A DNA stretch of 64,000 nt from a virus: IMG/VR virus record IMGVR_UViG_3300045921_000191, positions 1 through 64,000 of that record; one strand, given 5' to 3'. The notes beneath the pieces are model-generated. The model worked only from the letters and a program-made list of their open reading frames with translations, had not been told where the DNA came from and did no database searches. The stretch's first letter is position 1. Every line of letters begins with the position of its first letter. Shown here one piece after another: positions 1 to 64,000 of the stretch. The position numbers and the translations under genes were made by a program.

Positions 1-370
1 AAGAACTCCTTACCCAAGCAACTCAGGTAGTTAGCCAGTACGCTCACGCTCTTTGAGCCGAGAATGCCGAGCTTAGTCAAGCGTTACTGACTGCGTTAGA
101 TACTTGAAAGAAGGGAAGGCTAGATTTGCTCCCAATACCACGAATAGTTTCGTGGATGATTTTATTGCTGAGTGGGAAGTCTAACGCAGTGAGTCATAAT
201 ATTATGAAATCTAAAATTTTATCAGGAAAGTCAGAAGCATAAGAAGGTAAAACAGTTCTAGTAACCCTTTAGTACAAATTTGTATACTGAAGATACGCAT
301 TTTCTAATTAGTCAAGAGGACTATGAGAGAGTTTGCGTACACAAATGCTATGCACAGACTTGATTCCCAA

Positions 371-463
371 TAGCTCAAACGGCTCCCGAGGTTGAGCCAG
401 GTTTGTAAGGGATTTGAGCCAGGGTTGTTCCAACCTTGAGCCAATCAAACGTCGTGTAGCTCA
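371..463. repeat. Phased short repeats: TTGAGCCA x3 at a 22-bp period, flanked by TAGCTCA
   Basis: TTGAGCCA at 392, 414 and 436; TAGCTCA at 371 and 457 (also 606). Confidence 0.75.
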
Positions 464-709
464 TTTTAGAGCGTTTAAAACAGTGTCAACTTAAATTGTC
501 AAGTATTATATAATCAAATTAAACTTTATCAAACATATCAAGTAATTAATAGTGTACAAGAATGATCAAGTAATATATTGATCACTAATTTCAAAATTGA
601 GTAGTAGCTCACATGGCTCACACTCAACTAAATTAGTCAACTATTATATAAAGTACTCTTATTACGAGTCACCACTAGGTGCAATGCCTAGGGAGTTTCA
701 CTGTAGCAT

Positions 710-1246
710 GACCTATCCCCCTGGTATCATTAGGTATTTGATCCCTATGTTAAGATAGTATGAGCATGATAATAAACATTATCGTGCATTGTATAAAAAT
801 TAAACAGCCATGCCATGCGCTCGCTGAGCAATTGGAAAGTTATGCAATAGCCCTCGAAGCGGCGGTGCGGTATGTTTATTTGACCTATTAGCTATGCTCT
901 ATCGTGTCACCTATCCAATACCATGAGTGACTTAATAGCCTATCGCTTTACTGATATTAGCTATCCTGTTAATGTGAGTAAAGCCTATCTATTGACTTAA
1001 GGCTTTATGGACACGTTAACTATACTTTTCCTTAAGTGACCTTAATAGCAACTATGCTTTACATAACTAGTCTAAATAAAGCTAAGCGCAACGTGCCTAA
1101 AATCGCTCTATCCTAATGCATCTCAATTGACCTAATCGTCAATTCAAATACTTTACATATAAGTCAAGTATTATCACTTTTATGGCCTATCGGTATTATC
1201 GGCTTAATAGCCTATTTTGGATAATATAGGCTTTTACACCTATTGG
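710..1246 (+). repeat. Dispersed CCTAT/CTATC and TTAATAGC repeats in an AT-rich non-coding region
   Basis: TTAATAGC at 932, 1042 and 1204; about a dozen (C/G)CTAT copies on one strand; no ORF >60 aa. Confidence 0.55.
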
Positions 1247-1426
1247 CATGATTTTTGTTTGAGTTTTTGACTAAGCATTAGACGCACTGCATAATAGTTC
1301 TTCACTATTGATAAAGGCTTAATATCCTTGACCACTATCAGTGTTTTAACAGTCTCTTAACCGTGAGTGACTAAAAGTTCTCCATCATACAATCTTAATA
1401 AAGCTTTTAAAATCGCTGTTTTAGCA

Positions 1427-1443
1427 TTGGTATGAGCATTGCA
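1427..1443 (+). promoter_or_regulatory. sigma54-type promoter
   Basis: TTGGTATGAGCATTGCA = GG-N10-GC; ATG at 1455 lies at the expected start site. Confidence 0.65.
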
Positions 1444-1454
1444 ACGTATTAGGT

Positions 1455-1679
1455 ATGAACAACGTTAAAAGCAAAACGAAAGTAATCAGACAAGTCACTA
1501 TTCAAAACGTGCAATTAGAAATTTGGGAAAGTTACCATAACGGCGTGACTTTGTATCACGTCGATGGCTTGCATCCAGTGACTAAGGCGGTGTATCCCGA
1601 ATGCCACCTTGCACGCCATAATATCAAGAGTAAAACCGAACTAAACGCATACTTGATTAGTTTGATCGATTTTCACTGA
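1455..1679 (+). CDS. hypothetical early protein
   Basis: ORF directly after the sigma54-like promoter. Confidence 0.7.
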   Translation: MNNVKSKTKVIRQVTIQNVQLEIWESYHNGVTLYHVDGLHPVTKAVYPECHLARHNIKSKTELNAYLISLIDFH

Positions 1680-1691
1680 AAGGCGGCTCAA

Positions 1692-1916
1692 ATGAAAGTT
1701 TTTAGCGGCATTGATAATAAAAACCGAGTAAGAGAAAATTATACCTATTGGGCAATGATCTATCCAAAAAACGACGTAAAAGCCTACTCATTTAAAGAGT
1801 TTAGCGACGAATTCATGCTAATGCGCTTTATTGAGATCTTAAAAGCGCAAGGCACGCATGGCGGTTTTGGCATGATTCAAAACTCAGGAATTCAAGAAAA
1901 AGTGACGCATATATGA
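1692..1916 (+). CDS. hypothetical early protein
   Basis: ORF with GAAAGGCGG RBS. Confidence 0.7.
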   Translation: MKVFSGIDNKNRVRENYTYWAMIYPKNDVKAYSFKEFSDEFMLMRFIEILKAQGTHGGFGMIQNSGIQEKVTHI

Positions 1917-1982
1917 GAATTCTTAACCTAATACTCATTAGCATAATGGCTATTATAACAATAGCTTTAGTTTGGTTTTATA

Positions 1983-1999
1983 TCGGCACGGCAATCGCA
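1983..1999 (+). promoter_or_regulatory. sigma54-type promoter
   Basis: TCGGCACGGCAATCGCA = GG-N10-GC with the GGCACG core. Confidence 0.6.
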
Positions 2000-2016
2000 A
2001 TATACGGCCTATTATC

Positions 2017-2069
2017 TTAACGTGAATTTAACTGGACTTTTGACACGTTGTGTCTTAAACTGATATTAT
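2017..2069 (+). promoter_or_regulatory. TTAAC-N6-TTAAC direct repeat plus sigma70-like promoter
   Basis: TTAACGTGAATTTAAC, then TTGACA-N18-TATTAT with an extended -10 TG. Confidence 0.55.
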
Positions 2070-2095
2070 AACAAGTAAAGGAAAGGGAAAATAAA

Positions 2096-2857
2096 ATGAA
2101 TAACTTAATCGATACAATAAACGAATTGCAAGCAAGGGCATTGCTTAACAGAAAAACGAGTGATCGTTACGCTATCGTGCCGACTAATGATCTAATTAGC
2201 AAGGTCAACGAAGTGTTGGACGGCAACGAAATTGCAGTCGATAGCATGAAGCTTTTGAAGTCAAATAGAGCGCTGAAAGGCTCAAGTCACGCTATTGAAT
2301 ATACGCTTAATCGGCCAATGAGCATTATGGGCGACGATATTAAGCCGCGCATTATCATTGTGAATTCGTACAACGGAGAAAAGGCCTTGACCGTTTTATG
2401 CGGCATCTTCCGCCTCGTATGTCTTAATGGCCTAGTCGTCGGATCGACGCTCTACAAAGAGCGTGCTATCCACGTCAAAGGTCAAACTTTGGACATGAAA
2501 CTCGACGCTTTAGCAAGCCGCGTGAACGATGCATTGCATTGGATTGACGGCAAGCTTGAGCAGACCGTTTCCGAGTTTCTCAGTATTGAGACCGATAGAG
2601 ACACTCAATTGCGCATCGTGCAAGGACTTGGTCTAAGCAAGCGTATTAGCGAAAGGCTTGAATTCGCTTTTAAAAACCCTAATCGCATGCTTCGCATCGC
2701 CGATCAAGGTCAAAACGCATGGGCGACTTATAACGTAATTAATGAAGTAATTGGGCGCTATACGCATAGCGATATTGCCCGCCTCAATAAGAACGTGACG
2801 CTAATGGATAGAGTTAAAGAATTAGCGTTGCAAGAGACGACTAAAAAAGCCGCCTAA
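2096..2857 (+). CDS. DUF932/DUF945-family phage/plasmid protein
   Basis: Motif RIIIVNSYNG...GIFRLVCLNGLV and W..YNVINE. Confidence 0.8.
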   Translation: MNNLIDTINELQARALLNRKTSDRYAIVPTNDLISKVNEVLDGNEIAVDSMKLLKSNRALKGSSHAIEYTLNRPMSIMGDDIKPRIIIVNSYNGEKALTVLCGIFRLVCLNGLVVGSTLYKERAIHVKGQTLDMKLDALASRVNDALHWIDGKLEQTVSEFLSIETDRDTQLRIVQGLGLSKRISERLEFAFKNPNRMLRIADQGQNAWATYNVINEVIGRYTHSDIARLNKNVTLMDRVKELALQETTKKAA

Positions 2858-2884
2858 GCTTTAGTCACTGTTTAAAACTTGGAT

Positions 2885-2913
2885 AGCTGAATTCATGGAC
2901 GAATTCAGTTTTT
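2885..2913 (+). terminator. intrinsic terminator
   Basis: CTGAATTC-atggac-GAATTCAG followed by TTTTT. Confidence 0.6.
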
Positions 2914-2971
2914 GACTAAGAGTTCGACATCACAAAATCTTAACAAAGTAATAAAAACAACGCCTTAAACG

Positions 2972-2988
2972 TTGGCACGTCTCATGCA
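2972..2988 (+). promoter_or_regulatory. sigma54-type promoter
   Basis: TTGGCACGTCTCATGCA = TGGCACG-N5-TGCA. Confidence 0.7.
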
Positions 2989-3030
2989 TCTATAAAAGTA
3001 TAGACCAAACGAAAGGGAAAGGGTTTTAAC

Positions 3031-3171
3031 ATGAACGAAAAACAAATCGAAGAGATTATGCAAGCGCGAGACGAAGAGTTTTTGATGGGCATTGAAGACT
3101 TGAGTTTTGAAAGTCTTAACGACGAAGAGCTAAACGAAATTGAAGAAATTAATTTCGACGAAGTGGCTTAA
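3031..3171 (+). CDS. small, highly acidic protein (46 aa; not in ORF track)
   Basis: MNEKQIEEIMQARDEEFLMGIEDLSFESLNDEELNEIEEINFDEVA; strong GAAAGGGAAAGGG RBS. Confidence 0.7.
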   Translation: MNEKQIEEIMQARDEEFLMGIEDLSFESLNDEELNEIEEINFDEVA

Positions 3172-3199
3172 TTAAAAGCAATAGGAAAGGGAAAATATT

Positions 3200-3673
3200 A
3201 TGGGATATACGCATTATTGGAGTTTTAAACGTGATAAATCTATGAGCGCCGAGCAAGCCGAGCAAGCGCATCAAAAAGCTATAAAAGAATGCACGAAAGT
3301 TTTGCGCACGCTAAAACGCGACGGCATGAGACTTTCAGGCTATTCAGCTAATAGCGCTAAGCAATACGGCGGCTTAAAGGTCAATGGGAAAGGCGACGAT
3401 GGGCACGAAGATTTTGTTATTAGGGAACATTTTAGTCAAAACGTCGATCAAGGCGGCGATTTTTGTAAAACTGCGCGGAAAGAATACGACGACGCGGTGA
3501 CGGCATGCCTTGCTATCCTCAAATACCGCTTAGGCGAATGCATTAGCGTGGCGAGCGTCGGCCTCGCTTCGGATTGGCAACGCGGAGTTGAAATAGCTTC
3601 GCGCATCCTAAAGCGTAAAATCAAAAACCCAATGGGCGAAGTTATTAACACTTCGCAACGAAAGGCGGCTTAA
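3200..3673 (+). CDS. conserved phage hypothetical protein
   Basis: MGYTHYW start and FCKTARKEYD motif; AAAGGGA RBS. Confidence 0.75.
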   Translation: MGYTHYWSFKRDKSMSAEQAEQAHQKAIKECTKVLRTLKRDGMRLSGYSANSAKQYGGLKVNGKGDDGHEDFVIREHFSQNVDQGGDFCKTARKEYDDAVTACLAILKYRLGECISVASVGLASDWQRGVEIASRILKRKIKNPMGEVINTSQRKAA

Positions 3674-3768
3674 CGTCACTATCAAAGAAATGAGATAAAA
3701 CCTAATTGATAATTGGGCGGACATTAAGGCTTTGTTTGAAGAGAATTTCGGAAAGGAAGAAGAATAAC

Positions 3769-3903
3769 ATGGGCGCTGAATTTTGCACAATGGAAGTCAA
3801 AGGTACTAATCGTAAAGATATTGAAAAGGCATTCGAAACCGCGCAATACAAAACTAAAGACGGCACGCTTGCGACGCTAATAGGCGCATGGTGTAGTTCT
3901 TAA
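3769..3903 (+). CDS. small hypothetical protein (possibly internally deleted)
   Basis: ATG at 3769 after GAAAGGAAG; ends GAWCSS. Confidence 0.45.
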   Translation: MGAEFCTMEVKGTNRKDIEKAFETAQYKTKDGTLATLIGAWCSS

Positions 3904-3918
3904 CGAAAGGAAAGTGTT

Positions 3919-4062
3919 ATGCAATACGCGGTTAAAGTGACTCACGCAATGGGCTTTGAATTGATTAACGGCTTTGACTCATACCTATCAGCGCTTCGCT
4001 TCGCATCCGAAGTTGCCGAGCGACGCATGGGCATAGTCGAAGTATTGGAAAGGCGGGCATAA
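3919..4062 (+). CDS. small hypothetical protein (47 aa; not in ORF track)
   Basis: MQYAVKVTHAMGFELINGF...VLERRA; RBS GAAAGGAAAG; TAATG coupling to the next gene. Confidence 0.6.
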   Translation: MQYAVKVTHAMGFELINGFDSYLSALRFASEVAERRMGIVEVLERRA

Positions 4063-4247
4063 TGAATAAATTGGAAAGATTTTTACTAAGTAAAACTAAA
4101 GACTTGCTCGAAGCTATCAGGCATAGCGCGGCATTCGAGACTTTGGACAGAGACTTGAGACTTAAAGTTGAGGCAATAGAGACCGAGACTAAAAAGCTCT
4201 TGAATGAAACGCCCGAAGTTGATCATTTTTCAGATTTGTTTGATTAG
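4062..4247 (+). CDS. hypothetical protein
   Basis: Translationally coupled ORF. Confidence 0.6.
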   Translation: MNKLERFLLSKTKDLLEAIRHSAAFETLDRDLRLKVEAIETETKKLLNETPEVDHFSDLFD

Positions 4248-4262
4248 GAAAGGGATTAGACC

Positions 4263-4823
4263 ATGAGTTTAATTAAATTTGTACGAAAGTCAATGGGCAT
4301 GCAGTCTAATGCCGAGCGTGCAAGTGATTTTGCAAGTCAATTAGGTATTAAATTGCTTAGCATTGAGCATGACTTTCATCCACGCAGCATCATGGATATA
4401 TTTGTGTCTTCTAATTCAGCGGGTTTATACAATCACGAATTAGATCAAGTCTTAATCAGTGAATTCTTGACCGATGCACAACGTGCTCAAGTGATTTTGC
4501 ATGAGGTAGCGCATTGGACTGGCGCTATTAACAGGCTTAATCGAGTATGGCTTTCGACTCAAGGCCGACTAAGCTTGCTAGCTGACGGTCAAGATTTAGA
4601 CGCCGCACGCAATCATGAGGAATGCGTGGCCGATATTGCCTCTAAAATGTTATGGCATTATCTGGGCTTAAACGCTAATGCCTTTAACGAAATTAGACAC
4701 GCTCAATACTTGCATTTACATGGGCAAGGTGTTGACGTGAAACTAGCAATGCAAGAGGCCTTTCAGGTAGTGGACTTTTGTGATGATTTGATTAAGGGTA
4801 CTGGGCAAAAACTCGCAGCTTAA
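4263..4823 (+). CDS. zincin-like metallopeptidase (ArdC C-terminal / MPTase-PolyVal type)
   Basis: LHEVAHWTG..NRLNR (HExxH) plus HEECVADIAS. Confidence 0.7.
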   Translation: MSLIKFVRKSMGMQSNAERASDFASQLGIKLLSIEHDFHPRSIMDIFVSSNSAGLYNHELDQVLISEFLTDAQRAQVILHEVAHWTGAINRLNRVWLSTQGRLSLLADGQDLDAARNHEECVADIASKMLWHYLGLNANAFNEIRHAQYLHLHGQGVDVKLAMQEAFQVVDFCDDLIKGTGQKLAA

Positions 4824-4872
4824 CGATAACTTAACTTGCTTTTTGACGCATAATGGCGTAGACTGATATTAG
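4821..4872 (+). promoter_or_regulatory. TTAAC-N6-TTAAC direct repeat plus sigma70-like promoter
   Basis: TTAACGATAACTTAAC, TTGACG at +22, and CTGATATTA shared with the 2017 promoter. Confidence 0.55.
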
Positions 4873-4901
4873 ATACTGGGGAATAGGGAAAGGGATTAAA
4901 C

Positions 4902-6926
4902 ATGAAACTTCAAACGACTAAGAATAACTTGCAATCTAATGCGGAGATGACCTCTAAAGATTTTGGCATAGGCGACCCGAGCGTGGTAATTGAGATTTTG
5001 CGCAATAGGCTCTATGCCTATCCAATTAGGACTTTGGTGCAAGAGTATATCTCAAACGGTCGCGACGCTATCCGAGAAAGTGGAAAGGCTGGGCGCTTAG
5101 TCGTTCATGCTCCGACTTCTTTCGAGCCGACTTTTAAAGTACGTGACTATGGCGTGGGCATTTCACCCGAGCGCATGGGCGACGTATTCGTTATGTATGG
5201 TGCAAGTACAAAACGTGCCACTAACGATCAAACTGGCGGATTTGGCATTGGCGCTAAGTCGGCATGGTCTTACACTGATAGCTTTACGATTAGGACTTTC
5301 GTTGACGGCACTTTGCGAGTATACGTGGCGCACGTCGGCGCTAATTCAAACGGTCGCCTTGACCTTGTGGAAACTCTTAAAACCGACGAAGCCAATGGCA
5401 CTGAAATTCAAATAGCTGTAAAACAAAATGATATTCGAGCATTTCAAGACGCTATTAAACGTTGCGTGTATTTTTGGAATGATTCTGATATGCCTGAAAT
5501 TAAAGGATTGTACGAACCTATCAACAAGACTAAAGGCATTGAATTGTCTGGGCTTGAGCTAATTGAAGAATTGCCGCATTATATCAACGGTGGCAACACT
5601 TCGGGCATGGTAGTGGTTGTTGATGGCATACCGTATGGTGTCGAGTCGAGTTTTGTGCAAGCTAATAAAGAACTGCACGCCTTTCGCGAGCTATTCAATT
5701 GGAATGCATCGGTAGCAGTACGCTTGCCTAATGGCACGGTCGAAATTTCCGCGTCGCGTGAAAAACTGGCCGATTCCGAGCGCACTCGAAGCGCTCTTAA
5801 TGCACTGGCTTTGACTTGGACTGCAACTGTTAAAAAACATTTTAATGCTGAATTTAAAAAGGCTAAAACTGTTTACGAATTTGCCAATACATACCGCAAC
5901 TTTGACCGCATATTCAAGCGCGATAGCATGCCTAAAACCTTTGGCAATATCACGGTAGCTAATGAAGCTTTGACTTGCGATCTATTCGGTAATATCACCA
6001 TGCTAAAAGTTTCCGAATGGCGTGGAAAGGTCTCTAAAGAGAAAACCAAAATCATTAAGTTTGACGACTTTGACCAAGTATTTTTTGACGACGTTGAGGA
6101 AAATCGGGTTTTGCGTGGCCGTCGCTATCGTGAGATGCTTAAAAATAAACACTCTTTTATTGTGGTGACTAATGAGCATATCGAAGTCACTAAAGACTTA
6201 GTGACTGGCAAAGGTGTTAAAACAGTTTCGACTAAAAAATTCAGTGACAAAGAGTTTAAAGCACTCATGAAAGAACTAAATGCCACCGCACTGTCAAGCA
6301 TTGTGGGGCCTGTACACGTTAAAGATCCGACTGTTAAGAAGTCTCGTGCTCGTGGAACTATTGCAGTACACATGGCGTCGCATCGTCGAGACGTTCGAGA
6401 CGTGCATTTAGACACTAATGCTGCTCAATTCCTTTACGCTACATTAGACTATCCTAGTTTTAAAATTGCAGAATTGAGAGACTTTGTTAAAAAAGCTACT
6501 GGCAAGGAACTATGCCGATTGTCTCAAGACGCAATTAAGAAAGTTAAGAATGATGCAAACTTTTCTCCGCTTAGCGATTGGCTTGCAAAATACAAGCCAA
6601 CTAAAGAAGTGATTAGCTCACTCATTGACTCGATTAAACAAAATAAAGATATTATAGAGCATTTGAAGGCTATCAAGGGCAAAATCCAGGTCAAAAAGAT
6701 TTTGTCTATGATCGAAACTTATGATGCATCGACTTACAAAGTGAGCGTGCCAACGGTAATTAAAGATTTAATCGAGAATTCTAAAGAGATTAAAGACTTT
6801 AAAGCCGCTGATAAAGACTTTACTAAGTTGATGCAAGATAAATATCCTCTTATCAAAGAGATTGATATTCGTTCCGCGCCACCTCGCATCAAAGAAGAAT
6901 TGGCTTGGTATTTGAGCGCTAAATAA
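4902..6926 (+). CDS. rIIA: rIIA-like protein (GHKL/HATPase_c N-terminal domain)
   Basis: QEYISNGRDA, RDYGVGIS, STKR..NDQTGGFGIGAKS, SREKL motifs; followed by rIIB. Confidence 0.85.
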   Translation: MKLQTTKNNLQSNAEMTSKDFGIGDPSVVIEILRNRLYAYPIRTLVQEYISNGRDAIRESGKAGRLVVHAPTSFEPTFKVRDYGVGISPERMGDVFVMYGASTKRATNDQTGGFGIGAKSAWSYTDSFTIRTFVDGTLRVYVAHVGANSNGRLDLVETLKTDEANGTEIQIAVKQNDIRAFQDAIKRCVYFWNDSDMPEIKGLYEPINKTKGIELSGLELIEELPHYINGGNTSGMVVVVDGIPYGVESSFVQANKELHAFRELFNWNASVAVRLPNGTVEISASREKLADSERTRSALNALALTWTATVKKHFNAEFKKAKTVYEFANTYRNFDRIFKRDSMPKTFGNITVANEALTCDLFGNITMLKVSEWRGKVSKEKTKIIKFDDFDQVFFDDVEENRVLRGRRYREMLKNKHSFIVVTNEHIEVTKDLVTGKGVKTVSTKKFSDKEFKALMKELNATALSSIVGPVHVKDPTVKKSRARGTIAVHMASHRRDVRDVHLDTNAAQFLYATLDYPSFKIAELRDFVKKATGKELCRLSQDAIKKVKNDANFSPLSDWLAKYKPTKEVISSLIDSIKQNKDIIEHLKAIKGKIQVKKILSMIETYDASTYKVSVPTVIKDLIENSKEIKDFKAADKDFTKLMQDKYPLIKEIDIRSAPPRIKEELAWYLSAK

Positions 6927-6958
6927 TACTTGACAAAACGTGTCAATAGTGCTATGCT
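6926..6958 (+). promoter_or_regulatory. sigma70 promoter with embedded TTGAC-N7-GTCAA palindrome
   Basis: TTGACA-N17-TATGCT; TTGACAAAACGTGTCAA at 6930-6946. Confidence 0.7.
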
Positions 6959-6992
6959 TAATAAAGATCATAAAAGGGAAAGGGAAACCAAA

Positions 6993-7916
6993 ATGAAAGT
7001 AAGTTATCACATCCTACCAAACTCAATTGCCTTGAGTTTTGAAGGAAAAATGTTCACTCTCCAAAAGGACGACTCTCGTTATTCTAAAGTCGTAGATGCA
7101 ATTAAAGCGGGCGATATGGAGTCAATTCCGTCACTCGTAGACGTGTCTAAGTTGCTCGAAGGATCTCCGTTCGAGCTAGTCGAAGGCGCGGTAGTTGTTC
7201 CAGGCGAAGGCGTATTGCCCGAAGCTTTGAGTCGACGCATCATTGCATTGCGCAACGAAGGCTTGCCTATTGAACCGCTAGTTAAATTTTGGGGCAAGCT
7301 TAAGCAAAACCCTTCCTATAACTCACGCCTAATGCTTTATAAGTTTCTAGAGCATAATGGGCATCCCTTGACTGAAGATGGCAACTTTATTGCCTATCGT
7401 GGTGTGTCAGAGGACTTTAAAGACAAGCATACTGGAAAGTTTGATAACTCAGTAGGTTCTGTGTGTGAAATTTCACGCGATCAAGTGGACGATAATCCTA
7501 ATAACACTTGCTCTAGTGGGCTGCATGTGGCGTGTTTTGATTACGCCAGAGGCTTTGGTGAACGACTTGTTGAAGTTGAAGTTGATCCTGCGGACGTAGT
7601 TGCAGTGCCTACTGATTATAACGGCACTAAAATGCGGGTATGTAAATTTGTAGTGGTGGCTGTGTGTGAAGAAATGCGTACCGAAGCGCTTTACGGCATC
7701 AAAGCCGCCGACGATATGCCTACCTTCGAATTTGAAGAGCATAGCGACAATCAAGAAACCATTGAAATGCTTAAAGAAGAGCGTGATTTAGTTGAAAGCT
7801 CTATTGAGGAATTTAACCCAATGCACGATTGTATTGAGGACCTAATTAAAATGCGTGACCGACTTAACGATTTGAATTTGAAAATTGAAGCTATGGAAAG
7901 TAAAGTGGCATCATGA
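6993..7916 (+). CDS. rIIB: rIIB-like protein
   Basis: NPS..SR..LY.FL, DG.FIAYRGV, D.HTGKFDNSVG, CSSGLHV, KMRVCKF; start reassigned to the ATG at 6993 behind AAAGGGAAAGGG. Confidence 0.85.
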   Translation: MKVSYHILPNSIALSFEGKMFTLQKDDSRYSKVVDAIKAGDMESIPSLVDVSKLLEGSPFELVEGAVVVPGEGVLPEALSRRIIALRNEGLPIEPLVKFWGKLKQNPSYNSRLMLYKFLEHNGHPLTEDGNFIAYRGVSEDFKDKHTGKFDNSVGSVCEISRDQVDDNPNNTCSSGLHVACFDYARGFGERLVEVEVDPADVVAVPTDYNGTKMRVCKFVVVAVCEEMRTEALYGIKAADDMPTFEFEEHSDNQETIEMLKEERDLVESSIEEFNPMHDCIEDLIKMRDRLNDLNLKIEAMESKVAS

Positions 7917-8158
7917 TTATCACTCAACAAATGATTCGAGATTGCCTTTATTACAAAGGTTCTTTGACTGCTTTGTCCTTGACAAAAGCACTTGGAATGC
8001 CTGATTATCAAGTCTTCACAGTGAATAGGCACTTACTTGCACTGCAAACGCAAGGCGACGCTTCGCCAGAGTACAATGCCCACGGCCACAAGGTTTGGAA
8101 CATTGCCGACTCGATTAGATTTATGCTAGATACCAGCAACAGGACGTTGATGGGCTAG
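7913..8158 (+). CDS. hypothetical protein (possible winged HTH)
   Basis: ATGA overlap with rIIB. Confidence 0.55.
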   Translation: MIITQQMIRDCLYYKGSLTALSLTKALGMPDYQVFTVNRHLLALQTQGDASPEYNAHGHKVWNIADSIRFMLDTSNRTLMG

Positions 8159-8182
8159 AAAGATACTCCCTTCCTTCCCCTA

Positions 8183-8222
8183 GAGAGTGCTGTCAAACGG
8201 ATTTGGCAGTGCTCTCACTTTA
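8183..8222 (+). terminator. intrinsic terminator
   Basis: GAGAGTGCTGTCAAA-cgga-TTTGGCAGTGCTCTC followed by a short T-run. Confidence 0.65.
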
Positions 8223-8264
8223 ACGTGAACTTAATTTGACTTAAAGAGTCAAGTTTGATAACCT
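8220..8264 (+). promoter_or_regulatory. TTAA-N7-TTAA box plus sigma70 promoter with TTGAC-N7-GTCAA palindrome
   Basis: TTAACGTGAACTTAA; TTGACTTAAAGAGTCAA at 8236-8252; TAACCT -10 at 17-bp spacing. Confidence 0.65.
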
Positions 8265-8288
8265 AACAGAAGAAAGTGAGAATAAAAA

Positions 8289-9266
8289 ATGAAAAATAAA
8301 CTAACACTACTAATTATGTCCTTGATGCTCGCGGGTTGTGGTGACACTACCTATGTAGATACTCATGGCGACCGTATTGATGATTTGGAGCGTCGTGCAG
8401 ATCTTAACGACGCAATTAACGAACTTCAAAACCAGCTAATTCAAGCAAACAATGAAGCTATCGCACAAGAAGTCTCTGCTAGAATTGCTGGCGATAATTT
8501 GTTGACGGCCTTGATCGATCAAGAGAATGCTGCTCGAATTGCTGAAGACTTTGAACTTGCTAGCTCCCTTGCAGCTTCAATTGCCGCACAATCGGTGGTT
8601 AACGTGTTGGTTCAAATTCAAATTGCCAGCATCAAAAGCCGCTTTCCTGCAATTAACTCGACTTTGAACAGTTTGCAAGCACAGATCAACAATACAAACG
8701 CAAACCTGAATGCCTTGGAAGTGCAAATTAACTCCCTTAGCGCTAGTTTGACTAATTTGCAATTGCAACAAAACGCGCTTAGTGGCGATCTGGGCTTGCT
8801 TCAAGCCCAAGTTGCTGACTTGATTTTGCAAGTCAATGCACGAGGCGTGACTGTGTACGCTTGCAAACGTCCTGATAACTCGCTCTCGAAAGAACGCTTG
8901 TTCAAGATAGGTGATAAATTTTACGGAGCAATGAATTACGTTTCTACCGCATCGCAGCAAGTTATCACTGGCTCGTCTTCGGTAACGGTTAGCATTCCCA
9001 AGCTTTGCAGGAATAAAAACAATCACGACAAAACTAAACTGCCTAACAACGGTGGTCAGTGTACTCCTGCAAACGCCTGGGAAGTGGTTCCTGGCTCTGG
9101 CACGACTCAAACGATCCCTGCCTATACCACAGGCTCAACAACTGTAGTTACTAGCGTGCAAATTGCTCTTGAGGAATTGCTCTCTGGCTCTAATTACACC
9201 ACTACTGATGGTTCGGCGGCTTGTACCTTCAACGGCAACGGCACCAACTTGGTTCCCGTACAATAA
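8289..9266 (+). CDS. lipoprotein with long coiled coil and Cys-containing C-terminal domain
   Basis: Lipobox LAGC; E..ARIA.D..L fibre-type repeats; heptad repeats. Confidence 0.75.
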   Translation: MKNKLTLLIMSLMLAGCGDTTYVDTHGDRIDDLERRADLNDAINELQNQLIQANNEAIAQEVSARIAGDNLLTALIDQENAARIAEDFELASSLAASIAAQSVVNVLVQIQIASIKSRFPAINSTLNSLQAQINNTNANLNALEVQINSLSASLTNLQLQQNALSGDLGLLQAQVADLILQVNARGVTVYACKRPDNSLSKERLFKIGDKFYGAMNYVSTASQQVITGSSSVTVSIPKLCRNKNNHDKTKLPNNGGQCTPANAWEVVPGSGTTQTIPAYTTGSTTVVTSVQIALEELLSGSNYTTTDGSAACTFNGNGTNLVPVQ

Positions 9267-9277
9267 AGGAGATGACA

Positions 9278-9721
9278 ATGAAAAAGCTTATTACATTCGC
9301 AACTCTAGCTCTTAGTTTAAACGCCTTCGCAGTAGGGCCTGCGCCAAAAGCCCTCCAAGGTGGGAAGATCACTGTTACTACGGCAGACGGTAAGGTTTAT
9401 ACCTTCTCTTCTAATGAATACGCAGTAGTTAAACGCGGCACTGGCGACAAGGTTTTAACCTTGGCGGAAGGTAAAAGACTTTATCAAAGTGGGAAGTCTC
9501 AAGCCGAAGCAGAAGCTCCTAAAAATAGAATCACTGTTCATGGTGGTGTAGGATTTGATGGTAATAACGTCAAGTCTGATAACAACCAAACTACAGTTTC
9601 TGACAAACGCTCTCCCGTATTTGGAATGAGTTATAGCCGTAAAGTAAACAAAGACGTTTCCATTAGCGGCTCGGCTCTTACTAACTCTACTTTCCTTTTG
9701 GGAGTCGGAAAGGACTTCTAA
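9278..9721 (+). CDS. exported protein with C-terminal outer-membrane beta-strands
   Basis: Signal peptide MKKLITFATLALSLNAFA; about four amphipathic strands ending LLGVGKDF; start at 9278 behind AAGGAG. Confidence 0.65.
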   Translation: MKKLITFATLALSLNAFAVGPAPKALQGGKITVTTADGKVYTFSSNEYAVVKRGTGDKVLTLAEGKRLYQSGKSQAEAEAPKNRITVHGGVGFDGNNVKSDNNQTTVSDKRSPVFGMSYSRKVNKDVSISGSALTNSTFLLGVGKDF

Positions 9722-9952
9722 ATGAGAGTGAGGAAGTTCAAACAAGGAGCTGTGATCCGAAGCATGAGAGAGTTACAAGAAGCTTTCGAAGCCCAAGATC
9801 ACATCTTCTGGGACTCTAGACCTACGCATCGAGCATGGATGATGTCGATGCACTACCACACTCTGCTGATCTACGTTAGGGGGCACCTTCATAGGGCAGA
9901 ACTAACTGATGAATGGGAGGCCATAGATTATGAAACACGTAAAGTCATCTGA
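9722..9952 (+). CDS. hypothetical protein
   Basis: TAAATG coupling. Confidence 0.6.
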   Translation: MRVRKFKQGAVIRSMRELQEAFEAQDHIFWDSRPTHRAWMMSMHYHTLLIYVRGHLHRAELTDEWEAIDYETRKVI

Positions 9953-10155
9953 TCCTAGGAAAAAAACGTATAACGGACGCTCTCAAAAAGCTAACTGGGG
10001 CTAACAAAGTGACCCTGGTAGTTGATAATGAGAATGGAACGTTCTCTGGACATTGCCTAAAAGGTGGGCGTCACGGTTACGACAGTCTGGGAACACATAG
10101 CGTTAGCATTGACTTCTCAAATGCTGAGCTGGAAAGTCTACGGAATCTAAAATGA
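9930..10155 (+). pseudogene. small gene frameshifted in an A7 run
   Basis: RBS GGGAGG; MKHVKSSDPRKK joins RITDALKKLTG...LRNLK* if the A-run at 9960-9966 is A6; ATGA overlap with the next gene. Confidence 0.55.
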
Positions 10156-10367
10156 AACCCTCAGAAGCTCATCTTAAAGCTAAACGCCAAATAGTAGAGG
10201 CTTTGGATCGTAGAATTACTGAGCTTGGAAAGCAAGTCAAAGTACTAGCTCTAGCCGATATGCGTAATAACTTCTACTGGGAAATGCACTCTAGACTGGA
10301 GGAGCTAGAGACGTTTCGTGATTATGTCCGTAATCATATTTTGTGGAATCTAAAGGATGGGGAATAA
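10152..10367 (+). CDS. hypothetical protein
   Basis: ORF in operon. Confidence 0.6.
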   Translation: MKPSEAHLKAKRQIVEALDRRITELGKQVKVLALADMRNNFYWEMHSRLEELETFRDYVRNHILWNLKDGE

Positions 10368-10368
10368 T

Positions 10369-10567
10369 ATGAAAGCTCTGGAATTTTTGTTTACGGTCTT
10401 GTTTGTGCTAACTGTTAATATCGTATTATCTGCTTTTTGTTAAACTAGGTTGGAATTTATTCGCAGTGCCTATGTTTGGCGCTCCCTCAATGGGTTGGAT
10501 GGCGGCATTTGGCTTTGGCATTCTCACTAACGCTTTTAGACAAAACGTTAAGGTGCAAAAGGACTAA
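10369..10567 (+). pseudogene. small membrane-protein gene frameshifted in a T5 run
   Basis: MKALEFLFTVLFVLTVNIVLSAF continues as VKLGWNLFAVPMFGAPSMGWMAAFGFGIL...KD* after a 1-nt shift at about 10434-10438. Confidence 0.55.
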
Positions 10568-10863
10568 GAACGATCTTCCAAATATTGCCGAAGCTCAGCA
10601 ATGAATGCTGGGCCTTTCTCTTTCAGTAAGGTAATAGCTGTTTTATTCTCTTTGTGTGGGATTGGTTTAGTTATAAACTCCAAAGTCTCTTGGAGAGTGA
10701 ATCCGAATTCCAGTTTATTTCCATAAGCAAGGAAATGAACCAATTCAATTAAGTCTTTTTCAAATCGGGACAGTTTTACAGCAGACGAAGGTCTTTTAGG
10801 ACTAACCGCATTTGATTGTCCACGTTCGATAGAACTTTTTGGCCTTGTTCGTCTTTTGTGCAT
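10564..10863 (-). CDS. hypothetical protein
   Basis: Last ORF of the minus-strand operon; start uncertain. Confidence 0.55.
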   Translation of the reverse strand: MHKRRTRPKSSIERGQSNAVSPKRPSSAVKLSRFEKDLIELVHFLAYGNKLEFGFTLQETLEFITKPIPHKENKTAITLLKEKGPAFIAELRQYLEDRS

Positions 10864-11123
10864 AACTTTGTCTCCTTGGTGCTATAAAGTGCATTGTTCA
10901 CATCTAACACGTTAATCTCTTTTTTCTTTTGAACATATCCACCGCCAGGACCTTTTTTAGAAGTAATAAGACCTTCCATGCGAAGAAGTCTAGCAATTTG
11001 AGCCATGAAGTAAGAGCTAATCTTATACTCTTTCGCGAGCACGGCTATTCTAACTGGCTCCCCTCTTGACTTCCTAACCGCGTTTAGCAGCAAGATTGCA
11101 TATTGAAACTTAACGTCTAACAT
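10776..11123 (-). CDS. Rrf2-family transcriptional regulator (IscR/CymR-like winged HTH)
   Basis: YAILLL...LAKEYKISSYFMAQIARLLRMEGLITSKKGPGGGY signature; only one Cys. Confidence 0.85.
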   Translation of the reverse strand: MLDVKFQYAILLLNAVRKSRGEPVRIAVLAKEYKISSYFMAQIARLLRMEGLITSKKGPGGGYVQKKKEINVLDVNNALYSTKETKLCTKDEQGQKVLSNVDNQMRLVLKDLRLL

Positions 11124-11125
11124 AA

Positions 11126-11842
11126 TTACTCCTGTAAAACTCCAAATTGTCTCAAAAACAATCGTACATGTGATAAAGGAACATACATTCCTAAATCTGG
11201 CTCTCTAGATCTACTAGACGAAGCCATTCTAGCAACAATTCCTACTAATTCGTTATCTTCATTAAATACTCCAGACCCTGAAGCTCCTGGACGAACTTTA
11301 ATTTTAGCAACAGTGTGTTGCATACTATCTGCGTAATCTTTACCAATCACTTCACCGTATTCAGTAGTACCTTCTTGTCCGAAAGGCGAGCCGTGAGTAT
11401 AAATCTTTTGTTGCGGTTTGGCGGGCTCTTTAGCAAGTTTTACTACAGCTAGATTTTTAGCTTCCAGATGAATAAGGCATAAATCTGAATTTAAAGCTAC
11501 CGAAATAATTTGTCCAACAATAGGCCGCTTATTCATAGGCTTTGCAAATACCAATACAAAACTAGCAACTGGAATTTTCTGATCTTTAAGTTCTTTAGAA
11601 GTTTGTCGAGAGCCATGACATACGTGTTTATTGGTGACGATTAGAGATCCATCAGAATCCGATTTAACAACCACTCCACTGCCTTGGCCATGTCTAGTTA
11701 GTATAGTATAGGTAGCATCTTTGACGTTTTGAAGACCGTTTGCTTTAGCGGCCTCAGAGTATCCTGCTGAGATCATTCCTAGGCCTAAACCTGAAGAGAA
11801 TAATAGAGAAGACGATATTAATATGGATTTTAACTTTTTCAT
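11126..11842 (-). CDS. trypsin-like (S1) serine protease, exported or membrane-anchored
   Basis: VTNKHVC, DLCLI, PGASGSGVF catalytic triad; hydrophobic N-terminus. Confidence 0.85.
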   Translation of the reverse strand: MKKLKSILISSSLLFSSGLGLGMISAGYSEAAKANGLQNVKDATYTILTRHGQGSGVVVKSDSDGSLIVTNKHVCHGSRQTSKELKDQKIPVASFVLVFAKPMNKRPIVGQIISVALNSDLCLIHLEAKNLAVVKLAKEPAKPQQKIYTHGSPFGQEGTTEYGEVIGKDYADSMQHTVAKIKVRPGASGSGVFNEDNELVGIVARMASSSRSREPDLGMYVPLSHVRLFLRQFGVLQE

Positions 11843-11851
11843 TGGTTCCTT

Positions 11852-12094
11852 TTAATTTGCCGTATTCGGATCAGTGTTTGGCGGGGAAGCTGCTGCTGTT
11901 AGCGCTTCTGTAATTCTATTGATGACTTCGATTTGTTCTTCTAAAGATTCAAGAAAGTGCTGCTCGTCGGGAGCGAGAGTACTTATAGCCTGAAGATAAG
12001 CATCGTTCAGATCGTCTAAATACACATATAGAGCTTTCAAACTACCTACGTACAAGTTCTTTTTAACTAACATTAAATTAGATGAATCATTCAT
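11852..12094 (-). CDS. hypothetical protein
   Basis: ORF in operon. Confidence 0.6.
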   Translation of the reverse strand: MNDSSNLMLVKKNLYVGSLKALYVYLDDLNDAYLQAISTLAPDEQHFLESLEEQIEVINRITEALTAAASPPNTDPNTAN

Positions 12095-12099
12095 TAGAG

Positions 12100-12672
12100 C
12101 TATTCCTCTGTTCCTACGACTTTATCTGCTAGACCCAGCGCTACTGCTTGCTTCGCTTCCAAGATAAAATCGGTTCCACATTTCTTTTCCCAGTATGAAG
12201 TGGGCTTTCCAGATTTCTCAGCATAAATTTCATACATACGTTTTCTAATGATTTTAGAATGCTTTGCCCAGGCTTCAAAGTCGCGAGTATTTCCAACATA
12301 TCCATCGCTACCGTCATGAATCATGAAAGTAACTCCTGGATGCAGAATTCGCTCATCTGCGGCTTGAAGTATTACAGTGGCCATGGACATACAATTACCA
12401 TAAACTTCTATAGTAATATGCGCTGGACAAGCCTTAATAGCATCATAAATTGCCATGCCATGAGTCCAATATCCACCAGCAGAGTTAAGAATAAGCCTAA
12501 TCTCTTTACCAGCATCAGCAGTAACAAATAGGTGCAACGCCTTAATGACCCTTTCGGCCATCAAAGCGTCAACACCATCTTCAGACGCGTCTCCGACAAA
12601 GATTGTGCGCGTTTCCGTATGCAAATCATAGTCAAAGAATCTATCAATTGAATCTTTAGGAAGACGCGCCAT
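12100..12672 (-). CDS. clpP: ClpP-family protease subunit
   Basis: LNSAGG, AIYDAIK, CMSMA (Ser), FMIHD (His), D..L.AKQAVALGLADKV. Confidence 0.85.
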   Translation of the reverse strand: MARLPKDSIDRFFDYDLHTETRTIFVGDASEDGVDALMAERVIKALHLFVTADAGKEIRLILNSAGGYWTHGMAIYDAIKACPAHITIEVYGNCMSMATVILQAADERILHPGVTFMIHDGSDGYVGNTRDFEAWAKHSKIIRKRMYEIYAEKSGKPTSYWEKKCGTDFILEAKQAVALGLADKVVGTEE

Positions 12673-12686
12673 TTTGAACCCCGTTC

Positions 12687-13241
12687 TTATGCTTCTTGAC
12701 CTTGATCAACTTCTTCAGTTTTAGATTTAGATTTCTCAGCAGCTTCTCTAGCAAGCTTGGCTTGAAGAGCTTGAACAGCGCTTTCGCCTTCGCGGAAGAC
12801 TTTAATGACTTGAACAAAAAAGTTAACGGTTTTGCTAGCAAGTTCAGGAGAATAATTTTCAGGGAAAGTGATTTTAAGATTAGCAGTTTCTCCAGCTTTC
12901 AATCCGATAAGTTGTTCTTCAAATCCAGGAACAAAACCGTTGGAACCAATCTCAACTGCTGCACCAAAATCAGTGCCGCCTTTGAAAGTTTCACCAAGAG
13001 TACCATCCTCGTTAACCAATTGGCCAAGATAGTCCACCAAAACAGTGTCACCTTTAGCCGCTGCTTCAGAAGTTTCAGAAGCGCGAAGAGTATTAGCAAT
13101 GCCCTGAATTGTATGAGAAAGTTGACGAACATTCTGAATAGCTTGCATCGCAGTATTAACTGCGAATTGAGCACGACCTTGAATATTATCTTGCACTTCT
13201 CGTTTAGTCATTGCCTGTTTGTTTTTGTTAAATCCGCTCAT
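12687..13241 (-). CDS. FKBP-type PPIase domain of trigger-factor type
   Basis: GDTVLVDYLG..F.GG..IGSNGFVPGFEEQLIGLKAGE...ITFPENY..ELA. Confidence 0.85.
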   Translation of the reverse strand: MSGFNKNKQAMTKREVQDNIQGRAQFAVNTAMQAIQNVRQLSHTIQGIANTLRASETSEAAAKGDTVLVDYLGQLVNEDGTLGETFKGGTDFGAAVEIGSNGFVPGFEEQLIGLKAGETANLKITFPENYSPELASKTVNFFVQVIKVFREGESAVQALQAKLAREAAEKSKSKTEEVDQGQEA

Positions 13242-13253
13242 TATTATCTCCTT

Positions 13254-13793
13254 TTATTCTTGAACTTCAATGTCTTCTTTAGGGACGTTAAATTGATAAC
13301 CTTCTTTAGTACGAAGGTTTACAAAACCATCTGGACGAACCATATTAACCAAAACTTCCATACCTGAAAAGGCTTTGGATTTTTGAGAAGGATGAATATT
13401 CTCGGTGTGAAGCAAAGTTGCTTTGCGGCCTGCAAGAGCATTGATCTGTCCCATAGGAATCTCATCATTAGATGGGCCAAACTTTACTTTTTCAGATAAC
13501 TTATTATCGCCTTTTTGAACCGTTGCGGCTCCGTTTGAACGTTTTTTAACAGTTTCTGATAATTGTTTAAGAATTTGAATATCTTCGCTATTAAGAGCTT
13601 CGGCTTGTTCTGGAATCTGATCCAAGTTCTCGGCACGCTTTGTGCAATAATCTTTAAGTTCTTGAACAATTTGCTCTTGAACGTCTTTAGGAAACCTATT
13701 CCCCCTACCAAAAGAAATTGATACAGCTAAGAACGCGTTTTTTAATGCCAATTCTCGTTGCAATTCCTTAATTTTAGCATCTAAAGACATCAA
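13254..13793 (-). CDS. hypothetical protein
   Basis: ORF with GAGAGG RBS. Confidence 0.65.
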   Translation of the reverse strand: MMSLDAKIKELQRELALKNAFLAVSISFGRGNRFPKDVQEQIVQELKDYCTKRAENLDQIPEQAEALNSEDIQILKQLSETVKKRSNGAATVQKGDNKLSEKVKFGPSNDEIPMGQINALAGRKATLLHTENIHPSQKSKAFSGMEVLVNMVRPDGFVNLRTKEGYQFNVPKEDIEVQE

Positions 13794-13815
13794 GACCTCT
13801 CTTTCTTAGAATTTA

Positions 13816-13886
13816 AGCATAACATGGGATACCTGATAGATCAAGTATATTTTTAACTTGACAATTTGAGTCAAGTATAGTATGCT
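13816..13886. promoter_or_regulatory. divergent sigma70 promoters with TTGAC-N7-GTCAA palindrome
   Basis: + strand TTGACA(13858)-N17-TATGCT; - strand TTGATC-N17-TATGCT; palindrome at 13858-13874. Confidence 0.7.
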
Positions 13887-13894
13887 GTAAAGGT

Positions 13895-14374
13895 ATGTTT
13901 AAGAATTTAATCTTAGTCCTACTGACTACTTTTTCGACAGTTGCTTTTGCGCAAAAAACTTTCAACCTAAAATATGGGGTTGGAGTAATGCAGAGTGTTA
14001 ACAGTCAGGTCGTATCTATTGCAATTCAAAAACAACTCAAAGATAGCTACGCGCATCAATTAGAATGCGGTGCTTGGTTTGACCCTCAAGAAGAAAAGAA
14101 TCGACGATCTAGTGGATTTTGCTCTTATTCTTTGGGACTCCGAGTCATTTTGCCCAACTTTTATATGGAGAGCATGCACGGTATTGGAGGAATCTCACAC
14201 CCTGATTCCCTCCTAGGCGGTCGCTTTCAGTTCTTTCATAACTTTGGTCTAGGAATTAAGGACCGATCAGGAAACGCTTTGGGAGTAGTGTTTAAGCACG
14301 TTAGCAGCGCAGGTATTGAAAAGCCTAACATGGGACGGAACTTTGCGGCAGCAAAGCTTTCCTTTGGATTTTAA
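13895..14374 (+). CDS. PagL-like lipid A 3-O-deacylase (outer-membrane beta-barrel)
   Basis: Signal peptide; LGGRFQF...KHVSSAGIEKPNMGRN matches PagL HxSNAGxxxPNxG; C-terminal Phe. Confidence 0.75.
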   Translation: MFKNLILVLLTTFSTVAFAQKTFNLKYGVGVMQSVNSQVVSIAIQKQLKDSYAHQLECGAWFDPQEEKNRRSSGFCSYSLGLRVILPNFYMESMHGIGGISHPDSLLGGRFQFFHNFGLGIKDRSGNALGVVFKHVSSAGIEKPNMGRNFAAAKLSFGF

Positions 14375-14408
14375 GAATATGAGTTTAATGATTAGAAAGG
14401 AAGACTAA

Positions 14409-15542
14409 ATGTTTAAGTTACCAACTCTTTACAAAAAGAACAATCGCGGCTCTATTCAAGAGTGGACTATCTCTTGGGGCCGTAATTACGAAGGTCACGG
14501 CGTAATTCATACCCGATACGGCCAACTTGATGGCGCAATGCAAGAAGCTAGCGACGTGATCTCAGAAGGTAAAAACGTAGGTAAAAAGAACGAAACTTCT
14601 CCAGTTATGCAAGCCAAGTTTGAGGCCGAATCCAAATGGGAAAAGCAAAAGAAAAAAGGCTATGTTGAGAAGCTAGAAGATGCTACCGATGGCGTTGTAG
14701 ACGAGATTATTGAAGGTGGAACGGAGCCAATGCTCGCTCAAAGCTTTGATAAGCACGGCCATAAGATTTTGTTCCCTTGCTTTGCTCAGCCTAAACTTGA
14801 CGGCATTCGTTGCATTGCTATGATCAATCGCGGGCAAGTTTCTCTTTGGACTCGTACTCGCAAGCGCATCACCTCGATGCCGCACATTGAAGCGTCCCTT
14901 TCCAAGATGTTCCCTGATTCAACAATCAATCTGGACGGCGAGCTTTACAATCATGATTACAAAAAGGACTTTGAAAAGATCGCATCTGCGGTCAGAAAAG
15001 AAAACCCTGAACCAGGACACGAAGTCGTTCAATACCATATCTATGATATGGTTGATGCGACTTTGGACTTCAATGCTCGCTTTTTTAAAGCTAAAAAGCT
15101 GTGCCGAGTCAATTCGTTGAATGTTAGATTTGTGGAAACTTCTGAAGTAGCTAACTCCATTGTTGCAGCAGAATTTACAGACTCTATGATTGCTCAGGGT
15201 TTTGAAGGCGCTATGCTTCGTAATAAGCTAGGTGTGTACGAATCAAAACGTTCGTACAATCTTCAAAAGGTCAAACGCTTTGACGATGGTGAGTTTAGGA
15301 TTGTTGGAATTACTGAAGGTCGAGGCAAGTTGCGAGGCCACGTTGGAGCCTTCATCTGTCTTACTGAAGACGGCACTGAGTTTGAAGCGAAGCTAGAAGG
15401 GCACCTTTCCCAGCTTAAAGCTTATTTTGACCGCCACGAGCTTTGGGAGGGTAAAAAGTTAACCGTAAGATACCAAGGCCTTACAAACAAAAACAATGTT
15501 CCAAGGTTTCCAGTTGGAGTCGTAGTGAGGGATTATGAATAG
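14409..15542 (+). CDS. ATP-dependent DNA ligase with WGR-like N-terminal domain
   Basis: QPKLDGIRC, LDGELY, FEGAMLR, LQKVK, PRFPV motifs. Confidence 0.9.
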   Translation: MFKLPTLYKKNNRGSIQEWTISWGRNYEGHGVIHTRYGQLDGAMQEASDVISEGKNVGKKNETSPVMQAKFEAESKWEKQKKKGYVEKLEDATDGVVDEIIEGGTEPMLAQSFDKHGHKILFPCFAQPKLDGIRCIAMINRGQVSLWTRTRKRITSMPHIEASLSKMFPDSTINLDGELYNHDYKKDFEKIASAVRKENPEPGHEVVQYHIYDMVDATLDFNARFFKAKKLCRVNSLNVRFVETSEVANSIVAAEFTDSMIAQGFEGAMLRNKLGVYESKRSYNLQKVKRFDDGEFRIVGITEGRGKLRGHVGAFICLTEDGTEFEAKLEGHLSQLKAYFDRHELWEGKKLTVRYQGLTNKNNVPRFPVGVVVRDYE

Positions 15543-15741
15543 CTATTTGATTGTAGAGCAAGTAACGCACCACAATCCTGTAAAAACAACTTTTGATGAT
15601 CTAAAAACAGCGTTGAAATATTATTTTTCGTCCATTTATCCTAAAAAGTTCTTTAAACTCAAAGAGGACGGATCTGAAGAGGTAGCTTTTGAAATGGAAT
15701 TGCCAGTTTTAAAGCAATACAAGGACAAATTAGGTGTCTAA
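15535..15741 (+). CDS. hypothetical protein
   Basis: Overlapping start with RBS GAGG. Confidence 0.55.
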   Translation: MNSYLIVEQVTHHNPVKTTFDDLKTALKYYFSSIYPKKFFKLKEDGSEEVAFEMELPVLKQYKDKLGV

Positions 15742-15786
15742 ATCTCGATGGTTACGAAGTATTCACGCCTCTTAAAGAAATTGAGC

Positions 15787-16626
15787 CTACTCTCGACGAG
15801 CTAATCGAATCATCTCAGGAGTAGCTTTTTTGAGAGTGCAGCGGCAATTTGGATGCGTTGCTCCTATCACAGCCTTCCATTGAGACTTTGGTCTACCAAC
15901 GTTTGAACCGTTTTGTTCCAATTCCTTAAGAGTGAATAACCTAGGGCTACCATCAGGATTGGTATACAATCGTTTACATTCGGGCGATAATCTGTTATCC
16001 CAAACTACCTGCTTAAAGACCTTTTCGTCCTCGGAAGTCTTACTTTCGAATCCAGCTAGCATTCGTAGTTCATCCACTACCGAGCTATTAATAGCGTTTG
16101 TTACGGCAGTCACGAACTCTTTTTTAAACGCTGCAGCAACGGCACCAACTGAAACGATGCTATCTAAACGGCCCATAAGACCTAGCAAGGCCTCTTCTTT
16201 TTGATTTTTACGCTCAACTGCGCGCTGTTCTTTGTGAGCCAAATTAGCAGTCAGAATCTCTTGTTTAACGCGTTTACGAAGGTCCTGCTTTGCGTTTTCA
16301 ACTAGCTCTTGAACTTGCACCTTAGCGTGATCGATTGTGTATTGGGATTCATCGTTTATGATTGGCAGGTGTCCCATTGAAAGAATAGACATCATAACGT
16401 CAGAAAGGGCTTGATTTTGATAAGTTCCAGGCTCAGTGCGTTGTCTAGCCAGGATGTAAAGAAGCTCAATCAGGGGCCGTCTACCGACAATAATGCCTAA
16501 AGAAGCTAGTTTCATCTTTTGCTCATCGCTTAAAAAATCTTCACCAACTAATGAGAAAGCAAAGCCTAGATAGGCTTTGTCGATTATCTCATCTATTCTG
16601 GCTAAAGATCTTTGCGAAATGAGCAT
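15787..16626 (-). CDS. Mu gpF-like head morphogenesis/minor capsid protein
   Basis: C-terminal THPNCRC; downstream of portal. Confidence 0.75.
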   Translation of the reverse strand: MLISQRSLARIDEIIDKAYLGFAFSLVGEDFLSDEQKMKLASLGIIVGRRPLIELLYILARQRTEPGTYQNQALSDVMMSILSMGHLPIINDESQYTIDHAKVQVQELVENAKQDLRKRVKQEILTANLAHKEQRAVERKNQKEEALLGLMGRLDSIVSVGAVAAAFKKEFVTAVTNAINSSVVDELRMLAGFESKTSEDEKVFKQVVWDNRLSPECKRLYTNPDGSPRLFTLKELEQNGSNVGRPKSQWKAVIGATHPNCRCTLKKATPEMIRLARRE

Positions 16627-16856
16627 TACAGCACGCTGTTCTTTACTTCGTTTTTGATATCTTCTAGAAGGTTTTGAATAAGGGTTTGATGCTGTGCATC
16701 AACATCTCGAACCAGATCTTCAAATACTTGATCGGCGTAAGTCTCTGGCTTAGGTTCTTTTTTCTTAGCTTTAAGAGCTTTCTCAAGAAACTCGTCTGCT
16801 TGTTCTTCAGTCTCGCCCTTTTCTAGCTCAACTTTAATCTTCATTATCTTCGTCAT
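16626..16856 (-). CDS. hypothetical protein
   Basis: Coupled ORF between portal and gpF. Confidence 0.6.
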   Translation of the reverse strand: MTKIMKIKVELEKGETEEQADEFLEKALKAKKKEPKPETYADQVFEDLVRDVDAQHQTLIQNLLEDIKNEVKNSVL

Positions 16857-18651
16857 CCTTTAGGATATACGTGATAGATTTTTTAGCTTCGTCTTTCTTA
16901 GGTTCTGGATCAGCAGATTCATCAGGAAGTTCCATCAAAAGATCATTAAGCTCTTTTTCTAGCTCTTGAGAACTATCTTCACTCATGCCGTCTTCAAAAG
17001 GAGTGCCTTGAGCATCTTCGGGGCCACCTGCGGCATTCATTTGTTCTTGTTCAGCAGCTTGAGCTTGCATATCAGCATTGATCTTCATTTGCTTGTATTG
17101 AGTAGCAACTGCGCTGAGAACAATATCACCATCTTCAATGGGCTCTCGTCCTTGTTCTCTTCGAGCTTCGTTGAGAGTTTTCCACACTTGAGTTTCTTTT
17201 TCAAGACGCTCTGTTTCTTGCTTACGACTTTCTGCGTCAAGACCAACGAATTTAAACTTATATTTCTTCGCCAATTCTTTGTTCCAGCGAGGAAGAATGT
17301 GATCATTTAAGAGGCCTTCAATAAAATCAAGCAAAGGTTTAAGGCCTTTATCGCGAGACGATTTAATCCGAGTTTCATTAGAAGACTCGTTCAAAGTAGA
17401 AGTATTGACTTTGGAAATATCAAAGTTGATTTCGGCTGGATCAATCTGGTAAACAGCACAAATAATACGAATCAAGTAATGCATCCACGACTCAAACTCC
17501 ATTTCACGGTTAGTTTGAGCAAGAGGAACCCATTTAACTTCGTCAGCCATACCAATAATGGGAGGACGAAATGCGTTTTTAGAGTTAGCTACTTGGTTCC
17601 ACCATTGTCGTTTAAAGCCTTCAAGCTGCGCACGAGAGATATTATCTCCCTTGATATGCAATAAGCCTTTAGTTCCAATGCCTTGAGTGAAGAAGTTTCG
17701 ATTATGTGCCTCAGCAAACAAATGAGCGGTGATAGTTTGAATCAAAAGCTCAAGTTCACCCATTGCGTATCCGTTATCTTCAGGATCAACGGTAGGATTA
17801 GCGGCCTCAAATATAAAGTCATCTTCAGACCACGCCCAAACGATCTGACCACGTACTACCTGGACGTATCTGAGTGGCTTTTGGGAAAGCTTTTCTAGTT
17901 CTTCTTGGGAATAACCTTTATCGCGCAGGCGGCTAAGAAGAGCTGCCATAGTTGCGTCTTGACTACGCTTTGAGGTGTAGTAAATGTAACCAGCAGAGGT
18001 AGGGTAAAACTTAACAGCTCGGCTTCTATCTTTAGAAGGAATAAGTTCAATTGCTGCATAGTTATAAGTCAATCGATCACGAGTAATGAGGTTCAAGAAC
18101 TTTTTGAAAGTAACTCGTTTGTAGGTAGTATCAGCCTCTTCAATATCACTGCCGCAGTTCTTGATAAAATCTTTGATTTCTTGAATTTCTTTTTTTTGCT
18201 TAGAAAGCTTTTCTACTCGCTCTTTCTCAAATTCGTACTTTTTATTATTATACATTTCTTCATCTAGAAGAGGATCAGCTAGTTCTAGCTTCTGTTCATC
18301 TGTATAATCGGCGATTTCTTGAGCCTCTACAATCCATCCTGGAGAATATTTGTCTTTTTGTTCTTCTGAGAACTCATTGATTTGTCCAAGACGAGTTTGA
18401 TGAATAGCAATAATTACGCTATCTTTTCGAGCCATACTCCTAAGAGTCTGGTTAGAAACCATAGTTTGTTTTTGCTTCCAACCATATTGATCTCGTTCAG
18501 CCCATTCAAGCTCAACTTGAGATTTACGGTCTTCTTTTTCCATAACAGGAGATCCGTCAGAAGTGCGTGCTTTTGAAATATAAGAATCGAGAGTAGCTTC
18601 AACAGCTTCTCTGATCTTTCCTAGAAATGATTGTTTTTGCTGTTCAGCCAT
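16834..18651 (-). CDS. portal protein
   Basis: N.NFF.QG..TKGLL, F+RQW, MEF..W...I.AVY.IDP.EI, GLKPLL, TLNEAR. Confidence 0.85.
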   Translation of the reverse strand: MAEQQKQSFLGKIREAVEATLDSYISKARTSDGSPVMEKEDRKSQVELEWAERDQYGWKQKQTMVSNQTLRSMARKDSVIIAIHQTRLGQINEFSEEQKDKYSPGWIVEAQEIADYTDEQKLELADPLLDEEMYNNKKYEFEKERVEKLSKQKKEIQEIKDFIKNCGSDIEEADTTYKRVTFKKFLNLITRDRLTYNYAAIELIPSKDRSRAVKFYPTSAGYIYYTSKRSQDATMAALLSRLRDKGYSQEELEKLSQKPLRYVQVVRGQIVWAWSEDDFIFEAANPTVDPEDNGYAMGELELLIQTITAHLFAEAHNRNFFTQGIGTKGLLHIKGDNISRAQLEGFKRQWWNQVANSKNAFRPPIIGMADEVKWVPLAQTNREMEFESWMHYLIRIICAVYQIDPAEINFDISKVNTSTLNESSNETRIKSSRDKGLKPLLDFIEGLLNDHILPRWNKELAKKYKFKFVGLDAESRKQETERLEKETQVWKTLNEARREQGREPIEDGDIVLSAVATQYKQMKINADMQAQAAEQEQMNAAGGPEDAQGTPFEDGMSEDSSQELEKELNDLLMELPDESADPEPKKDEAKKSITYILKDDEDNED

Positions 18652-18668
18652 AATTCTCCATTAGCTTA

Positions 18669-20444
18669 TCAAAATACGAAGAAGAAGTCACCATCTTCAT
18701 CGTTCTTTTCGCCAGATTCCTCTTCTTGTTTTTTAGCTTCTTCTTCCTTACGATTATCGTAAAAGTCGGCTAATCCAACATGGTCAGCTAGGTCTTGAGC
18801 GGTCGGCATTGCGATCTGTTTACCCAATGCGTCTTTAGTTTCTTTGTGATCATCTTTCTCTTCATGAGTATACCCTATGTACAAAGGGCTTGTCTTATCA
18901 AACTGATACACCACCAAAGCGATTGCGTTAGCAATGTCGTCTTTGCAGTTTTGGGCATGTTCAATACGTACCGTATTTGAATGAGAAGAGCGCTTTTCTC
19001 GAAGATCTTTCAAATGTTTAAATGCCAAAGGAACGTCAACAATTTGCAGTAGTTTGGAGTTTAAGGATACTTGTAAGCTATAGTAATATTTCAGTTTTGA
19101 AGCATTAGTTACTTTGTATTCTTTAGCCATGCAATTGTATTTCATGAACAATTGCTTCACTGCGGCAAAAGCGTATTGATCGGCAATGCAATAAGCTACT
19201 CGATATCTTTTAAGGTATCCAGAAATCTCTTCGATCACCGTGTCAGGATTAAGTTCAGCGCCGTCAGTTCCCTTCCAGTATTTTACCACGTCAATAACGA
19301 CGCGTTCTTTTCGAGTCTTATCGTTCTGATCGATATAATACTCTTTATGGCCAATCGTAAAGGCCCAGTAGTCTCTTTTAGTGGCATAGTCCATTGAGGC
19401 AGCATAACGGTAGGTAGGGTCAAATTCGCGCTCTGGAAGGCCTTTTAAACGCGTCTCCTCGATCAGAGCAGGATCAAGATAGGCTGCCTCAGAAGCTGTA
19501 TATTGGGCTCCGTACTCTCGGTTAAAGTACGACATTCCTTTTTTCTTCTGTTTATTCAAATACTTAACTGATATAGTAGGGTTGGCATACCAAGTAGGGA
19601 CTTGTAAATGCAGCACGTCGTCTTCTTTTCTACGCTCGAAGTCGTTAAACATAAGACCAGATTCGCCGTTAGGCGAAGAGATTTTAAGCACCATTGCCAT
19701 ACCTTCGATGGATTGGAACTGCGAGAGAGCAGGAGCCAAGGCTTCGTAGATAGAAACGTCGGTATTCTTGGAGTCAGTACCTTCGGCGCCAAAGAAGCAC
19801 ACCTCGTCTAGAATCGCAAAAGGAACGGCCATACCTCGAATCTTGGAGGTATCAGCAGCCATTACTTTAATGATGACTTTGTTATTCAAACGAATCTGGC
19901 CACCTGCCAAAACGCTAGGATTCTTCAAATCTTCTTCAGTGTATTCTTCTTTAAAAGAGCCCGTTTTACCATCAAGAAAAGTGTTAAAGAGATAAGGGCT
20001 GCGGAGAAAAAAGTACTTAATTGCCGCATAAACTTCTCCAGCCTGCTCTTTGGTAGGAGAAATAATTGGAATTGTGGCATGTGGCGACGTGCCTAAATAA
20101 GGTTTAAAGTCGAATTGCGTGGCGTAAAAGATAGCAAGGCCTGCACCGATTGTAGTAGATTTGCCAGATCGACGGCCCCAACATAGCGAAGCATCAGAAC
20201 AATGAGTAGGGATGTAGTCGTCTTTACCACTAAAATGCTTGAACATCTCGATTTCATTAGCAAAATCTAGATCTTGAAACTCGTGAGACGCAGGGATAGG
20301 AGTAGTTTCATCTAAAGGCTCTGCTCGAATAGCTTTCAGCGCTATCCTCTGAGCTGGAGAGAGATTCTTGACACCAAGAGTTCCTTCCCACTCAAAGAAA
20401 CTAACGATGTCCATTCCAAGATGAGTTTTATTCATCTGAAGCAT
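18669..20444 (-). CDS. terL: terminase large subunit
   Basis: WGRRSGKS Walker A, ILDEV Walker B, ISSPNG, C-terminal nuclease MDYA...DDIANA. Confidence 0.9.
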   Translation of the reverse strand: MLQMNKTHLGMDIVSFFEWEGTLGVKNLSPAQRIALKAIRAEPLDETTPIPASHEFQDLDFANEIEMFKHFSGKDDYIPTHCSDASLCWGRRSGKSTTIGAGLAIFYATQFDFKPYLGTSPHATIPIISPTKEQAGEVYAAIKYFFLRSPYLFNTFLDGKTGSFKEEYTEEDLKNPSVLAGGQIRLNNKVIIKVMAADTSKIRGMAVPFAILDEVCFFGAEGTDSKNTDVSIYEALAPALSQFQSIEGMAMVLKISSPNGESGLMFNDFERRKEDDVLHLQVPTWYANPTISVKYLNKQKKKGMSYFNREYGAQYTASEAAYLDPALIEETRLKGLPEREFDPTYRYAASMDYATKRDYWAFTIGHKEYYIDQNDKTRKERVVIDVVKYWKGTDGAELNPDTVIEEISGYLKRYRVAYCIADQYAFAAVKQLFMKYNCMAKEYKVTNASKLKYYYSLQVSLNSKLLQIVDVPLAFKHLKDLREKRSSHSNTVRIEHAQNCKDDIANAIALVVYQFDKTSPLYIGYTHEEKDDHKETKDALGKQIAMPTAQDLADHVGLADFYDNRKEEEAKKQEEESGEKNDEDGDFFFVF

Positions 20445-21072
20445 CGTTTTTATCCTCTCGCTCTTTCTTTACTCGGGTAAAATTACCTTCGATCACGTCT
20501 TTTAGATGTGATTTGGCGTCATAATCCACGCCTTCTTTTTTAGCTGACATGTATAACTTAGCCATTTCTGTGTAGTCAACATTTACTTGGGTATGTTTTG
20601 ATTCGATTTGCTTTTTATCTACTCCACCAGCTTGGGCAAAATAGTGAAGCTTAGTGAGTTTCTCTACAGCATCGGTAATAGTTTTAAGAGGAACAGAGCG
20701 AGCTTGTTGCTCTGCGTCAACTTCAAAAACCGAACGCTCAAGATCGGACACTAAACGGTAGCAGACTTTCAGAAGCTTGGAATATGTTTCCCTGGCAATC
20801 GTATCAACTTCAGATTCGTTCAAGAAGGCTTTTTGTTCAAGGTCCCGTTCCTTCCGAGCGTCCCATTCCAGCTTATCTTTATAACGCTTGATAGTGGCAT
20901 AACTGATTCCAAATTCCTCAGCGATAGCGGTCAAGGTGATACCTCTAACGAACCGTTGATACATTTTCTCTTGATCAAAAGTGCCAACTTCCACTGGAAG
21001 TGTTTGAACTTCTTGATTATCTTGTTTTGGAAACAAGGTAACATTGTTATCCGTAGTATTTTCGTCACTCAT
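20428..21072 (-). CDS. putative terminase small subunit
   Basis: N-terminal HTH (TLTAIAEEFGISYATIKRY...W); directly upstream of terL. Confidence 0.6.
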   Translation of the reverse strand: MSDENTTDNNVTLFPKQDNQEVQTLPVEVGTFDQEKMYQRFVRGITLTAIAEEFGISYATIKRYKDKLEWDARKERDLEQKAFLNESEVDTIARETYSKLLKVCYRLVSDLERSVFEVDAEQQARSVPLKTITDAVEKLTKLHYFAQAGGVDKKQIESKHTQVNVDYTEMAKLYMSAKKEGVDYDAKSHLKDVIEGNFTRVKKEREDKNDASDE

Positions 21073-21096
21073 TCCTTGAGTTTATCACGAAATGAG

Positions 21097-21717
21097 CTAT
21101 TTTTGGCTCATTGAAGCAACATATCGCTGTGAATCGAGAAAATCATTGATCTTTTCAAAAGCCTTATTTAGCCTGGCCTGGTAATCAGCCCTTTTTGAAG
21201 GAGTTCCAGAATGGTAACGAGTATACCAATTAAGCTCTTTATTACCATATCGTTTCTTATAATTTGCAAGAATCTTCGCAGTCATCATGATTGCGTATTT
21301 AGGATCAGTCTTAAGTTTCTTGGTATCTAAATTCAGAGCTTCTTTCCATACTCGACCATTGATCTGACCGATTCCATAATCTCCAGTGCATTTTTCTGGC
21401 TGTTTCAGACAATTCTGGGGATCAACTCTCAACGAAGACTCTTGAAACAAGATAGAAACAAACAGCTTCCAATCAATTTGATGAGGCTTTAGCGCTTTGT
21501 GAATGTGTTCAGCTATCTGAGTCGCCTTCAGAGGTTCCTTTTGATAGGCTGGCTGAAGAAATAAGATCACTTCCTGAATTTGAAGAACTTCCGATTCCTT
21601 CGGATTTAGAAAGGAAATCGTCTCTTGTGAACGTTTTTCTATCAAAGTTTTGCTGTAACTCAACAAGATCATCAGAATCGACATCACTACGAAGCTTCGA
21701 ACGAGTAGCTTTACCAT
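21097..21717 (-). CDS. lytic transglycosylase (SLT) with N-terminal membrane anchor
   Basis: ILFQESS catalytic Glu, DYGIGQIN, RYHS; hydrophobic N-terminus; start at 21717 behind GAAAGGAAGG. Confidence 0.8.
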   Translation of the reverse strand: MVKLLVRSFVVMSILMILLSYSKTLIEKRSQETISFLNPKESEVLQIQEVILFLQPAYQKEPLKATQIAEHIHKALKPHQIDWKLFVSILFQESSLRVDPQNCLKQPEKCTGDYGIGQINGRVWKEALNLDTKKLKTDPKYAIMMTAKILANYKKRYGNKELNWYTRYHSGTPSKRADYQARLNKAFEKINDFLDSQRYVASMSQK

Positions 21718-22054
21718 TGGATACCTTCCTTTCAAGGTTAGATCTATAGAGAGCTACGCGAAGAGTGACTTTATAGTTCGGCAAGTACTCGCTGAACATT
21801 GCAAACATCTTGTCCATCATTCTCTTCTTGTTGGTAAATAATGCTCTCCAAAATCCTAAATACACCGTTAAATCCAATTCTTCGTTATCAGGGTCCATCA
21901 GATACTCTACGTATTTGATCGGAAACTGAACGTATAGATTTAAAACTATGGTGTTGTGAGTGAGAGTAGTGATGACATTGTTTGAACGTAACCAAGCATC
22001 ATATTGTGCTGCAAGTTCTCCCATGCCTTCTGTATCTTTCTTTTGCTCACTCAT
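21509..22054 (-). CDS. hypothetical protein with Ser/acidic tail overlapping the SLT gene
   Basis: ATG 6 nt after a TAGCAT -10 box. Confidence 0.65.
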   Translation of the reverse strand: MSEQKKDTEGMGELAAQYDAWLRSNNVITTLTHNTIVLNLYVQFPIKYVEYLMDPDNEELDLTVYLGFWRALFTNKKRMMDKMFAMFSEYLPNYKVTLRVALYRSNLERKVSNGKATRSKLRSDVDSDDLVELQQNFDRKTFTRDDFLSKSEGIGSSSNSGSDLISSASLSKGTSEGDSDS

Positions 22055-22060
22055 ACTAGT

Positions 22061-22093
22061 ATGCTAGCATAGTTGACTATAAAAGTCAAGTTC
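22061..22093 (-). promoter_or_regulatory. sigma70 promoter with IscR-like palindrome
   Basis: - strand TTGACT-N17-TAGCAT; TTGACTATAAAAGTCAA at 22073-22089. Confidence 0.7.
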
Positions 22094-22095
22094 TA

Positions 22096-22362
22096 TTAGA
22101 TCAAGTAATTCGAATACTTATGCATCTCTAATGCTTTTCGTATGATTTGTCTAACTCGTTCACGAGTGCATTTAAATGCTTTTGCTATATCTGTTGGCGT
22201 ATAACCCATTGCGTAATAGTTGAGAATCATTGCTCTTTTTCGCTGGTTGTTACTCCTAGTAGCATAAAAACGGTAGTGAGTCTTAAGAAGATGCTGGACT
22301 TCTTGACGGCTAGGTTCACCGTCATTCAACCATTGAAGAAAAGCAAAGTAAAGTTTTCTCAT
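22096..22362 (-). CDS. sigma70 region-4-like HTH protein
   Basis: GYTPTDIAKAFKCTRERVRQIIRKAL. Confidence 0.75.
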   Translation of the reverse strand: MRKLYFAFLQWLNDGEPSRQEVQHLLKTHYRFYATRSNNQRKRAMILNYYAMGYTPTDIAKAFKCTRERVRQIIRKALEMHKYSNYLI

Positions 22363-22811
22363 GCGCCAGATGATCCAAATCCTCCACTTCCGCGAGCGGT
22401 GTCAGAGAGTTCTTCAGATTCTTCGAGTTCGATTTGAGGATAAGGCATGATTACGAGTTGACCAACACGCTCCCCGATTTCGTACAGATTTCCGTGAGTA
22501 TCCCACTTATCGCCCAAAACTTTTACTGGAGTAATTTTTGCTTCAAAGAAGAATTTGATTTCTCCACGATAACCAGAATCGATAACTCCAACTGAATTAG
22601 TCAATCGAAGATCTTTTTTACAAATACTGGAACGAGGGAAGATAAGTCCTACAAATCCTTCGGGAATCTCAATTGCTAAGCCAGTCCCATAAACGATTCG
22701 TCCATCCTTTATTTCCATCGTGATCGCTGTCAGATCCAGTCCCGCGTCTCCTAAATTGGCATACGTCGGGACTACCGCACGAGGGTCCAGCTTCTTTACT
22801 TTGACTTTCAT
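22359..22811 (-). CDS. dut: dUTPase (trimeric)
   Basis: AGLDL, PRSS, GVIDSGYRGEI, RGSGGFGSSG. Confidence 0.95.
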   Translation of the reverse strand: MKVKVKKLDPRAVVPTYANLGDAGLDLTAITMEIKDGRIVYGTGLAIEIPEGFVGLIFPRSSICKKDLRLTNSVGVIDSGYRGEIKFFFEAKITPVKVLGDKWDTHGNLYEIGERVGQLVIMPYPQIELEESEELSDTARGSGGFGSSGA

Positions 22812-23043
22812 TTATTTCCCTTTCTTTTTCGACCAAACTAAGTTGATGACGCTTGATTGCCTCTCCGAGAGAATCGTATTGTCTTGGATAGACGAGTCCG
22901 TATCCAAAGTAGGAGATTGCAAAGAGAATAAGGACACAAAATAGAATATTTTCCCTGGAAATAGACGAATTATGTTCCTTTTTTGGCATTTTGAGCTTAG
23001 AATTTGGCTCAAATCCACTAATTTTGATCGTTTTTCGTCCCAT
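22669..23043 (-). CDS. putative single-TM protein (overlapping frame)
   Basis: Hydrophobic ILFCVLILFAISYFGYGLVY; overlaps dut by 143 nt. Confidence 0.45.
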   Translation of the reverse strand: MGRKTIKISGFEPNSKLKMPKKEHNSSISRENILFCVLILFAISYFGYGLVYPRQYDSLGEAIKRHQLSLVEKEREINESQSKEAGPSCGSPDVCQFRRRGTGSDSDHDGNKGWTNRLWDWLSN

Positions 23044-23048
23044 TTCAT
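22812..23048 (-). CDS. putative hypothetical protein (alternative frame)
   Basis: ATG 5 nt after a TACGAT -10 box; stop abuts the dut start (TAAATG). Confidence 0.4.
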   Translation of the reverse strand: MKWDEKRSKLVDLSQILSSKCQKRNIIRLFPGKIFYFVSLFSLQSPTLDTDSSIQDNTILSERQSSVINLVWSKKKGK

Positions 23049-23085
23049 GACAAATCGTACCAATTCTTAGTTAAAAAGTCAAGAA

Positions 23086-24780
23086 TTATCCTTGGCAAGA
23101 CTCGCACTCTTCCAAAACATCACCTTTAATAGCAGCTCCAGTGCGCTCGTAGTAAAGAGTTTGTACCTTCATCTCCCATGCCAAAACGAAATCGTCCATG
23201 ACTTTCTGAGCATCAATGTTCAAAGGGTAAAATAGATTCAAACTTTGACCTTGATCCACCCAACGTTGTCGTTGTGCAGCTTGTGTAATTAGAGTTTTTT
23301 GGTCTATTTCTCTAGCAGTTCGAAATACTTTCTTTTCGTGTTCCGAAAGAAAATCAAGATGTTGCACTGATCCCTCGGCCTTGTTAATAGTCTTCCAAAC
23401 TTCCCAAACATCTTTATTTTTAGAAGCCAATAGCTTTTGCAATTCTTTATTTTTTACTGGAAAATCACCTTTTGCAGCTTCGTCGAGATAGTAATTAGAT
23501 ACCCAAGGCTCGATGCTCGGAGAAACACCACCGCAAATAGTTGAGTTTGATCGAGTAGGAGCATAGGCCAGTAGATGCATGTTACGACGACCTGAACCAA
23601 CAAGCCACTCTGGTTCTCCATACTCACTAGCAAGTTTTTGACTTGCTTCATCGGCTTCTGTTCTAAGCTTCCTACTGATCTCAGCGTTCAACTGCATTAC
23701 GTCCCACGAGGTATCAAATGCCATTCCTTGTGATTGAAGTAGGCTGTGCCAGCCCATCACTCCAAGACCTAGGCTACGAGCTTTCTCAGCCCCTCTCACG
23801 GCTTTATCAAGGCCAGGAATCTCTTTGGCCATTCTAATGAAAGCAGTCATCACAGCGTCTAAGAACCTGACTCCAAGCTCAATAACGCTCATATCATTGA
23901 TCTTTACTAGCTTCCACGTATGATAGGACGCTAGATTCAAGGAGCTAAGACAACACACTACGCTGTGCTGAGTATCTGTATATTGAAGGATCTCAGAGCA
24001 GATATTGGTTCCTTTGACTTTAAATCCTCTGTCTTTGTATTCTTTAGGAACTGCGTCGTTTACATGATCGTAGAACAACACATAAGGTTCACCGTTTTCC
24101 CATCGAGTATGAAGGAGTTTTCTAAGCTTGTTGCAAGCATCCTCGTCACCTGCTAGAGCTTTCTCCATAAAAGAGTTTTTAATCAGAGTACAAAGATGAA
24201 GACTTTTGACGCGACGCGCAGGATCGCCCTCAGTATTGCGCATCTCAACAAACTCATCCCAATCAGCACTCTCGATATCCAAATTGACTGAAGCAGCTCC
24301 GCGACGATTCCCTTGAGCAACGGTACGAACTACAACATCATAAACCTGACACCAAGGAACAATACCATTAGACTTACTTCCATTGGCAATAGGAGATCCA
24401 CGAGAACGAATGTTATCCAGAATAATACCTACCCCACCGCTGCATTTTGACATCATGGCAATCTCGTGAGCTACCTTAAAAATGCTATCAACAGAATCGT
24501 CTGGTTCAGTTTTGTAACAAGAAATAGGAAGACCTCGATTGGTTCCCATATTGCTAAGAACTGGAGTAGCTGGTCCAAGCCAACCTTCCCACATAATCAT
24601 AAAGAACGGCTCTTCTAGATCTGGTCTTTCGGCTTCTAGAGCCGCTGCCTTAGCCACCCTTCGATACATCCCTTTTGGAGTTTCTCCAGGTAAAAGATAG
24701 CCACCCTGAACGGTCTCAAAACTACGAGAATCATACCAACTTGGAGCTTCTTTAGCGACTTGAAGTTCTTCTAGGCTCAC
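23086..24780 (-). CDS. nrdA: class I ribonucleotide reductase alpha subunit (no ATP cone)
   Basis: PATP, ISCY, TNICSEI, VCCLSS, APT, DQGQSLN, LYY, C-terminal CESCQG. Confidence 0.95.
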   Translation of the reverse strand: MSLEELQVAKEAPSWYDSRSFETVQGGYLLPGETPKGMYRRVAKAAALEAERPDLEEPFFMIMWEGWLGPATPVLSNMGTNRGLPISCYKTEPDDSVDSIFKVAHEIAMMSKCSGGVGIILDNIRSRGSPIANGSKSNGIVPWCQVYDVVVRTVAQGNRRGAASVNLDIESADWDEFVEMRNTEGDPARRVKSLHLCTLIKNSFMEKALAGDEDACNKLRKLLHTRWENGEPYVLFYDHVNDAVPKEYKDRGFKVKGTNICSEILQYTDTQHSVVCCLSSLNLASYHTWKLVKINDMSVIELGVRFLDAVMTAFIRMAKEIPGLDKAVRGAEKARSLGLGVMGWHSLLQSQGMAFDTSWDVMQLNAEISRKLRTEADEASQKLASEYGEPEWLVGSGRRNMHLLAYAPTRSNSTICGGVSPSIEPWVSNYYLDEAAKGDFPVKNKELQKLLASKNKDVWEVWKTINKAEGSVQHLDFLSEHEKKVFRTAREIDQKTLITQAAQRQRWVDQGQSLNLFYPLNIDAQKVMDDFVLAWEMKVQTLYYERTGAAIKGDVLEECESCQG

Positions 24781-25748
24781 AACACTCTCCTAACCAAAAC
24801 GTTACTGAAGTTCTTATTACCTTTTGCATAGTCCGTTTGACGTTCAAAGAAGAAATCACCTAGGGTAGAACCTCCGCTTTGAAGACTGAACCATTCGTCG
24901 ATCCTGCGAACAGCTTCTACATCGATAGTTTTCCAGTTCATCTTAAGTCCAAGCTCTTTAAGCTTTGAGTTAGCTCTATGTCTAATAAATTGCTTCAAAT
25001 CGTGCTTGGCTAAACCCTCTACGTCTCCAAGCTCGAAAGCCTTGTCAATGAAGTCGTCTTCTAGCTGAACCGCCATGCGAGCAGCATCGTATACTTTCTT
25101 TTTGAACTCATCAGTCATGAACTCGTACTCTTTTGTTAGAGTACGGAATAGCCAACATCCTGCCGCAGAGTGCATAGATTCGTCTCGAATAGAGTAAGTA
25201 ATGATCTTTCCGATACCAGGAAGGAGTTTTCTGCGCTTAAAATTGAGTAGAATTGCAAAGGCTGAGAAAAGACAAACGCCTTCAGTAAAAGCAGAGAAAA
25301 CAGCAAGCGAAACGGCTTTCTCTTCCCTAGTTTTAGCCTTGGTAGCTAGCATGTCTAGTTTACTGCGAACAATAGGATCTTCCAAGAATCCAGCGTAGTC
25401 TTTGATACCTAGATTTTCATCGATCTGTGAATACGCTACAGTATGATTCATTTCGTCAGCGGAGAACTGTAAACACATCATTTGAATCTCTGGTTTAGGA
25501 AACCAGTTGGCCATCTCAGCCCAATGCTCATTGCCGACGATAAGCTCAAGTTGAGTAAAACTCTTCAATACCTGGCCAATCAAAGATCTCTCTTTTTCAA
25601 CCAGCTTGGTTTTAAAGTCCATTACATCTTGTTCGTAAGTTTGATTGAAAGGGTGCCAATACGCATCAACACGCGCTTGTTTCCAGATGTTATATGCAAG
25701 AGTGTACTCAAACGGGCCATAAGTTGGCCTCGCGTCGAAAAGTCCCAT
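24777..25748 (-). CDS. nrdB: class I ribonucleotide reductase beta subunit
   Basis: E..H...Y (DEMNHTVAY), EGVCLFSAF, RDESMH, DFF..R.TDY. Confidence 0.95.
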   Translation of the reverse strand: MGLFDARPTYGPFEYTLAYNIWKQARVDAYWHPFNQTYEQDVMDFKTKLVEKERSLIGQVLKSFTQLELIVGNEHWAEMANWFPKPEIQMMCLQFSADEMNHTVAYSQIDENLGIKDYAGFLEDPIVRSKLDMLATKAKTREEKAVSLAVFSAFTEGVCLFSAFAILLNFKRRKLLPGIGKIITYSIRDESMHSAAGCWLFRTLTKEYEFMTDEFKKKVYDAARMAVQLEDDFIDKAFELGDVEGLAKHDLKQFIRHRANSKLKELGLKMNWKTIDVEAVRRIDEWFSLQSGGSTLGDFFFERQTDYAKGNKNFSNVLVRRVL

Positions 25749-25760
25749 GTCGCCTCCGAT

Positions 25761-26354
25761 CTATCTATTTAAGAAAACTAAACCCACACAAATAGCATCA
25801 GCTACATCACCATCGGATTCCCTTTTGTCTACGTCAAGACCTAGGTCATAACGATCATTTACAAATCGTGCTGAAAGATGTTTCCAGTTCAAAACTGGAA
25901 TCTTTATCTTGGATTTTTTGTTATTTTTCCGAGCTTTAGCATTGTGCTTCTTATCCGCATCACTGAGTTTCATTTTTAAAAATGTTCTCCATCCCGAAGC
26001 CCCATTAGAATCTAAATATTCAAGTGAGTCAAGTAAGTTTGGAAAAGATTCTCTCAAAGAAAAAAGAACAAAGAAGTGTAGTGCATCAAGGCTTTTTTGA
26101 CCAATGCGAGAGATGCCGCGATTAACTTCCTCGACGACAAGCCTCTCTGGGGCAAGATCTTTTATGAGTTTAGCAACGTCAGTGGACATGCGAATGATTT
26201 GTTCTAAAGCTTTGCGTGGATATTTAAGCGTGGAAATACCCTTCTCATTGCTGCTAATAAAGCCGCATTTGATGAGTTTCTTGGTGTCTAAGTCAAATAA
26301 AGCCCAGCCAGTACATCTGTTACTCAGATCTAGGGCTAGAAGTCTTCTTTCCAT
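25761..26354 (-). CDS. RuvC-like Holliday junction resolvase
   Basis: LALDLS...TGWA, VVEE, D.ADAICVG. Confidence 0.8.
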   Translation of the reverse strand: MERRLLALDLSNRCTGWALFDLDTKKLIKCGFISSNEKGISTLKYPRKALEQIIRMSTDVAKLIKDLAPERLVVEEVNRGISRIGQKSLDALHFFVLFSLRESFPNLLDSLEYLDSNGASGWRTFLKMKLSDADKKHNAKARKNNKKSKIKIPVLNWKHLSARFVNDRYDLGLDVDKRESDGDVADAICVGLVFLNR

Positions 26355-26532
26355 TAATAACTGCCTCGTAGTGATCGTAAAGTAAGCAGATTGCTTCCCG
26401 CTTCTTTTGAATCTCTTCTAACAGTTTACCGCGTTTTTGTTCATTTTTAACGGATTGACGCACCAAGTTTACAAGACGCAACATGTCATTGTCCATCTCG
26501 CGAAGAACTTTAAGGTTTAGAGTTAGATGCAT
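26320..26532 (-). CDS. hypothetical protein (5' end possibly frameshifted from an ORF starting at 26669)
   Basis: ORF track; upstream 40-aa ORF MSLTPSG... lies in another frame. Confidence 0.45.
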   Translation of the reverse strand: MHLTLNLKVLREMDNDMLRLVNLVRQSVKNEQKRGKLLEEIQKKREAICLLYDHYEAVINGKKTSSPRSE

Positions 26533-26681
26533 TGCATTTTTGAATTTTAAACAAAACAGTTTACGATCAGTTGTTCAAAAGTTTCTCCTTGAGCGAAAAC
26601 AGAGGGTTCGTGCTTGTCTTCATTGTCGAAACCTTTTCCTGGAGTGTAACCGCTAGGAGTCAGAGACATTAAGAGCTTTGT

Positions 26682-26999
26682 CTAGGTCTTTTTTATTTTC
26701 TTGTCCCATCCGTACCGCTTTGCGTCGTCCATACCGTATTTATCGATCTTTTCGGCAAGTTCATAACGGTCGTGATGCTCTCGCATCCGTTTCTTCATCA
26801 AGCCTTCTTGGTTCTTCATGTGCTTTTTACCACGACGCTTGTCTTTAGTTTCGTAGACAGTAGCGCTTACCGAGCTTACCAGTTCGGGCTCGTTAACAGT
26901 GCCGCATTCAGGACAAACCGCTTTCTTATCGTCCCCTCCTTGCAAGAGCTTTCGATAAGGAAAGCCGCAATCAATGCATTGGTAGTTTCTGACTGGCAT
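26682..26999 (-). CDS. FmdB-type zinc-ribbon protein
   Basis: MP..NYQC..CG...CPECG. Confidence 0.75.
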   Translation of the reverse strand: MPVRNYQCIDCGFPYRKLLQGGDDKKAVCPECGTVNEPELVSSVSATVYETKDKRRGKKHMKNQEGLMKKRMREHHDRYELAEKIDKYGMDDAKRYGWDKKIKKT

Positions 27000-27000
27000 G

Positions 27001-27381
27001 TTACGAATCTTCCTTTTTAACGCCCTTTACATCTGGACCATACTTTTGGAGCTTGGTCCTGTTTGGGCATTTATCACACTTTCGATAATAAAACACACCA
27101 TCTCTCCTGGAGACAGGGATAATAAACAAATGTCCGCCATCGCAATGAGGAGAATGACACTTCCATTGTTCCAGAATCTTTTGATTTTGTAAAGATTTTT
27201 CAGATTCGGCGTCTTTGCGAGCTTGTGATTCCACTAAGTCTTTAAGATTTTGATACCTATCGATATCAATTCTAGACAACTGCTTTCGGAGAGAGCTGAT
27301 TTGGTGTTTCAGTCTCTTATTTTCTTGACGCAATCGGTCAATTCGAGCTTCTTCTTTATCGAAACTGCGGCGTTTGCCCAT
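27001..27381 (-). CDS. coiled-coil plus zinc-finger protein
   Basis: CHSPHC...CDKC. Confidence 0.65.
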   Translation of the reverse strand: MGKRRSFDKEEARIDRLRQENKRLKHQISSLRKQLSRIDIDRYQNLKDLVESQARKDAESEKSLQNQKILEQWKCHSPHCDGGHLFIIPVSRRDGVFYYRKCDKCPNRTKLQKYGPDVKGVKKEDS

Positions 27382-27406
27382 TTAAGGCTCCGTTCTTTGA
27401 CGTACT

Positions 27407-28387
27407 TTATTCTTCGTCTTTAATTGCGTCTAGTTCTTTTTGGCGCTTAATCATAAACTTCTTATTGGCTTCTAGCGCTTCTTTGGTCGCTGGAATGATG
27501 CCGCTAGCCACTGTATAAACGCTGGCTTTGACTTTGCGATTGCTGATGTGGTTCTTTTTCACTTCAAGAAGTGTTTCCAAACCAATCACAGCCTCTTTAC
27601 CGCCCACAGTAACTTTCAAATCACCTTTACGACGAGTCCTAATCACCAAAGCAGAAGAATAGGGCACTCCATCGCCACCGTAAGGGGTTTCAACAGACGG
27701 GCCATAAGAAGGCATCGACGCATAACTTTGATTAAGCAGCGTGACTCCGATCTTATCTCGAACTTTACTAAGGAAGTGGTTAATCCGTTTGGTAAGAGCT
27801 TTGATGGCTTTGGCGTGTTCGCCCATGCTCTTTTTCCAGTCTCCCACGGCGTACTCTAACTGAGCTTCTGACAAAGTGTTGCCGATAGAATCCCAAAACA
27901 AATAACAATCCAAATCGCTCAAGTCGATAACAATGTCATCGCCTTTTTCTTGTTCAACGACTAGTTTGCCAGTTTTAACATCTTTAATGATCTTTTCAGC
28001 GAAGGCGTAGCCTTGCTCAAGCGTGTCGGCGTGAAGAACAACCATTTCTGAAGCATCAGCGCCCATCCAATCACCCAGACGATCAAAGTCAAACTTATGT
28101 TCAGTTAAAATTAAGATAGGTAGGATGCCCTGACGCTGACAAGCGGCAATGCCTTCCATAAGCAGCGTAGTTTTACCAGTGTCAGGCTTGCCATAAATGC
28201 AAGTGATGACCCCAAAAGGAAGACCTGGAAGCTCGATAGAATCTTGAAACGCGTCGTTCATTTCTACCCACTTATTGACTGTAACTTTTGCAATAGCATC
28301 AGTGTCAGGGGTATAAGATACAGCCTCTTTATACTCGTTGTTAATGTACTGAGAAAAGGCTTTTGCGGCATCTTTAAGTTTTGACAT
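27407..28387 (-). CDS. RecA/UvsX-like recombinase
   Basis: GLPFG.I..IYGKPDTGKTT, WDSIG, LNQ, YGG, VKKNH. Confidence 0.9.
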   Translation of the reverse strand: MSKLKDAAKAFSQYINNEYKEAVSYTPDTDAIAKVTVNKWVEMNDAFQDSIELPGLPFGVITCIYGKPDTGKTTLLMEGIAACQRQGILPILILTEHKFDFDRLGDWMGADASEMVVLHADTLEQGYAFAEKIIKDVKTGKLVVEQEKGDDIVIDLSDLDCYLFWDSIGNTLSEAQLEYAVGDWKKSMGEHAKAIKALTKRINHFLSKVRDKIGVTLLNQSYASMPSYGPSVETPYGGDGVPYSSALVIRTRRKGDLKVTVGGKEAVIGLETLLEVKKNHISNRKVKASVYTVASGIIPATKEALEANKKFMIKRQKELDAIKDEE

Positions 28388-28398
28388 TTGATCTCCTG

Positions 28399-28833
28399 TT
28401 AATCCAACATAGCTTTTCTAGCGTTGGCTGCCAAGTCTTTTAATGATTCGTGCCGTTGCCTGAAACACCAAACTACATCAGTTAGGTATTCAAACTGCGC
28501 TTCTGCGTCATCTAATTCGTTTTGAACTTGTAGAACGTTCTTATCAGTCTTAGCCATAAGTTCCATGTCCTTGACTTTAAGGCCCTTAAACGCAAGTTTA
28601 TCGTAGACCTGTCGTTCTACTTGATAGAGTTTTGCTTTGATTGCTTTGACGCGGCGGCCCGCTTGTGACTTGAGCTTGGCCCATTTGTGCATAAGCAACG
28701 GTTGATCCTGAAGTTCGCCATTTAGGTTGTTAATATCGATAAATAACTCTAGCTCGGCTGGATCTGTAATGATTTCGCTAGGTGGATTTGTTTTACGTTC
28801 AAATCTAGTGGTCATCTTAACCCCTCTTGACAC
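28399..28833 (-). CDS. putative UvsY-like recombination mediator (coiled coil)
   Basis: Helical protein beside recA; ID..NL..EL..QP pattern. Confidence 0.45.
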   Translation of the reverse strand: MSRGVKMTTRFERKTNPPSEIITDPAELELFIDINNLNGELQDQPLLMHKWAKLKSQAGRRVKAIKAKLYQVERQVYDKLAFKGLKVKDMELMAKTDKNVLQVQNELDDAEAQFEYLTDVVWCFRQRHESLKDLAANARKAMLD

Positions 28834-29062
28834 GGAAGTCGTTTACTAGAACTCGCTCCTTGAGGTTGTATTCTTTCCATTTTGGAAGATCTTGATACTG
28901 AATTATTAGTAAATATTTTTCTGGAATAATAGTGTCCAAGCCAACTCCAATCACTACCCAACTGACTTCAAGATCAAGACCGCTTTCAGTGTCTTTAGCT
29001 TTAGTCACGAGCATTGCTAGATCTTTAAAAGAGTCGTGTTTGTAAGCTCTGCCTGGTTTCAT
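28817..29062 (-). CDS. hypothetical protein
   Basis: RBS AAGGA; own promoter ATGACA-N17-TATCCT. Confidence 0.6.
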   Translation of the reverse strand: MKPGRAYKHDSFKDLAMLVTKAKDTESGLDLEVSWVVIGVGLDTIIPEKYLLIIQYQDLPKWKEYNLKERVLVNDFRVKRG

Positions 29063-29070
29063 AACTATCC

Positions 29071-29217
29071 TTAGTTGTTAGGATAGCATGCACAAGTCAA
29101 ATTGTCATCCTGAAACTTTTGAACGTTACTATTTCGGCAGACTTTCTTACACTCAATCAATTGAGAAGTAGAAGCGCAGCCGCTTAAAAGCAATAATGTA
29201 ATAATGATTTTCTTCAT
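29071..29217 (-). CDS. small Cys-rich lipoprotein (48 aa; not in ORF track), o-spanin candidate
   Basis: MKKIIITLLLLSGC lipobox, then ASTSQLIECKKVC...CACYPNN; ATGA overlap with the upstream gene. Confidence 0.65.
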   Translation of the reverse strand: MKKIIITLLLLSGCASTSQLIECKKVCRNSNVQKFQDDNLTCACYPNN

Positions 29218-29603
29218 TTTCTCAGTTGGCCCGCTGACCATACAGCCAATCCAGTGAAGAGAACTCCACCTATAAAATAGAGAACTTTGTTAGATTCTTG
29301 AAGCTTTTCCATTGTATTGACGCGATCTTCTACTTTGTAAAGACTTTCTCTGAGCAATCCGTTTCGTTCGTCGGCTTTGTTCAAGGCTAGATCTTTTAGA
29401 TCCAAAGCCTTTTCAAGATGTTCAACTTGCTTTTCTCGTTTGTCAGCGTCTTCAACCAGTTTCCCGACTTTTTTATGACATTCTTTTGTATAAAGGTATC
29501 CAGTTCCACTGGACTGTACACCAGTGCTGAAGTCGCAGTCAGCCATTGCCACCTGCGACCCCAACATTGAGATCAAAACTAAGCTGTGGATTAGCTTATT
29601 CAA
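29214..29603 (-). CDS. exported coiled-coil protein with C-terminal TM
   Basis: Signal peptide, heptads, C-terminal VLYFIGGVLFTGLAVW. Confidence 0.7.
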   Translation of the reverse strand: MNKLIHSLVLISMLGSQVAMADCDFSTGVQSSGTGYLYTKECHKKVGKLVEDADKREKQVEHLEKALDLKDLALNKADERNGLLRESLYKVEDRVNTMEKLQESNKVLYFIGGVLFTGLAVWSAGQLRK

Positions 29604-29895
29604 GCACTTCCCCTGACTCGCAATCTACGCGATCAAGTTCCATTGCTTCCAAGTCAGCTTTACTAACAACAACAGGAAGCGCTAGACCAGGAGCAACTTG
29701 AACTGCAAGCAAGTATGCTTGACGTTCTTTGCTGAACTTGCGAACTTGTGCTGGAGGAGCGCTGCCATCTTTAGGTTGAATGCAGGTTCCTTCTGCGAAC
29801 ATAGGGCGAAGATCAAGTTGACGCTTGACTTCTACACCACCGAGAGCAAGTGCTGCTCCCAAAACTAGGCCGATTGAAAGTGATTTTTTGCTCAT
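29596..29895 (-). CDS. membrane-anchored hypothetical protein
   Basis: N-terminal hydrophobic helix; two Cys. Confidence 0.65.
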   Translation of the reverse strand: MSKKSLSIGLVLGAALALGGVEVKRQLDLRPMFAEGTCIQPKDGSAPPAQVRKFSKERQAYLLAVQVAPGLALPVVVSKADLEAMELDRVDCESGEVLE

Positions 29896-30188
29896 TTAGG
29901 TCTCCTATTTTTGTGCCAGTCCTCTGAAACAGACGCAGCATCATTGTTTTTAATTTCTTCTTTTTTAGCATCGGCAAGTGCCTTATGCTTCTCAGACTCT
30001 TTGACGAGGTTATCTTGAGTGCTTTTAAGCTCATCGTCTTTCTTAATAGCGTTTTTAACTTCGCCTTTGACGCTTCGAGCCAAAAATGAGAATATAAGAT
30101 TCTTGAAGATAACTAAGATAACCAAAGGAATTAGCAAGAAAAAGATTATCTTATTCTTTTTATAAAGATTCTCAAGCCATTGTTCCAT
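29892..30188 (-). CDS. i-spanin-like protein (N-terminal TM plus coiled coil)
   Basis: IIFFLLIPLVILVIF, then a Lys/Glu-rich helix. Confidence 0.5.
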   Translation of the reverse strand: MEQWLENLYKKNKIIFFLLIPLVILVIFKNLIFSFLARSVKGEVKNAIKKDDELKSTQDNLVKESEKHKALADAKKEEIKNNDAASVSEDWHKNRRPK

Positions 30189-30357
30189 CTTGTCTCCTGA
30201 TTCTATCTTCTACTAAATTGGCCACTTCCGTCAATAACATTTTTTGTTCTGGAGTAGTTTCTACCTTTTCAAATAAGTTCTTTGCAAACTGGAGTTGCAT
30301 TAGATCTTGACAAGACTCAAGCGAGTCTGCCATCCAGTTTATTAGTTCAAATTTCAT
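30172..30357 (-). CDS. hypothetical protein
   Basis: Coupled ORF. Confidence 0.55.
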   Translation of the reverse strand: MKFELINWMADSLESCQDLMQLQFAKNLFEKVETTPEQKMLLTEVANLVEDRIRRQDGTMA

Positions 30358-30662
30358 TTAGGCTCTTCCTTACCACCTTTAGCTTCCATATCGAGGGATT
30401 TGGTGGAGCCATTACTTTGAAGCTTTCTACCAAGGTAAGCAGCAAGACAAATACCAAAAAGGTAGTTTGCTTGAGTCAGGTCTACAGCGCCTAGGAGATT
30501 GGTAACTTTACCAATTTGACCTAAAAGAGCAGTATTAAAACTGATGAATACCATAGTTCCTGTGAATGTAGGGTATCCATTAATTCTGATCAAAGGCAGA
30601 GGGACGCCGTACTCATTAAGCTTTTGAATCGATTTCTTAAGAAACGCAATAATCTTGTCCAT
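30354..30662 (-). CDS. holin-like membrane protein
   Basis: Two hydrophobic segments, YLGRK, charged C-terminus. Confidence 0.5.
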   Translation of the reverse strand: MDKIIAFLKKSIQKLNEYGVPLPLIRINGYPTFTGTMVFISFNTALLGQIGKVTNLLGAVDLTQANYLFGICLAAYLGRKLQSNGSTKSLDMEAKGGKEEPK

Positions 30663-31046
30663 TTAAAATTCTCCTATGTAAATATAATTCTTTTTCATCA
30701 TGGCCTTATTAACGGGCCACTTGTAGTTCTCATCTTGTGCCATTTGCATCTTAGGATCATAGATAATTACCTTCTCAAGTTCTTCAATTCGATGAATATA
30801 GACTTGAGTAGGATTAAAAGCGTCTTCGGTTTCTTTGGAATTATCTACTAAACCAGCGAGAGGATCTGGACTGTGCATAGCTTTCTCTAGTTGAGCAGCC
30901 ATTCCCAGCATTGCTTCTTGAACTGGAGTTTTAGGTACTTTAACCTTGACTTTTGGAGTATTAAGTTTCTTGTTCTCTCGGAAACAATAAACAGCCCCGT
31001 AACTAAATACGAAAAATACTGCTAATACTGCTAGAATTTCGATCAT
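30663..31046 (-). CDS. membrane-anchored hypothetical protein
   Basis: N-terminal TM. Confidence 0.65.
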   Translation of the reverse strand: MIEILAVLAVFFVFSYGAVYCFRENKKLNTPKVKVKVPKTPVQEAMLGMAAQLEKAMHSPDPLAGLVDNSKETEDAFNPTQVYIHRIEELEKVIIYDPKMQMAQDENYKWPVNKAMMKKNYIYIGEF

Positions 31047-31693
31047 TACTTCCTCCTAACAAACATTTGAAAAAGACTTTTCTTAAGCCGCTTCCTGGCA
31101 TTAATCCCAAGAGGTTCTAGAATCTTCTCATATTTAGCGATGATAGCAAAAGCTTCATCTGGAGTCATATTTTTTATCTTCTCTTCACAGACTTCTATCT
31201 CAATAAAAGAATCTGCCTTTTTGGGCTTGCCATCCGTAGTGTCGTACACAGTGTAGAAAACTACAGTGGCATCATCCATTTTATAGATATGACAATTTTT
31301 GATGATCGAGAAATTAAATGACGCACCGCTTCGTTCTAGTTGTCGCAAAACAGTCTTTTCGTCAGTTTCATTCTTAAGATCCCAATTAAGCTCTTCACGT
31401 TGAATGTTGTTCTTAGAATCAATAGGCTTGTATTTCCAAGTAACCTGTCTACGGCCATTATCCAAACCATAAGAAGGCTTTCGGTAACGTGCAAAAGTGC
31501 CTTCTGCGTCCCATTGTTGATTGTTTTTAAACCACCAATCAGGATAGGTAAAATAAAGGTCAGGACCCTCGACGTAAATAAAAGCTTTAGTTTCAGGCAA
31601 GGCTTCAACAATCTGCTTGAACTCAATCAAGAGATGATCTTCGATCGAATACTTTGTTTCAAACTCTATGTGCTCAAGGGTTTCCGTAGTCAT
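31046..31693 (-). CDS. CYTH (triphosphate tunnel metalloenzyme) domain protein
   Basis: IEFETKY (ExExK), DLYF, R.R, REE, FIEIE. Confidence 0.75.
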   Translation of the reverse strand: MTTETLEHIEFETKYSIEDHLLIEFKQIVEALPETKAFIYVEGPDLYFTYPDWWFKNNQQWDAEGTFARYRKPSYGLDNGRRQVTWKYKPIDSKNNIQREELNWDLKNETDEKTVLRQLERSGASFNFSIIKNCHIYKMDDATVVFYTVYDTTDGKPKKADSFIEIEVCEEKIKNMTPDEAFAIIAKYEKILEPLGINARKRLKKSLFQMFVRRK

Positions 31694-32463
31694 TAATCAC
31701 CGAGAAGGGTTTTACCTTTCTCGTCGGAGAACTTAAACTTGCTCCTCTTTTTACCAGAAGATACAGGCTTTTCTCCCGTGACGAACGGAAGATTTTTTAG
31801 TTTCTTCTCTAGATCAGCTAGATCTCCATCGTTTTTAACGACGTTCTCTTCTCCGACTAACTGCCTAACCTCAATAACCTGTCGTTCTGATGGATGCGTA
31901 GCGGCTTTCAAGCGCTCTTCGGCTTCAGGACGTTCAATATAGTAACCATAAAAGCTCTCAGCGAACTTGTCTCGGAGAAATTTAAACTCATTAGGAAATC
32001 TAACATCGGTGACGCAGTAAGTTCCTTCTGGATTCAAGCGAGACAAAACTCTATTAGAGAACGCTGCTTGAAGGTGCCAATCAGGATGTACTTTGTTGCG
32101 AATAACTTCAGTTCCAACGAATTGAAGGATATGTCGAATAGACTTCATTGTGACGCCGACTACGCCATACTCTGTCACGGTATTGATGTTATAAGGAAAC
32201 TCTTCTGTTGGAAGCGCTTGTACCATTAGGTTCAAAATTTCGCGAAGATGTTTTCTAGTAAAGGCGAACGGCTCTGCAAAAGGTTCAACCTTTTTAACTG
32301 GATCTTCCATATCTTCACGCTTGATATTGAATACTTTGGCGCAAATATCTTTCATAGGGCCAGCGAAGCTGATCTTACCTTGAGAAAGTCCAATATCAGA
32401 AAGTAGTTTTGCGGAAGCGTCTTTTCCACCACCAATAGGTGCAGTAAAGCTTACGATTTTCAT
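31693..32463 (-). CDS. deoxynucleoside monophosphate kinase
   Basis: GGGKD, SFAGPMK, R.ILQFVGTE..R, TDVRFPNE, HPSE. Confidence 0.85.
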   Translation of the reverse strand: MKIVSFTAPIGGGKDASAKLLSDIGLSQGKISFAGPMKDICAKVFNIKREDMEDPVKKVEPFAEPFAFTRKHLREILNLMVQALPTEEFPYNINTVTEYGVVGVTMKSIRHILQFVGTEVIRNKVHPDWHLQAAFSNRVLSRLNPEGTYCVTDVRFPNEFKFLRDKFAESFYGYYIERPEAEERLKAATHPSERQVIEVRQLVGEENVVKNDGDLADLEKKLKNLPFVTGEKPVSSGKKRSKFKFSDEKGKTLLGD

Positions 32464-32651
32464 TGATTATCTCGTTTTGCTGCTTGATAAATAGCGCGAG
32501 GAGATCCCTTAGCATTAAAACGTTGATGAACGTTTTCTACCTTGCCATCTTCCATCAACTTACGACCGACTACTTTGTCGGTATATTGACGTGGAGCTTT
32601 AGGGTCGAAACCTAATTCTTTACGAAGGGCTTTTGCCTTTTTGGTGCGCAT
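32460..32651 (-). CDS. basic hypothetical protein
   Basis: RBS GGAAAGGAAG. Confidence 0.6.
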   Translation of the reverse strand: MRTKKAKALRKELGFDPKAPRQYTDKVVGRKLMEDGKVENVHQRFNAKGSPRAIYQAAKRDNQ

Positions 32652-32683
32652 TATTCTTCCTTTCCTATAGAAGTTCTAGTGTG

Positions 32684-32716
32684 AGACTACCAAACTTGAT
32701 GCAAAAAGTCAAGTTT
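32684..32716 (-). promoter_or_regulatory. sigma70 promoter with near-perfect TTGAC-N7-GTCAA palindrome
   Basis: - strand TTGACT-N17-TAGTCT; TTGATGCAAAAAGTCAA at 32696-32712. Confidence 0.6.
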
Positions 32717-34023
32717 TATTTAACGTCTAGATCTTCCCTACGGAAAGGCTTGATAATCTTATCTAAAGAAGCATCTTTATCTGCATTTTTAACTTGAATC
32801 AAGCGAATATCGCCTACTGCGTGAGACCTAGTAATTTCGAATAATTGCTGAGTAGGATGACTCTCGAAGATCGAGATAGACTGCGCATAAGGATCAAGAC
32901 CGCTCAAACAACCGTTGATAATTAGCATACAACCGTTTTCCATAAGTTGCACGGTAGGCGTATGAACGTGACCTGCTAGAATGGCTGCAAACTTCACTTG
33001 ACCACCAATATCTGACACATTGAGCTTGTTAACTTGGGCGCTGATGGAGCGCATGTTAAGAGAGTTTCCAGGATTGCCAACGTTAATAATCGTATCACCA
33101 TGAGTCACAAAGAATTGATGCCCTTGCGCTTCTACGATTGCAAACGGAGCCATAGGAATGTGCATCTTAACATTCTTACAAGCAACAAGAGCTGCTTTAA
33201 CTGAATGATAAATGATGTTTTCATGTGAGTCGTATTTGTGAGTCGTTGCGCGAGTTCCGCTAGATTTATGCATCATACGACCGTGATTACCAGGCGTACA
33301 GTACACATCAACTTTATCAAACTGGGTAGCAAGATAGCTGATAAACTGTGTAAGCAAAGACATGGTTCCTAAATGTTGAACTGTCAAAAGATCTACGAAC
33401 CATTCTTGGTTGTGAATCATGCCAGCTATAATGTCACCATTAATGCACAGAACAAGGTCAGTATCTTTACGATAGTTACGTTTGTAATTTGCAATTTGTT
33501 GAGCAAAGGCCGCTAATCGACGAGAAGCAATTTCCCAGTTAAACTGGTTTGCTCCACCCATTTCAGCAGAATCAATGTTAGCCCCAAAATGCGTATCTGA
33601 GAGGTGAGCTAAAATTGTGCGTGATTTTTTAGAAGACTTGGCTACTTGAGTTACAGGCTTGTGAATATTAAATTTAATTCTACTAACTGCGTCAGTAATG
33701 GATCTAGATAGCTCTTCCATTGTATAGATGCGATTGCCGTATTGCTTGTCTAGTTTCTTTCGGTGTGCAGCGACTAGTTTAGAAGCCGTGTCTGCTACAA
33801 CGTCGGTGTCTGCATGAAAGTACATCTTCTTCATGTTCTCAAATCCGCCAGAGGATTTGATCGCCCAGGCGGTTAGTTCGTTAGGATCATTTGCAAAAAA
33901 TTCAGCTTGAGTAACTTCGGCTGGCTCTTTTCCTAGCATGGTGCCAACTTTCTTCATTGAGTCAACAAATTTCTTGTTGACTTCTTTAGGAGAGAGGGCT
34001 TTGGGTTGTTTTTTCTTAGACAT
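32716..34023 (-). CDS. calcineurin-like metallophosphoesterase
   Basis: SDTHFG, GDII.G, GNHG, HGD, GHVH motifs. Confidence 0.85.
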   Translation of the reverse strand: MSKKKQPKALSPKEVNKKFVDSMKKVGTMLGKEPAEVTQAEFFANDPNELTAWAIKSSGGFENMKKMYFHADTDVVADTASKLVAAHRKKLDKQYGNRIYTMEELSRSITDAVSRIKFNIHKPVTQVAKSSKKSRTILAHLSDTHFGANIDSAEMGGANQFNWEIASRRLAAFAQQIANYKRNYRKDTDLVLCINGDIIAGMIHNQEWFVDLLTVQHLGTMSLLTQFISYLATQFDKVDVYCTPGNHGRMMHKSSGTRATTHKYDSHENIIYHSVKAALVACKNVKMHIPMAPFAIVEAQGHQFFVTHGDTIINVGNPGNSLNMRSISAQVNKLNVSDIGGQVKFAAILAGHVHTPTVQLMENGCMLIINGCLSGLDPYAQSISIFESHPTQQLFEITRSHAVGDIRLIQVKNADKDASLDKIIKPFRREDLDVK

Positions 34024-34087
34024 TAGAACTCCTTAAATTTAGATTAGCAAATTCTTTAAAAATAAGCAACGACACTTTATTGTACCA

Positions 34088-36466
34088 CTATTTAGCTTCT
34101 GCAAAATTATCCCCAATTAAAGGTTCCGCTTTAATAGGAATATCAATTTGTCTGGTTACTTCGTTATTTTCCATAGCGTCTTTTAACATCTCAGCTACTA
34201 TCGAAGCTTGATCTTCCTTGACAATGCACGTTATTTCATCGTGGATGGTTAATGCTATCCAGCCATCAATATTGTGTTTTTTCATTTCTTTTGCAAGCTT
34301 AATCATAGCAGCATTACATACATGTGCTGCTGTTGCTTGAATGGGAAAGTTCTTAGAGTTATTTAAAAGATTACGATATTTGTAATAAATTTCACTGCCT
34401 AGCTGCTCGCCTAAGTGTTCTTTCATTAGTTTTTTACTTTTTAATAGGCCACGAAAACGTTCGTTTAACTCTTTGCATTTTGGAAGGTGACGCACTCTAC
34501 CAAATTTAGTTTTAACAAAGCCTTTTGTCGTTGCTTCGTATTCCTGATTACGCATGTATTTTTGCAATTCTGGATAAGCATTGAGATATCTATCAATGAT
34601 TTGTTGAGCGTCTTCTACTGGCACGCCCATAAGCTGGGCAATACGCCATGCGTTAGCGCCATAAACTACGGCAAGTGTAAACACTTTTGACTTCTGCCTG
34701 AAGTCGGGTTGAACTTTTTTTAGATAATTTTTGTCAGTCTCTTTAGCAGAAACGTCCTGCAAATCGAATACGTCAATTGCAATCTGCGAGTAAAGATCAA
34801 GCTCATTAAGCCAAACAGCCTTAAGTCCTGCATCACCTGATACCCACGAAAAGATCCTGGGTTCTAGTGCTGAAAAGTCGGCGTTGACAATCTTATAGCC
34901 CTCGGGGGCCACAAAGCCTTTTTTAATGCGTTTATCGTCGCGAGGCAAGGTTTGTAGGTTTAGTCCACCTGCGCATGAATAACGACCCGAAGTCGTTCCA
35001 AATTGAAGCATGGAGGGATACAGCCAGCCGTCAATCTGTTTTTCAAGAATGGGCTGAACGTAAGTAGACAATAACTTCTCTTGCTTCTTAAGTTCTGATA
35101 GTTTGGGAACAAATGGGAGATGATCGAAACCCTCTAAAGCTTCTTTATCAACTTTAGCGGCTCCAGTCTCTCGGGAATGGGATTTCGCCTTGCATCCATG
35201 ATGCTCAAAGAGCAACCAAGACAAGTGCGCATTAGATGACAAGTTGAATACTTCTGGTTTATCAGGATTCTTTTCAACAAAGATAGCCTTTTTCACCGCG
35301 TAAACAACTTCATCCTCGAGAGTGGGAGGATTTGGGTCCTCTAACACTCGCTTTACTTTTACAGGCATAATAGCTTTTGTGCCATCTTTTTGTTCAACTT
35401 CTTGCATCTCTTCGAACTCCTCGAAAGGAGGCTCGTAAAGAAGCCAAGTCAATGCTACATTGTCTGGATAATCAACTGCTAGAGACTGCAAAGCACTTTT
35501 AGCCAGTGTGGGCTTGCCCGTCTTCTTATTTGAAGGAATCGGGATCTTATAATAACGCAGCAACTCTTCAGCAAATCGTCCAGTCTTAGTGGCCTTAACG
35601 TGATCGTCGAGGTAAGACCGAATAAACGGCTGAATATCTTCTCGGATCAAGTCAAATACTTCGCCTGACAATCTCATTATATCAGAATTGATTTGCGTTT
35701 CCAAGTTTTTAAAATATTCTAGGTCAATCTTAAGTCCTTGAATTTTCATGGGAATTGTGACCAGCTTATAAAGGGGCATCACTTCTTGGTTATAAAAGAA
35801 GTCAGTCAGACCCTCTTTTTCCATCAATTTACTGAAGTACTCAAACAAGCGAAGGGTCAAATCCACGTCTGCACAGCAATACTTTCCGATGATTTCGACA
35901 TCAGCCTTGTAGATGTCCATTTGAGTCTTAGTAGCTTTACCGCCTGCCTTCGTAATAGACTCTTTAAGCTCGATCTGTTCTTGGTTGGCCACTTCCTCTT
36001 CTGGGATGCCAAGCTGCTCCTGGAGGTTCACAGCAACTTCTTTAAGGCCGAATGGACCCTCCTCATCGAGAGTATGCTTCATAAGGATCGTATCAGCGTA
36101 TAGGGCTGGTAAAAGGTTTACGCCGTAATAGTCTTCCATGACCGTGATATCGTACACGCCGTTGTGCATAATGAGCTTCTTTTTGATTAGAATCTCGCTC
36201 ATTGCCCAAATGAACTTTTCTTCGTCTTCCGCTGAAACAAGCCTAACTAGAGCTTGTGACGCGGCATCCCATTTCCAGAATGCCACATAAAAGCCCTGGT
36301 TAACATGACCAGTTACGCCAACGCCGATAACCCGCGCGCGCTTCTCCGTCGCAGAATCGGTTTCTAAGTCAAATGAAACATATTCACAAGTCTTGAGATA
36401 ACTCAAAACCTGTTGATACGTCTTATTTGTTAGAACGTTTACGTATTGCTTGCTCATCGATTTCAT
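34088..36466 (-). CDS. polA: family A DNA polymerase with 3'-5' exonuclease
   Basis: FDLET, HNGVYD, YCCAD exonuclease motifs; ADFSALEPR, K...LAVVYG, IHDE. Confidence 0.95.
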   Translation of the reverse strand: MKSMSKQYVNVLTNKTYQQVLSYLKTCEYVSFDLETDSATEKRARVIGVGVTGHVNQGFYVAFWKWDAASQALVRLVSAEDEEKFIWAMSEILIKKKLIMHNGVYDITVMEDYYGVNLLPALYADTILMKHTLDEEGPFGLKEVAVNLQEQLGIPEEEVANQEQIELKESITKAGGKATKTQMDIYKADVEIIGKYCCADVDLTLRLFEYFSKLMEKEGLTDFFYNQEVMPLYKLVTIPMKIQGLKIDLEYFKNLETQINSDIMRLSGEVFDLIREDIQPFIRSYLDDHVKATKTGRFAEELLRYYKIPIPSNKKTGKPTLAKSALQSLAVDYPDNVALTWLLYEPPFEEFEEMQEVEQKDGTKAIMPVKVKRVLEDPNPPTLEDEVVYAVKKAIFVEKNPDKPEVFNLSSNAHLSWLLFEHHGCKAKSHSRETGAAKVDKEALEGFDHLPFVPKLSELKKQEKLLSTYVQPILEKQIDGWLYPSMLQFGTTSGRYSCAGGLNLQTLPRDDKRIKKGFVAPEGYKIVNADFSALEPRIFSWVSGDAGLKAVWLNELDLYSQIAIDVFDLQDVSAKETDKNYLKKVQPDFRQKSKVFTLAVVYGANAWRIAQLMGVPVEDAQQIIDRYLNAYPELQKYMRNQEYEATTKGFVKTKFGRVRHLPKCKELNERFRGLLKSKKLMKEHLGEQLGSEIYYKYRNLLNNSKNFPIQATAAHVCNAAMIKLAKEMKKHNIDGWIALTIHDEITCIVKEDQASIVAEMLKDAMENNEVTRQIDIPIKAEPLIGDNFAEAK

Positions 36467-38486
36467 CAGTTGACTTTCTAAGATTCAAACGGTCGGTCTG
36501 AACCACTTCTCCAGTGGATAATTTTTCCTTAAACATGGTAGGAGCTTTAAGCTTCAGTTGGGTGCAAATTTCTCGATATTCCACGTATTCTTGGAACGAT
36601 ATATCTCGGATTACACCCTTGATACCTTCCCACATAAATACACCTTCTTCAATTCGACCGCTTCGGTTTTTGCCGATGTAAAGGTGCATGTAATTATCAT
36701 AGTCTGGATTGGCCCCATCTGCAAGAGGTCTCCAACAGTTGATTACGCAAGTAGCGTTTTCTTCCCAAGCTCCTGATTCTTTTGCCACGCGAGAGGTACG
36801 CATTGGAGTCGTATGATCGCCTTGCTCTCTTGAGACCTGAGAAAGATAAATCAAGTGACAATTAGTGTTCTTAGCATTGTCGGAAGCCGTAACTGCGTTA
36901 TGAGTTGCGCTCATGTACGAGTTGTCTGCTTCTGAAGTTAGCTTACCCGCGTAATCGATGAAAGCAACTTCAATGCGAATGCCAAACTGCGCATTTGCGT
37001 TATTAATAGTTTCCACGATCTGCTCAGAAGTAACTGCTGAAGTAAAATCAAAAATGGTGTACGGAAGTCGCTCTTTAATAGCGGTCATCACAACTTGCAT
37101 GACACTTTCGTCGCGAGTGTGGATATTAAATGCTCTTTCTACTTCTTCTTGGGTATAGTTAGTGAATCGTGCTCCAAGCTTCTCGAACAAACTAGAATCC
37201 GCCATATCCATTGAGAACATGATGTTATAAATCTTCTGACGATTCAAATTCTCCATAATTTGAACTGCAAGACTAGTTTTACCAGAACCATTGGCCCCGT
37301 TGATAACCGAGAAGTTTTTGGGGCGAAGTCGGATACGCTCATCAAGCCATTTCAAACCCGTCTTAGGATACTGAAGCTGGGCTTCGTTACCGTATTTAAC
37401 GTAAATGTCACATAAGTCTTCTGCTCGAAACAATTTAGAAGAGCGCTGCTTATGTTCACATCCAGCGTGGCGACACCATTTCGCTATCTTAACGTCGTGA
37501 CATTTGTAAATGCCTCCGCGATAATTTTCGTTAGCATAAACCTGAGTAATAGGGCGCAAGAATTCCATTTCAGTAAAGTCTTTAACTTCGGGAAAGATAC
37601 GCTTTCGCTTCTCAAGTGCGGTGGCAATAATAGCCACACTCTGCTCTTGATCATATCCAGAGTATCGGTGGTAGGCCGCTAGATAGTTACAAGCTACTTC
37701 GCGTTCTCCAGGACCAAAATACCCATTCTCAAGCAAATGCACGCAACGACGCTTACCTTTGGGTACGTGAGCTAAAATCTCTTCTGGAGCTGGAACATCT
37801 TCTCCAGTTGCTGGCTTAACTAATTGGAGCTTGGTTTTAGGAGTCTCTGGGACTTTGTTGTAAGTTTCATACAACACGTCTACGTTCTGACGCTCAGTTT
37901 TGATCGCGATATCTCTAGGCTTAGCTGCCAAGAGTCTAATTTCTTTTTCACTCTTCTTCTCTACCTCAGAAAGGTCTAATTCGATTTTATACAAACCAGA
38001 CTTTTGATGCCTAGTGTTAGTGATTCGGAGGATGCGATTGACGTTGTAAACAGAAGCATCAAATACATCAGGATCTACATCTGCATCTTTGGCTAGGTTG
38101 TAGCAAATGTTTGCCGTCTCAATTGGAGTGAACTTTCTAGTAGTTTCCAGGAAAAGGTGAAACCCTTTATTGCCACTGAAGTAAACTCGAAGTCCTTTGT
38201 CCAAGCCAAGATCCGCAAGTTTATAAGCAAGCTTCATCAAGTTAGAATGAGCCTTCTTATAGTCGCCCTCTGCGTCCAAATCCCAATAAAGAGTATCTGT
38301 GTACACTTCTCCAGTGTACCCATTCACGCTATTGTTGTGAGTTTGAAAGTACTCAAATGCGTCTTCGCCGTAAATAAAAGTCGAGCAATACCAGTCAACA
38401 GTTCGGTCCAATACATTGGATTCGATCTGATCGATTGGCAGCAACTTGCCTTTATCTGCGACGGTTTTTGTCAACCGTCTGTACAT
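36423..38486 (-). CDS. primase-helicase (AEP-like N-terminus plus SF4/DnaB-like helicase)
   Basis: WDLD, FSGNKGFH; GANGSGKT, SMDM, FIDY, LSQ, KNRSG. Confidence 0.85.
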   Translation of the reverse strand: MYRRLTKTVADKGKLLPIDQIESNVLDRTVDWYCSTFIYGEDAFEYFQTHNNSVNGYTGEVYTDTLYWDLDAEGDYKKAHSNLMKLAYKLADLGLDKGLRVYFSGNKGFHLFLETTRKFTPIETANICYNLAKDADVDPDVFDASVYNVNRILRITNTRHQKSGLYKIELDLSEVEKKSEKEIRLLAAKPRDIAIKTERQNVDVLYETYNKVPETPKTKLQLVKPATGEDVPAPEEILAHVPKGKRRCVHLLENGYFGPGEREVACNYLAAYHRYSGYDQEQSVAIIATALEKRKRIFPEVKDFTEMEFLRPITQVYANENYRGGIYKCHDVKIAKWCRHAGCEHKQRSSKLFRAEDLCDIYVKYGNEAQLQYPKTGLKWLDERIRLRPKNFSVINGANGSGKTSLAVQIMENLNRQKIYNIMFSMDMADSSLFEKLGARFTNYTQEEVERAFNIHTRDESVMQVVMTAIKERLPYTIFDFTSAVTSEQIVETINNANAQFGIRIEVAFIDYAGKLTSEADNSYMSATHNAVTASDNAKNTNCHLIYLSQVSREQGDHTTPMRTSRVAKESGAWEENATCVINCWRPLADGANPDYDNYMHLYIGKNRSGRIEEGVFMWEGIKGVIRDISFQEYVEYREICTQLKLKAPTMFKEKLSTGEVVQTDRLNLRKSTDEIDEQAIRKRSNK

Positions 38487-38491
38487 TTTAA

Positions 38492-38944
38492 TTACCCCTC
38501 GATCAATGAAGCACTACCAACTACGAAGTCAGGAGATTCCTTGTGAGGTTTAAAATTGATATGAATCAAATCGCCATTGCGAAGTTCAAGTTCACGGTTT
38601 TCATCTTTTCCAAGATAGATCTGAAGACGAAGATCATATTCAAATTCTCTACCACCGCCGAGGTCTCTCAAATCATTAATGTCATTCTGACTAGTGCCTT
38701 TTTTCATGGCCATATTGCCAAGATAAAGACCCACATGACCTACTACGAAATCTGCGTCTTTTTCACGCGTTCCGAAGCGGAGATCAATACAAGCCCCGTT
38801 AGCCACCACAAGTTTGGTGTTAGGCATGTACAATTTAACATTCATTCCAAGACCCGATTTACGAAGTTCTTGAACAGCTTGCCTGTTTAGGCTCTTAGAA
38901 GCTGATACTGATCCAATATTAATAAAATTACCCTCTTTTGCCAT
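38492..38944 (-). CDS. hypothetical protein with tandem internal duplication (SSB candidate)
   Basis: Two halves, each ending NG..I...F....DFVVG. Confidence 0.65.
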   Translation of the reverse strand: MAKEGNFINIGSVSASKSLNRQAVQELRKSGLGMNVKLYMPNTKLVVANGACIDLRFGTREKDADFVVGHVGLYLGNMAMKKGTSQNDINDLRDLGGGREFEYDLRLQIYLGKDENRELELRNGDLIHINFKPHKESPDFVVGSASLIEG

Positions 38945-38946
38945 GA

Positions 38947-39231
38947 CTAAACTCCTTCCTTAATGTGCGAAGACATAGGTTCTGTTGAGCGAAGAATTTG
39001 CTTTAACGCTGCTACAGAACTAGCATCCTTGAAAAGTTCTTTCCTGTCAAGTAGTGCTGCTGCTAAAATTGGTCCAGTGATATCTTCTTTACTTTTAGCA
39101 TCTTCTACTTTGAGATCTACGCCATTACGCAACAAGACAATAAGACCAGTCAAGGTAGTATAGCTAGACGCTTTGGTATCGTAGAGTTTTCGGTTAGAGT
39201 AACGCTTGATAACAACTTGTGTGTTTTCCAT
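38947..39231 (-). CDS. PhaR-type (PHA synthesis regulator) DNA-binding domain protein
   Basis: IKRYSNRKLYDT..SSY.TL...G..V.D.KS.EDIT. Confidence 0.85.
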   Translation of the reverse strand: MENTQVVIKRYSNRKLYDTKASSYTTLTGLIVLLRNGVDLKVEDAKSKEDITGPILAAALLDRKELFKDASSVAALKQILRSTEPMSSHIKEGV

Positions 39232-39233
39232 AA

Positions 39234-39884
39234 TTAAGCTCCTGCTCCGCGAGTAAATCGTGATCCACTCTTAAACGGACGCGATGAACGAAGTGGGGTT
39301 TTATCCTCGGATGAATCTTCGTTCGATGACTCTTCCTTTGCCTCTTCTTTTTCAGAAGATTTAGTTTCTTTGCTTTCTGACGATCTAGAAGAAAAACGTG
39401 AACTCTTTGGAGCTTCTTCTTCAGAAGCTTCTGGAGCTGCTACTTTTTCTTCTTCTTTCTTTTCTTTAGAGGAACGATTAAACCATCCACCTTTCTTTTC
39501 TTCTTTAGCATCTTCTTTTTTAGAAGAACCAAAACGAGAAGCGCCTTCTTCGCGTTCTTGGAATTGTTCAATCTCTTCAGCAGAAGCAAGACCTTTCTTA
39601 ACTTCATATCCAAGGATAGCAAGAGCGCGACCAATTGCTACCGTTTCGGCTTTTTCAGAAGCCTTTTTACCGTTCTCAGTCACATCTGCATGGCCTGAAG
39701 CAGCAGCTAGGCTAGGGAAAAGTTTAGCTTCTTCGTAGTTACGAAATACTACAGCCTTAAAATACTCGCCGTCAGCGGTTTTTTCTCGGAAGGTAGTAAT
39801 CATTCCTTGTTTGTGCTCTTCTCGGAACTTCGCGATGCGCTCATGCACACCCACGTAATTATCTTTATCGAAATATTGACTCAT
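39234..39884 (-). CDS. putative single-strand annealing protein with charged disordered tail
   Basis: YV.V.ERI..F, EKAET.AIGRALA..G; paired with the exonuclease. Confidence 0.6.
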   Translation of the reverse strand: MSQYFDKDNYVGVHERIAKFREEHKQGMITTFREKTADGEYFKAVVFRNYEEAKLFPSLAAASGHADVTENGKKASEKAETVAIGRALAILGYEVKKGLASAEEIEQFQEREEGASRFGSSKKEDAKEEKKGGWFNRSSKEKKEEEKVAAPEASEEEAPKSSRFSSRSSESKETKSSEKEEAKEESSNEDSSEDKTPLRSSRPFKSGSRFTRGAGA

Positions 39885-39885
39885 T

Positions 39886-41052
39886 TCAGTCTCCTTTTTG
39901 GTGCTTAGGTTTGATCTCTTTTATTTTATCAAGCGGCTTACCGTTCCAACAGTGATCATAAAATTCACAGCGCCGACCATATTGCATACAGCTATTAGGA
40001 TTTTTAAAGTTAATCTCGTTTTTCACTGCTACTAGAACATTTGAATAGTCTTCCATCTGGGAATCCAGCTCAGACTCTTTCATAGTTTTAGTAAGCAATT
40101 GACAAACAGCTTTTAACTTAGGGATCAAATAAGAGCCTTTACAATCTTTTTGAGTACAATTTCTAGCTTTGCTACCGTGAGGTCGAACGTGTCCGCAAGT
40201 GTCGCAGCTAACCGAGTCGTTCTTCAATTTCTTGACAAGAACAAGGTAGCCTACATCTAATGAACCGATCTTCTTACTAAGCGCTGAAGCGTACGTTTTT
40301 AATTGTTCACTCGTATTGATATTATGGGAAGTATACTCTGCTGCGGCAGTTTTGCAATCTAAAACTACAGGAAACTCTTTACTCTTAAATTTAACTACGT
40401 AATCCACGTATCCGACAATCTCATCGCCGTCGTTATTGGTAATAGAAACTCTATATTGACAAGCAGGGACTCCATCGATCTCTACCAGATATTCAAAATC
40501 TGGCATAATATCATTCCACAATGCGGTCAGCATTAGAGCTGCTCGTTCTGCTAGAGATAGCCAGTGAATTCTTGCATAAAAGCGTTTTCGTTCCAAGCTA
40601 ACTTTATATCCGTTATCGAAGTCTGAATAAATCTCTGCAATAATAGACTGCCAAGTAACTACTTTAGCTTTGCCGTCTTTATCTGGACGAGTAGCGTTAA
40701 ACTCTTCTGGAACTAATTCCGTTGCCCAATCTTTGATAAGATCGGCATGTTGAACCAATAATGACTCGTCTAAGTCTGATTTAAAGTATTCTACTTCTGG
40801 ATTATCAAAAATTGGAGAAGCTCTGGATGGCTGATCTACGTTCTCGGTTTCCCAGTTACGATCAAACTCTGCAATGGAATCTTTCAAATCGGCGCCCTTG
40901 AACATAGCAGTAACGCCCGCCTCGACAGCCGTTCCAAATGCAAAGTACGAGGGACGGCCAGTTGACTGGTACTGTTTTGAAAGATAGTACTTAGTAGGAC
41001 ACGCCTTAAACGTGTTGGCCGCTGAGTAGCTTAATTTGACTGGCTTACTCAT
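39886..41052 (-). CDS. PD-(D/E)xK exonuclease (RecB/Cas4-like)
   Basis: LSYS....KACP.KYY, GYVD, VLDCKT, QL..Y, C.....CEFYDHC. Confidence 0.85.
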   Translation of the reverse strand: MSKPVKLSYSAANTFKACPTKYYLSKQYQSTGRPSYFAFGTAVEAGVTAMFKGADLKDSIAEFDRNWETENVDQPSRASPIFDNPEVEYFKSDLDESLLVQHADLIKDWATELVPEEFNATRPDKDGKAKVVTWQSIIAEIYSDFDNGYKVSLERKRFYARIHWLSLAERAALMLTALWNDIMPDFEYLVEIDGVPACQYRVSITNNDGDEIVGYVDYVVKFKSKEFPVVLDCKTAAAEYTSHNINTSEQLKTYASALSKKIGSLDVGYLVLVKKLKNDSVSCDTCGHVRPHGSKARNCTQKDCKGSYLIPKLKAVCQLLTKTMKESELDSQMEDYSNVLVAVKNEINFKNPNSCMQYGRRCEFYDHCWNGKPLDKIKEIKPKHQKGD

Positions 41053-42713
41053 TCCAGTCCCATCATAGCCAAGGGATTAGGCTTACCTTCGTTTGAGCTA
41101 GCGGCAAGAACTACCGCACCACCCGTGGTTAGTAGTAGGCCAGCAATTGATACTGCGTTCTCAAGAGCAGATTTGGCCACTTTTGCTGGATCAACAATTC
41201 CAGATTCCAAAAGATTGCAAAAGACTTTACGCCTAGCGTCAAATCCTTTGCCAAGTTCAGTCGATCCTAATTGATGAAGGATTACCGCAGGATCAAGGCC
41301 AGTATTAGTAATGATTTGTTTAATCGGTGCTTGAAGAGCTTCTTGCATGATCTTTCCAGCAATCGTATTGGTATTGATTTCTTTTGAAATCTCAAAGAAA
41401 GTCGATCCTCCGCCTGGAAGAATACCTTCTTGAATAGCCACGCGAGCTGCACAAAGCGCGTCCTCGATACGATCTTTTTTCTCAAGCATCTCAAGTTCGG
41501 TCTCACCGCCTGCGCGAATAATAGCAATACCGCCTACAAGCTTACCAATTCGGATACGAAGATTTTCTTGATCGAATTCGTATTGTTTAATCTCAAGGCC
41601 CTTTTTAAGATCATCCACGCGAGATAGAATTGCTTCCTCATCACCTGCACCTTTAAAAATCACAGTCTCTTCTGATCCAACTTCAACTTTATCGCAAGAA
41701 CCTAAATCGTCAGAAGAACCATCTTTTAGTTCTCTAATTCCTTTAGAAAAAACTTTACCGCCTGTAAGAACCGCGATGTCTTCCAAAATCTCAGTGATTG
41801 CATTGGGACTTCCGTCAAATGGAGCTTTGATAGCTACGATTGGAAGTTTACCTTGAACTCGGTTAGCTAGGAGCATGTTCTTTACGTCATCTGAGAAATC
41901 AGAAGCGATAATAAGAAATGGAACTGGTTTTTGAATTTGACCACTTTGAGGGTCAACTTCCATTACACTCATCATGAGTTTTGCAAGCTCATGAAGCTCT
42001 GAAAGTTTGCCGTTATAAAGAAGCACTGCTGGCTTCTCTAGCTGCGCACAGTCTTTAACCTTGTCAGTAACAAAGTGTGTTCCGAATGGTCCAAAAGACT
42101 TCCAGCCCTTTTTGTAGACCGCACCTTGTACGACACTCAACTCAGTATGACGTGAGTTGGCGTCCTCGACTGTAACGTGCCCATCTTCTCCGACTTGCTC
42201 TAGAGCATCGGAAACGATTTGAGCGATCTCTTCTTCTCCGTTCGCGGAGATTTTAGCAACGTTATAAACGTCCTTGAGACCCACTGGGATTTTACGCTCA
42301 TCGATTTTTGCGATGATTTCGTTTTTAATAGCTTTGAGTTCGTCGTAAAGCTGAATACCGTTCATTCCACGAGCGAGTTGCGAATAGCCAGCTTTAAAAA
42401 TAGCTTCGGCAAGTACAATGGCGGTAGTCGTTCCGTCGCCAGCTTGATTTACGGTATTCTTAGCAACTTGAAGAACGGCTTTAGCTATGGTGGACATAGC
42501 GTGATCTTTAAAATCTACAGATTCAGCGACAGTCACTCCGTCTTTAGTAATGAGTGGTCCGATTGGCGAGCCGTCTGAATTTTGCCCAGTGCGCTGGATA
42601 ATAATAGGATTCCCACCTGGGCCTAGGGTCGCTTTAACAACGCTTGCCATCTCTTCTACAGCAGCGAGAGCTTTCTTTTTGGAAGCATCAGAACTGAGAA
42701 TTGTCTTGCTCAT
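41049..42713 (-). CDS. groEL: GroEL-like chaperonin
   Basis: TLGPGG, ITKDGVTVA, AGDGTTTA, KDRIEDA, GIVDPAKV. Confidence 0.95.
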   Translation of the reverse strand: MSKTILSSDASKKKALAAVEEMASVVKATLGPGGNPIIIQRTGQNSDGSPIGPLITKDGVTVAESVDFKDHAMSTIAKAVLQVAKNTVNQAGDGTTTAIVLAEAIFKAGYSQLARGMNGIQLYDELKAIKNEIIAKIDERKIPVGLKDVYNVAKISANGEEEIAQIVSDALEQVGEDGHVTVEDANSRHTELSVVQGAVYKKGWKSFGPFGTHFVTDKVKDCAQLEKPAVLLYNGKLSELHELAKLMMSVMEVDPQSGQIQKPVPFLIIASDFSDDVKNMLLANRVQGKLPIVAIKAPFDGSPNAITEILEDIAVLTGGKVFSKGIRELKDGSSDDLGSCDKVEVGSEETVIFKGAGDEEAILSRVDDLKKGLEIKQYEFDQENLRIRIGKLVGGIAIIRAGGETELEMLEKKDRIEDALCAARVAIQEGILPGGGSTFFEISKEINTNTIAGKIMQEALQAPIKQIITNTGLDPAVILHQLGSTELGKGFDARRKVFCNLLESGIVDPAKVAKSALENAVSIAGLLLTTGGAVVLAASSNEGKPNPLAMMGLE

Positions 42714-42913
42714 TTGTCGCTCGCTTCCTCGACTTTAGTAGGTACGATAGCAGAAGCCATACGGTCGGCCATGGCCTGCATTTGGCGCTCGTTTAGAGTA
42801 TCAACGATGAATTTCTCAAAGTCCTCTACCATACCTTTTCGAATATGTGGAATGCTGCCTTTATTAACTTGCCCGTGAAGAAACTCTAGAACCTTAAGTT
42901 TAATATCTTGCAT
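42710..42913 (-). CDS. hypothetical protein
   Basis: ATGA overlap with groEL; helical, not GroES-like. Confidence 0.6.
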   Translation of the reverse strand: MQDIKLKVLEFLHGQVNKGSIPHIRKGMVEDFEKFIVDTLNERQMQAMADRMASAIVPTKVEEASDK

Positions 42914-42997
42914 ATCTTGCTTTTACACCCTTTCCTGTAGTGCGTCAACAACAATTTTGACAATGACAACTTACGACTAATACGCTAAGCTGATCAT

Positions 42998-44650
42998 GTG
43001 ATAAAGATAACAGTTTCTAACTCATATTGTCAAGTGGAAAACTCGACGACTTTTCAGGATGAGAAGTTTGCGAAGGAATTGTCGTATCTTGATCAGAATG
43101 TTAATTTTCAATACAACAAAAACCTAAGATACATCAAAAGCTTAAATGACAAGATTTCGTCGGATCGTTATAACTCAGCCGCTAAAGTAGGCTTTCAGAG
43201 TGAACTAAAAAGAATGCTATTCTTAACTCGCGAGCTTGAAAAGGCTCGCGTTATCTTTCTTTATAAAAATAAGAAGTTCCCTTCTGGACTTTTGCCCAGA
43301 TTCCTTGACTATTTATATTCTGAAAAAATAGACGTAGAAGTTCTTGACAAACGTAAAAAGCCTAAAACTAATCAAATTAAATTCGTGACTCAAAAGCCTC
43401 TGCCACAACTTCGTTACTGCCAAAAAGATGCCGTGAAACTCGCTGTTAGCGAGGGTCGTGGAATTCTAGTAATGCCAACTGGAGTTGGTAAGACAGTAAC
43501 TGCGGTTAAGATTGTCTGGGAACTAGGTCTTCCTACTTTGTTCGTGGCTCCTAGTAAATCAATTGCTGAAATGATGTTTGACACTATGACTGAGTTTTTT
43601 GGTAAAGGGAAAGTGGAAAAGATCACCTCGAAGACCAAAGTCACTAAGAAGCCAATTGGCATCTGTAATATTCAAGGACTTATCAAGGTTCCACCTTCAG
43701 CCGTGAAACAGTTTCAAGTAGTTGTAATTGATGAATTTCATCATTGTCTAGTAGGTGGGACTAAGCTTTTTACTGATAAAGGGGTAAAAAGTATTAAACA
43801 AGTCTTTGATTTTGAAGAGGAGATTAAAGTATTAAGCTTTGACAAACAAGCCAAGCAGTTTGAATTTAAAAAGGTTTTGAATAAATTTGAATACAACGCT
43901 CCTACCAGCTTTATTAAAATCCATTTAGATAATGGTAAAAAGTTAGTTCTTACAGAAGACCATTTAGTATTAACGAATACAGGTTATAAAAAAGCAAAAG
44001 AACTCAAATGCACCGATATTCTAATCGACGGTAAATATACGTGCTTTATTTGCAATAAAAATTTTGAAGATGAGTGTTCTTTAGGCGGTCATATAGCTGG
44101 GCACTTGACTCCTACGGAAGTTAAATTGGAAAATGCTAAACGAATGCTAGCGAGTCCAAATTGGAATTCAGAAAAGGCTAGAAAATTAAATAGCAAATCT
44201 AAAATGGGTGATAAAAATCCTTCAAAAAGGCCAGAAGTTAGAAAGAAAAAAAGCGAATCTCAAAAGCGCTGGTTTAACTCCCTATCTTCTGAGGAAAAAG
44301 CTTGGAGAATTCAAACATTCGTAAATGCACCACTTCAAGGACTTAGAAAAGGTCCTACCTCTTTGGAAAGAAGAATCATAGAATTAAATATTAAGGATCT
44401 TAGATTTGTTGGAGACGGAAGTTTGTGGTTTAAATCTAAAAATAGATATCTAAATCCAGATTTCATAAAAGGAAATAAAGTTATTGAAGTAGGAGATGTG
44501 GAATTTTGGCATTCACAGGAAGATATAGAAGAAAGAATCAAATTACTAGCTAATGTAGGTCTAGAGTGTTTATATCTCACTTCTGATCAATTAAAATTGT
44601 TAAATAATGATGATCTTAAGAAAGTTGTACAGGAATATCTAAATGGCTAA
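42998..44650 (+). CDS. SF2 (UvsW/DEAH-like) helicase N-extein + N-intein + C2H2 finger/NUMOD3/Vsr-like endonuclease
   Basis: LRYCQ, MPTGVGKT, DEFHH, then CLVGGTKL (intein block A) and LTEDH (block B); PDF....VIEV...FWH. Confidence 0.85.
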   Translation: MIKITVSNSYCQVENSTTFQDEKFAKELSYLDQNVNFQYNKNLRYIKSLNDKISSDRYNSAAKVGFQSELKRMLFLTRELEKARVIFLYKNKKFPSGLLPRFLDYLYSEKIDVEVLDKRKKPKTNQIKFVTQKPLPQLRYCQKDAVKLAVSEGRGILVMPTGVGKTVTAVKIVWELGLPTLFVAPSKSIAEMMFDTMTEFFGKGKVEKITSKTKVTKKPIGICNIQGLIKVPPSAVKQFQVVVIDEFHHCLVGGTKLFTDKGVKSIKQVFDFEEEIKVLSFDKQAKQFEFKKVLNKFEYNAPTSFIKIHLDNGKKLVLTEDHLVLTNTGYKKAKELKCTDILIDGKYTCFICNKNFEDECSLGGHIAGHLTPTEVKLENAKRMLASPNWNSEKARKLNSKSKMGDKNPSKRPEVRKKKSESQKRWFNSLSSEEKAWRIQTFVNAPLQGLRKGPTSLERRIIELNIKDLRFVGDGSLWFKSKNRYLNPDFIKGNKVIEVGDVEFWHSQEDIEERIKLLANVGLECLYLTSDQLKLLNNDDLKKVVQEYLNG

Positions 44651-44786
44651 GATTTTGAAAATAGAAAGAATTGCAAATTCTTACGAACTAGATCAATACA
44701 GAACTCGTCGCATTTATTCTAAAGTATACGATATCGAAGTAGAAAAGAATTCAAATTTTGTTGCAAATGGAATAGTAGTTCATAAC
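43745..44786 (+). mobile_element. naturally split intein with homing endonuclease
   Basis: Cys1 at 43745; IntC 44643-44786 ends VYDIEV..NSNFVANGIVVHN, followed by Ser+1. Confidence 0.85.
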
Positions 44787-45473
44787 TCAGCCGCTGAAAC
44801 ATATCAAGAGGTTAACGAGAAGCTTTTGAACGAGGCCTACTTCCGCATTGGTCTAACGGCCACTAACTTCAGGAACGACGGCGCAGATCTTGCACTAGAG
44901 GCTGTTTTGAGCGAAGTCCTTTATGAATATACGGTTAAGCAAGCTTTTGAAGATGGCTTCTTGGTTAGGCCCAAATTTAACATTATACCTATCTCATTCC
45001 CCTCTGAGGGCAAATATCAGGACGTTTACCGCCAAGGTATCGTTGAGAACGTTCAGCGCAACAGAGTCATCTCAGAGCTTGCTATAGAGCATAAGAAAGA
45101 CTCTGTGATTATTTTAGTTCAACAAATTGAACATGGGGAATTGTTAAAAGGTTTGATTCCAGGTTCAGAGTTTATTAATGGTCAGGAAAAAGACACCATG
45201 CGTCAGAAGGCTATGGCCGACTTTCGTAAAGGAAAGCTCAAGTGTTTGATTGGTACTTCAGTGATTGGAGAAGGTGTTGACCTTCCAATTGCAAACGTGC
45301 TCATCATGGCTGGTGGTGGAAAGGCCAGGAGTCAGATCATTCAGAATATCGGTAGAGTATTAAGACTTTATCCTGGTAAAGATGGTGCTTTGATTTACGA
45401 CTTCACAGATCAAGATGGCTCGTTTCTTCAAGAGCATTCAATGCTTCGTCGTGAAGTTTATTCAGGATATTAA
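44643..45473 (+). CDS. C-intein (48 aa) + SF2 helicase C-extein
   Basis: MAKILKIER...HN|SAAETY; GLTAT (motif III), GEGVDLP (V), QNIGRVLR (VI); AGGA RBS. Confidence 0.85.
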   Translation: MAKILKIERIANSYELDQYRTRRIYSKVYDIEVEKNSNFVANGIVVHNSAAETYQEVNEKLLNEAYFRIGLTATNFRNDGADLALEAVLSEVLYEYTVKQAFEDGFLVRPKFNIIPISFPSEGKYQDVYRQGIVENVQRNRVISELAIEHKKDSVIILVQQIEHGELLKGLIPGSEFINGQEKDTMRQKAMADFRKGKLKCLIGTSVIGEGVDLPIANVLIMAGGGKARSQIIQNIGRVLRLYPGKDGALIYDFTDQDGSFLQEHSMLRREVYSGY

Positions 45474-45773
45474 AAGGTAAGCTATAGCTTTATTTAGAAG
45501 CTTTTCGCTGTCTTTAAACATTCCTAGACCTACGTTGCATTTTCTGCACAATAGGCCTCTAGTTTTGCCAGACTGGCGATTGTGATCTATACAGATCTTA
45601 TCTTTTGGAACAAAATCTTCGCAGATAGCGCATTTTCCTAGCTGAATTTCATACATTTTTTCAAAGTCTTCAAGACTGATCTTATATAGGTTTTTTAATT
45701 TAGACTTCCTGGCAGCTTTGGCTTGCGCAAGCGCAGGACGTTTGGAACACGATTTACACCAAGACTGTAAACC
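45462..45773 (-). pseudogene. 5'-truncated endonuclease VII-type HNH gene
   Basis: Frame open back to GLQSWCKSC, with an in-frame TAA before it and no start; CAIC..IDHNR (DHxH decayed), RGLLCRKCN. Confidence 0.65.
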
Positions 45774-45777
45774 TTAC

Positions 45778-45822
45778 AAAAAGCAAAACCCCCGATCACT
45801 CCTTCCTAGGATGATCGAGGGT
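45778..45822 (-). terminator. intrinsic terminator of the tail operon
   Basis: - strand ACCCTCGATCA...TGATCGGGGGT followed by TTTGCTTTTT. Confidence 0.65.
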
Positions 45823-45851
45823 CGCTGTCCTTTGCCGAAGCTTAGGAGGGA

Positions 45852-46259
45852 TTACGGCTGTTCAGGCCATTCAGGGTTCAGAGGATCTAGAGTATTCTCA
45901 GGAAGATCGCGAAGGTTTTGACGATAGGTCGCCCAAAGAGCTTTATCTTCAACTGAAAGAGGTGAATCAGGCAACTGAGTCCAATCACAAGCGCTCAAAC
46001 GCGTGTTGCGTTCTGCACGAAGTGAGTTCATATCTTGCTCAGCAGCAGCCTCTTGAAGTGCAGCATCGACTTGCAGTTCCAACTCGTTTTCTTCATTTAG
46101 AACAGCTTTCATTGCTCTGGGATCGCCAGAAGCTAATTCCAAGTGAGCAAACTGTTCAGGTTGACCCCAAGGTCCACCATACATTCCCTGATTGGCTTCT
46201 TCGGCATCATACCAGCTTGCGATTTCGAGGGTTTCTTTGTTTACGATTGCTACTTTCAT
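45852..46259 (-). CDS. tail fibre assembly chaperone
   Basis: RAERN.RL..CDWTQLPDSPL...W..YRQ.LRDLP...WP. Confidence 0.85.
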   Translation of the reverse strand: MKVAIVNKETLEIASWYDAEEANQGMYGGPWGQPEQFAHLELASGDPRAMKAVLNEENELELQVDAALQEAAAEQDMNSLRAERNTRLSACDWTQLPDSPLSVEDKALWATYRQNLRDLPENTLDPLNPEWPEQP

Positions 46260-46318
46260 TTCTTTTCTCCTTCGAGCTACTAGCTCTTAATTAAACCCAC
46301 TAATTTTGTGGGCGTTGT

Positions 46319-47383
46319 TTACAATTCTGCGTCGAACCCAAAATTTGATATACTTATAAGAGCAGCGTCAGTCAGACCATGACCACTTTTTGTCGCAGTA
46401 ATTTCCAAGTCACAAGCATTAAGAGATGCCGTGTAAGCACTTAGACTAAGTGAAAAACCACTTTGGGCAGTATTGCCAACAGTTCTTACTTGCCAGTTAG
46501 TTCCTTCAACATTGTTTATAAGTGTAGGGGTTGCTCTCATTGGGACTGGAACACGCAATCCGAAGACGATGGTGTTAGCGGTAGGCACACATCCAGCGCG
46601 GTTTCCGAGGTTGCCGTTAGTGAGGAAGGAACAATATCTCTGACAAAGAGCCAGTTCATCAGCGTAGCTTTCTCCAGCCAAAGAGAAAGGAGCCGTCTCA
46701 GTTCCAACATTTAACATTACTTGAGCAATTCTAAAATTAGTCGCTCCAGTATTAACGCCGTTGACCTGATTGGATGTGGCGTATAGGTTTCCAGATTGCC
46801 AAACGTCTTGTGCGGCTTGAAACGAAGTTCCTGCGGCTAATATAAAGCGTAGCCAAAGGCCGACGCCGTTGGAATAGTTCCACGTTCCTGCGGACGGAGT
46901 GGCTTTTAAAGGTATTACAATCTTTTCCCAAGTATTGGCTGAAGTGATTGTGTACTCTTTAATGTAATTCAAATCTAACGCAGAATTAGCCAAAGAGACG
47001 CAATAAATTCCAGGAATAGTTGCTTTTACCCAAAAACTGAGTACCATTGGTTTTTGAGCAATTCTTGCAAAATTAAAACCTTCAATTTTTTGAGCAAGAT
47101 ACATGAGATCGCCAGCAGCAATTGAAGTATCTGGGGTTGTCAAATTTAGTCGAAGTGATCTAGTAGATACTACTCCTGACTCGGCAAAAGTTGGAACGTC
47201 GGTATCCTGAGAAACCGTATGAACCATTGCTCCAACTTTATGATATACCCATCTATCCAAAGAATAAGCCCCATTTGCTATTGCTGCAAAACTAGTTCCT
47301 CGCTGGGCGAAGTCCATATTACCGTTAATAATAAAATTTTGAAGAGGATTATCTCTTAGATCTAAATTTAAAATTTTAGCCAT
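46319..47383 (-). CDS. tail-fibre tip / carbohydrate-binding-like protein, paralog 1
   Basis: NFIINGNMDFAQRG...ELALCQRY...DAEL. Confidence 0.7.
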   Translation of the reverse strand: MAKILNLDLRDNPLQNFIINGNMDFAQRGTSFAAIANGAYSLDRWVYHKVGAMVHTVSQDTDVPTFAESGVVSTRSLRLNLTTPDTSIAAGDLMYLAQKIEGFNFARIAQKPMVLSFWVKATIPGIYCVSLANSALDLNYIKEYTITSANTWEKIVIPLKATPSAGTWNYSNGVGLWLRFILAAGTSFQAAQDVWQSGNLYATSNQVNGVNTGATNFRIAQVMLNVGTETAPFSLAGESYADELALCQRYCSFLTNGNLGNRAGCVPTANTIVFGLRVPVPMRATPTLINNVEGTNWQVRTVGNTAQSGFSLSLSAYTASLNACDLEITATKSGHGLTDAALISISNFGFDAEL

Positions 47384-47392
47384 ATATTCCTC

Positions 47393-48481
47393 TTAAAGTT
47401 CCGCGTCCGCAGTCCAATGCATTTTAATTTGTGCTCCTGCCGTTTGACTGTTAACTAATGCACCAAAATTTCGGTCGTTGGATTCAGAACCTATTGTAAG
47501 AGCTACATCAGAGGCGCCGACTCGGATTTGGTTGACCGCGCCCGTATCTGCACTATAAAGAATAACAGAAGGTGAAGCTCTCTTGCGTACAGCATAAGTA
47601 TTTCCAATTCTAAGTTGACCAGTCGAACCTACGCTGCCCCAATCAGGACCAGCATTGCTTATCGCTGCTGGAACTACATCGATTGCGTAGCTTTTTTCAT
47701 AGTAACGTTGGCAAAGAGCAAGCTCTTCTTGAATGGTTCTTCCTGCGCGAGAAAAGCCAGTGGCCCCCATGCTGGAACCTTCAACCAGAGATACTTGAGC
47801 AAATAGCATATTGTTAGTATTCAAATCCATAATATTTGCAAATGCTGCAGCAGTAGTCGTGTAAAAAGTACCAGTTGACCACGCGTTTAGGCTTCCACCT
47901 TGCCAAGTTGTTCCTTGGGCCGCTGGAGCTAATGTGATTTCCATTGCAAGTTGATTATCAAACAAGTAAGCCCCAGTGCTTTCAAAAGTCACTGCTACAG
48001 TTTTGAATTCCCAAGTATTAGCGGCGCTGATTGCAAATGTTGAAATTAAATTTCTATTTGGGCCAGAAACCGTATTAAAAGCTACTGGAAAAGTTCCTGT
48101 CTTAGAGGACTTGACCCAGAAAGATAAAGTACAAGCTTTTCCATGAAGACGTTGGTAGTCTTGACCTTCCATGCGGTAGGTAAGAGGACGCACAAGATCT
48201 CCAGCAGCAGGAGAGGTAAGAGCAGTTAAACAATTGAAGCGGTAGCTGTATAAAGACGCGTTTCCCGATTGTGCAGGAGTAGGAACATCAGTAGATCGCA
48301 GAATTGAAAAGTTTTTAGAAGTAGCTCCAGTGCCGTAACAGCTCATGCGATCTGCCGTATAAAGGTATACCGTAGAAGCCGTATTCACTGTAGTAGTTGT
48401 GCCTACCACTCGTTGCCAAAAATCAAAATTACCATTTATGATAAAGTTTCGATCATTTCTATCAATTCTAGGTGTTCCCAT
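47393..48481 (-). CDS. tail-fibre tip / carbohydrate-binding-like protein, paralog 2
   Basis: NFIINGNFDFWQR...ELALCQRYYEKSY...HWTADAEL. Confidence 0.7.
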   Translation of the reverse strand: MGTPRIDRNDRNFIINGNFDFWQRVVGTTTTVNTASTVYLYTADRMSCYGTGATSKNFSILRSTDVPTPAQSGNASLYSYRFNCLTALTSPAAGDLVRPLTYRMEGQDYQRLHGKACTLSFWVKSSKTGTFPVAFNTVSGPNRNLISTFAISAANTWEFKTVAVTFESTGAYLFDNQLAMEITLAPAAQGTTWQGGSLNAWSTGTFYTTTAAAFANIMDLNTNNMLFAQVSLVEGSSMGATGFSRAGRTIQEELALCQRYYEKSYAIDVVPAAISNAGPDWGSVGSTGQLRIGNTYAVRKRASPSVILYSADTGAVNQIRVGASDVALTIGSESNDRNFGALVNSQTAGAQIKMHWTADAEL

Positions 48482-48494
48482 TACTCATCCTTCC

Positions 48495-49742
48495 TTAAGG
48501 CACAAACGTAGGCTTGCCATTTAATTGAACATCTCCAGAAACGACCCACTCGGTGGCTGCGGCATTTGCTGCCACGAGCATAGTCGCAGCATTATTGTTT
48601 GCTACGGCGTACCATCCGATAGATCCGCCATTGTTTCCAGCAGCGCAGCAGGCCTGACCAGATGTAAAACCATTTGCAAATGTTAACCCAGTAAATGTTA
48701 AGGTTGTTGAAGTGGCGGAAGCAGTTGTGCCTCTTAGATTAAACTTCATCCTCCATGAGCCATCCCGAGTTCTATAAGGAACTCCGACTCCTTTTGTCAG
48801 GGAGAAAGAGTTGGTGCCAGAAACAGTCAAATCATACTGAGTCAAGGCTGAAAGATTATCTCCTACGTAATTATCAATACTCTGCTTATTGCTGAGTACA
48901 GTATCACCAAAAGCTTTACGCTCCACTTCCGTAGGCGAAGCGGTCAAGTAATCCGTTACTGGATTACCAAACGCAATCGCAGCATCTTCAGCTAATCGTT
49001 GAATGATCCCTTGTTGACGCTCAAGATCTGAAAAGATCTGAACATCGCCACTGTAAATCTGAAATCCGATCTCAAACTGAATCAAATCACTTTGAACAGC
49101 AGGAGCGTTATTGAGTTCTATAGTAGTTCCGTACCCATTGCCAGCATCAATTTCTTGATAGTTACCATCAGCGCTAGGAGAGGCTGTAGCGTTACCTGTG
49201 TTACGAACTTGTAATACACCGTTACGCCAGATCTTAACTGCTCCAATTTGCATTGCAGCATTTTCGTTAACTTTGAAAATAGATCCCAAGTTGACAGTAG
49301 TGTTTCCTACGGGAACTTCTACAGTTCCTTTGATATTACGGCCTTCGCTAACGATTAGATCGCTAACAGGCACTTGATCAATCACACCTTCAAAAATCTC
49401 ACCATCAGCAGCACCTACGTTTAAGTAGTTACCAATGAGCATGATAGTTGTTGCGGTTACTGGAATAAAATCTAGATCTTGAATGAGCATTCCGCCCAAA
49501 GAAGATTTAAGTGAGAGGTTCTTTTTATTGATGGTTAGACGCGCAGCAGCAATTTCAGCAGCCGAGGCGTTAACAAAACTTGGCATTTCAGGAGGAGTCG
49601 TAAGAGCGTTCAAATCGATAGTCGTTTGCCCCAGAGTTGCCTTATGAGCAAAACGAATTTTACGCGTTGCGACAGCAGGAGAACGCGAAGGAGCAACGTC
49701 CTTCTTCCTGATCGAGATAGCTTGTTTTCCGAAAGTACTCAT
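48495..49742 (-). CDS. tail/fibre-associated structural protein
   Basis: KIWRNGVLQ repeat-type motif; beta-rich C-terminus; position in the tail block. Confidence 0.6.
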   Translation of the reverse strand: MSTFGKQAISIRKKDVAPSRSPAVATRKIRFAHKATLGQTTIDLNALTTPPEMPSFVNASAAEIAAARLTINKKNLSLKSSLGGMLIQDLDFIPVTATTIMLIGNYLNVGAADGEIFEGVIDQVPVSDLIVSEGRNIKGTVEVPVGNTTVNLGSIFKVNENAAMQIGAVKIWRNGVLQVRNTGNATASPSADGNYQEIDAGNGYGTTIELNNAPAVQSDLIQFEIGFQIYSGDVQIFSDLERQQGIIQRLAEDAAIAFGNPVTDYLTASPTEVERKAFGDTVLSNKQSIDNYVGDNLSALTQYDLTVSGTNSFSLTKGVGVPYRTRDGSWRMKFNLRGTTASATSTTLTFTGLTFANGFTSGQACCAAGNNGGSIGWYAVANNNAATMLVAANAAATEWVVSGDVQLNGKPTFVP

Positions 49743-49770
49743 ATTCCTTTTACCTTATTCTAATCAAAGA

Positions 49771-49926
49771 TTACAAGTCCTTGATGGGAGTATTTGACCA
49801 ACCAGTAATTGGTGCTTCGACCTCTACCGTATAATTTGTTCCATCAAAATTGCAAGTAATAATTCCTGCTGAGTGAGAAAGAACGATCCTAGGTTTGTAA
49901 GTAGATCTAGTAATTAATTGTGCCAT
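49771..49926 (-). pseudogene. 51-aa remnant of a fibre-tip gene
   Basis: MAQLITRSTYKPRIVL...EAPITGWSNTPIKDL; retains a start and a PIxGWS end motif. Confidence 0.45.
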
Positions 49927-49927
49927 C

Positions 49928-50914
49928 TTATAGCTCCGCGTCCGCGGTCCAATGAAAAGCTACTCGGTTTCCAGAAACAGTTGTGCCTGTAAATATAACA
50001 GAGTCTCCAGATTCAGATGGATCGTTAGTTCTAGCACATGCTATGTTTGTGCCTGCGGTAATGTCCCTACCTGAACCTGAAGCTCCAGTTGCGGTATTAT
50101 ATGTTAAAAAAGTATAGTTTGAAGTTCTTTTAAGAACCCTAAAATACACATGATACGTTACGTTAGTTGTAGTTGGGCTTGTTTCAAAATGTGCTCCATT
50201 TAAAACTGCGGTTCCAGGAGCATCATCTAATCTATAACTTTTCTCATAGTAACGTTGGCACAATGCTAATTCGCCAGAAACATCTTCTCCAGCTAAAGCA
50301 AAATTAGCTGGCGCAGCGCCTTCATTGAGCATCACCTGAGCCAGATCAATAGTCATTGTGGTATTTAGCGGTAATGCTAATATTAGTCGAATATAGTCAG
50401 AACTAGTTCCTAATGTTTTACCTGCGATTGAGGGAATAGAGAAAGTTAAAGTAAATTTTTTCCAACTGGTAGTTAGGTTTACGGTCTGAGCTGCGGTTGA
50501 AACAGGACTTGAGGGAGATCCTCCTGAACCAAACACTTGTTGAAAACTAACGTTCACGCTGCGTGCTGCATCTGCTTTTGCATAAAAACTAAGGGTTGCT
50601 TGTTTTCCAGCTAGAGTTCTGACAGATTCAATTTTGTGTTGAATTTGTCTAGCAGTAGACCCAGAGCCAGCTACAGTCTGCGCCCATCTATAAAAATAAG
50701 TAGGTTCTCCTGGAACATCTGTTTGGCCAAGAGTAAAAGCTTGTCTGGAAATTGTAAATGTTCCAATTGAACCGTCGTAGAAATGCGTAAAACGATCAGC
50801 CGTGTACGCTCCAGAAGAAGGGGTGGTAAACGACGTGCCGCGTTGCCAAAAGTCAAAGTTACCATTTATGATAAAATTTGGACTTGAATTTTTAATTAAT
50901 CCTATTGTCGCCAT
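49928..50914 (-). CDS. tail-fibre tip / carbohydrate-binding-like protein, paralog 3
   Basis: NFIINGNFDFWQRG...ELALCQRYYEKSY...HWTADAEL. Confidence 0.7.
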   Translation of the reverse strand: MATIGLIKNSSPNFIINGNFDFWQRGTSFTTPSSGAYTADRFTHFYDGSIGTFTISRQAFTLGQTDVPGEPTYFYRWAQTVAGSGSTARQIQHKIESVRTLAGKQATLSFYAKADAARSVNVSFQQVFGSGGSPSSPVSTAAQTVNLTTSWKKFTLTFSIPSIAGKTLGTSSDYIRLILALPLNTTMTIDLAQVMLNEGAAPANFALAGEDVSGELALCQRYYEKSYRLDDAPGTAVLNGAHFETSPTTTNVTYHVYFRVLKRTSNYTFLTYNTATGASGSGRDITAGTNIACARTNDPSESGDSVIFTGTTVSGNRVAFHWTADAEL

Positions 50915-52860
50915 TAGGTGCTCTCAAAAATGATGTTGTTACTGTTGTCTAGTCTCATTTCCACTAGAGTTCCATCGGGCCTGCGAAGAAGCACGCCACG
51001 ACCAGCTAACGATCTATCCACAGAAGGATCTGTTGAACCCAAATGATTGGCTGCAATCGTTGCCGCATTGTAGTCCGAATTATCAAATCCGCTTCCTTGA
51101 GATTGATCAAATATTAATTTAAACTTTTGACCTGCGTGTACAAATTGTCCACTTGGGAAAGTTACAGCATTACCATTGAGTCCGAACATTCCATAACGAT
51201 ATACTTGACCAGTAAATCCGTCATAAACTTTCAGATAACGAGCATCAGGTAGGAAATTAGTAATAGTAAAAGAGGTAGTATTTGCGTCCCCGTCTACTTC
51301 AAAGGCTTGAATAGCGTCATCGCCTGTTACTACGTTTGCAATCTTCTCTGCGTAAAATACTGCGTATCCGTTTAACTTACGATTCGCAGCACTCGAAATA
51401 ACCTTGACTCGTAGATCATACACATGACCTCTAAGTAGATAGGTAAGAGATACGCCAGAAGAAGTAGACCAAGTCGTGCCGTTGAAAATAGAACTGTTAT
51501 TAGGACCTGCACTATTAGCTCTCCATCGCAATGCGGTTGTGGAAGTAACAAAACTATTCTTATACGCTGCGTCAGTAATTACTGATAACCAATATGTGCC
51601 AGCGGGTAGAATTGCTTTTAAATCGCTAAGAACTACGGTATTGTCGCCTGCTGACAAAGATGAAATGCTTTGAGGAGACGATTCGTAAATCAGATCTGTT
51701 TGAGCAGTGGAGGGTTGTCCAGCACTGTCTCGCACCAATCTAACTCTAAAAGTACCAAGAGGAGATCCTACCTTATTCAGGTAAGTAGTGATTTCTCTGA
51801 CGGCAGTTTTAGTAGATAGTGTAAAAGGAGTAGCTCTGCTTTGCGCTGTTGAAGCGTTTAACTCTTGATCCGAGTTTTCGTTAACTGCTGCATACTCGTC
51901 TTGGTTAGCTAAGGCTGGTTCTGCTAGAACTTTATATCCACGAAAACGCTCAGTGGTTCCAAGGCGTTCCATGTCTAAAGTCTCAAAGTTAGTGCCATCA
52001 ATTGCTACAGATACTTGCGAAGCGCTGGTTTCTTCTGAACCAGAGAACCAATCCGTAATGACTTCGATTTGACGAGAGTCTTCTTCGGTCAAAAGCCATT
52101 CTGCGTCAAACATTTGAACAGATAACAGGAACTCTGTATTGTCCATATCATAAGTGTTGTCGACTAGGTTATAACTTCCAGTGGAAGCTCCGTCGATCAA
52201 AGTATCAGTAGATTGAGCAATAACGTTAGGAGTAAGATACTCGAAGTATGAATCGAAAAGGCGAATCTTCATCTCTTCGACGAATTCGTTTGCATTTCCA
52301 GATCCAGAACCTCCTCCGCCGCCTCCGACCATTTGAAAGATCGAAGTGTTAGTGATGTTTTCTATTGTTCCAGCGTTGTTAAAGATTGAAACGTATCCAA
52401 TCTTAAAAGTGCCAGAGGGAGCAGGAGGAACGGGGGCAGACGCTTCTACAGCGTTCGATGCTCCAACTACTACTCCTAGGTTTCCGATAGCAGTCAAGTA
52501 AATAGTTACTTTGACGTATTCGTTAGGAGGACAAGTTAGAATTCCGTTGTTTCCAGGAGAAACTGTGATAGTTCCGCCAGTAGAGGCAGGAAAAGTAATG
52601 GTTCCAGAAGTGAAAGCTGGGAGTAGGCCCCCGATATGAGGAATCGTGCGGTTGCGAAGAGTTACAGGATTTTGTACTTTGATGCTGCCGATGTTAAGAA
52701 CTAGGTTAGGTGTTGCTGTTGCAAACATGTGCAGAGGCGGAGTCGCTTCTGCGTTAAGTGATCTCAAGAGATCGTCTAATTCTGTTCCAGAAGCGAGGGC
52801 AAGGCGGTTCAAGGTATCCCTTGAAATTACTTGACGAGCATCAAATTTCGTGATAGCCAT
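50914..52860 (-). CDS. tail/baseplate structural protein
   Basis: Gly hinge GGGGGGSG; beta-rich; tail block. Confidence 0.6.
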   Translation of the reverse strand: MAITKFDARQVISRDTLNRLALASGTELDDLLRSLNAEATPPLHMFATATPNLVLNIGSIKVQNPVTLRNRTIPHIGGLLPAFTSGTITFPASTGGTITVSPGNNGILTCPPNEYVKVTIYLTAIGNLGVVVGASNAVEASAPVPPAPSGTFKIGYVSIFNNAGTIENITNTSIFQMVGGGGGGSGSGNANEFVEEMKIRLFDSYFEYLTPNVIAQSTDTLIDGASTGSYNLVDNTYDMDNTEFLLSVQMFDAEWLLTEEDSRQIEVITDWFSGSEETSASQVSVAIDGTNFETLDMERLGTTERFRGYKVLAEPALANQDEYAAVNENSDQELNASTAQSRATPFTLSTKTAVREITTYLNKVGSPLGTFRVRLVRDSAGQPSTAQTDLIYESSPQSISSLSAGDNTVVLSDLKAILPAGTYWLSVITDAAYKNSFVTSTTALRWRANSAGPNNSSIFNGTTWSTSSGVSLTYLLRGHVYDLRVKVISSAANRKLNGYAVFYAEKIANVVTGDDAIQAFEVDGDANTTSFTITNFLPDARYLKVYDGFTGQVYRYGMFGLNGNAVTFPSGQFVHAGQKFKLIFDQSQGSGFDNSDYNAATIAANHLGSTDPSVDRSLAGRGVLLRRPDGTLVEMRLDNSNNIIFEST

Positions 52861-53159
52861 TAAGCACTCCTATCTACTCTGAATCTTACAGCATCTCCAA
52901 CTAGTAAGTCAAAGGTAAAAGATACCTCAGTCCTAGGCGGAGATCCTTCGTAATTATAATCAACCAACTGCTCTAATCGTTGTCCACCCAAATACACTTC
53001 TAGTTCATCAGCGGAGTAGGTGCCTGATGCGGGAAGTTCTACTGGGGTTCCAGTTAAAATGGGAGACGCTACTATGAAACTTTCATCGTAAATGGAGATC
53101 GAGCCTGCTTCATCGAAGGATCTCGGAACTCCATTTGAAAGTCTTAGAAACTTACCCAT
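52860..53159 (-). CDS. small virion structural protein
   Basis: ELEVYLGGQRL..DY motif shared with 56965-59469. Confidence 0.6.
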   Translation of the reverse strand: MGKFLRLSNGVPRSFDEAGSISIYDESFIVASPILTGTPVELPASGTYSADELEVYLGGQRLEQLVDYNYEGSPPRTEVSFTFDLLVGDAVRFRVDRSA

Positions 53160-53175
53160 TCATTAATCCTCTCTC

Positions 53176-54630
53176 TTAGTTAACGCCCATTATTTGAATT
53201 TGAACTTCAAGGTTGTTGGCATCTCGTGCCATAGCAACTTTGACCACGGCTTCGTCAGCAGCGGAAGGAGCAGTGTTTGACAAAGCTCCAGCAGCGTTCA
53301 AATAAATAGGCGCGCCTACTGTAAACCCGTGTGAAGGGGCGTTCAGCAAACCAGCCTTAGTTACCGTAACAGGATCTCCTGCGGCAAGCGAGGTAGAAGG
53401 ACGAACAAGTCCCATAACATGGAAATTATCCACAGAACTTGCATCTTTGTCCGCCTTATAAACTCTACCAGCTACAAAACCTGCGTCGGCGGCTTTAGCC
53501 CATCGAACTGCGAACAGAGTTGCAGAAGCCATTGCTTCCCCAGCGTTAAGCGTTTCTTTAAGAGACGCGGAGCCAGCTTCGACTGTAACAAGGCGATCGG
53601 CCAATTCGTCCAAATGAGCGGCAATCGAAGAACCGTCGGCAACGGTCCAATCCGAAGCATCAGCTTGGGTATGGTTAAGATCTGCCGAATCTTTTGTGGC
53701 AAAACGAGTATCAAATCGAGCATTTGTGTAGTAAAGGTTAGTCGAACCTTCATCCAAGTCGTCTGTGTCTTTAGCAGCAAAAGCTGAATCAAATCGAGCT
53801 TGTGTGTAGTAAAGGTTAGCAGCGCCTTCAGCGATATCATCAGAATCTAGCACAACAACGCCAGTCATGCCGTTTACAGACATTACTGCGTCAGCATTAT
53901 CCGTTTGTTGCCAGATCGAACCATTGTAAACTACCCAATCTCCAATAGAGAAAGTTTGGTTTCCAGATCCAAGATCTTGAGTTCCAGCAACGCTAACTCG
54001 GTAAACCATACCAGCATCGCCAGTACCGTCTTGAAGTTGGGGATCATTAGCAGAAGCATCCCAAATACCTTCGTAGGTCATTACCGCAGAAGGAAGTTGA
54101 GCTACAGGAATCTTGCCACCACCATCAAGGGTAGCAACGCCGTTTGCTGCGCCTTTTTCGGTAAGTGCAATCTTTTCAGAATCAAGTTCGTTAAGAGCAG
54201 CTTGAACGTTAGTGGCCGCTAAATTGCCAGCAGGAACAGAGCTGATTGCAGAAGCGTCGTGCGCGTCTGCTGAGTCTGCAAGGTGGTCATCGATGTCTTG
54301 TTGAGCGTCAGCAGCGTCAGACAAAGCCTGAGTAGCGTCTGCTTGTGCGGCTTGTGCTGCGTCCAACGACTCTGCCAAAGCAGCTTCTACGTTAGTAGCG
54401 GTAAATTGTGCTGCTGCGTCTTCAATGCCAACTAGCGAAGCGCCAAGAGCGTTCGCATTAGAAGCAAGGTCTGTACGAATTGCAAGAAGCGAATCGAGTA
54501 ATGCTTTAGTCAGTTCAGTGGGAGACGAAGTTCCTACTTTAAGTGACCCAACAATAAGGGAGTTTTGAGAAAGGTCCACATGACGTTGTATGCCTGCGAC
54601 CAGTCTTGAGAGTCTTGAAATATCGGCCAT
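53176..54630 (-). CDS. tail fibre-like protein
   Basis: ATNV.AAL.E repeats, GVATLD..GKIP..QLP, D...EG..NLYYT.ARF x2. Confidence 0.75.
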   Translation of the reverse strand: MADISRLSRLVAGIQRHVDLSQNSLIVGSLKVGTSSPTELTKALLDSLLAIRTDLASNANALGASLVGIEDAAAQFTATNVEAALAESLDAAQAAQADATQALSDAADAQQDIDDHLADSADAHDASAISSVPAGNLAATNVQAALNELDSEKIALTEKGAANGVATLDGGGKIPVAQLPSAVMTYEGIWDASANDPQLQDGTGDAGMVYRVSVAGTQDLGSGNQTFSIGDWVVYNGSIWQQTDNADAVMSVNGMTGVVVLDSDDIAEGAANLYYTQARFDSAFAAKDTDDLDEGSTNLYYTNARFDTRFATKDSADLNHTQADASDWTVADGSSIAAHLDELADRLVTVEAGSASLKETLNAGEAMASATLFAVRWAKAADAGFVAGRVYKADKDASSVDNFHVMGLVRPSTSLAAGDPVTVTKAGLLNAPSHGFTVGAPIYLNAAGALSNTAPSAADEAVVKVAMARDANNLEVQIQIMGVN

Positions 54631-54635
54631 TTGGG

Positions 54636-54839
54636 TTAGTTTCCTTGTTTCTTATCGAAATCTTTGGGTTTGATTTCAAACTGCATCATGGCTTTCATAC
54701 CGTAAACTTCCAAGATGCGGTTTGCTTGTTCGCATGCGTTATCGCATAGTTCTCGTAGTTTCTGTCCGATTGCTTCACTAAGTTGTTGAAGTTGTTCATC
54801 AGATAGATTCTCTGCATTTACGCGGCGTTCTCTGTTCAT
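54636..54839 (-). CDS. hypothetical protein
   Basis: RBS GAGGT. Confidence 0.6.
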   Translation of the reverse strand: MNRERRVNAENLSDEQLQQLSEAIGQKLRELCDNACEQANRILEVYGMKAMMQFEIKPKDFDKKQGN

Positions 54840-54884
54840 AGTATACCTCGATTCTTTCTGGGTTTTCTTTCCTATGTAAATGTA

Positions 54885-55958
54885 TTAAAGTTGTCCAACT
54901 AGTTGAATATTAACATGTAAATCCTTCAAAGATGGGTTAGAAGAATTCTCCATAATAGTTCCGATCTTTATTACAAAATCGCCCTCTTCAAATCCTCCTG
55001 ATCCAATATCAGGCTCTACGTCTGTTATTCCGCCAGTTTTGGATAAAAACACTGGAGATCCTACTGCAATGGCAGTACTAACGTCCTCTAAAATGCCACT
55101 CAAAACTACCACACCAGAGGCAGAGTCCGCTGTATTAGCTTTAACTACTCCAATGGTAGATAAGGCTTCGGCTTCTACGGAAGGATCTATCTCGTCCATC
55201 TCACCGTCTGAATTAACTCTTACTGGAGTGAGTTTGGTAATAGTGGACCCAGAGTTGTTATCCATCTCTTTTTCAAGAGCATTTGACGCACCGCCTCCAC
55301 CACCTGCTTCTTGAATCGCTGCGTCAATTAAGAAATTATCCCTATTTCTTATAACAGTCCTAGCTGCATCAGAAATAGGAGATCCTTGAAATAAAGCAAA
55401 ATTAGAAGTAGATCTGTATAAACTGGCCTGCCCTGCGGCTGGAGTAATTCCTACTTTCTCAACCTCCTGTATTACAACAGTAGTTGCCCATTTTGTTGTG
55501 GGATTAGAAAATGACAAAATCTTGTACTCTTTTCCTGTCGAATCAACTACTGAATCTCCTATCTCGGAGGCATTCGCCGAAGAGGAAGAGTCCCAACTAG
55601 CGGTCACAGTATAACTAAAATTTGGACCAGAAAGTAAAACAGCAGAATTTAAAGTTCCAGCAGTTCGCACAGCAGGTCTAAGATCGACTTGTCCTGGAGT
55701 AGCTATTGTAGAGTTGTAGTCGTCATCTTCTACTGGGAGTACATTGTTAGATAAGGCCGTCACGGTTACTACGTCGCCGTCTCCTACGGGTAGCGAAGTT
55801 GAGTTCGCTATCTCGTAAGTATTCATCGCTGTGTCCGTTATTACATCACCGTGTCTTGTAAATTTGGCGCTTGAGGCTGGGGAATAGTACAGTTCGATTG
55901 TATAAGTATTTCCTGCTATAAAAGTCGGATTAAAAATAAAAACAGATGTTGATAACAT
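54885..55958 (-). CDS. virion structural/fibre protein
   Basis: Gly hinge; C-terminal domain resembles that of 53176-54630. Confidence 0.6.
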   Translation of the reverse strand: MLSTSVFIFNPTFIAGNTYTIELYYSPASSAKFTRHGDVITDTAMNTYEIANSTSLPVGDGDVVTVTALSNNVLPVEDDDYNSTIATPGQVDLRPAVRTAGTLNSAVLLSGPNFSYTVTASWDSSSSANASEIGDSVVDSTGKEYKILSFSNPTTKWATTVVIQEVEKVGITPAAGQASLYRSTSNFALFQGSPISDAARTVIRNRDNFLIDAAIQEAGGGGGASNALEKEMDNNSGSTITKLTPVRVNSDGEMDEIDPSVEAEALSTIGVVKANTADSASGVVVLSGILEDVSTAIAVGSPVFLSKTGGITDVEPDIGSGGFEEGDFVIKIGTIMENSSNPSLKDLHVNIQLVGQL

Positions 55959-55968
55959 TTTTAAACTC

Positions 55969-56952
55969 TTAAGCTAAGCTTACTAGTTTTACAAAAATTA
56001 TTACTTTAAAAGACGCGTCAGTAGAGGCTACCAAATCTGCTATAGAAAAGCTGTTTAAAGATATATTAGCTTTAACGTTTGCGTCAGCAAACTTGTTAAC
56101 TAAATCGTAACGTTGAACAGCAGCAGGACCTGAGTCTCTGACTTGCATTATCGAAACTAAAGCAGGCATCATGGCTAAACCGTGAGTTACAGCTAGATCT
56201 GCTGCCGTAGAATGTATGCCAGTAATGGCTGCGACTGATGCTGGTTGAACTGACCATCCAGCTGGAACTGAGGTAAAGCCGTCAGCAATTCTAGTTGCTA
56301 AATCTGATCCTGCACCTAATTTAATGACAAATTCATTAGAAGATCCACCGCCCTCCGCTAAAGCTGCAATAGCCTGTGCAGTTCTAAGAGGAGTCATGAG
56401 TTTATCATTCACTGCTCCAGCTTCCGCTTCACTCTGTGAAGCAATAGACGCAGAGATTGTAATATCGTTAGCGTTTTGAGCTGTTGCAAGAGGGGCAGAA
56501 GCGATCAAAGATCGCATCTCAAAATTTACTCCAGTCTTTTGTTTAAAAACTTGAGCTCCTGAGCCAAGGTTAGAAGCGGTATTAGCTTCGCCGCTTCCTC
56601 CGCCAGAGGCTGAGATTTCAATATCATCAGCATTTTCAGTAACGGTTACGTTAGCTCCAGCTTTAATTTTTCTAAATTGAAGTTGAACGCCTGACTTTTG
56701 TTTAAAAACTCCAGCTCCAGTAGCGCCTACGTTAGAGCCTGTGTTGGTTTCCCCGCCACCTCCGCCGCCTATAGGAGATCCACCGCTAGTAAGCTGGACC
56801 TCGTTTCCATTGCTGTCGATATACATACCTTCAGCAACTCCGTTAATTACTTTAACGCCCCAAGCGCCTTTGCTTGCGCCAGTGGTTGGTGCAGACGAGT
56901 ACGCGCTTTGTGAAAGCGGTTCTGGAGAAAGTTGATTTGGTTTAATGGCCAT
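55969..56952 (-). CDS. tail fibre-like protein
   Basis: Two NT.SN.G....VFKQK.G...R.. repeats with Gly hinges. Confidence 0.65.
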   Translation of the reverse strand: MAIKPNQLSPEPLSQSAYSSAPTTGASKGAWGVKVINGVAEGMYIDSNGNEVQLTSGGSPIGGGGGGETNTGSNVGATGAGVFKQKSGVQLQFRKIKAGANVTVTENADDIEISASGGGSGEANTASNLGSGAQVFKQKTGVNFEMRSLIASAPLATAQNANDITISASIASQSEAEAGAVNDKLMTPLRTAQAIAALAEGGGSSNEFVIKLGAGSDLATRIADGFTSVPAGWSVQPASVAAITGIHSTAADLAVTHGLAMMPALVSIMQVRDSGPAAVQRYDLVNKFADANVKANISLNSFSIADLVASTDASFKVIIFVKLVSLA

Positions 56953-56964
56953 GATAATCCCTCG

Positions 56965-59469
56965 TTACTTCCTGATGAAAGTAAAGACTTCCGAAACTGT
57001 TGCGGCGGAAGCCAATGTTATTGAAGTTGTACTAGTTTCTTGATAGCGATCAGTCGCTGAGCCAAGAGACAGCGAGTTAAACATAAGAACTCCGTTTCTA
57101 TAAACAAGTAGTTCACCAGTACCCACTGTATAAGTAGGAACTGAAAGAACGGTTCCGCTCAAACCAGATTGATCATATCGATATTGAGGAACATCTTCAT
57201 ACATTACCACAAGAACATCTGAAGCTACTAGAGCAACTGCTAAAGTAATTGAAGTGGCCGAAGTTTCTGTGTACTGATCTACAGCAGAACCTAGAGCCGA
57301 AGCGTTCATCAAAACCCCGTTTCTAAAAACCCTAAGAGAGTTGTTTCCAACTGTATAAGCTGGGACTGAAATAGAGGTTCCAGAAAGTCCCGTCATTTCG
57401 ATTCTATAGTTTGGTTTATCGTAATTATGAATTAACGAGAACACGTCGGTTCCCACTGCTGCTGCTCCGAGTTTCAAAGTTGAATCGCTGAGTTCAGTAT
57501 AACGTGCCGCTGCAATGTCTAGAGTCGCAGTATTAACCATTAGTAGTCCGTTTCGATAAGCCTCTAACCTATTAGAACCAGTATTGTAATCTGCTCCTGT
57601 AGGAATAATGTTGCTAGTCTGACCGCTAACTAGGTTATGAAAGAAGTTGTAATTCTGACTTCCAGATTGAGCAATAACAATATCATCGCCAACTTGAGTG
57701 ATACTAATTCCAGCTCCAGCCAACAGTCTGCGAAGTTCCATATTAGAACCAGCGACTTGTTTAAATACGTTTCCAGTTCCAGTTCCAACGTTAACTCCAG
57801 AAGTTACGCCTGCGCCGCTGCCTGCATTAAAGCCTCCAAGAGTACCAATGCGGAAAGTAATAACATCATCGACCGTAAGGTCCATGTTAATTTCGATTTC
57901 ATTACTGAGGGTATCAACTGCGCCGACCTCTAACCAATCAGTTCCTAATCGAAGATACTGACCATTAAGGAAGAGTTCTAAAATACCACGACCAACTACG
58001 TACTCTTCAATCGTGTTAGAGTCTCTACTATCTAACGGAAGAGTAATAATGGTTCCAGCAATTACTGGTCCAGTAATTTCATGGTCGTCAGCAGGCGCTC
58101 CAGAAACAACTGTTACCGTTTCGTCGTAGATGTTACCTTGAATAGCAAGTCCAAGAGCGTTAATGTTATCGGTGTTGGTGGAGATCGCTTCTACTAAATG
58201 ATCGCTAGTAGAGAATGTATTAGTGAAAATATTAGGATTAGGTGTGATCGAGTATGGAACGCTAGTGGCTGTCTCGGGATTAAATCCAAGTAGCATTTGA
58301 AGAGTACGAGTCGTCTCGTCATTAATTTGTTTTTCTTCGCCAGGTTCCAACTCACCCATACCGCGAAGATATACGCGAGTACCTTCTCGGTAAGCAAGCC
58401 AGTATGTTTGTTCTGAAAGAGGAACGCTTCCACGAGGAGAAACTTTGTAATTAGTGGATAAAGCTCCGACTCCATCATAAACAATGTTTGCGGTGGGGCT
58501 AGGAAGGGATACGTATAAAACTTCTTGGTCAGAAAGTGCAATGGCGTTTGCGCCATCTTGACGAGTAAGGAATATGTTCGAACTATCATTGAGTGCTCGA
58601 ATAGCAGATAGTTGATCGGAATCTAAAGGAGTTCCAGAGTCATCAGTGATACTAAGAGCTGAACCGTCCCAAGAGAATCTAGCGCTAGAAGATAATCCTA
58701 CTAAAGTACTGAGTCCAGTGTTTTGAAATACCGCAGGTGGTGAAACGATAGAAGCTTCATACCAATAATTAGTACCTTTAGACTCTCGAATAGAGTCCAT
58801 AACGGCATCAGCCCATTGTTTAAAGTTTTTAAGATCTTTATCGGCACCAGTAAATTGAGTGACTGGGGGTTCGGTTCTAGAAGCCCAAGGATGAGAGTAA
58901 CCAGCGTTGCCGCTTCGCCCAAGTCTCCAGAACATGTTTCTGGAATCTCTAATTGCAGTAATGATACCGCTTCCGTTTACGTCAACTTCACAAATTCTAA
59001 CTTTGTCAGGATCGCCAGTAAAGTTAGTGGTTGAAATGTTTAGAGAAGCTTTTAAAAAGATAAAAGTATCTACGATCTGAGAAAACTCTCCGCCAGCTCC
59101 GCCATTAGCTGTTTGGTCCCAAAAAGCACGAGAGTCAGCACCACCAGTATCCTGGTCTACGGATATTTCAATGTAGTTTGTTGCGCTAGGCGTCAAAGAT
59201 GCAGTGGACAGGTTTGAAAGGCTTGGAGCCCCGATGTACATTACCCCGTCATCCTCTCCAATGAGAAGGGTAGAGCCAGCTAAAACGATGTCGAGAGTGT
59301 CAGTGCCAATCCCAGAAGCTTCAAAACCAGAGATAACAAAGTTGCCGCTGGTCCAAACATTCTTATGAATAGCTTTAAAATCGGCGCAAACAAAGTCCTC
59401 AATATTATTGAAGTCTGGGCGATCCAGGCGCTCGTTTGGAAGAATTCTGACGCGTTGCAATAAAGCCAT
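56965..59469 (-). CDS. tail fibre/baseplate attachment protein
   Basis: Three C-terminal Y..G...L..YRNG.LM...Y.E.S.T repeats; follows the wedge gene. Confidence 0.65.
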   Translation of the reverse strand: MALLQRVRILPNERLDRPDFNNIEDFVCADFKAIHKNVWTSGNFVISGFEASGIGTDTLDIVLAGSTLLIGEDDGVMYIGAPSLSNLSTASLTPSATNYIEISVDQDTGGADSRAFWDQTANGGAGGEFSQIVDTFIFLKASLNISTTNFTGDPDKVRICEVDVNGSGIITAIRDSRNMFWRLGRSGNAGYSHPWASRTEPPVTQFTGADKDLKNFKQWADAVMDSIRESKGTNYWYEASIVSPPAVFQNTGLSTLVGLSSSARFSWDGSALSITDDSGTPLDSDQLSAIRALNDSSNIFLTRQDGANAIALSDQEVLYVSLPSPTANIVYDGVGALSTNYKVSPRGSVPLSEQTYWLAYREGTRVYLRGMGELEPGEEKQINDETTRTLQMLLGFNPETATSVPYSITPNPNIFTNTFSTSDHLVEAISTNTDNINALGLAIQGNIYDETVTVVSGAPADDHEITGPVIAGTIITLPLDSRDSNTIEEYVVGRGILELFLNGQYLRLGTDWLEVGAVDTLSNEIEINMDLTVDDVITFRIGTLGGFNAGSGAGVTSGVNVGTGTGNVFKQVAGSNMELRRLLAGAGISITQVGDDIVIAQSGSQNYNFFHNLVSGQTSNIIPTGADYNTGSNRLEAYRNGLLMVNTATLDIAAARYTELSDSTLKLGAAAVGTDVFSLIHNYDKPNYRIEMTGLSGTSISVPAYTVGNNSLRVFRNGVLMNASALGSAVDQYTETSATSITLAVALVASDVLVVMYEDVPQYRYDQSGLSGTVLSVPTYTVGTGELLVYRNGVLMFNSLSLGSATDRYQETSTTSITLASAATVSEVFTFIRK

Positions 59470-59528
59470 TTTATCCTAAATCCTTATTATATATTCCAGT
59501 CCAGTTTATCATATAAGTCTTCATTTTA

Positions 59529-61418
59529 TCAGAACACCAGAGGTCCCGAACCAGAAAGACTTCCGACTTGATCTGGACTAGTTGATGGTTCACAGCCTCG
59601 ACAAACACACTCAAATAACACTTCGGGAAACTCAATAATGAATCTAACGACTACGCCTGCCGCTAATAACGATCTTATCAGAGATTGAGCGGCTGTTCTA
59701 GCTTCTTCTGTTCCTACTATGTAGACTGGATAATCGTCCCCTGTTACGCGAGGGAGTGTAGGTTGGTCTGAAATAAAATTTACTTTACTTCCTGGCAAGT
59801 GCTCTTTACCAAATACATAACTGGCGTCAATTAGTAGGGTGGAGTTATTAGGCCTACTGTTGTATGTAATTGGTCCTTCTTGTTTAGATCTGCCAAAGTC
59901 TAATAGTATCTTTCCACTTTGATTTGGAAAAATACTAGCATTATTAAGTACTAAGCTAGGAGATACTTGACCTTCATTTACAGTTGCGGCTAGTTCTGAA
60001 GCAATTCCAGTAACAGTGAATAACTGCCCAACAGGATCGAAAATATAAGCAGAAGGATAGTTAGTTTGGATCAAATCGGGATCTTGCTGCAATGCGGTAT
60101 CAAAAAGCAAAACCGTATTAGAGGTGCCGCCCGTGATTTGGTATTCAGAGCTGCCGACGGTAGTTCTAAGTCCGACTCGTTTGTAGTTTCCCGCAATTCC
60201 ATCAGTAAAAGCTTGCAAAAAGCTAAGTTGAGAGTTTATTTGAGCAACTATCTCTTCAGAAGTTACAGCGGATACGTTTCCAAACTCTGAATGAGTAAAG
60301 GTTACTACATAAGGTGAACCATCAATATCTAGGTTTAGAGTTGAGGAAGCGCCTAGAGCGCTAAAGTCGAATACTTCTTTTTCGGAGAAGATCTCAGTTT
60401 TGGTTTCTTTTGGATGAACGGAGCCCTTTAAGCTTCTACGAAGAACTGGAACAGAACTAGGAATCTTAATTACAACTTCGTTAGGGTTAAGCTCATATAC
60501 GGCAGCTCTTACTTCAGTCATTTTTTCTAAAGAGAAATTTAGTCTAGATGGCGAGTTTGCAGTTCCACCATGTATCTGAATGCTTCCGAGTAGTCCAGGT
60601 GTATTGGTTCTAAGGTTTAATTTATTTCCAGACAAAGGGTCCACAAACACGCTAGCAGTAATGTTCCCATTATGCTCTACGTTTGAGTTGATAAAATTAA
60701 CAAGTTCTTGAACAGAGATGTTGGTAATATCCTCGAATGCGTTTGGAATGAAACGAATCATTCGACGGTCTCGACCATTATCGACTTCATAGTCTAGCTC
60801 TAAGGGATCTACTATAGCCACTGTAGCAGCTACTGCTACTAGATTTTCAACTACTTTAGATAGAATAATCTCAGTATTTGAGACTACTGCTGAAACTTTG
60901 TAGTAGTTTTTATCAGAAAATCCGATAGGTTTTATATATTGGCCAACAGTTACTTCGCTTAAAAACGCAGAACCAACTCCGATGACTCGGTTTGAATTCT
61001 TTTTAAAAGTTGCAGTTCCAGAAAGAGTTCCTGCGGGTCCAAAATTAAAACTCTCTTCGTTACCGCTATTGATATTAGGTCTAGTAAATCCACTTCCCCA
61101 AAATACGTCTAACAATGCTATTAAAGTTTTACGAACCTGTTTAGGATAGTAAGACAGAACTGGAATTAGTTTTCTAAAGTCGGCATCTTCTATGCCAAGT
61201 TCTGGACCACGAGATACTCCAACGTTGCTAGCTAGCATGTCTAGATATCTTGCCGAAGCAGTGTCTACAAAGATTTGATCTTTAGTTTCTTTAATCTGCA
61301 CTTCTACTTCATCGTCACTTACAGCCCAAGCCTTAAGCAAGCCGCGAATCATAGTGTTCACCTCCGCTTTGTAAAGCGAGGGTAATGACTTACTCATCCT
61401 GGTAAATTTATCCGCCAT
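59529..61418 (-). CDS. baseplate wedge protein (gpI-like)
   Basis: TAS.RYLD.LA.N.GV.R...D..FR; C-terminal L.AAGV. Confidence 0.65.
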   Translation of the reverse strand: MADKFTRMSKSLPSLYKAEVNTMIRGLLKAWAVSDDEVEVQIKETKDQIFVDTASARYLDMLASNVGVSRGPELGIEDADFRKLIPVLSYYPKQVRKTLIALLDVFWGSGFTRPNINSGNEESFNFGPAGTLSGTATFKKNSNRVIGVGSAFLSEVTVGQYIKPIGFSDKNYYKVSAVVSNTEIILSKVVENLVAVAATVAIVDPLELDYEVDNGRDRRMIRFIPNAFEDITNISVQELVNFINSNVEHNGNITASVFVDPLSGNKLNLRTNTPGLLGSIQIHGGTANSPSRLNFSLEKMTEVRAAVYELNPNEVVIKIPSSVPVLRRSLKGSVHPKETKTEIFSEKEVFDFSALGASSTLNLDIDGSPYVVTFTHSEFGNVSAVTSEEIVAQINSQLSFLQAFTDGIAGNYKRVGLRTTVGSSEYQITGGTSNTVLLFDTALQQDPDLIQTNYPSAYIFDPVGQLFTVTGIASELAATVNEGQVSPSLVLNNASIFPNQSGKILLDFGRSKQEGPITYNSRPNNSTLLIDASYVFGKEHLPGSKVNFISDQPTLPRVTGDDYPVYIVGTEEARTAAQSLIRSLLAAGVVVRFIIEFPEVLFECVCRGCEPSTSPDQVGSLSGSGPLVF

Positions 61419-61420
61419 AT

Positions 61421-64000
61421 TTATCCAATAATCAAATCCACATCATCAAGACGGGCTAATTCGCCATCTGCGATGGTGATGTTTTCGGTATGGTTAGAAA
61501 TCTTAACGTCAAATACTCCAGGAATTCCTTGGGCTGCAAATATAATTTCAGACAATACCACGTCTTGACCAACATCCCTAGAGTTCACGTATCCAGTGAT
61601 AGCGCTTGCGATGCTGTTTGTGATTGCGCTTAGGTTAACGCCTTCCTCGGTAGTCACGTCGACGATCAACTTAATCTTGATAAGAACTGGGGAAATTACT
61701 TCAAACTGAGTTCCAGCGGCACCAAGACCAGGAAAGTTATTAGAATCTCGATCTAAACCGTCAATAGTCCACTGAGCTAATTGAATCAATCCAGTGAAAT
61801 ATTTGTAACCGTCAATACCCTCTATTTGAGTGGTAGAGAAATTTAGACCATTCAAGTCACGAATTGCCGCACTGAGTTGAGGAGTAAATCCAGAAACATC
61901 AATCGGAGTATTTGTTTCGTCGTTTAGGGAAATAGTGTAAGGGGCTGAAGTTCCTACTACGTCTACTATAAATGCTCGCTTAGAAATTCTAAAAGACGTT
62001 CCAATAACTAATGGGTTTGGAGCACTATCGGTTAAAACTATTTCTCCAGTAGCATTATTATATGCTGCCACTGTTGTAACATGTCCTGCGTTTAGTCCTG
62101 ACAAAATCTCTAGTTCTAATCCGTCAAAATATGCGGGTAGTCCAGAAATCAAAGAGGTCGCGATTAAAGTGTCGTATGGCGCTACTGCATCACCAGTGGT
62201 AATTGTAGAGTCTACCGTTAACAAGACTGGTAAACCTTTTGCTAATCCAGCTTTTGAATTGGTAGTAACGTCGTTTACTGGAGCGCCTGCAACAATGCTT
62301 TCGATAGCAATGCCGATTCTATTACCAGACCCGCCCGTAACAAATACTTTTCCAGAAGAGCCAGGAGTCTTAGTGGATAGCTGTACCAGGTCGCCTTTAA
62401 TACCAGTAGCTTCTGCTTTAGCGACTACCGATATAGTGGTAGTGTTTAGATCGTTTAACAGCGTTACCACGTTGCTCGCAGTTCTGGGAACTATAGCAAA
62501 CGTATCCCCTGCCGCGATTGTGATCGGTGCTGTTGAAGGGAATATAGAAGTCGTGGTAAATAGTCCAGTGACCCCAGTATAAGTAAGTACGTATTGAAGT
62601 GTTCCTTCATTTGCTCCACTAGTCCAATAAATCCAAAAATCGGTAAAGAAGTTTGAGGTTAAATATTTTGCGCCCAAAGCTGGAACTGCAAAAGAATTTG
62701 ACCCACCAGTAACAACCTCTTCAGCAATACTCAAAGGAACTGAAAAAGTTTTATTAGTATTGTCGCCATCGAAAATCGCAACTAGAGTTTGATCGGGTCC
62801 GAGAGTAAAGCCTAATGCTCCAACGACTCCATCTCTATCTGAGTTAGAGGAAGTTAGATATGCAGTATTAGTTTCTTGGTTGTTTTGTTCTTCGGTAGAA
62901 AAGGCAAGAACTCCATTTGCCGAACCGCCAAGAATCTGAATAGAGCCAGCATCCGTAAAATTAGTTGTGCGAAGTCTTACTTTTCCGTTAGACAGTACTT
63001 CTGAAGTACCGCCGAGTAGTTCATCATTGATGGCTGCCACAACTTCTAAAGCGAATACGTTAGTGGGATCTGCAAAATCAGAAGCGTGTACAAATTGAAC
63101 TACTTGAGACAGTATGAACCTGTCTCCTAAAGCAATAGGATTAGTAAATCCAGTAGTGGTTTGAAGCTGGCCGTTACTAGGATTATATGCGGCTACGTAG
63201 CTTACTTCTCCCAAGTTATTCCCACTGATCCATTCGATATGGAATCCAACAAAGAAATTAGTATCAAAATCAATTAAAGAAGTTGATCTGAAAGTATCAT
63301 AAGCGGCTACAAAATCTCCAGTAGTAACAGTGGCTTCGATTCCGCCATCAATTCTTACGATGAGAGATGAAGAAGCTCCTAGGATAGAAAAATCAAAAGT
63401 TTCAATAGTAGAATCTACGAACGCACGAGTATTCACGCTGCCCGCAGTTAAACTATCTCCGACGACAAGTGGGACGGCTAGTTCGATCTGACCGTTAGAT
63501 CTATTAAGAGTATAATCTTTGTTCTGGCCTTCAACTAACTCGCTAAAGTTCATTTTAGTGCCTGCAACGTTAGTGTGAGTACCGCCTCGATAAACTTCTG
63601 TAAGATATAATTGCGTATCACTTTCTATAGATTCTATTTTAGTCCACGAGCCTGTTCCGTCTAGCCCAGCTTTAATCCATTGGCCTTCTTCTAACTCGGT
63701 AGTGAATTGTGTTCCAGTTCCGCTAATAGATTTGTTGCCATAAGTTGTGGATATTTGACCAGAGATAGACTCGGCTGTGCAATAACCCATAGCTACTGCG
63801 CCAGCGCCTCCAAGAACTTGAATCTTAGAATCTGCGCTATTTTCTTTTTCAGAAAGCAAAAGCACTCTAGTACCGTTTACTGCGAGTTCGGCTGAAGACA
63901 AATTGAGTTCTGTTTGAATCCTAATCAACGCTTCCGAAGCTAATCCTTGAGCTGGGTTTGCAAAGTCGGTTGGAGCAAAACTAATTACTTCAGTTTCTAC
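61421..64000 (-). CDS. baseplate J-like protein (5' partial; frame open to the window edge)
   Basis: C-terminal PG..AAG, GQDVVLSEI...GVFDV, IADGELAR. Confidence 0.75.
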   Translation of the reverse strand, partial: VETEVISFAPTDFANPAQGLASEALIRIQTELNLSSAELAVNGTRVLLLSEKENSADSKIQVLGGAGAVAMGYCTAESISGQISTTYGNKSISGTGTQFTTELEEGQWIKAGLDGTGSWTKIESIESDTQLYLTEVYRGGTHTNVAGTKMNFSELVEGQNKDYTLNRSNGQIELAVPLVVGDSLTAGSVNTRAFVDSTIETFDFSILGASSSLIVRIDGGIEATVTTGDFVAAYDTFRSTSLIDFDTNFFVGFHIEWISGNNLGEVSYVAAYNPSNGQLQTTTGFTNPIALGDRFILSQVVQFVHASDFADPTNVFALEVVAAINDELLGGTSEVLSNGKVRLRTTNFTDAGSIQILGGSANGVLAFSTEEQNNQETNTAYLTSSNSDRDGVVGALGFTLGPDQTLVAIFDGDNTNKTFSVPLSIAEEVVTGGSNSFAVPALGAKYLTSNFFTDFWIYWTSGANEGTLQYVLTYTGVTGLFTTTSIFPSTAPITIAAGDTFAIVPRTASNVVTLLNDLNTTTISVVAKAEATGIKGDLVQLSTKTPGSSGKVFVTGGSGNRIGIAIESIVAGAPVNDVTTNSKAGLAKGLPVLLTVDSTITTGDAVAPYDTLIATSLISGLPAYFDGLELEILSGLNAGHVTTVAAYNNATGEIVLTDSAPNPLVIGTSFRISKRAFIVDVVGTSAPYTISLNDETNTPIDVSGFTPQLSAAIRDLNGLNFSTTQIEGIDGYKYFTGLIQLAQWTIDGLDRDSNNFPGLGAAGTQFEVISPVLIKIKLIVDVTTEEGVNLSAITNSIASAITGYVNSRDVGQDVVLSEIIFAAQGIPGVFDVKISNHTENITIADGELARLDDVDLIIG

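Follow-up and report, generated by a model that had tools for sequence, protein, structure and literature searches.

The window analysed here, a stretch of 64,000 nucleotides from the IMG/VR virus record IMGVR_UViG_3300045921_000191, carries a half-fractured intein in the gene of a repair-type SF2 helicase, in frame at its 5′ junction and broken at its 3′ junction. Judged by its sequence the element is a naturally split class-1 intein of the Cys1/Ser+1 kind, and its layout is a variation on the "fractured gene" arrangement already described. A split class-1 intein that works by protein trans-splicing and carries a fused homing nuclease is probably the best explanation of the locus. The genome of this uncultured phage is 110,655 bp long and complete with direct terminal repeats, and the whole of it contains this helicase, an intein and a nuclease of this kind once each, with no back-up copy.

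The features of the locus are listed in Table 1. ORF1 (42998-44650, plus strand, 550 aa) begins with GTG, a start backed by the M(I/V)(K/E)I with which every homologue begins, and encodes in order a helicase N-half, an N-intein (IntN), a Cys/His zinc finger, a basic arm and a Vsr-like (EDxHD-type) nuclease. It is a single open frame, without stop or spacer between the end of IntN at about residue 345 and the start of the zinc finger at residue 347. ORF2 (44643-45473, plus strand, 276 aa) is read in the +1 frame relative to ORF1 and encodes a 48-aa C-intein (IntC) followed by the helicase C-half. The 8-nt overlap of the two frames, ATGGCTAA, is as first annotated, and the AGGA placed 7 nt upstream of the ORF2 start was counted here as lying 8 nt before the ATG. 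The GC content of the cassette is 0.315, lower than in both exteins (0.376 and 0.427), which suggests a foreign origin of the cassette. A scan of 42700-45800 for promoters and terminators gave sites no more numerous than in shuffled sequences, which supports no internal signal, and blastn of the locus against deposited phages gave no match.

Table 1. Features of the split helicase locus, in positions of the window.
Feature	Positions	Strand	Basis or remark
N-extein: SF2 (UvsW/RadD/XPB-like) helicase N-half, residues 1-249	42998..43744	+	last motif is motif II, DEFHH
N-intein (IntN), ORF1 residues 250-345	43745..44032	+	TIGR01445; Cys1 (block A), T319-x-x-H322 (block B)
CCHH/CCCH zinc finger, residues 347-369	44036..44104	+	in frame right behind IntN
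Basic helical arm with NUMOD-like SKMGDKNP..RPEV segment	44135..44347	+	block conserved in the alignments of ORF1 homologues and of nucleases
Vsr-like (EDxHD-type) PD-(D/E)xK nuclease domain, residues 451-550	44348..44647	+	fold and motif
Junction: AGGA Shine-Dalgarno 44631-44634, ORF2 ATG 44643-44645, ORF1 TAA 44648-44650	44631..44650	+	ATGGCTAA overlap
C-intein (IntC), ORF2 residues 1-48	44643..44786	+	TIGR01443; blocks F and G, final His-Asn
C-extein: Ser+1 and helicase motifs III-VI (228 aa plus stop)	44787..45473	+	Helicase_C 57.5 bits

The interruption falls right after helicase motif II, as the first-pass annotation had read it, DEFHH being followed at 43745 by the Cys (C250) that is the block A nucleophile of IntN. 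Both intein halves named in that annotation were recovered with intein profiles above their cut-offs, the N-terminal model TIGR01445 on ORF1 residues 250-326 with 41.1 bits (cut-off 24.5) and the C-terminal model TIGR01443 on ORF2 residues 27-49 with 44.0 bits (cut-off 15.6). Block B of IntN reads T319-E-D-H322, and C250, T319 and H322 are invariant across five ORF1 homologues. On the other side the intein ends in ...VVHN|S, that is with the terminal Asn and then Ser+1, behind which ORF2 continues into the helicase motifs as first proposed; D30, N48 and S49 are invariant in the alignment of ORF2 homologues. The nearest solved structures to IntN by phmmer against the PDB were the NrdJ-1 intein (8ubs, E 2.3e-4) and gp41-1 (6qaz, E 6e-3), and with the C-intein as query, whose start the first-pass annotation had likened to that of gp41-1 (MLKKILKIEE), 6qaz was not among the matches listed.

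A modelled complex of IntN and IntC, built on self-made alignments, reached an ipSAE of 0.73, the best of three controls reaching 0.00; this mark is attained by 58 of 80 solved complexes and by 2 of 110 mismatched pairs. Contact agreement between model runs was at least 89% and the pLDDT of the partner at least 68, and IntC residues 1-13 and 25-49 touch IntN in the model. Since solved split inteins exist and resemble the modelled complex, the docking may mirror only that likeness. The halves of many natural split inteins are charge-complementary. The halves found here are both positive (IntN +3, IntC +2) with no obvious complementarity, and the idea of complementary charges did not hold up.

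The N-extein scored 76.6 bits with ResIII and 39 bits with DEAD and fell in PHROG 16 (DNA helicase). It is 74% identical to the intein-less allele P0003, to which the C-extein is 85% identical, and the helicase motifs are intact in both halves. Intein-less alleles, which the first-pass annotation had suggested looking for, do exist: about 80 uninterrupted helicases were found, colinear over the junction. In the syntenic IMG/VR phage L085, whose helicase is likewise uninterrupted, DEFHH|SAAETYQEVN is identical across the junction, and the predicted spliced product is colinear with that helicase.

The C2H2-type finger first noted behind IntN has C349, C352 ... H365, H369 as its Cys/His residues; its Pfam C2H2 matches stay below threshold (E 0.045-0.18), both cysteines are invariant in the ORF1 homologues, and it is modelled in beta-beta-alpha shape with a pLDDT of about 95. 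Residues 346-450 have a net charge of +11 and are presumed to form the DNA-binding part of the endonuclease. The NUMOD3-like repeat annotated in this region was borne out in part: there is a single basic SK(M/L)GDKNP..RPEV segment, and arm residues 379-423 gave a weak match to PHROG 12434 (E 5e-4), but a Pfam search for NUMOD3 in ORF1 gave no match.

Across 15 sequences, free-standing genes included, D488, E497, D500, W504 and H505 of the nuclease domain do not vary, and position 509 is acidic throughout (Asp or Glu). The AlphaFold model has a mean pLDDT of 87.3, and a wide search with VIA-align (model residues 106-205) matched it to DUF559 3hrl (Z 9.9, rmsd 2.2 Å, 83 aligned), Vsr 1cw0 (Z 9.8, rmsd 2.2 Å, 92 aligned) and I-Bth0305I 3r3p (Z 9.5, rmsd 2.4 Å, 88 aligned). 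With Foldseek against the PDB 3r3p came third at E 7e-3, nothing being found at E up to 0.001. Pfam, Vsr and DUF559 included, gave no match over residues 380-550 at E up to 1, and phmmer of the endonuclease against PDB sequences, that of I-Bth0305I included, returned weak zinc-finger matches only and no nuclease. In the nuclease alignment the motifs are bridged by L006 and L008, relatives of a more classical type. The domain is assigned to the Vsr-like family from fold and motif, an assignment confirmed by the modelled fold and not by sequence, and the Vsr/DUF559-like nuclease of the first-pass annotation agrees with it. No match to the endonuclease was obtained by tblastn in 50,697 deposited phage genomes.

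That the helicase truly lies in two ORFs, as first read, was examined in its homologues. Four ORF1 homologues of 36-44% identity (P0002, P0004, P0006, P0008) and P0131 end at the same final ...(F/L)(I/L)xG residue, and this end point is shared by 6 clusters at 50% identity from separate sources (Logan, ENA). The ORF2 homologues P0016, P0017 and L021 start with MAK. Junction DNA was seen in one relative, the metagenome locus L021, the remaining homologues being compared as proteins; it carries the identical overlap (AAT GGC TAA / ATG GCT AA) with AAGGAG upstream. The ORF1 and ORF2 proteins of the window are each recorded from 2 contigs. Comparison of these sequences confirms the break as real and under selection. 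That it is instead a sequencing or assembly indel in what is truly a single contiguous intein-containing helicase is hardly credible, even though L010, L012 and L019 are contiguous inteins whose endonuclease is homologous and a one-base indel at the boundary between nuclease and block F would interconvert the two layouts; the shared ORF1 ends, the common starting Met of ORF2 and the stop/start overlap with its Shine-Dalgarno in L021 all speak against it. Recoding near 44640, by which a programmed +1/-2 frameshift would yield a contiguous precursor spliced in cis with ORF2 initiation as a minor event, would suit the short overlap, the +1 frame of ORF2 and the contiguous relatives joined at the same place, but is very improbable. 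The sequence CTA AAT GGC TAA offers neither a slippery heptamer nor a known site of +1 shifting, and the Shine-Dalgarno and ATG are kept in L021. In L003/L004, of a second lineage with a fused nuclease, the start of ORF2 lies about 90 nt within the nuclease frame, so that a frameshift there would lose the nuclease end.

For the split intein read from two ORFs the following course is proposed. The intein sits right after motif II (DEFHH|S) in the only copy of the phage's SF2 helicase, and ORF1 would give one chain of helicase N-half, IntN, zinc finger, basic arm and Vsr-like nuclease. ORF2 would be translated from its own Shine-Dalgarno and ATG into IntC and the helicase C-half, probably by translational coupling given that its start overlaps the ORF1 stop. 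IntN and IntC would then dock and trans-splicing join the exteins into a 477-aa helicase (...DEFHH-SAAETY...), leaving as by-product a two-chain "nicked" full-size intein, the IntN-endonuclease bound to IntC. The nuclease would most likely cut intein-less helicase alleles of co-infecting relatives, and the whole cassette would be copied into the cut allele by homing. It is improbable that the halves only dock as a non-covalent clasp, or that the helicase is a decaying pseudogene, with no splicing in either case. Assembly of a fractured phage gene product without splicing is known from Aeh1 NrdA (PMC3045599), and the missing charge complementarity of the halves would fit as well. Against this, Cys1, TxxH, the block F Asp, the terminal Asn and Ser+1 are all present and invariant at about 40% identity, the helicase motifs are intact in both halves, and the genome has no other copy of the helicase. 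It is unlikely, though to be taken more seriously, that the split intein works while its nuclease is inactive for homing, as an in-frame remnant or DNA-binding tether. By sequence the domain matches none of the characterised EDxHD or Vsr enzymes, the inteins of the split alleles are old (36-54% identity) and need not reflect recent homing, and both the window and P0006 have the Asp after CLYLT displaced by one residue; yet the five residues and the acidic position 509 are conserved as described above, the domain folds confidently in the model, and the distribution on the extein tree is sporadic.

Fractured genes were described for gp41-1, NrdJ-1, IMPDH-1 and others by Dassa, London, Stoddard, Schueler-Furman and Pietrokovski in 2009 (PMC2677866). 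In these the IntN ORF stops and is followed by a 27-51 nt spacer with a hairpin or promoter elements and by a separate endonuclease ORF, which at 15 loci runs at its 3′ end into the beginning of the IntC ORF by 6-69 bp (PMC2677866). The first-pass annotation had likewise named a free-standing endonuclease ORF as usual between the halves, in agreement with that study and at variance with the window. Like the fractured genes, the window has a gene of phage DNA metabolism that a split intein interrupts, all parts lying on one strand, with a Vsr-like endonuclease between the halves, an overlap (8 bp) within the range of the Dassa loci and an IntN detectably related to NrdJ-1 and gp41-1. Unlike them it lacks the stop, the spacer and the separate nuclease start, and has two ORFs instead of three. 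The uvsW gene of the cultured Salmonella phage S16 (Gelderlandvirus; gp114/gp114.1/gp115) is also a UvsW-type SF2 helicase with a split intein at the same motif II site, but consists of three ORFs, the NUMOD3-bearing nuclease gp114.1 being a separate gene that overlaps both neighbours and has no detectable relation to the nuclease of the window. I-Bth0305I is the prototype of the EDxHD homing endonucleases (PMC3239194; PDB 3r3p), and the window's nuclease resembles it and E. coli Vsr (1cw0) in the Vsr-like fold and the conserved Asp/Glu/Asp/His set, the residue-by-residue match to D196/H213 of I-Bth0305I being a putative one. The bipartite build, with the DNA-binding arm at the N-terminus and the nuclease at the C-terminus, is common to I-Bth0305I and the window, whereas the former is intron-encoded and free-standing with NUMOD repeats and the latter stands behind an N-intein and begins with a Cys/His zinc finger.

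The contiguous bifunctional inteins of the metagenomic loci L010, L012 and L019 have the same order of IntN, zinc finger(s), basic arm, Vsr-like nuclease and IntC, sit in SF2 helicases at motif II, DE(C/x)H, and carry a homologous nuclease (31-34% identity). They are single ORFs that would splice in cis, whereas the frame of the window breaks exactly at the boundary between nuclease and block F. A second fused lineage (L003/L009/L004, IMG/VR and JGI contigs) occupies the allelic site of a UvsW-like helicase and has, as in the window, IntN in frame with a nuclease and a separate IntC-helicase ORF. Its nuclease is of the classical DUF559 type (Pfam 28.7 bits, cut-off 20.6) without a zinc finger, and the deep ORF2 start noted above differs from the 8-nt overlap of the window.

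The half-fractured layout, IntN-endonuclease | IntC, was not found in the literature searched. With a little less than even confidence we propose that half-fractured inteins are a widespread natural class whose homing endonuclease is joined covalently to one of the two intein halves. If so, the class would comprise the form of the window and its mirror, IntN | endonuclease-IntC. It would involve nucleases of two or more types and various host genes (SF2 helicases and perhaps large terminases), and would make up a stable, selected stage between the contiguous bifunctional inteins and the fractured genes of three ORFs. The homing enzyme would use the expression signals of its host gene, and a two-chain nicked intein would remain after splicing. 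The layout of the window itself indicates that a homing endonuclease can dispense with a promoter and start codon of its own while its host gene stays split. In the model of Dassa et al. endonuclease genes invade inteins and lead to fracture or become an in-frame domain (PMC2677866); a conserved intein whose frame is intact at one junction and interrupted at the other would be its missing half-step and would render the model testable. New orthogonal trans-splicing pairs could be drawn from half-fractured inteins as well, the Cys1/Ser+1 pair described here, related to NrdJ-1/gp41-1 and with natural variants of about 40-60% identity, being a candidate tool. A lineage of zinc-finger-guided Vsr-like nucleases, absent from the deposited phage genomes searched, is further indicated.

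A search of IMG/VR for the DNA behind the terminase forms P0160 and P0142 gave nothing. The view, already in the first-pass annotation, that the fused arrangement is an intermediate between contiguous and fully split inteins fits the occurrence of the homologous nuclease both inside the frame of contiguous inteins and in genes that stand free, the clusters numbering about 60 contiguous, about 50 endonuclease-only and about 10 fused; the endonuclease tree does not separate a contiguous from a free-standing origin of the split forms and so sets no direction. In the C-extein tree, read by the placement of true split alleles (the gene fragments P0051, P0063 and P0069 are not such alleles), the split alleles are scattered, which suggests a signature of mobility, and repeated loss instead of homing could lie behind the same distribution. 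The window itself falls in a 98-supported clade of 4 rows together with three intein-less alleles.

The window covers the first 64 kb of an IMG/VR virus record of 110,655 bp with direct terminal repeats and 100% completeness, and the helicase that the first-pass annotation described as fractured by a split intein was borne out there in both of its open reading frames, the coordinates of which are shown in the table together with those of related loci. ORF1 carries ResIII/DEAD helicase motifs extending to DEFHH and, from Cys250, an intein N-terminal splicing region (IntN; TIGR01445, 41.1 bits, cut-off 24.5). ORF2 overlaps ORF1 by ATGGCTAA, has AGGA at 8 nt distance before its ATG, and holds the intein C-terminal region (IntC) in residues 27-49 (TIGR01443, 44.0 bits, cut-off 15.6), followed by Ser+1 and Helicase_C. 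The full set of splicing residues is present across the two, and no second copy of the helicase, the intein N-terminal region or the nuclease was found elsewhere in the genome. GC content is lower in the cassette (0.315) than in the exteins (0.376 and 0.427). The earlier interpretation was supported wherever it was testable.

Coordinates of the split helicase locus, its neighbours and related elements
Feature	Location	Size	Content
ORF1	window 42998-44650	550 aa	GTG start
ORF2	window 44643-45473	276 aa	
Motif II inverted repeat	window 43727-43739		6-1-6
Genes upstream of helicase	window 39886-42913		opposite strand
Same genes in L085	L085:209-3258		opposite strand
Endonuclease VII family ORF	window 45462-45656 (- strand)	64 aa	PF02945, 62.7 bits
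Contiguous intein	L010:389-2830	814 aa	in-frame zinc-finger + Vsr-like (EDxHD-type) endonuclease
Contiguous intein	L012:4506-7811	1102 aa	in-frame zinc-finger + Vsr-like (EDxHD-type) endonuclease
Contiguous intein	L019:3834-6812	993 aa	in-frame zinc-finger + Vsr-like (EDxHD-type) endonuclease
Short ORF	L030:4965-5219	85 aa	nuclease core alone
Short ORF	L031:287-541	85 aa	nuclease core alone
Second fused lineage	L003:4839-7048 (record also L009)		IntN + DUF559-type nuclease
Second fused lineage	L004:4803-7099		IntN + DUF559-type nuclease
Salmonella phage S16 uvsW (L001)	NC_020416.1 104626-107352		gp114, gp114.1, gp115

That an indel artefact lies behind the break between ORF1 and ORF2, a point flagged for checking in the first-pass annotation, is very unlikely because the ends and starts of divergent homologues, the junction in the DNA of another locus and duplicate records all agree. 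Four ORF1-length homologues with 36-44% identity were found in a set of 5.8 billion proteins (P0002, P0004, P0006 and P0008), an exhaustive representative search brought in P0131, and in the alignment all five share the start Met and a common end residue in ...(F/L)(I/L)xG. The Met-Ala-Lys start and the same long C-intein recur in the C-half homologues P0016 and P0017 and in translated L021, which is a JGI contig encoding proteins with about 40-46% identity to those of the window. The DNA of L021 has the overlap AAT GGC TAA / ATG GCT AA as in the window, with AAGGAG upstream, and two contigs are on record for each of the two window proteins.

Intein-less alleles of the helicase, which had been suggested as a search target, are common: about 80 uninterrupted homologues of 430-483 aa were found, their contigs reaching about 124 kb. 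P0003 and P0005 come closest, with 82-85% identity to the C-extein and 68-74% to the N-extein. The IMG/VR locus L085 encodes an uninterrupted helicase of 502 aa with which the joined window exteins are colinear, VVIDEFHH|SAAETYQEVN being identical over the junction. In both loci a Cas4-like exonuclease, a full-length GroEL-like chaperonin and a small ORF precede the helicase in the same order. In a C-extein tree the true split alleles (window, P0016, P0017, P0020, L021 and L004; three gene fragments with a split label are set aside) are dispersed, the window grouping with three intein-less alleles in a 4-member clade (support 98) and L021 lying apart in another (support 96). Such scatter is the pattern expected of an invasive element, and the tree is also compatible with repeated loss. 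An inverted repeat in motif II, with arms GATGAA and TTCATC around a central T (codons GAT GAA TTT CAT C, GATGAATTTCATC), ends 2 nt short of the intein insertion point; one arm has a single-base difference in L085. The repeat may be the core of the endonuclease target, and a dimeric enzyme, I-Bth0305I being one example, would fit it.

The region after IntN gave no significant Pfam match and no PDB sequence matches except weak C2H2 ones. In an alignment of 15 rows, comprising five fused homologues, three contiguous inteins, free-standing genes and fragments, D488, E497, D500, W504 and H505 are invariant, and this alignment was the basis of an AlphaFold model with a mean pLDDT of 87.3. The C-terminal 100 residues of the model match E. 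coli Vsr (1cw0; Z 9.8, rmsd 2.2 Å, 92 aligned), the catalytic domain of I-Bth0305I (3r3p; Z 9.5, rmsd 2.4 Å, 88 aligned) and a DUF559 protein (3hrl; Z 9.9, rmsd 2.2 Å, 83 aligned), 3r3p being rank three in Foldseek (E 7e-3). As modelled, the nuclease is a confidently folded, Vsr-like domain. Among the EDxHD homing endonucleases, a family first seen in fractured genes, I-Bth0305I serves as the prototype (PMC3239194; PMC2677866). The N-terminal part consists of a Cys/His zinc finger, the cysteines of which are invariant, and then a strongly basic arm (residues 346-450 carry a net charge of +11); the label NUMOD3-like repeat from the first-pass annotation is tentative.

The same endonuclease lies in frame in contiguous inteins in motif II of other SF2 helicases, a different helicase in each of L010, L012 and L019; there ...F(I/L)xNH runs straight into the block F strand. 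Free-standing endonuclease genes (L011, L014 and L020) have several zinc-ribbon repeats, and the short ORFs of L030 and L031, which match the window at 59% identity across 44-46 residues, could be remnants or else free-standing forms of minimal size. When the best 150 representatives were sorted with local HMMs, about 60 clusters were contiguous IntN-endonuclease-IntC, about 50 endonuclease only, 13 had IntN upstream and ended directly after the nuclease, and 2 had the mirror form endonuclease-IntC, such as P0173 with a helicase C-half. The 13 include the helicase family and P0142 and P0160, which have a large-terminase N-domain and may represent the half-fused layout in large-terminase genes; DNA context was sought for these two and none was obtained, both being known as proteins only. 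P0173 and P0266, likewise proteins only, may have the endonuclease fused before IntC. A second fused lineage occupies the allelic site of UvsW-like helicases (L003/L009, one record, and L004); its nuclease is of DUF559 type (28.7 bits, cut-off 20.6), and the IntC-helicase ORF2 is in a different frame from the nuclease ORF and has its start (AAGGAGG + ATG) about 90 nt within it. In the endonuclease tree five split forms stand apart from the contiguous and free-standing ones (support 99/98), a grouping that gives no direction of change.

Fractured genes have the layout extein-IntN, stop, a spacer of 27-51 nt, a free-standing endonuclease ORF, and an IntC-extein that shares 6-69 bp with the end of the endonuclease (Dassa et al. 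2009, PMC2677866). The window shares the extein-IntN and the IntC-extein ORF that overlaps the endonuclease end, but has neither spacer nor free-standing endonuclease ORF, and the most fitting name for its element is half-fractured, or 3'-fractured, intein. The uvsW helicase of the cultured, T4-like Salmonella phage S16 is broken at the same motif II site, but in the classical three-ORF form, with gp114 (UvsW_N + ResIII + IntN), a NUMOD3-bearing nuclease annotated as hypothetical (gp114.1) and gp115 (IntC + Helicase_C). No description of a natural split intein with its N-intein fused to its endonuclease was found in the literature searched, of incomplete coverage and hence no proof of absence. 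According to a 2025 preprint (10.1101/2025.01.02.630785), reports of Vsr-like endonucleases had until then been confined to split inteins; the best 150 representatives here include about 60 contiguous-intein clusters.

For the function of the split intein and nuclease we infer that ORF2 would be translated by coupling at the overlap, that IntN and IntC would dock, and that trans-splicing would yield a 477-aa helicase. The IntN-endonuclease would stay bound to IntC, in effect as a nicked full-size intein, and the nuclease would cut intein-less alleles during co-infections. The nearest solved structures to IntN are the NrdJ-1 and gp41-1 split inteins. A model of ORF1 residues 240-348 with ORF2 residues 1-60 gave an ipSAE of 0.73 (best of 3 controls 0.00), a mark that 58 of 80 solved complexes attained, as did 2 of 110 mismatched pairs, with at least 89% of contacts agreeing between runs and partner pLDDT of at least 68; it was made with our own alignments and, since solved split inteins resemble the pair, this pass may show likeness only. 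Two points count against the scheme: the halves show no charge complementarity, and the inteins of different split alleles are old, which makes recent homing conjectural.

Downstream, the endonuclease VII family ORF runs towards the helicase and shares the final 12 nt of that gene. L085 has a different gene on the + strand at this position, and the ORF may therefore be a small free-standing mobile nuclease.
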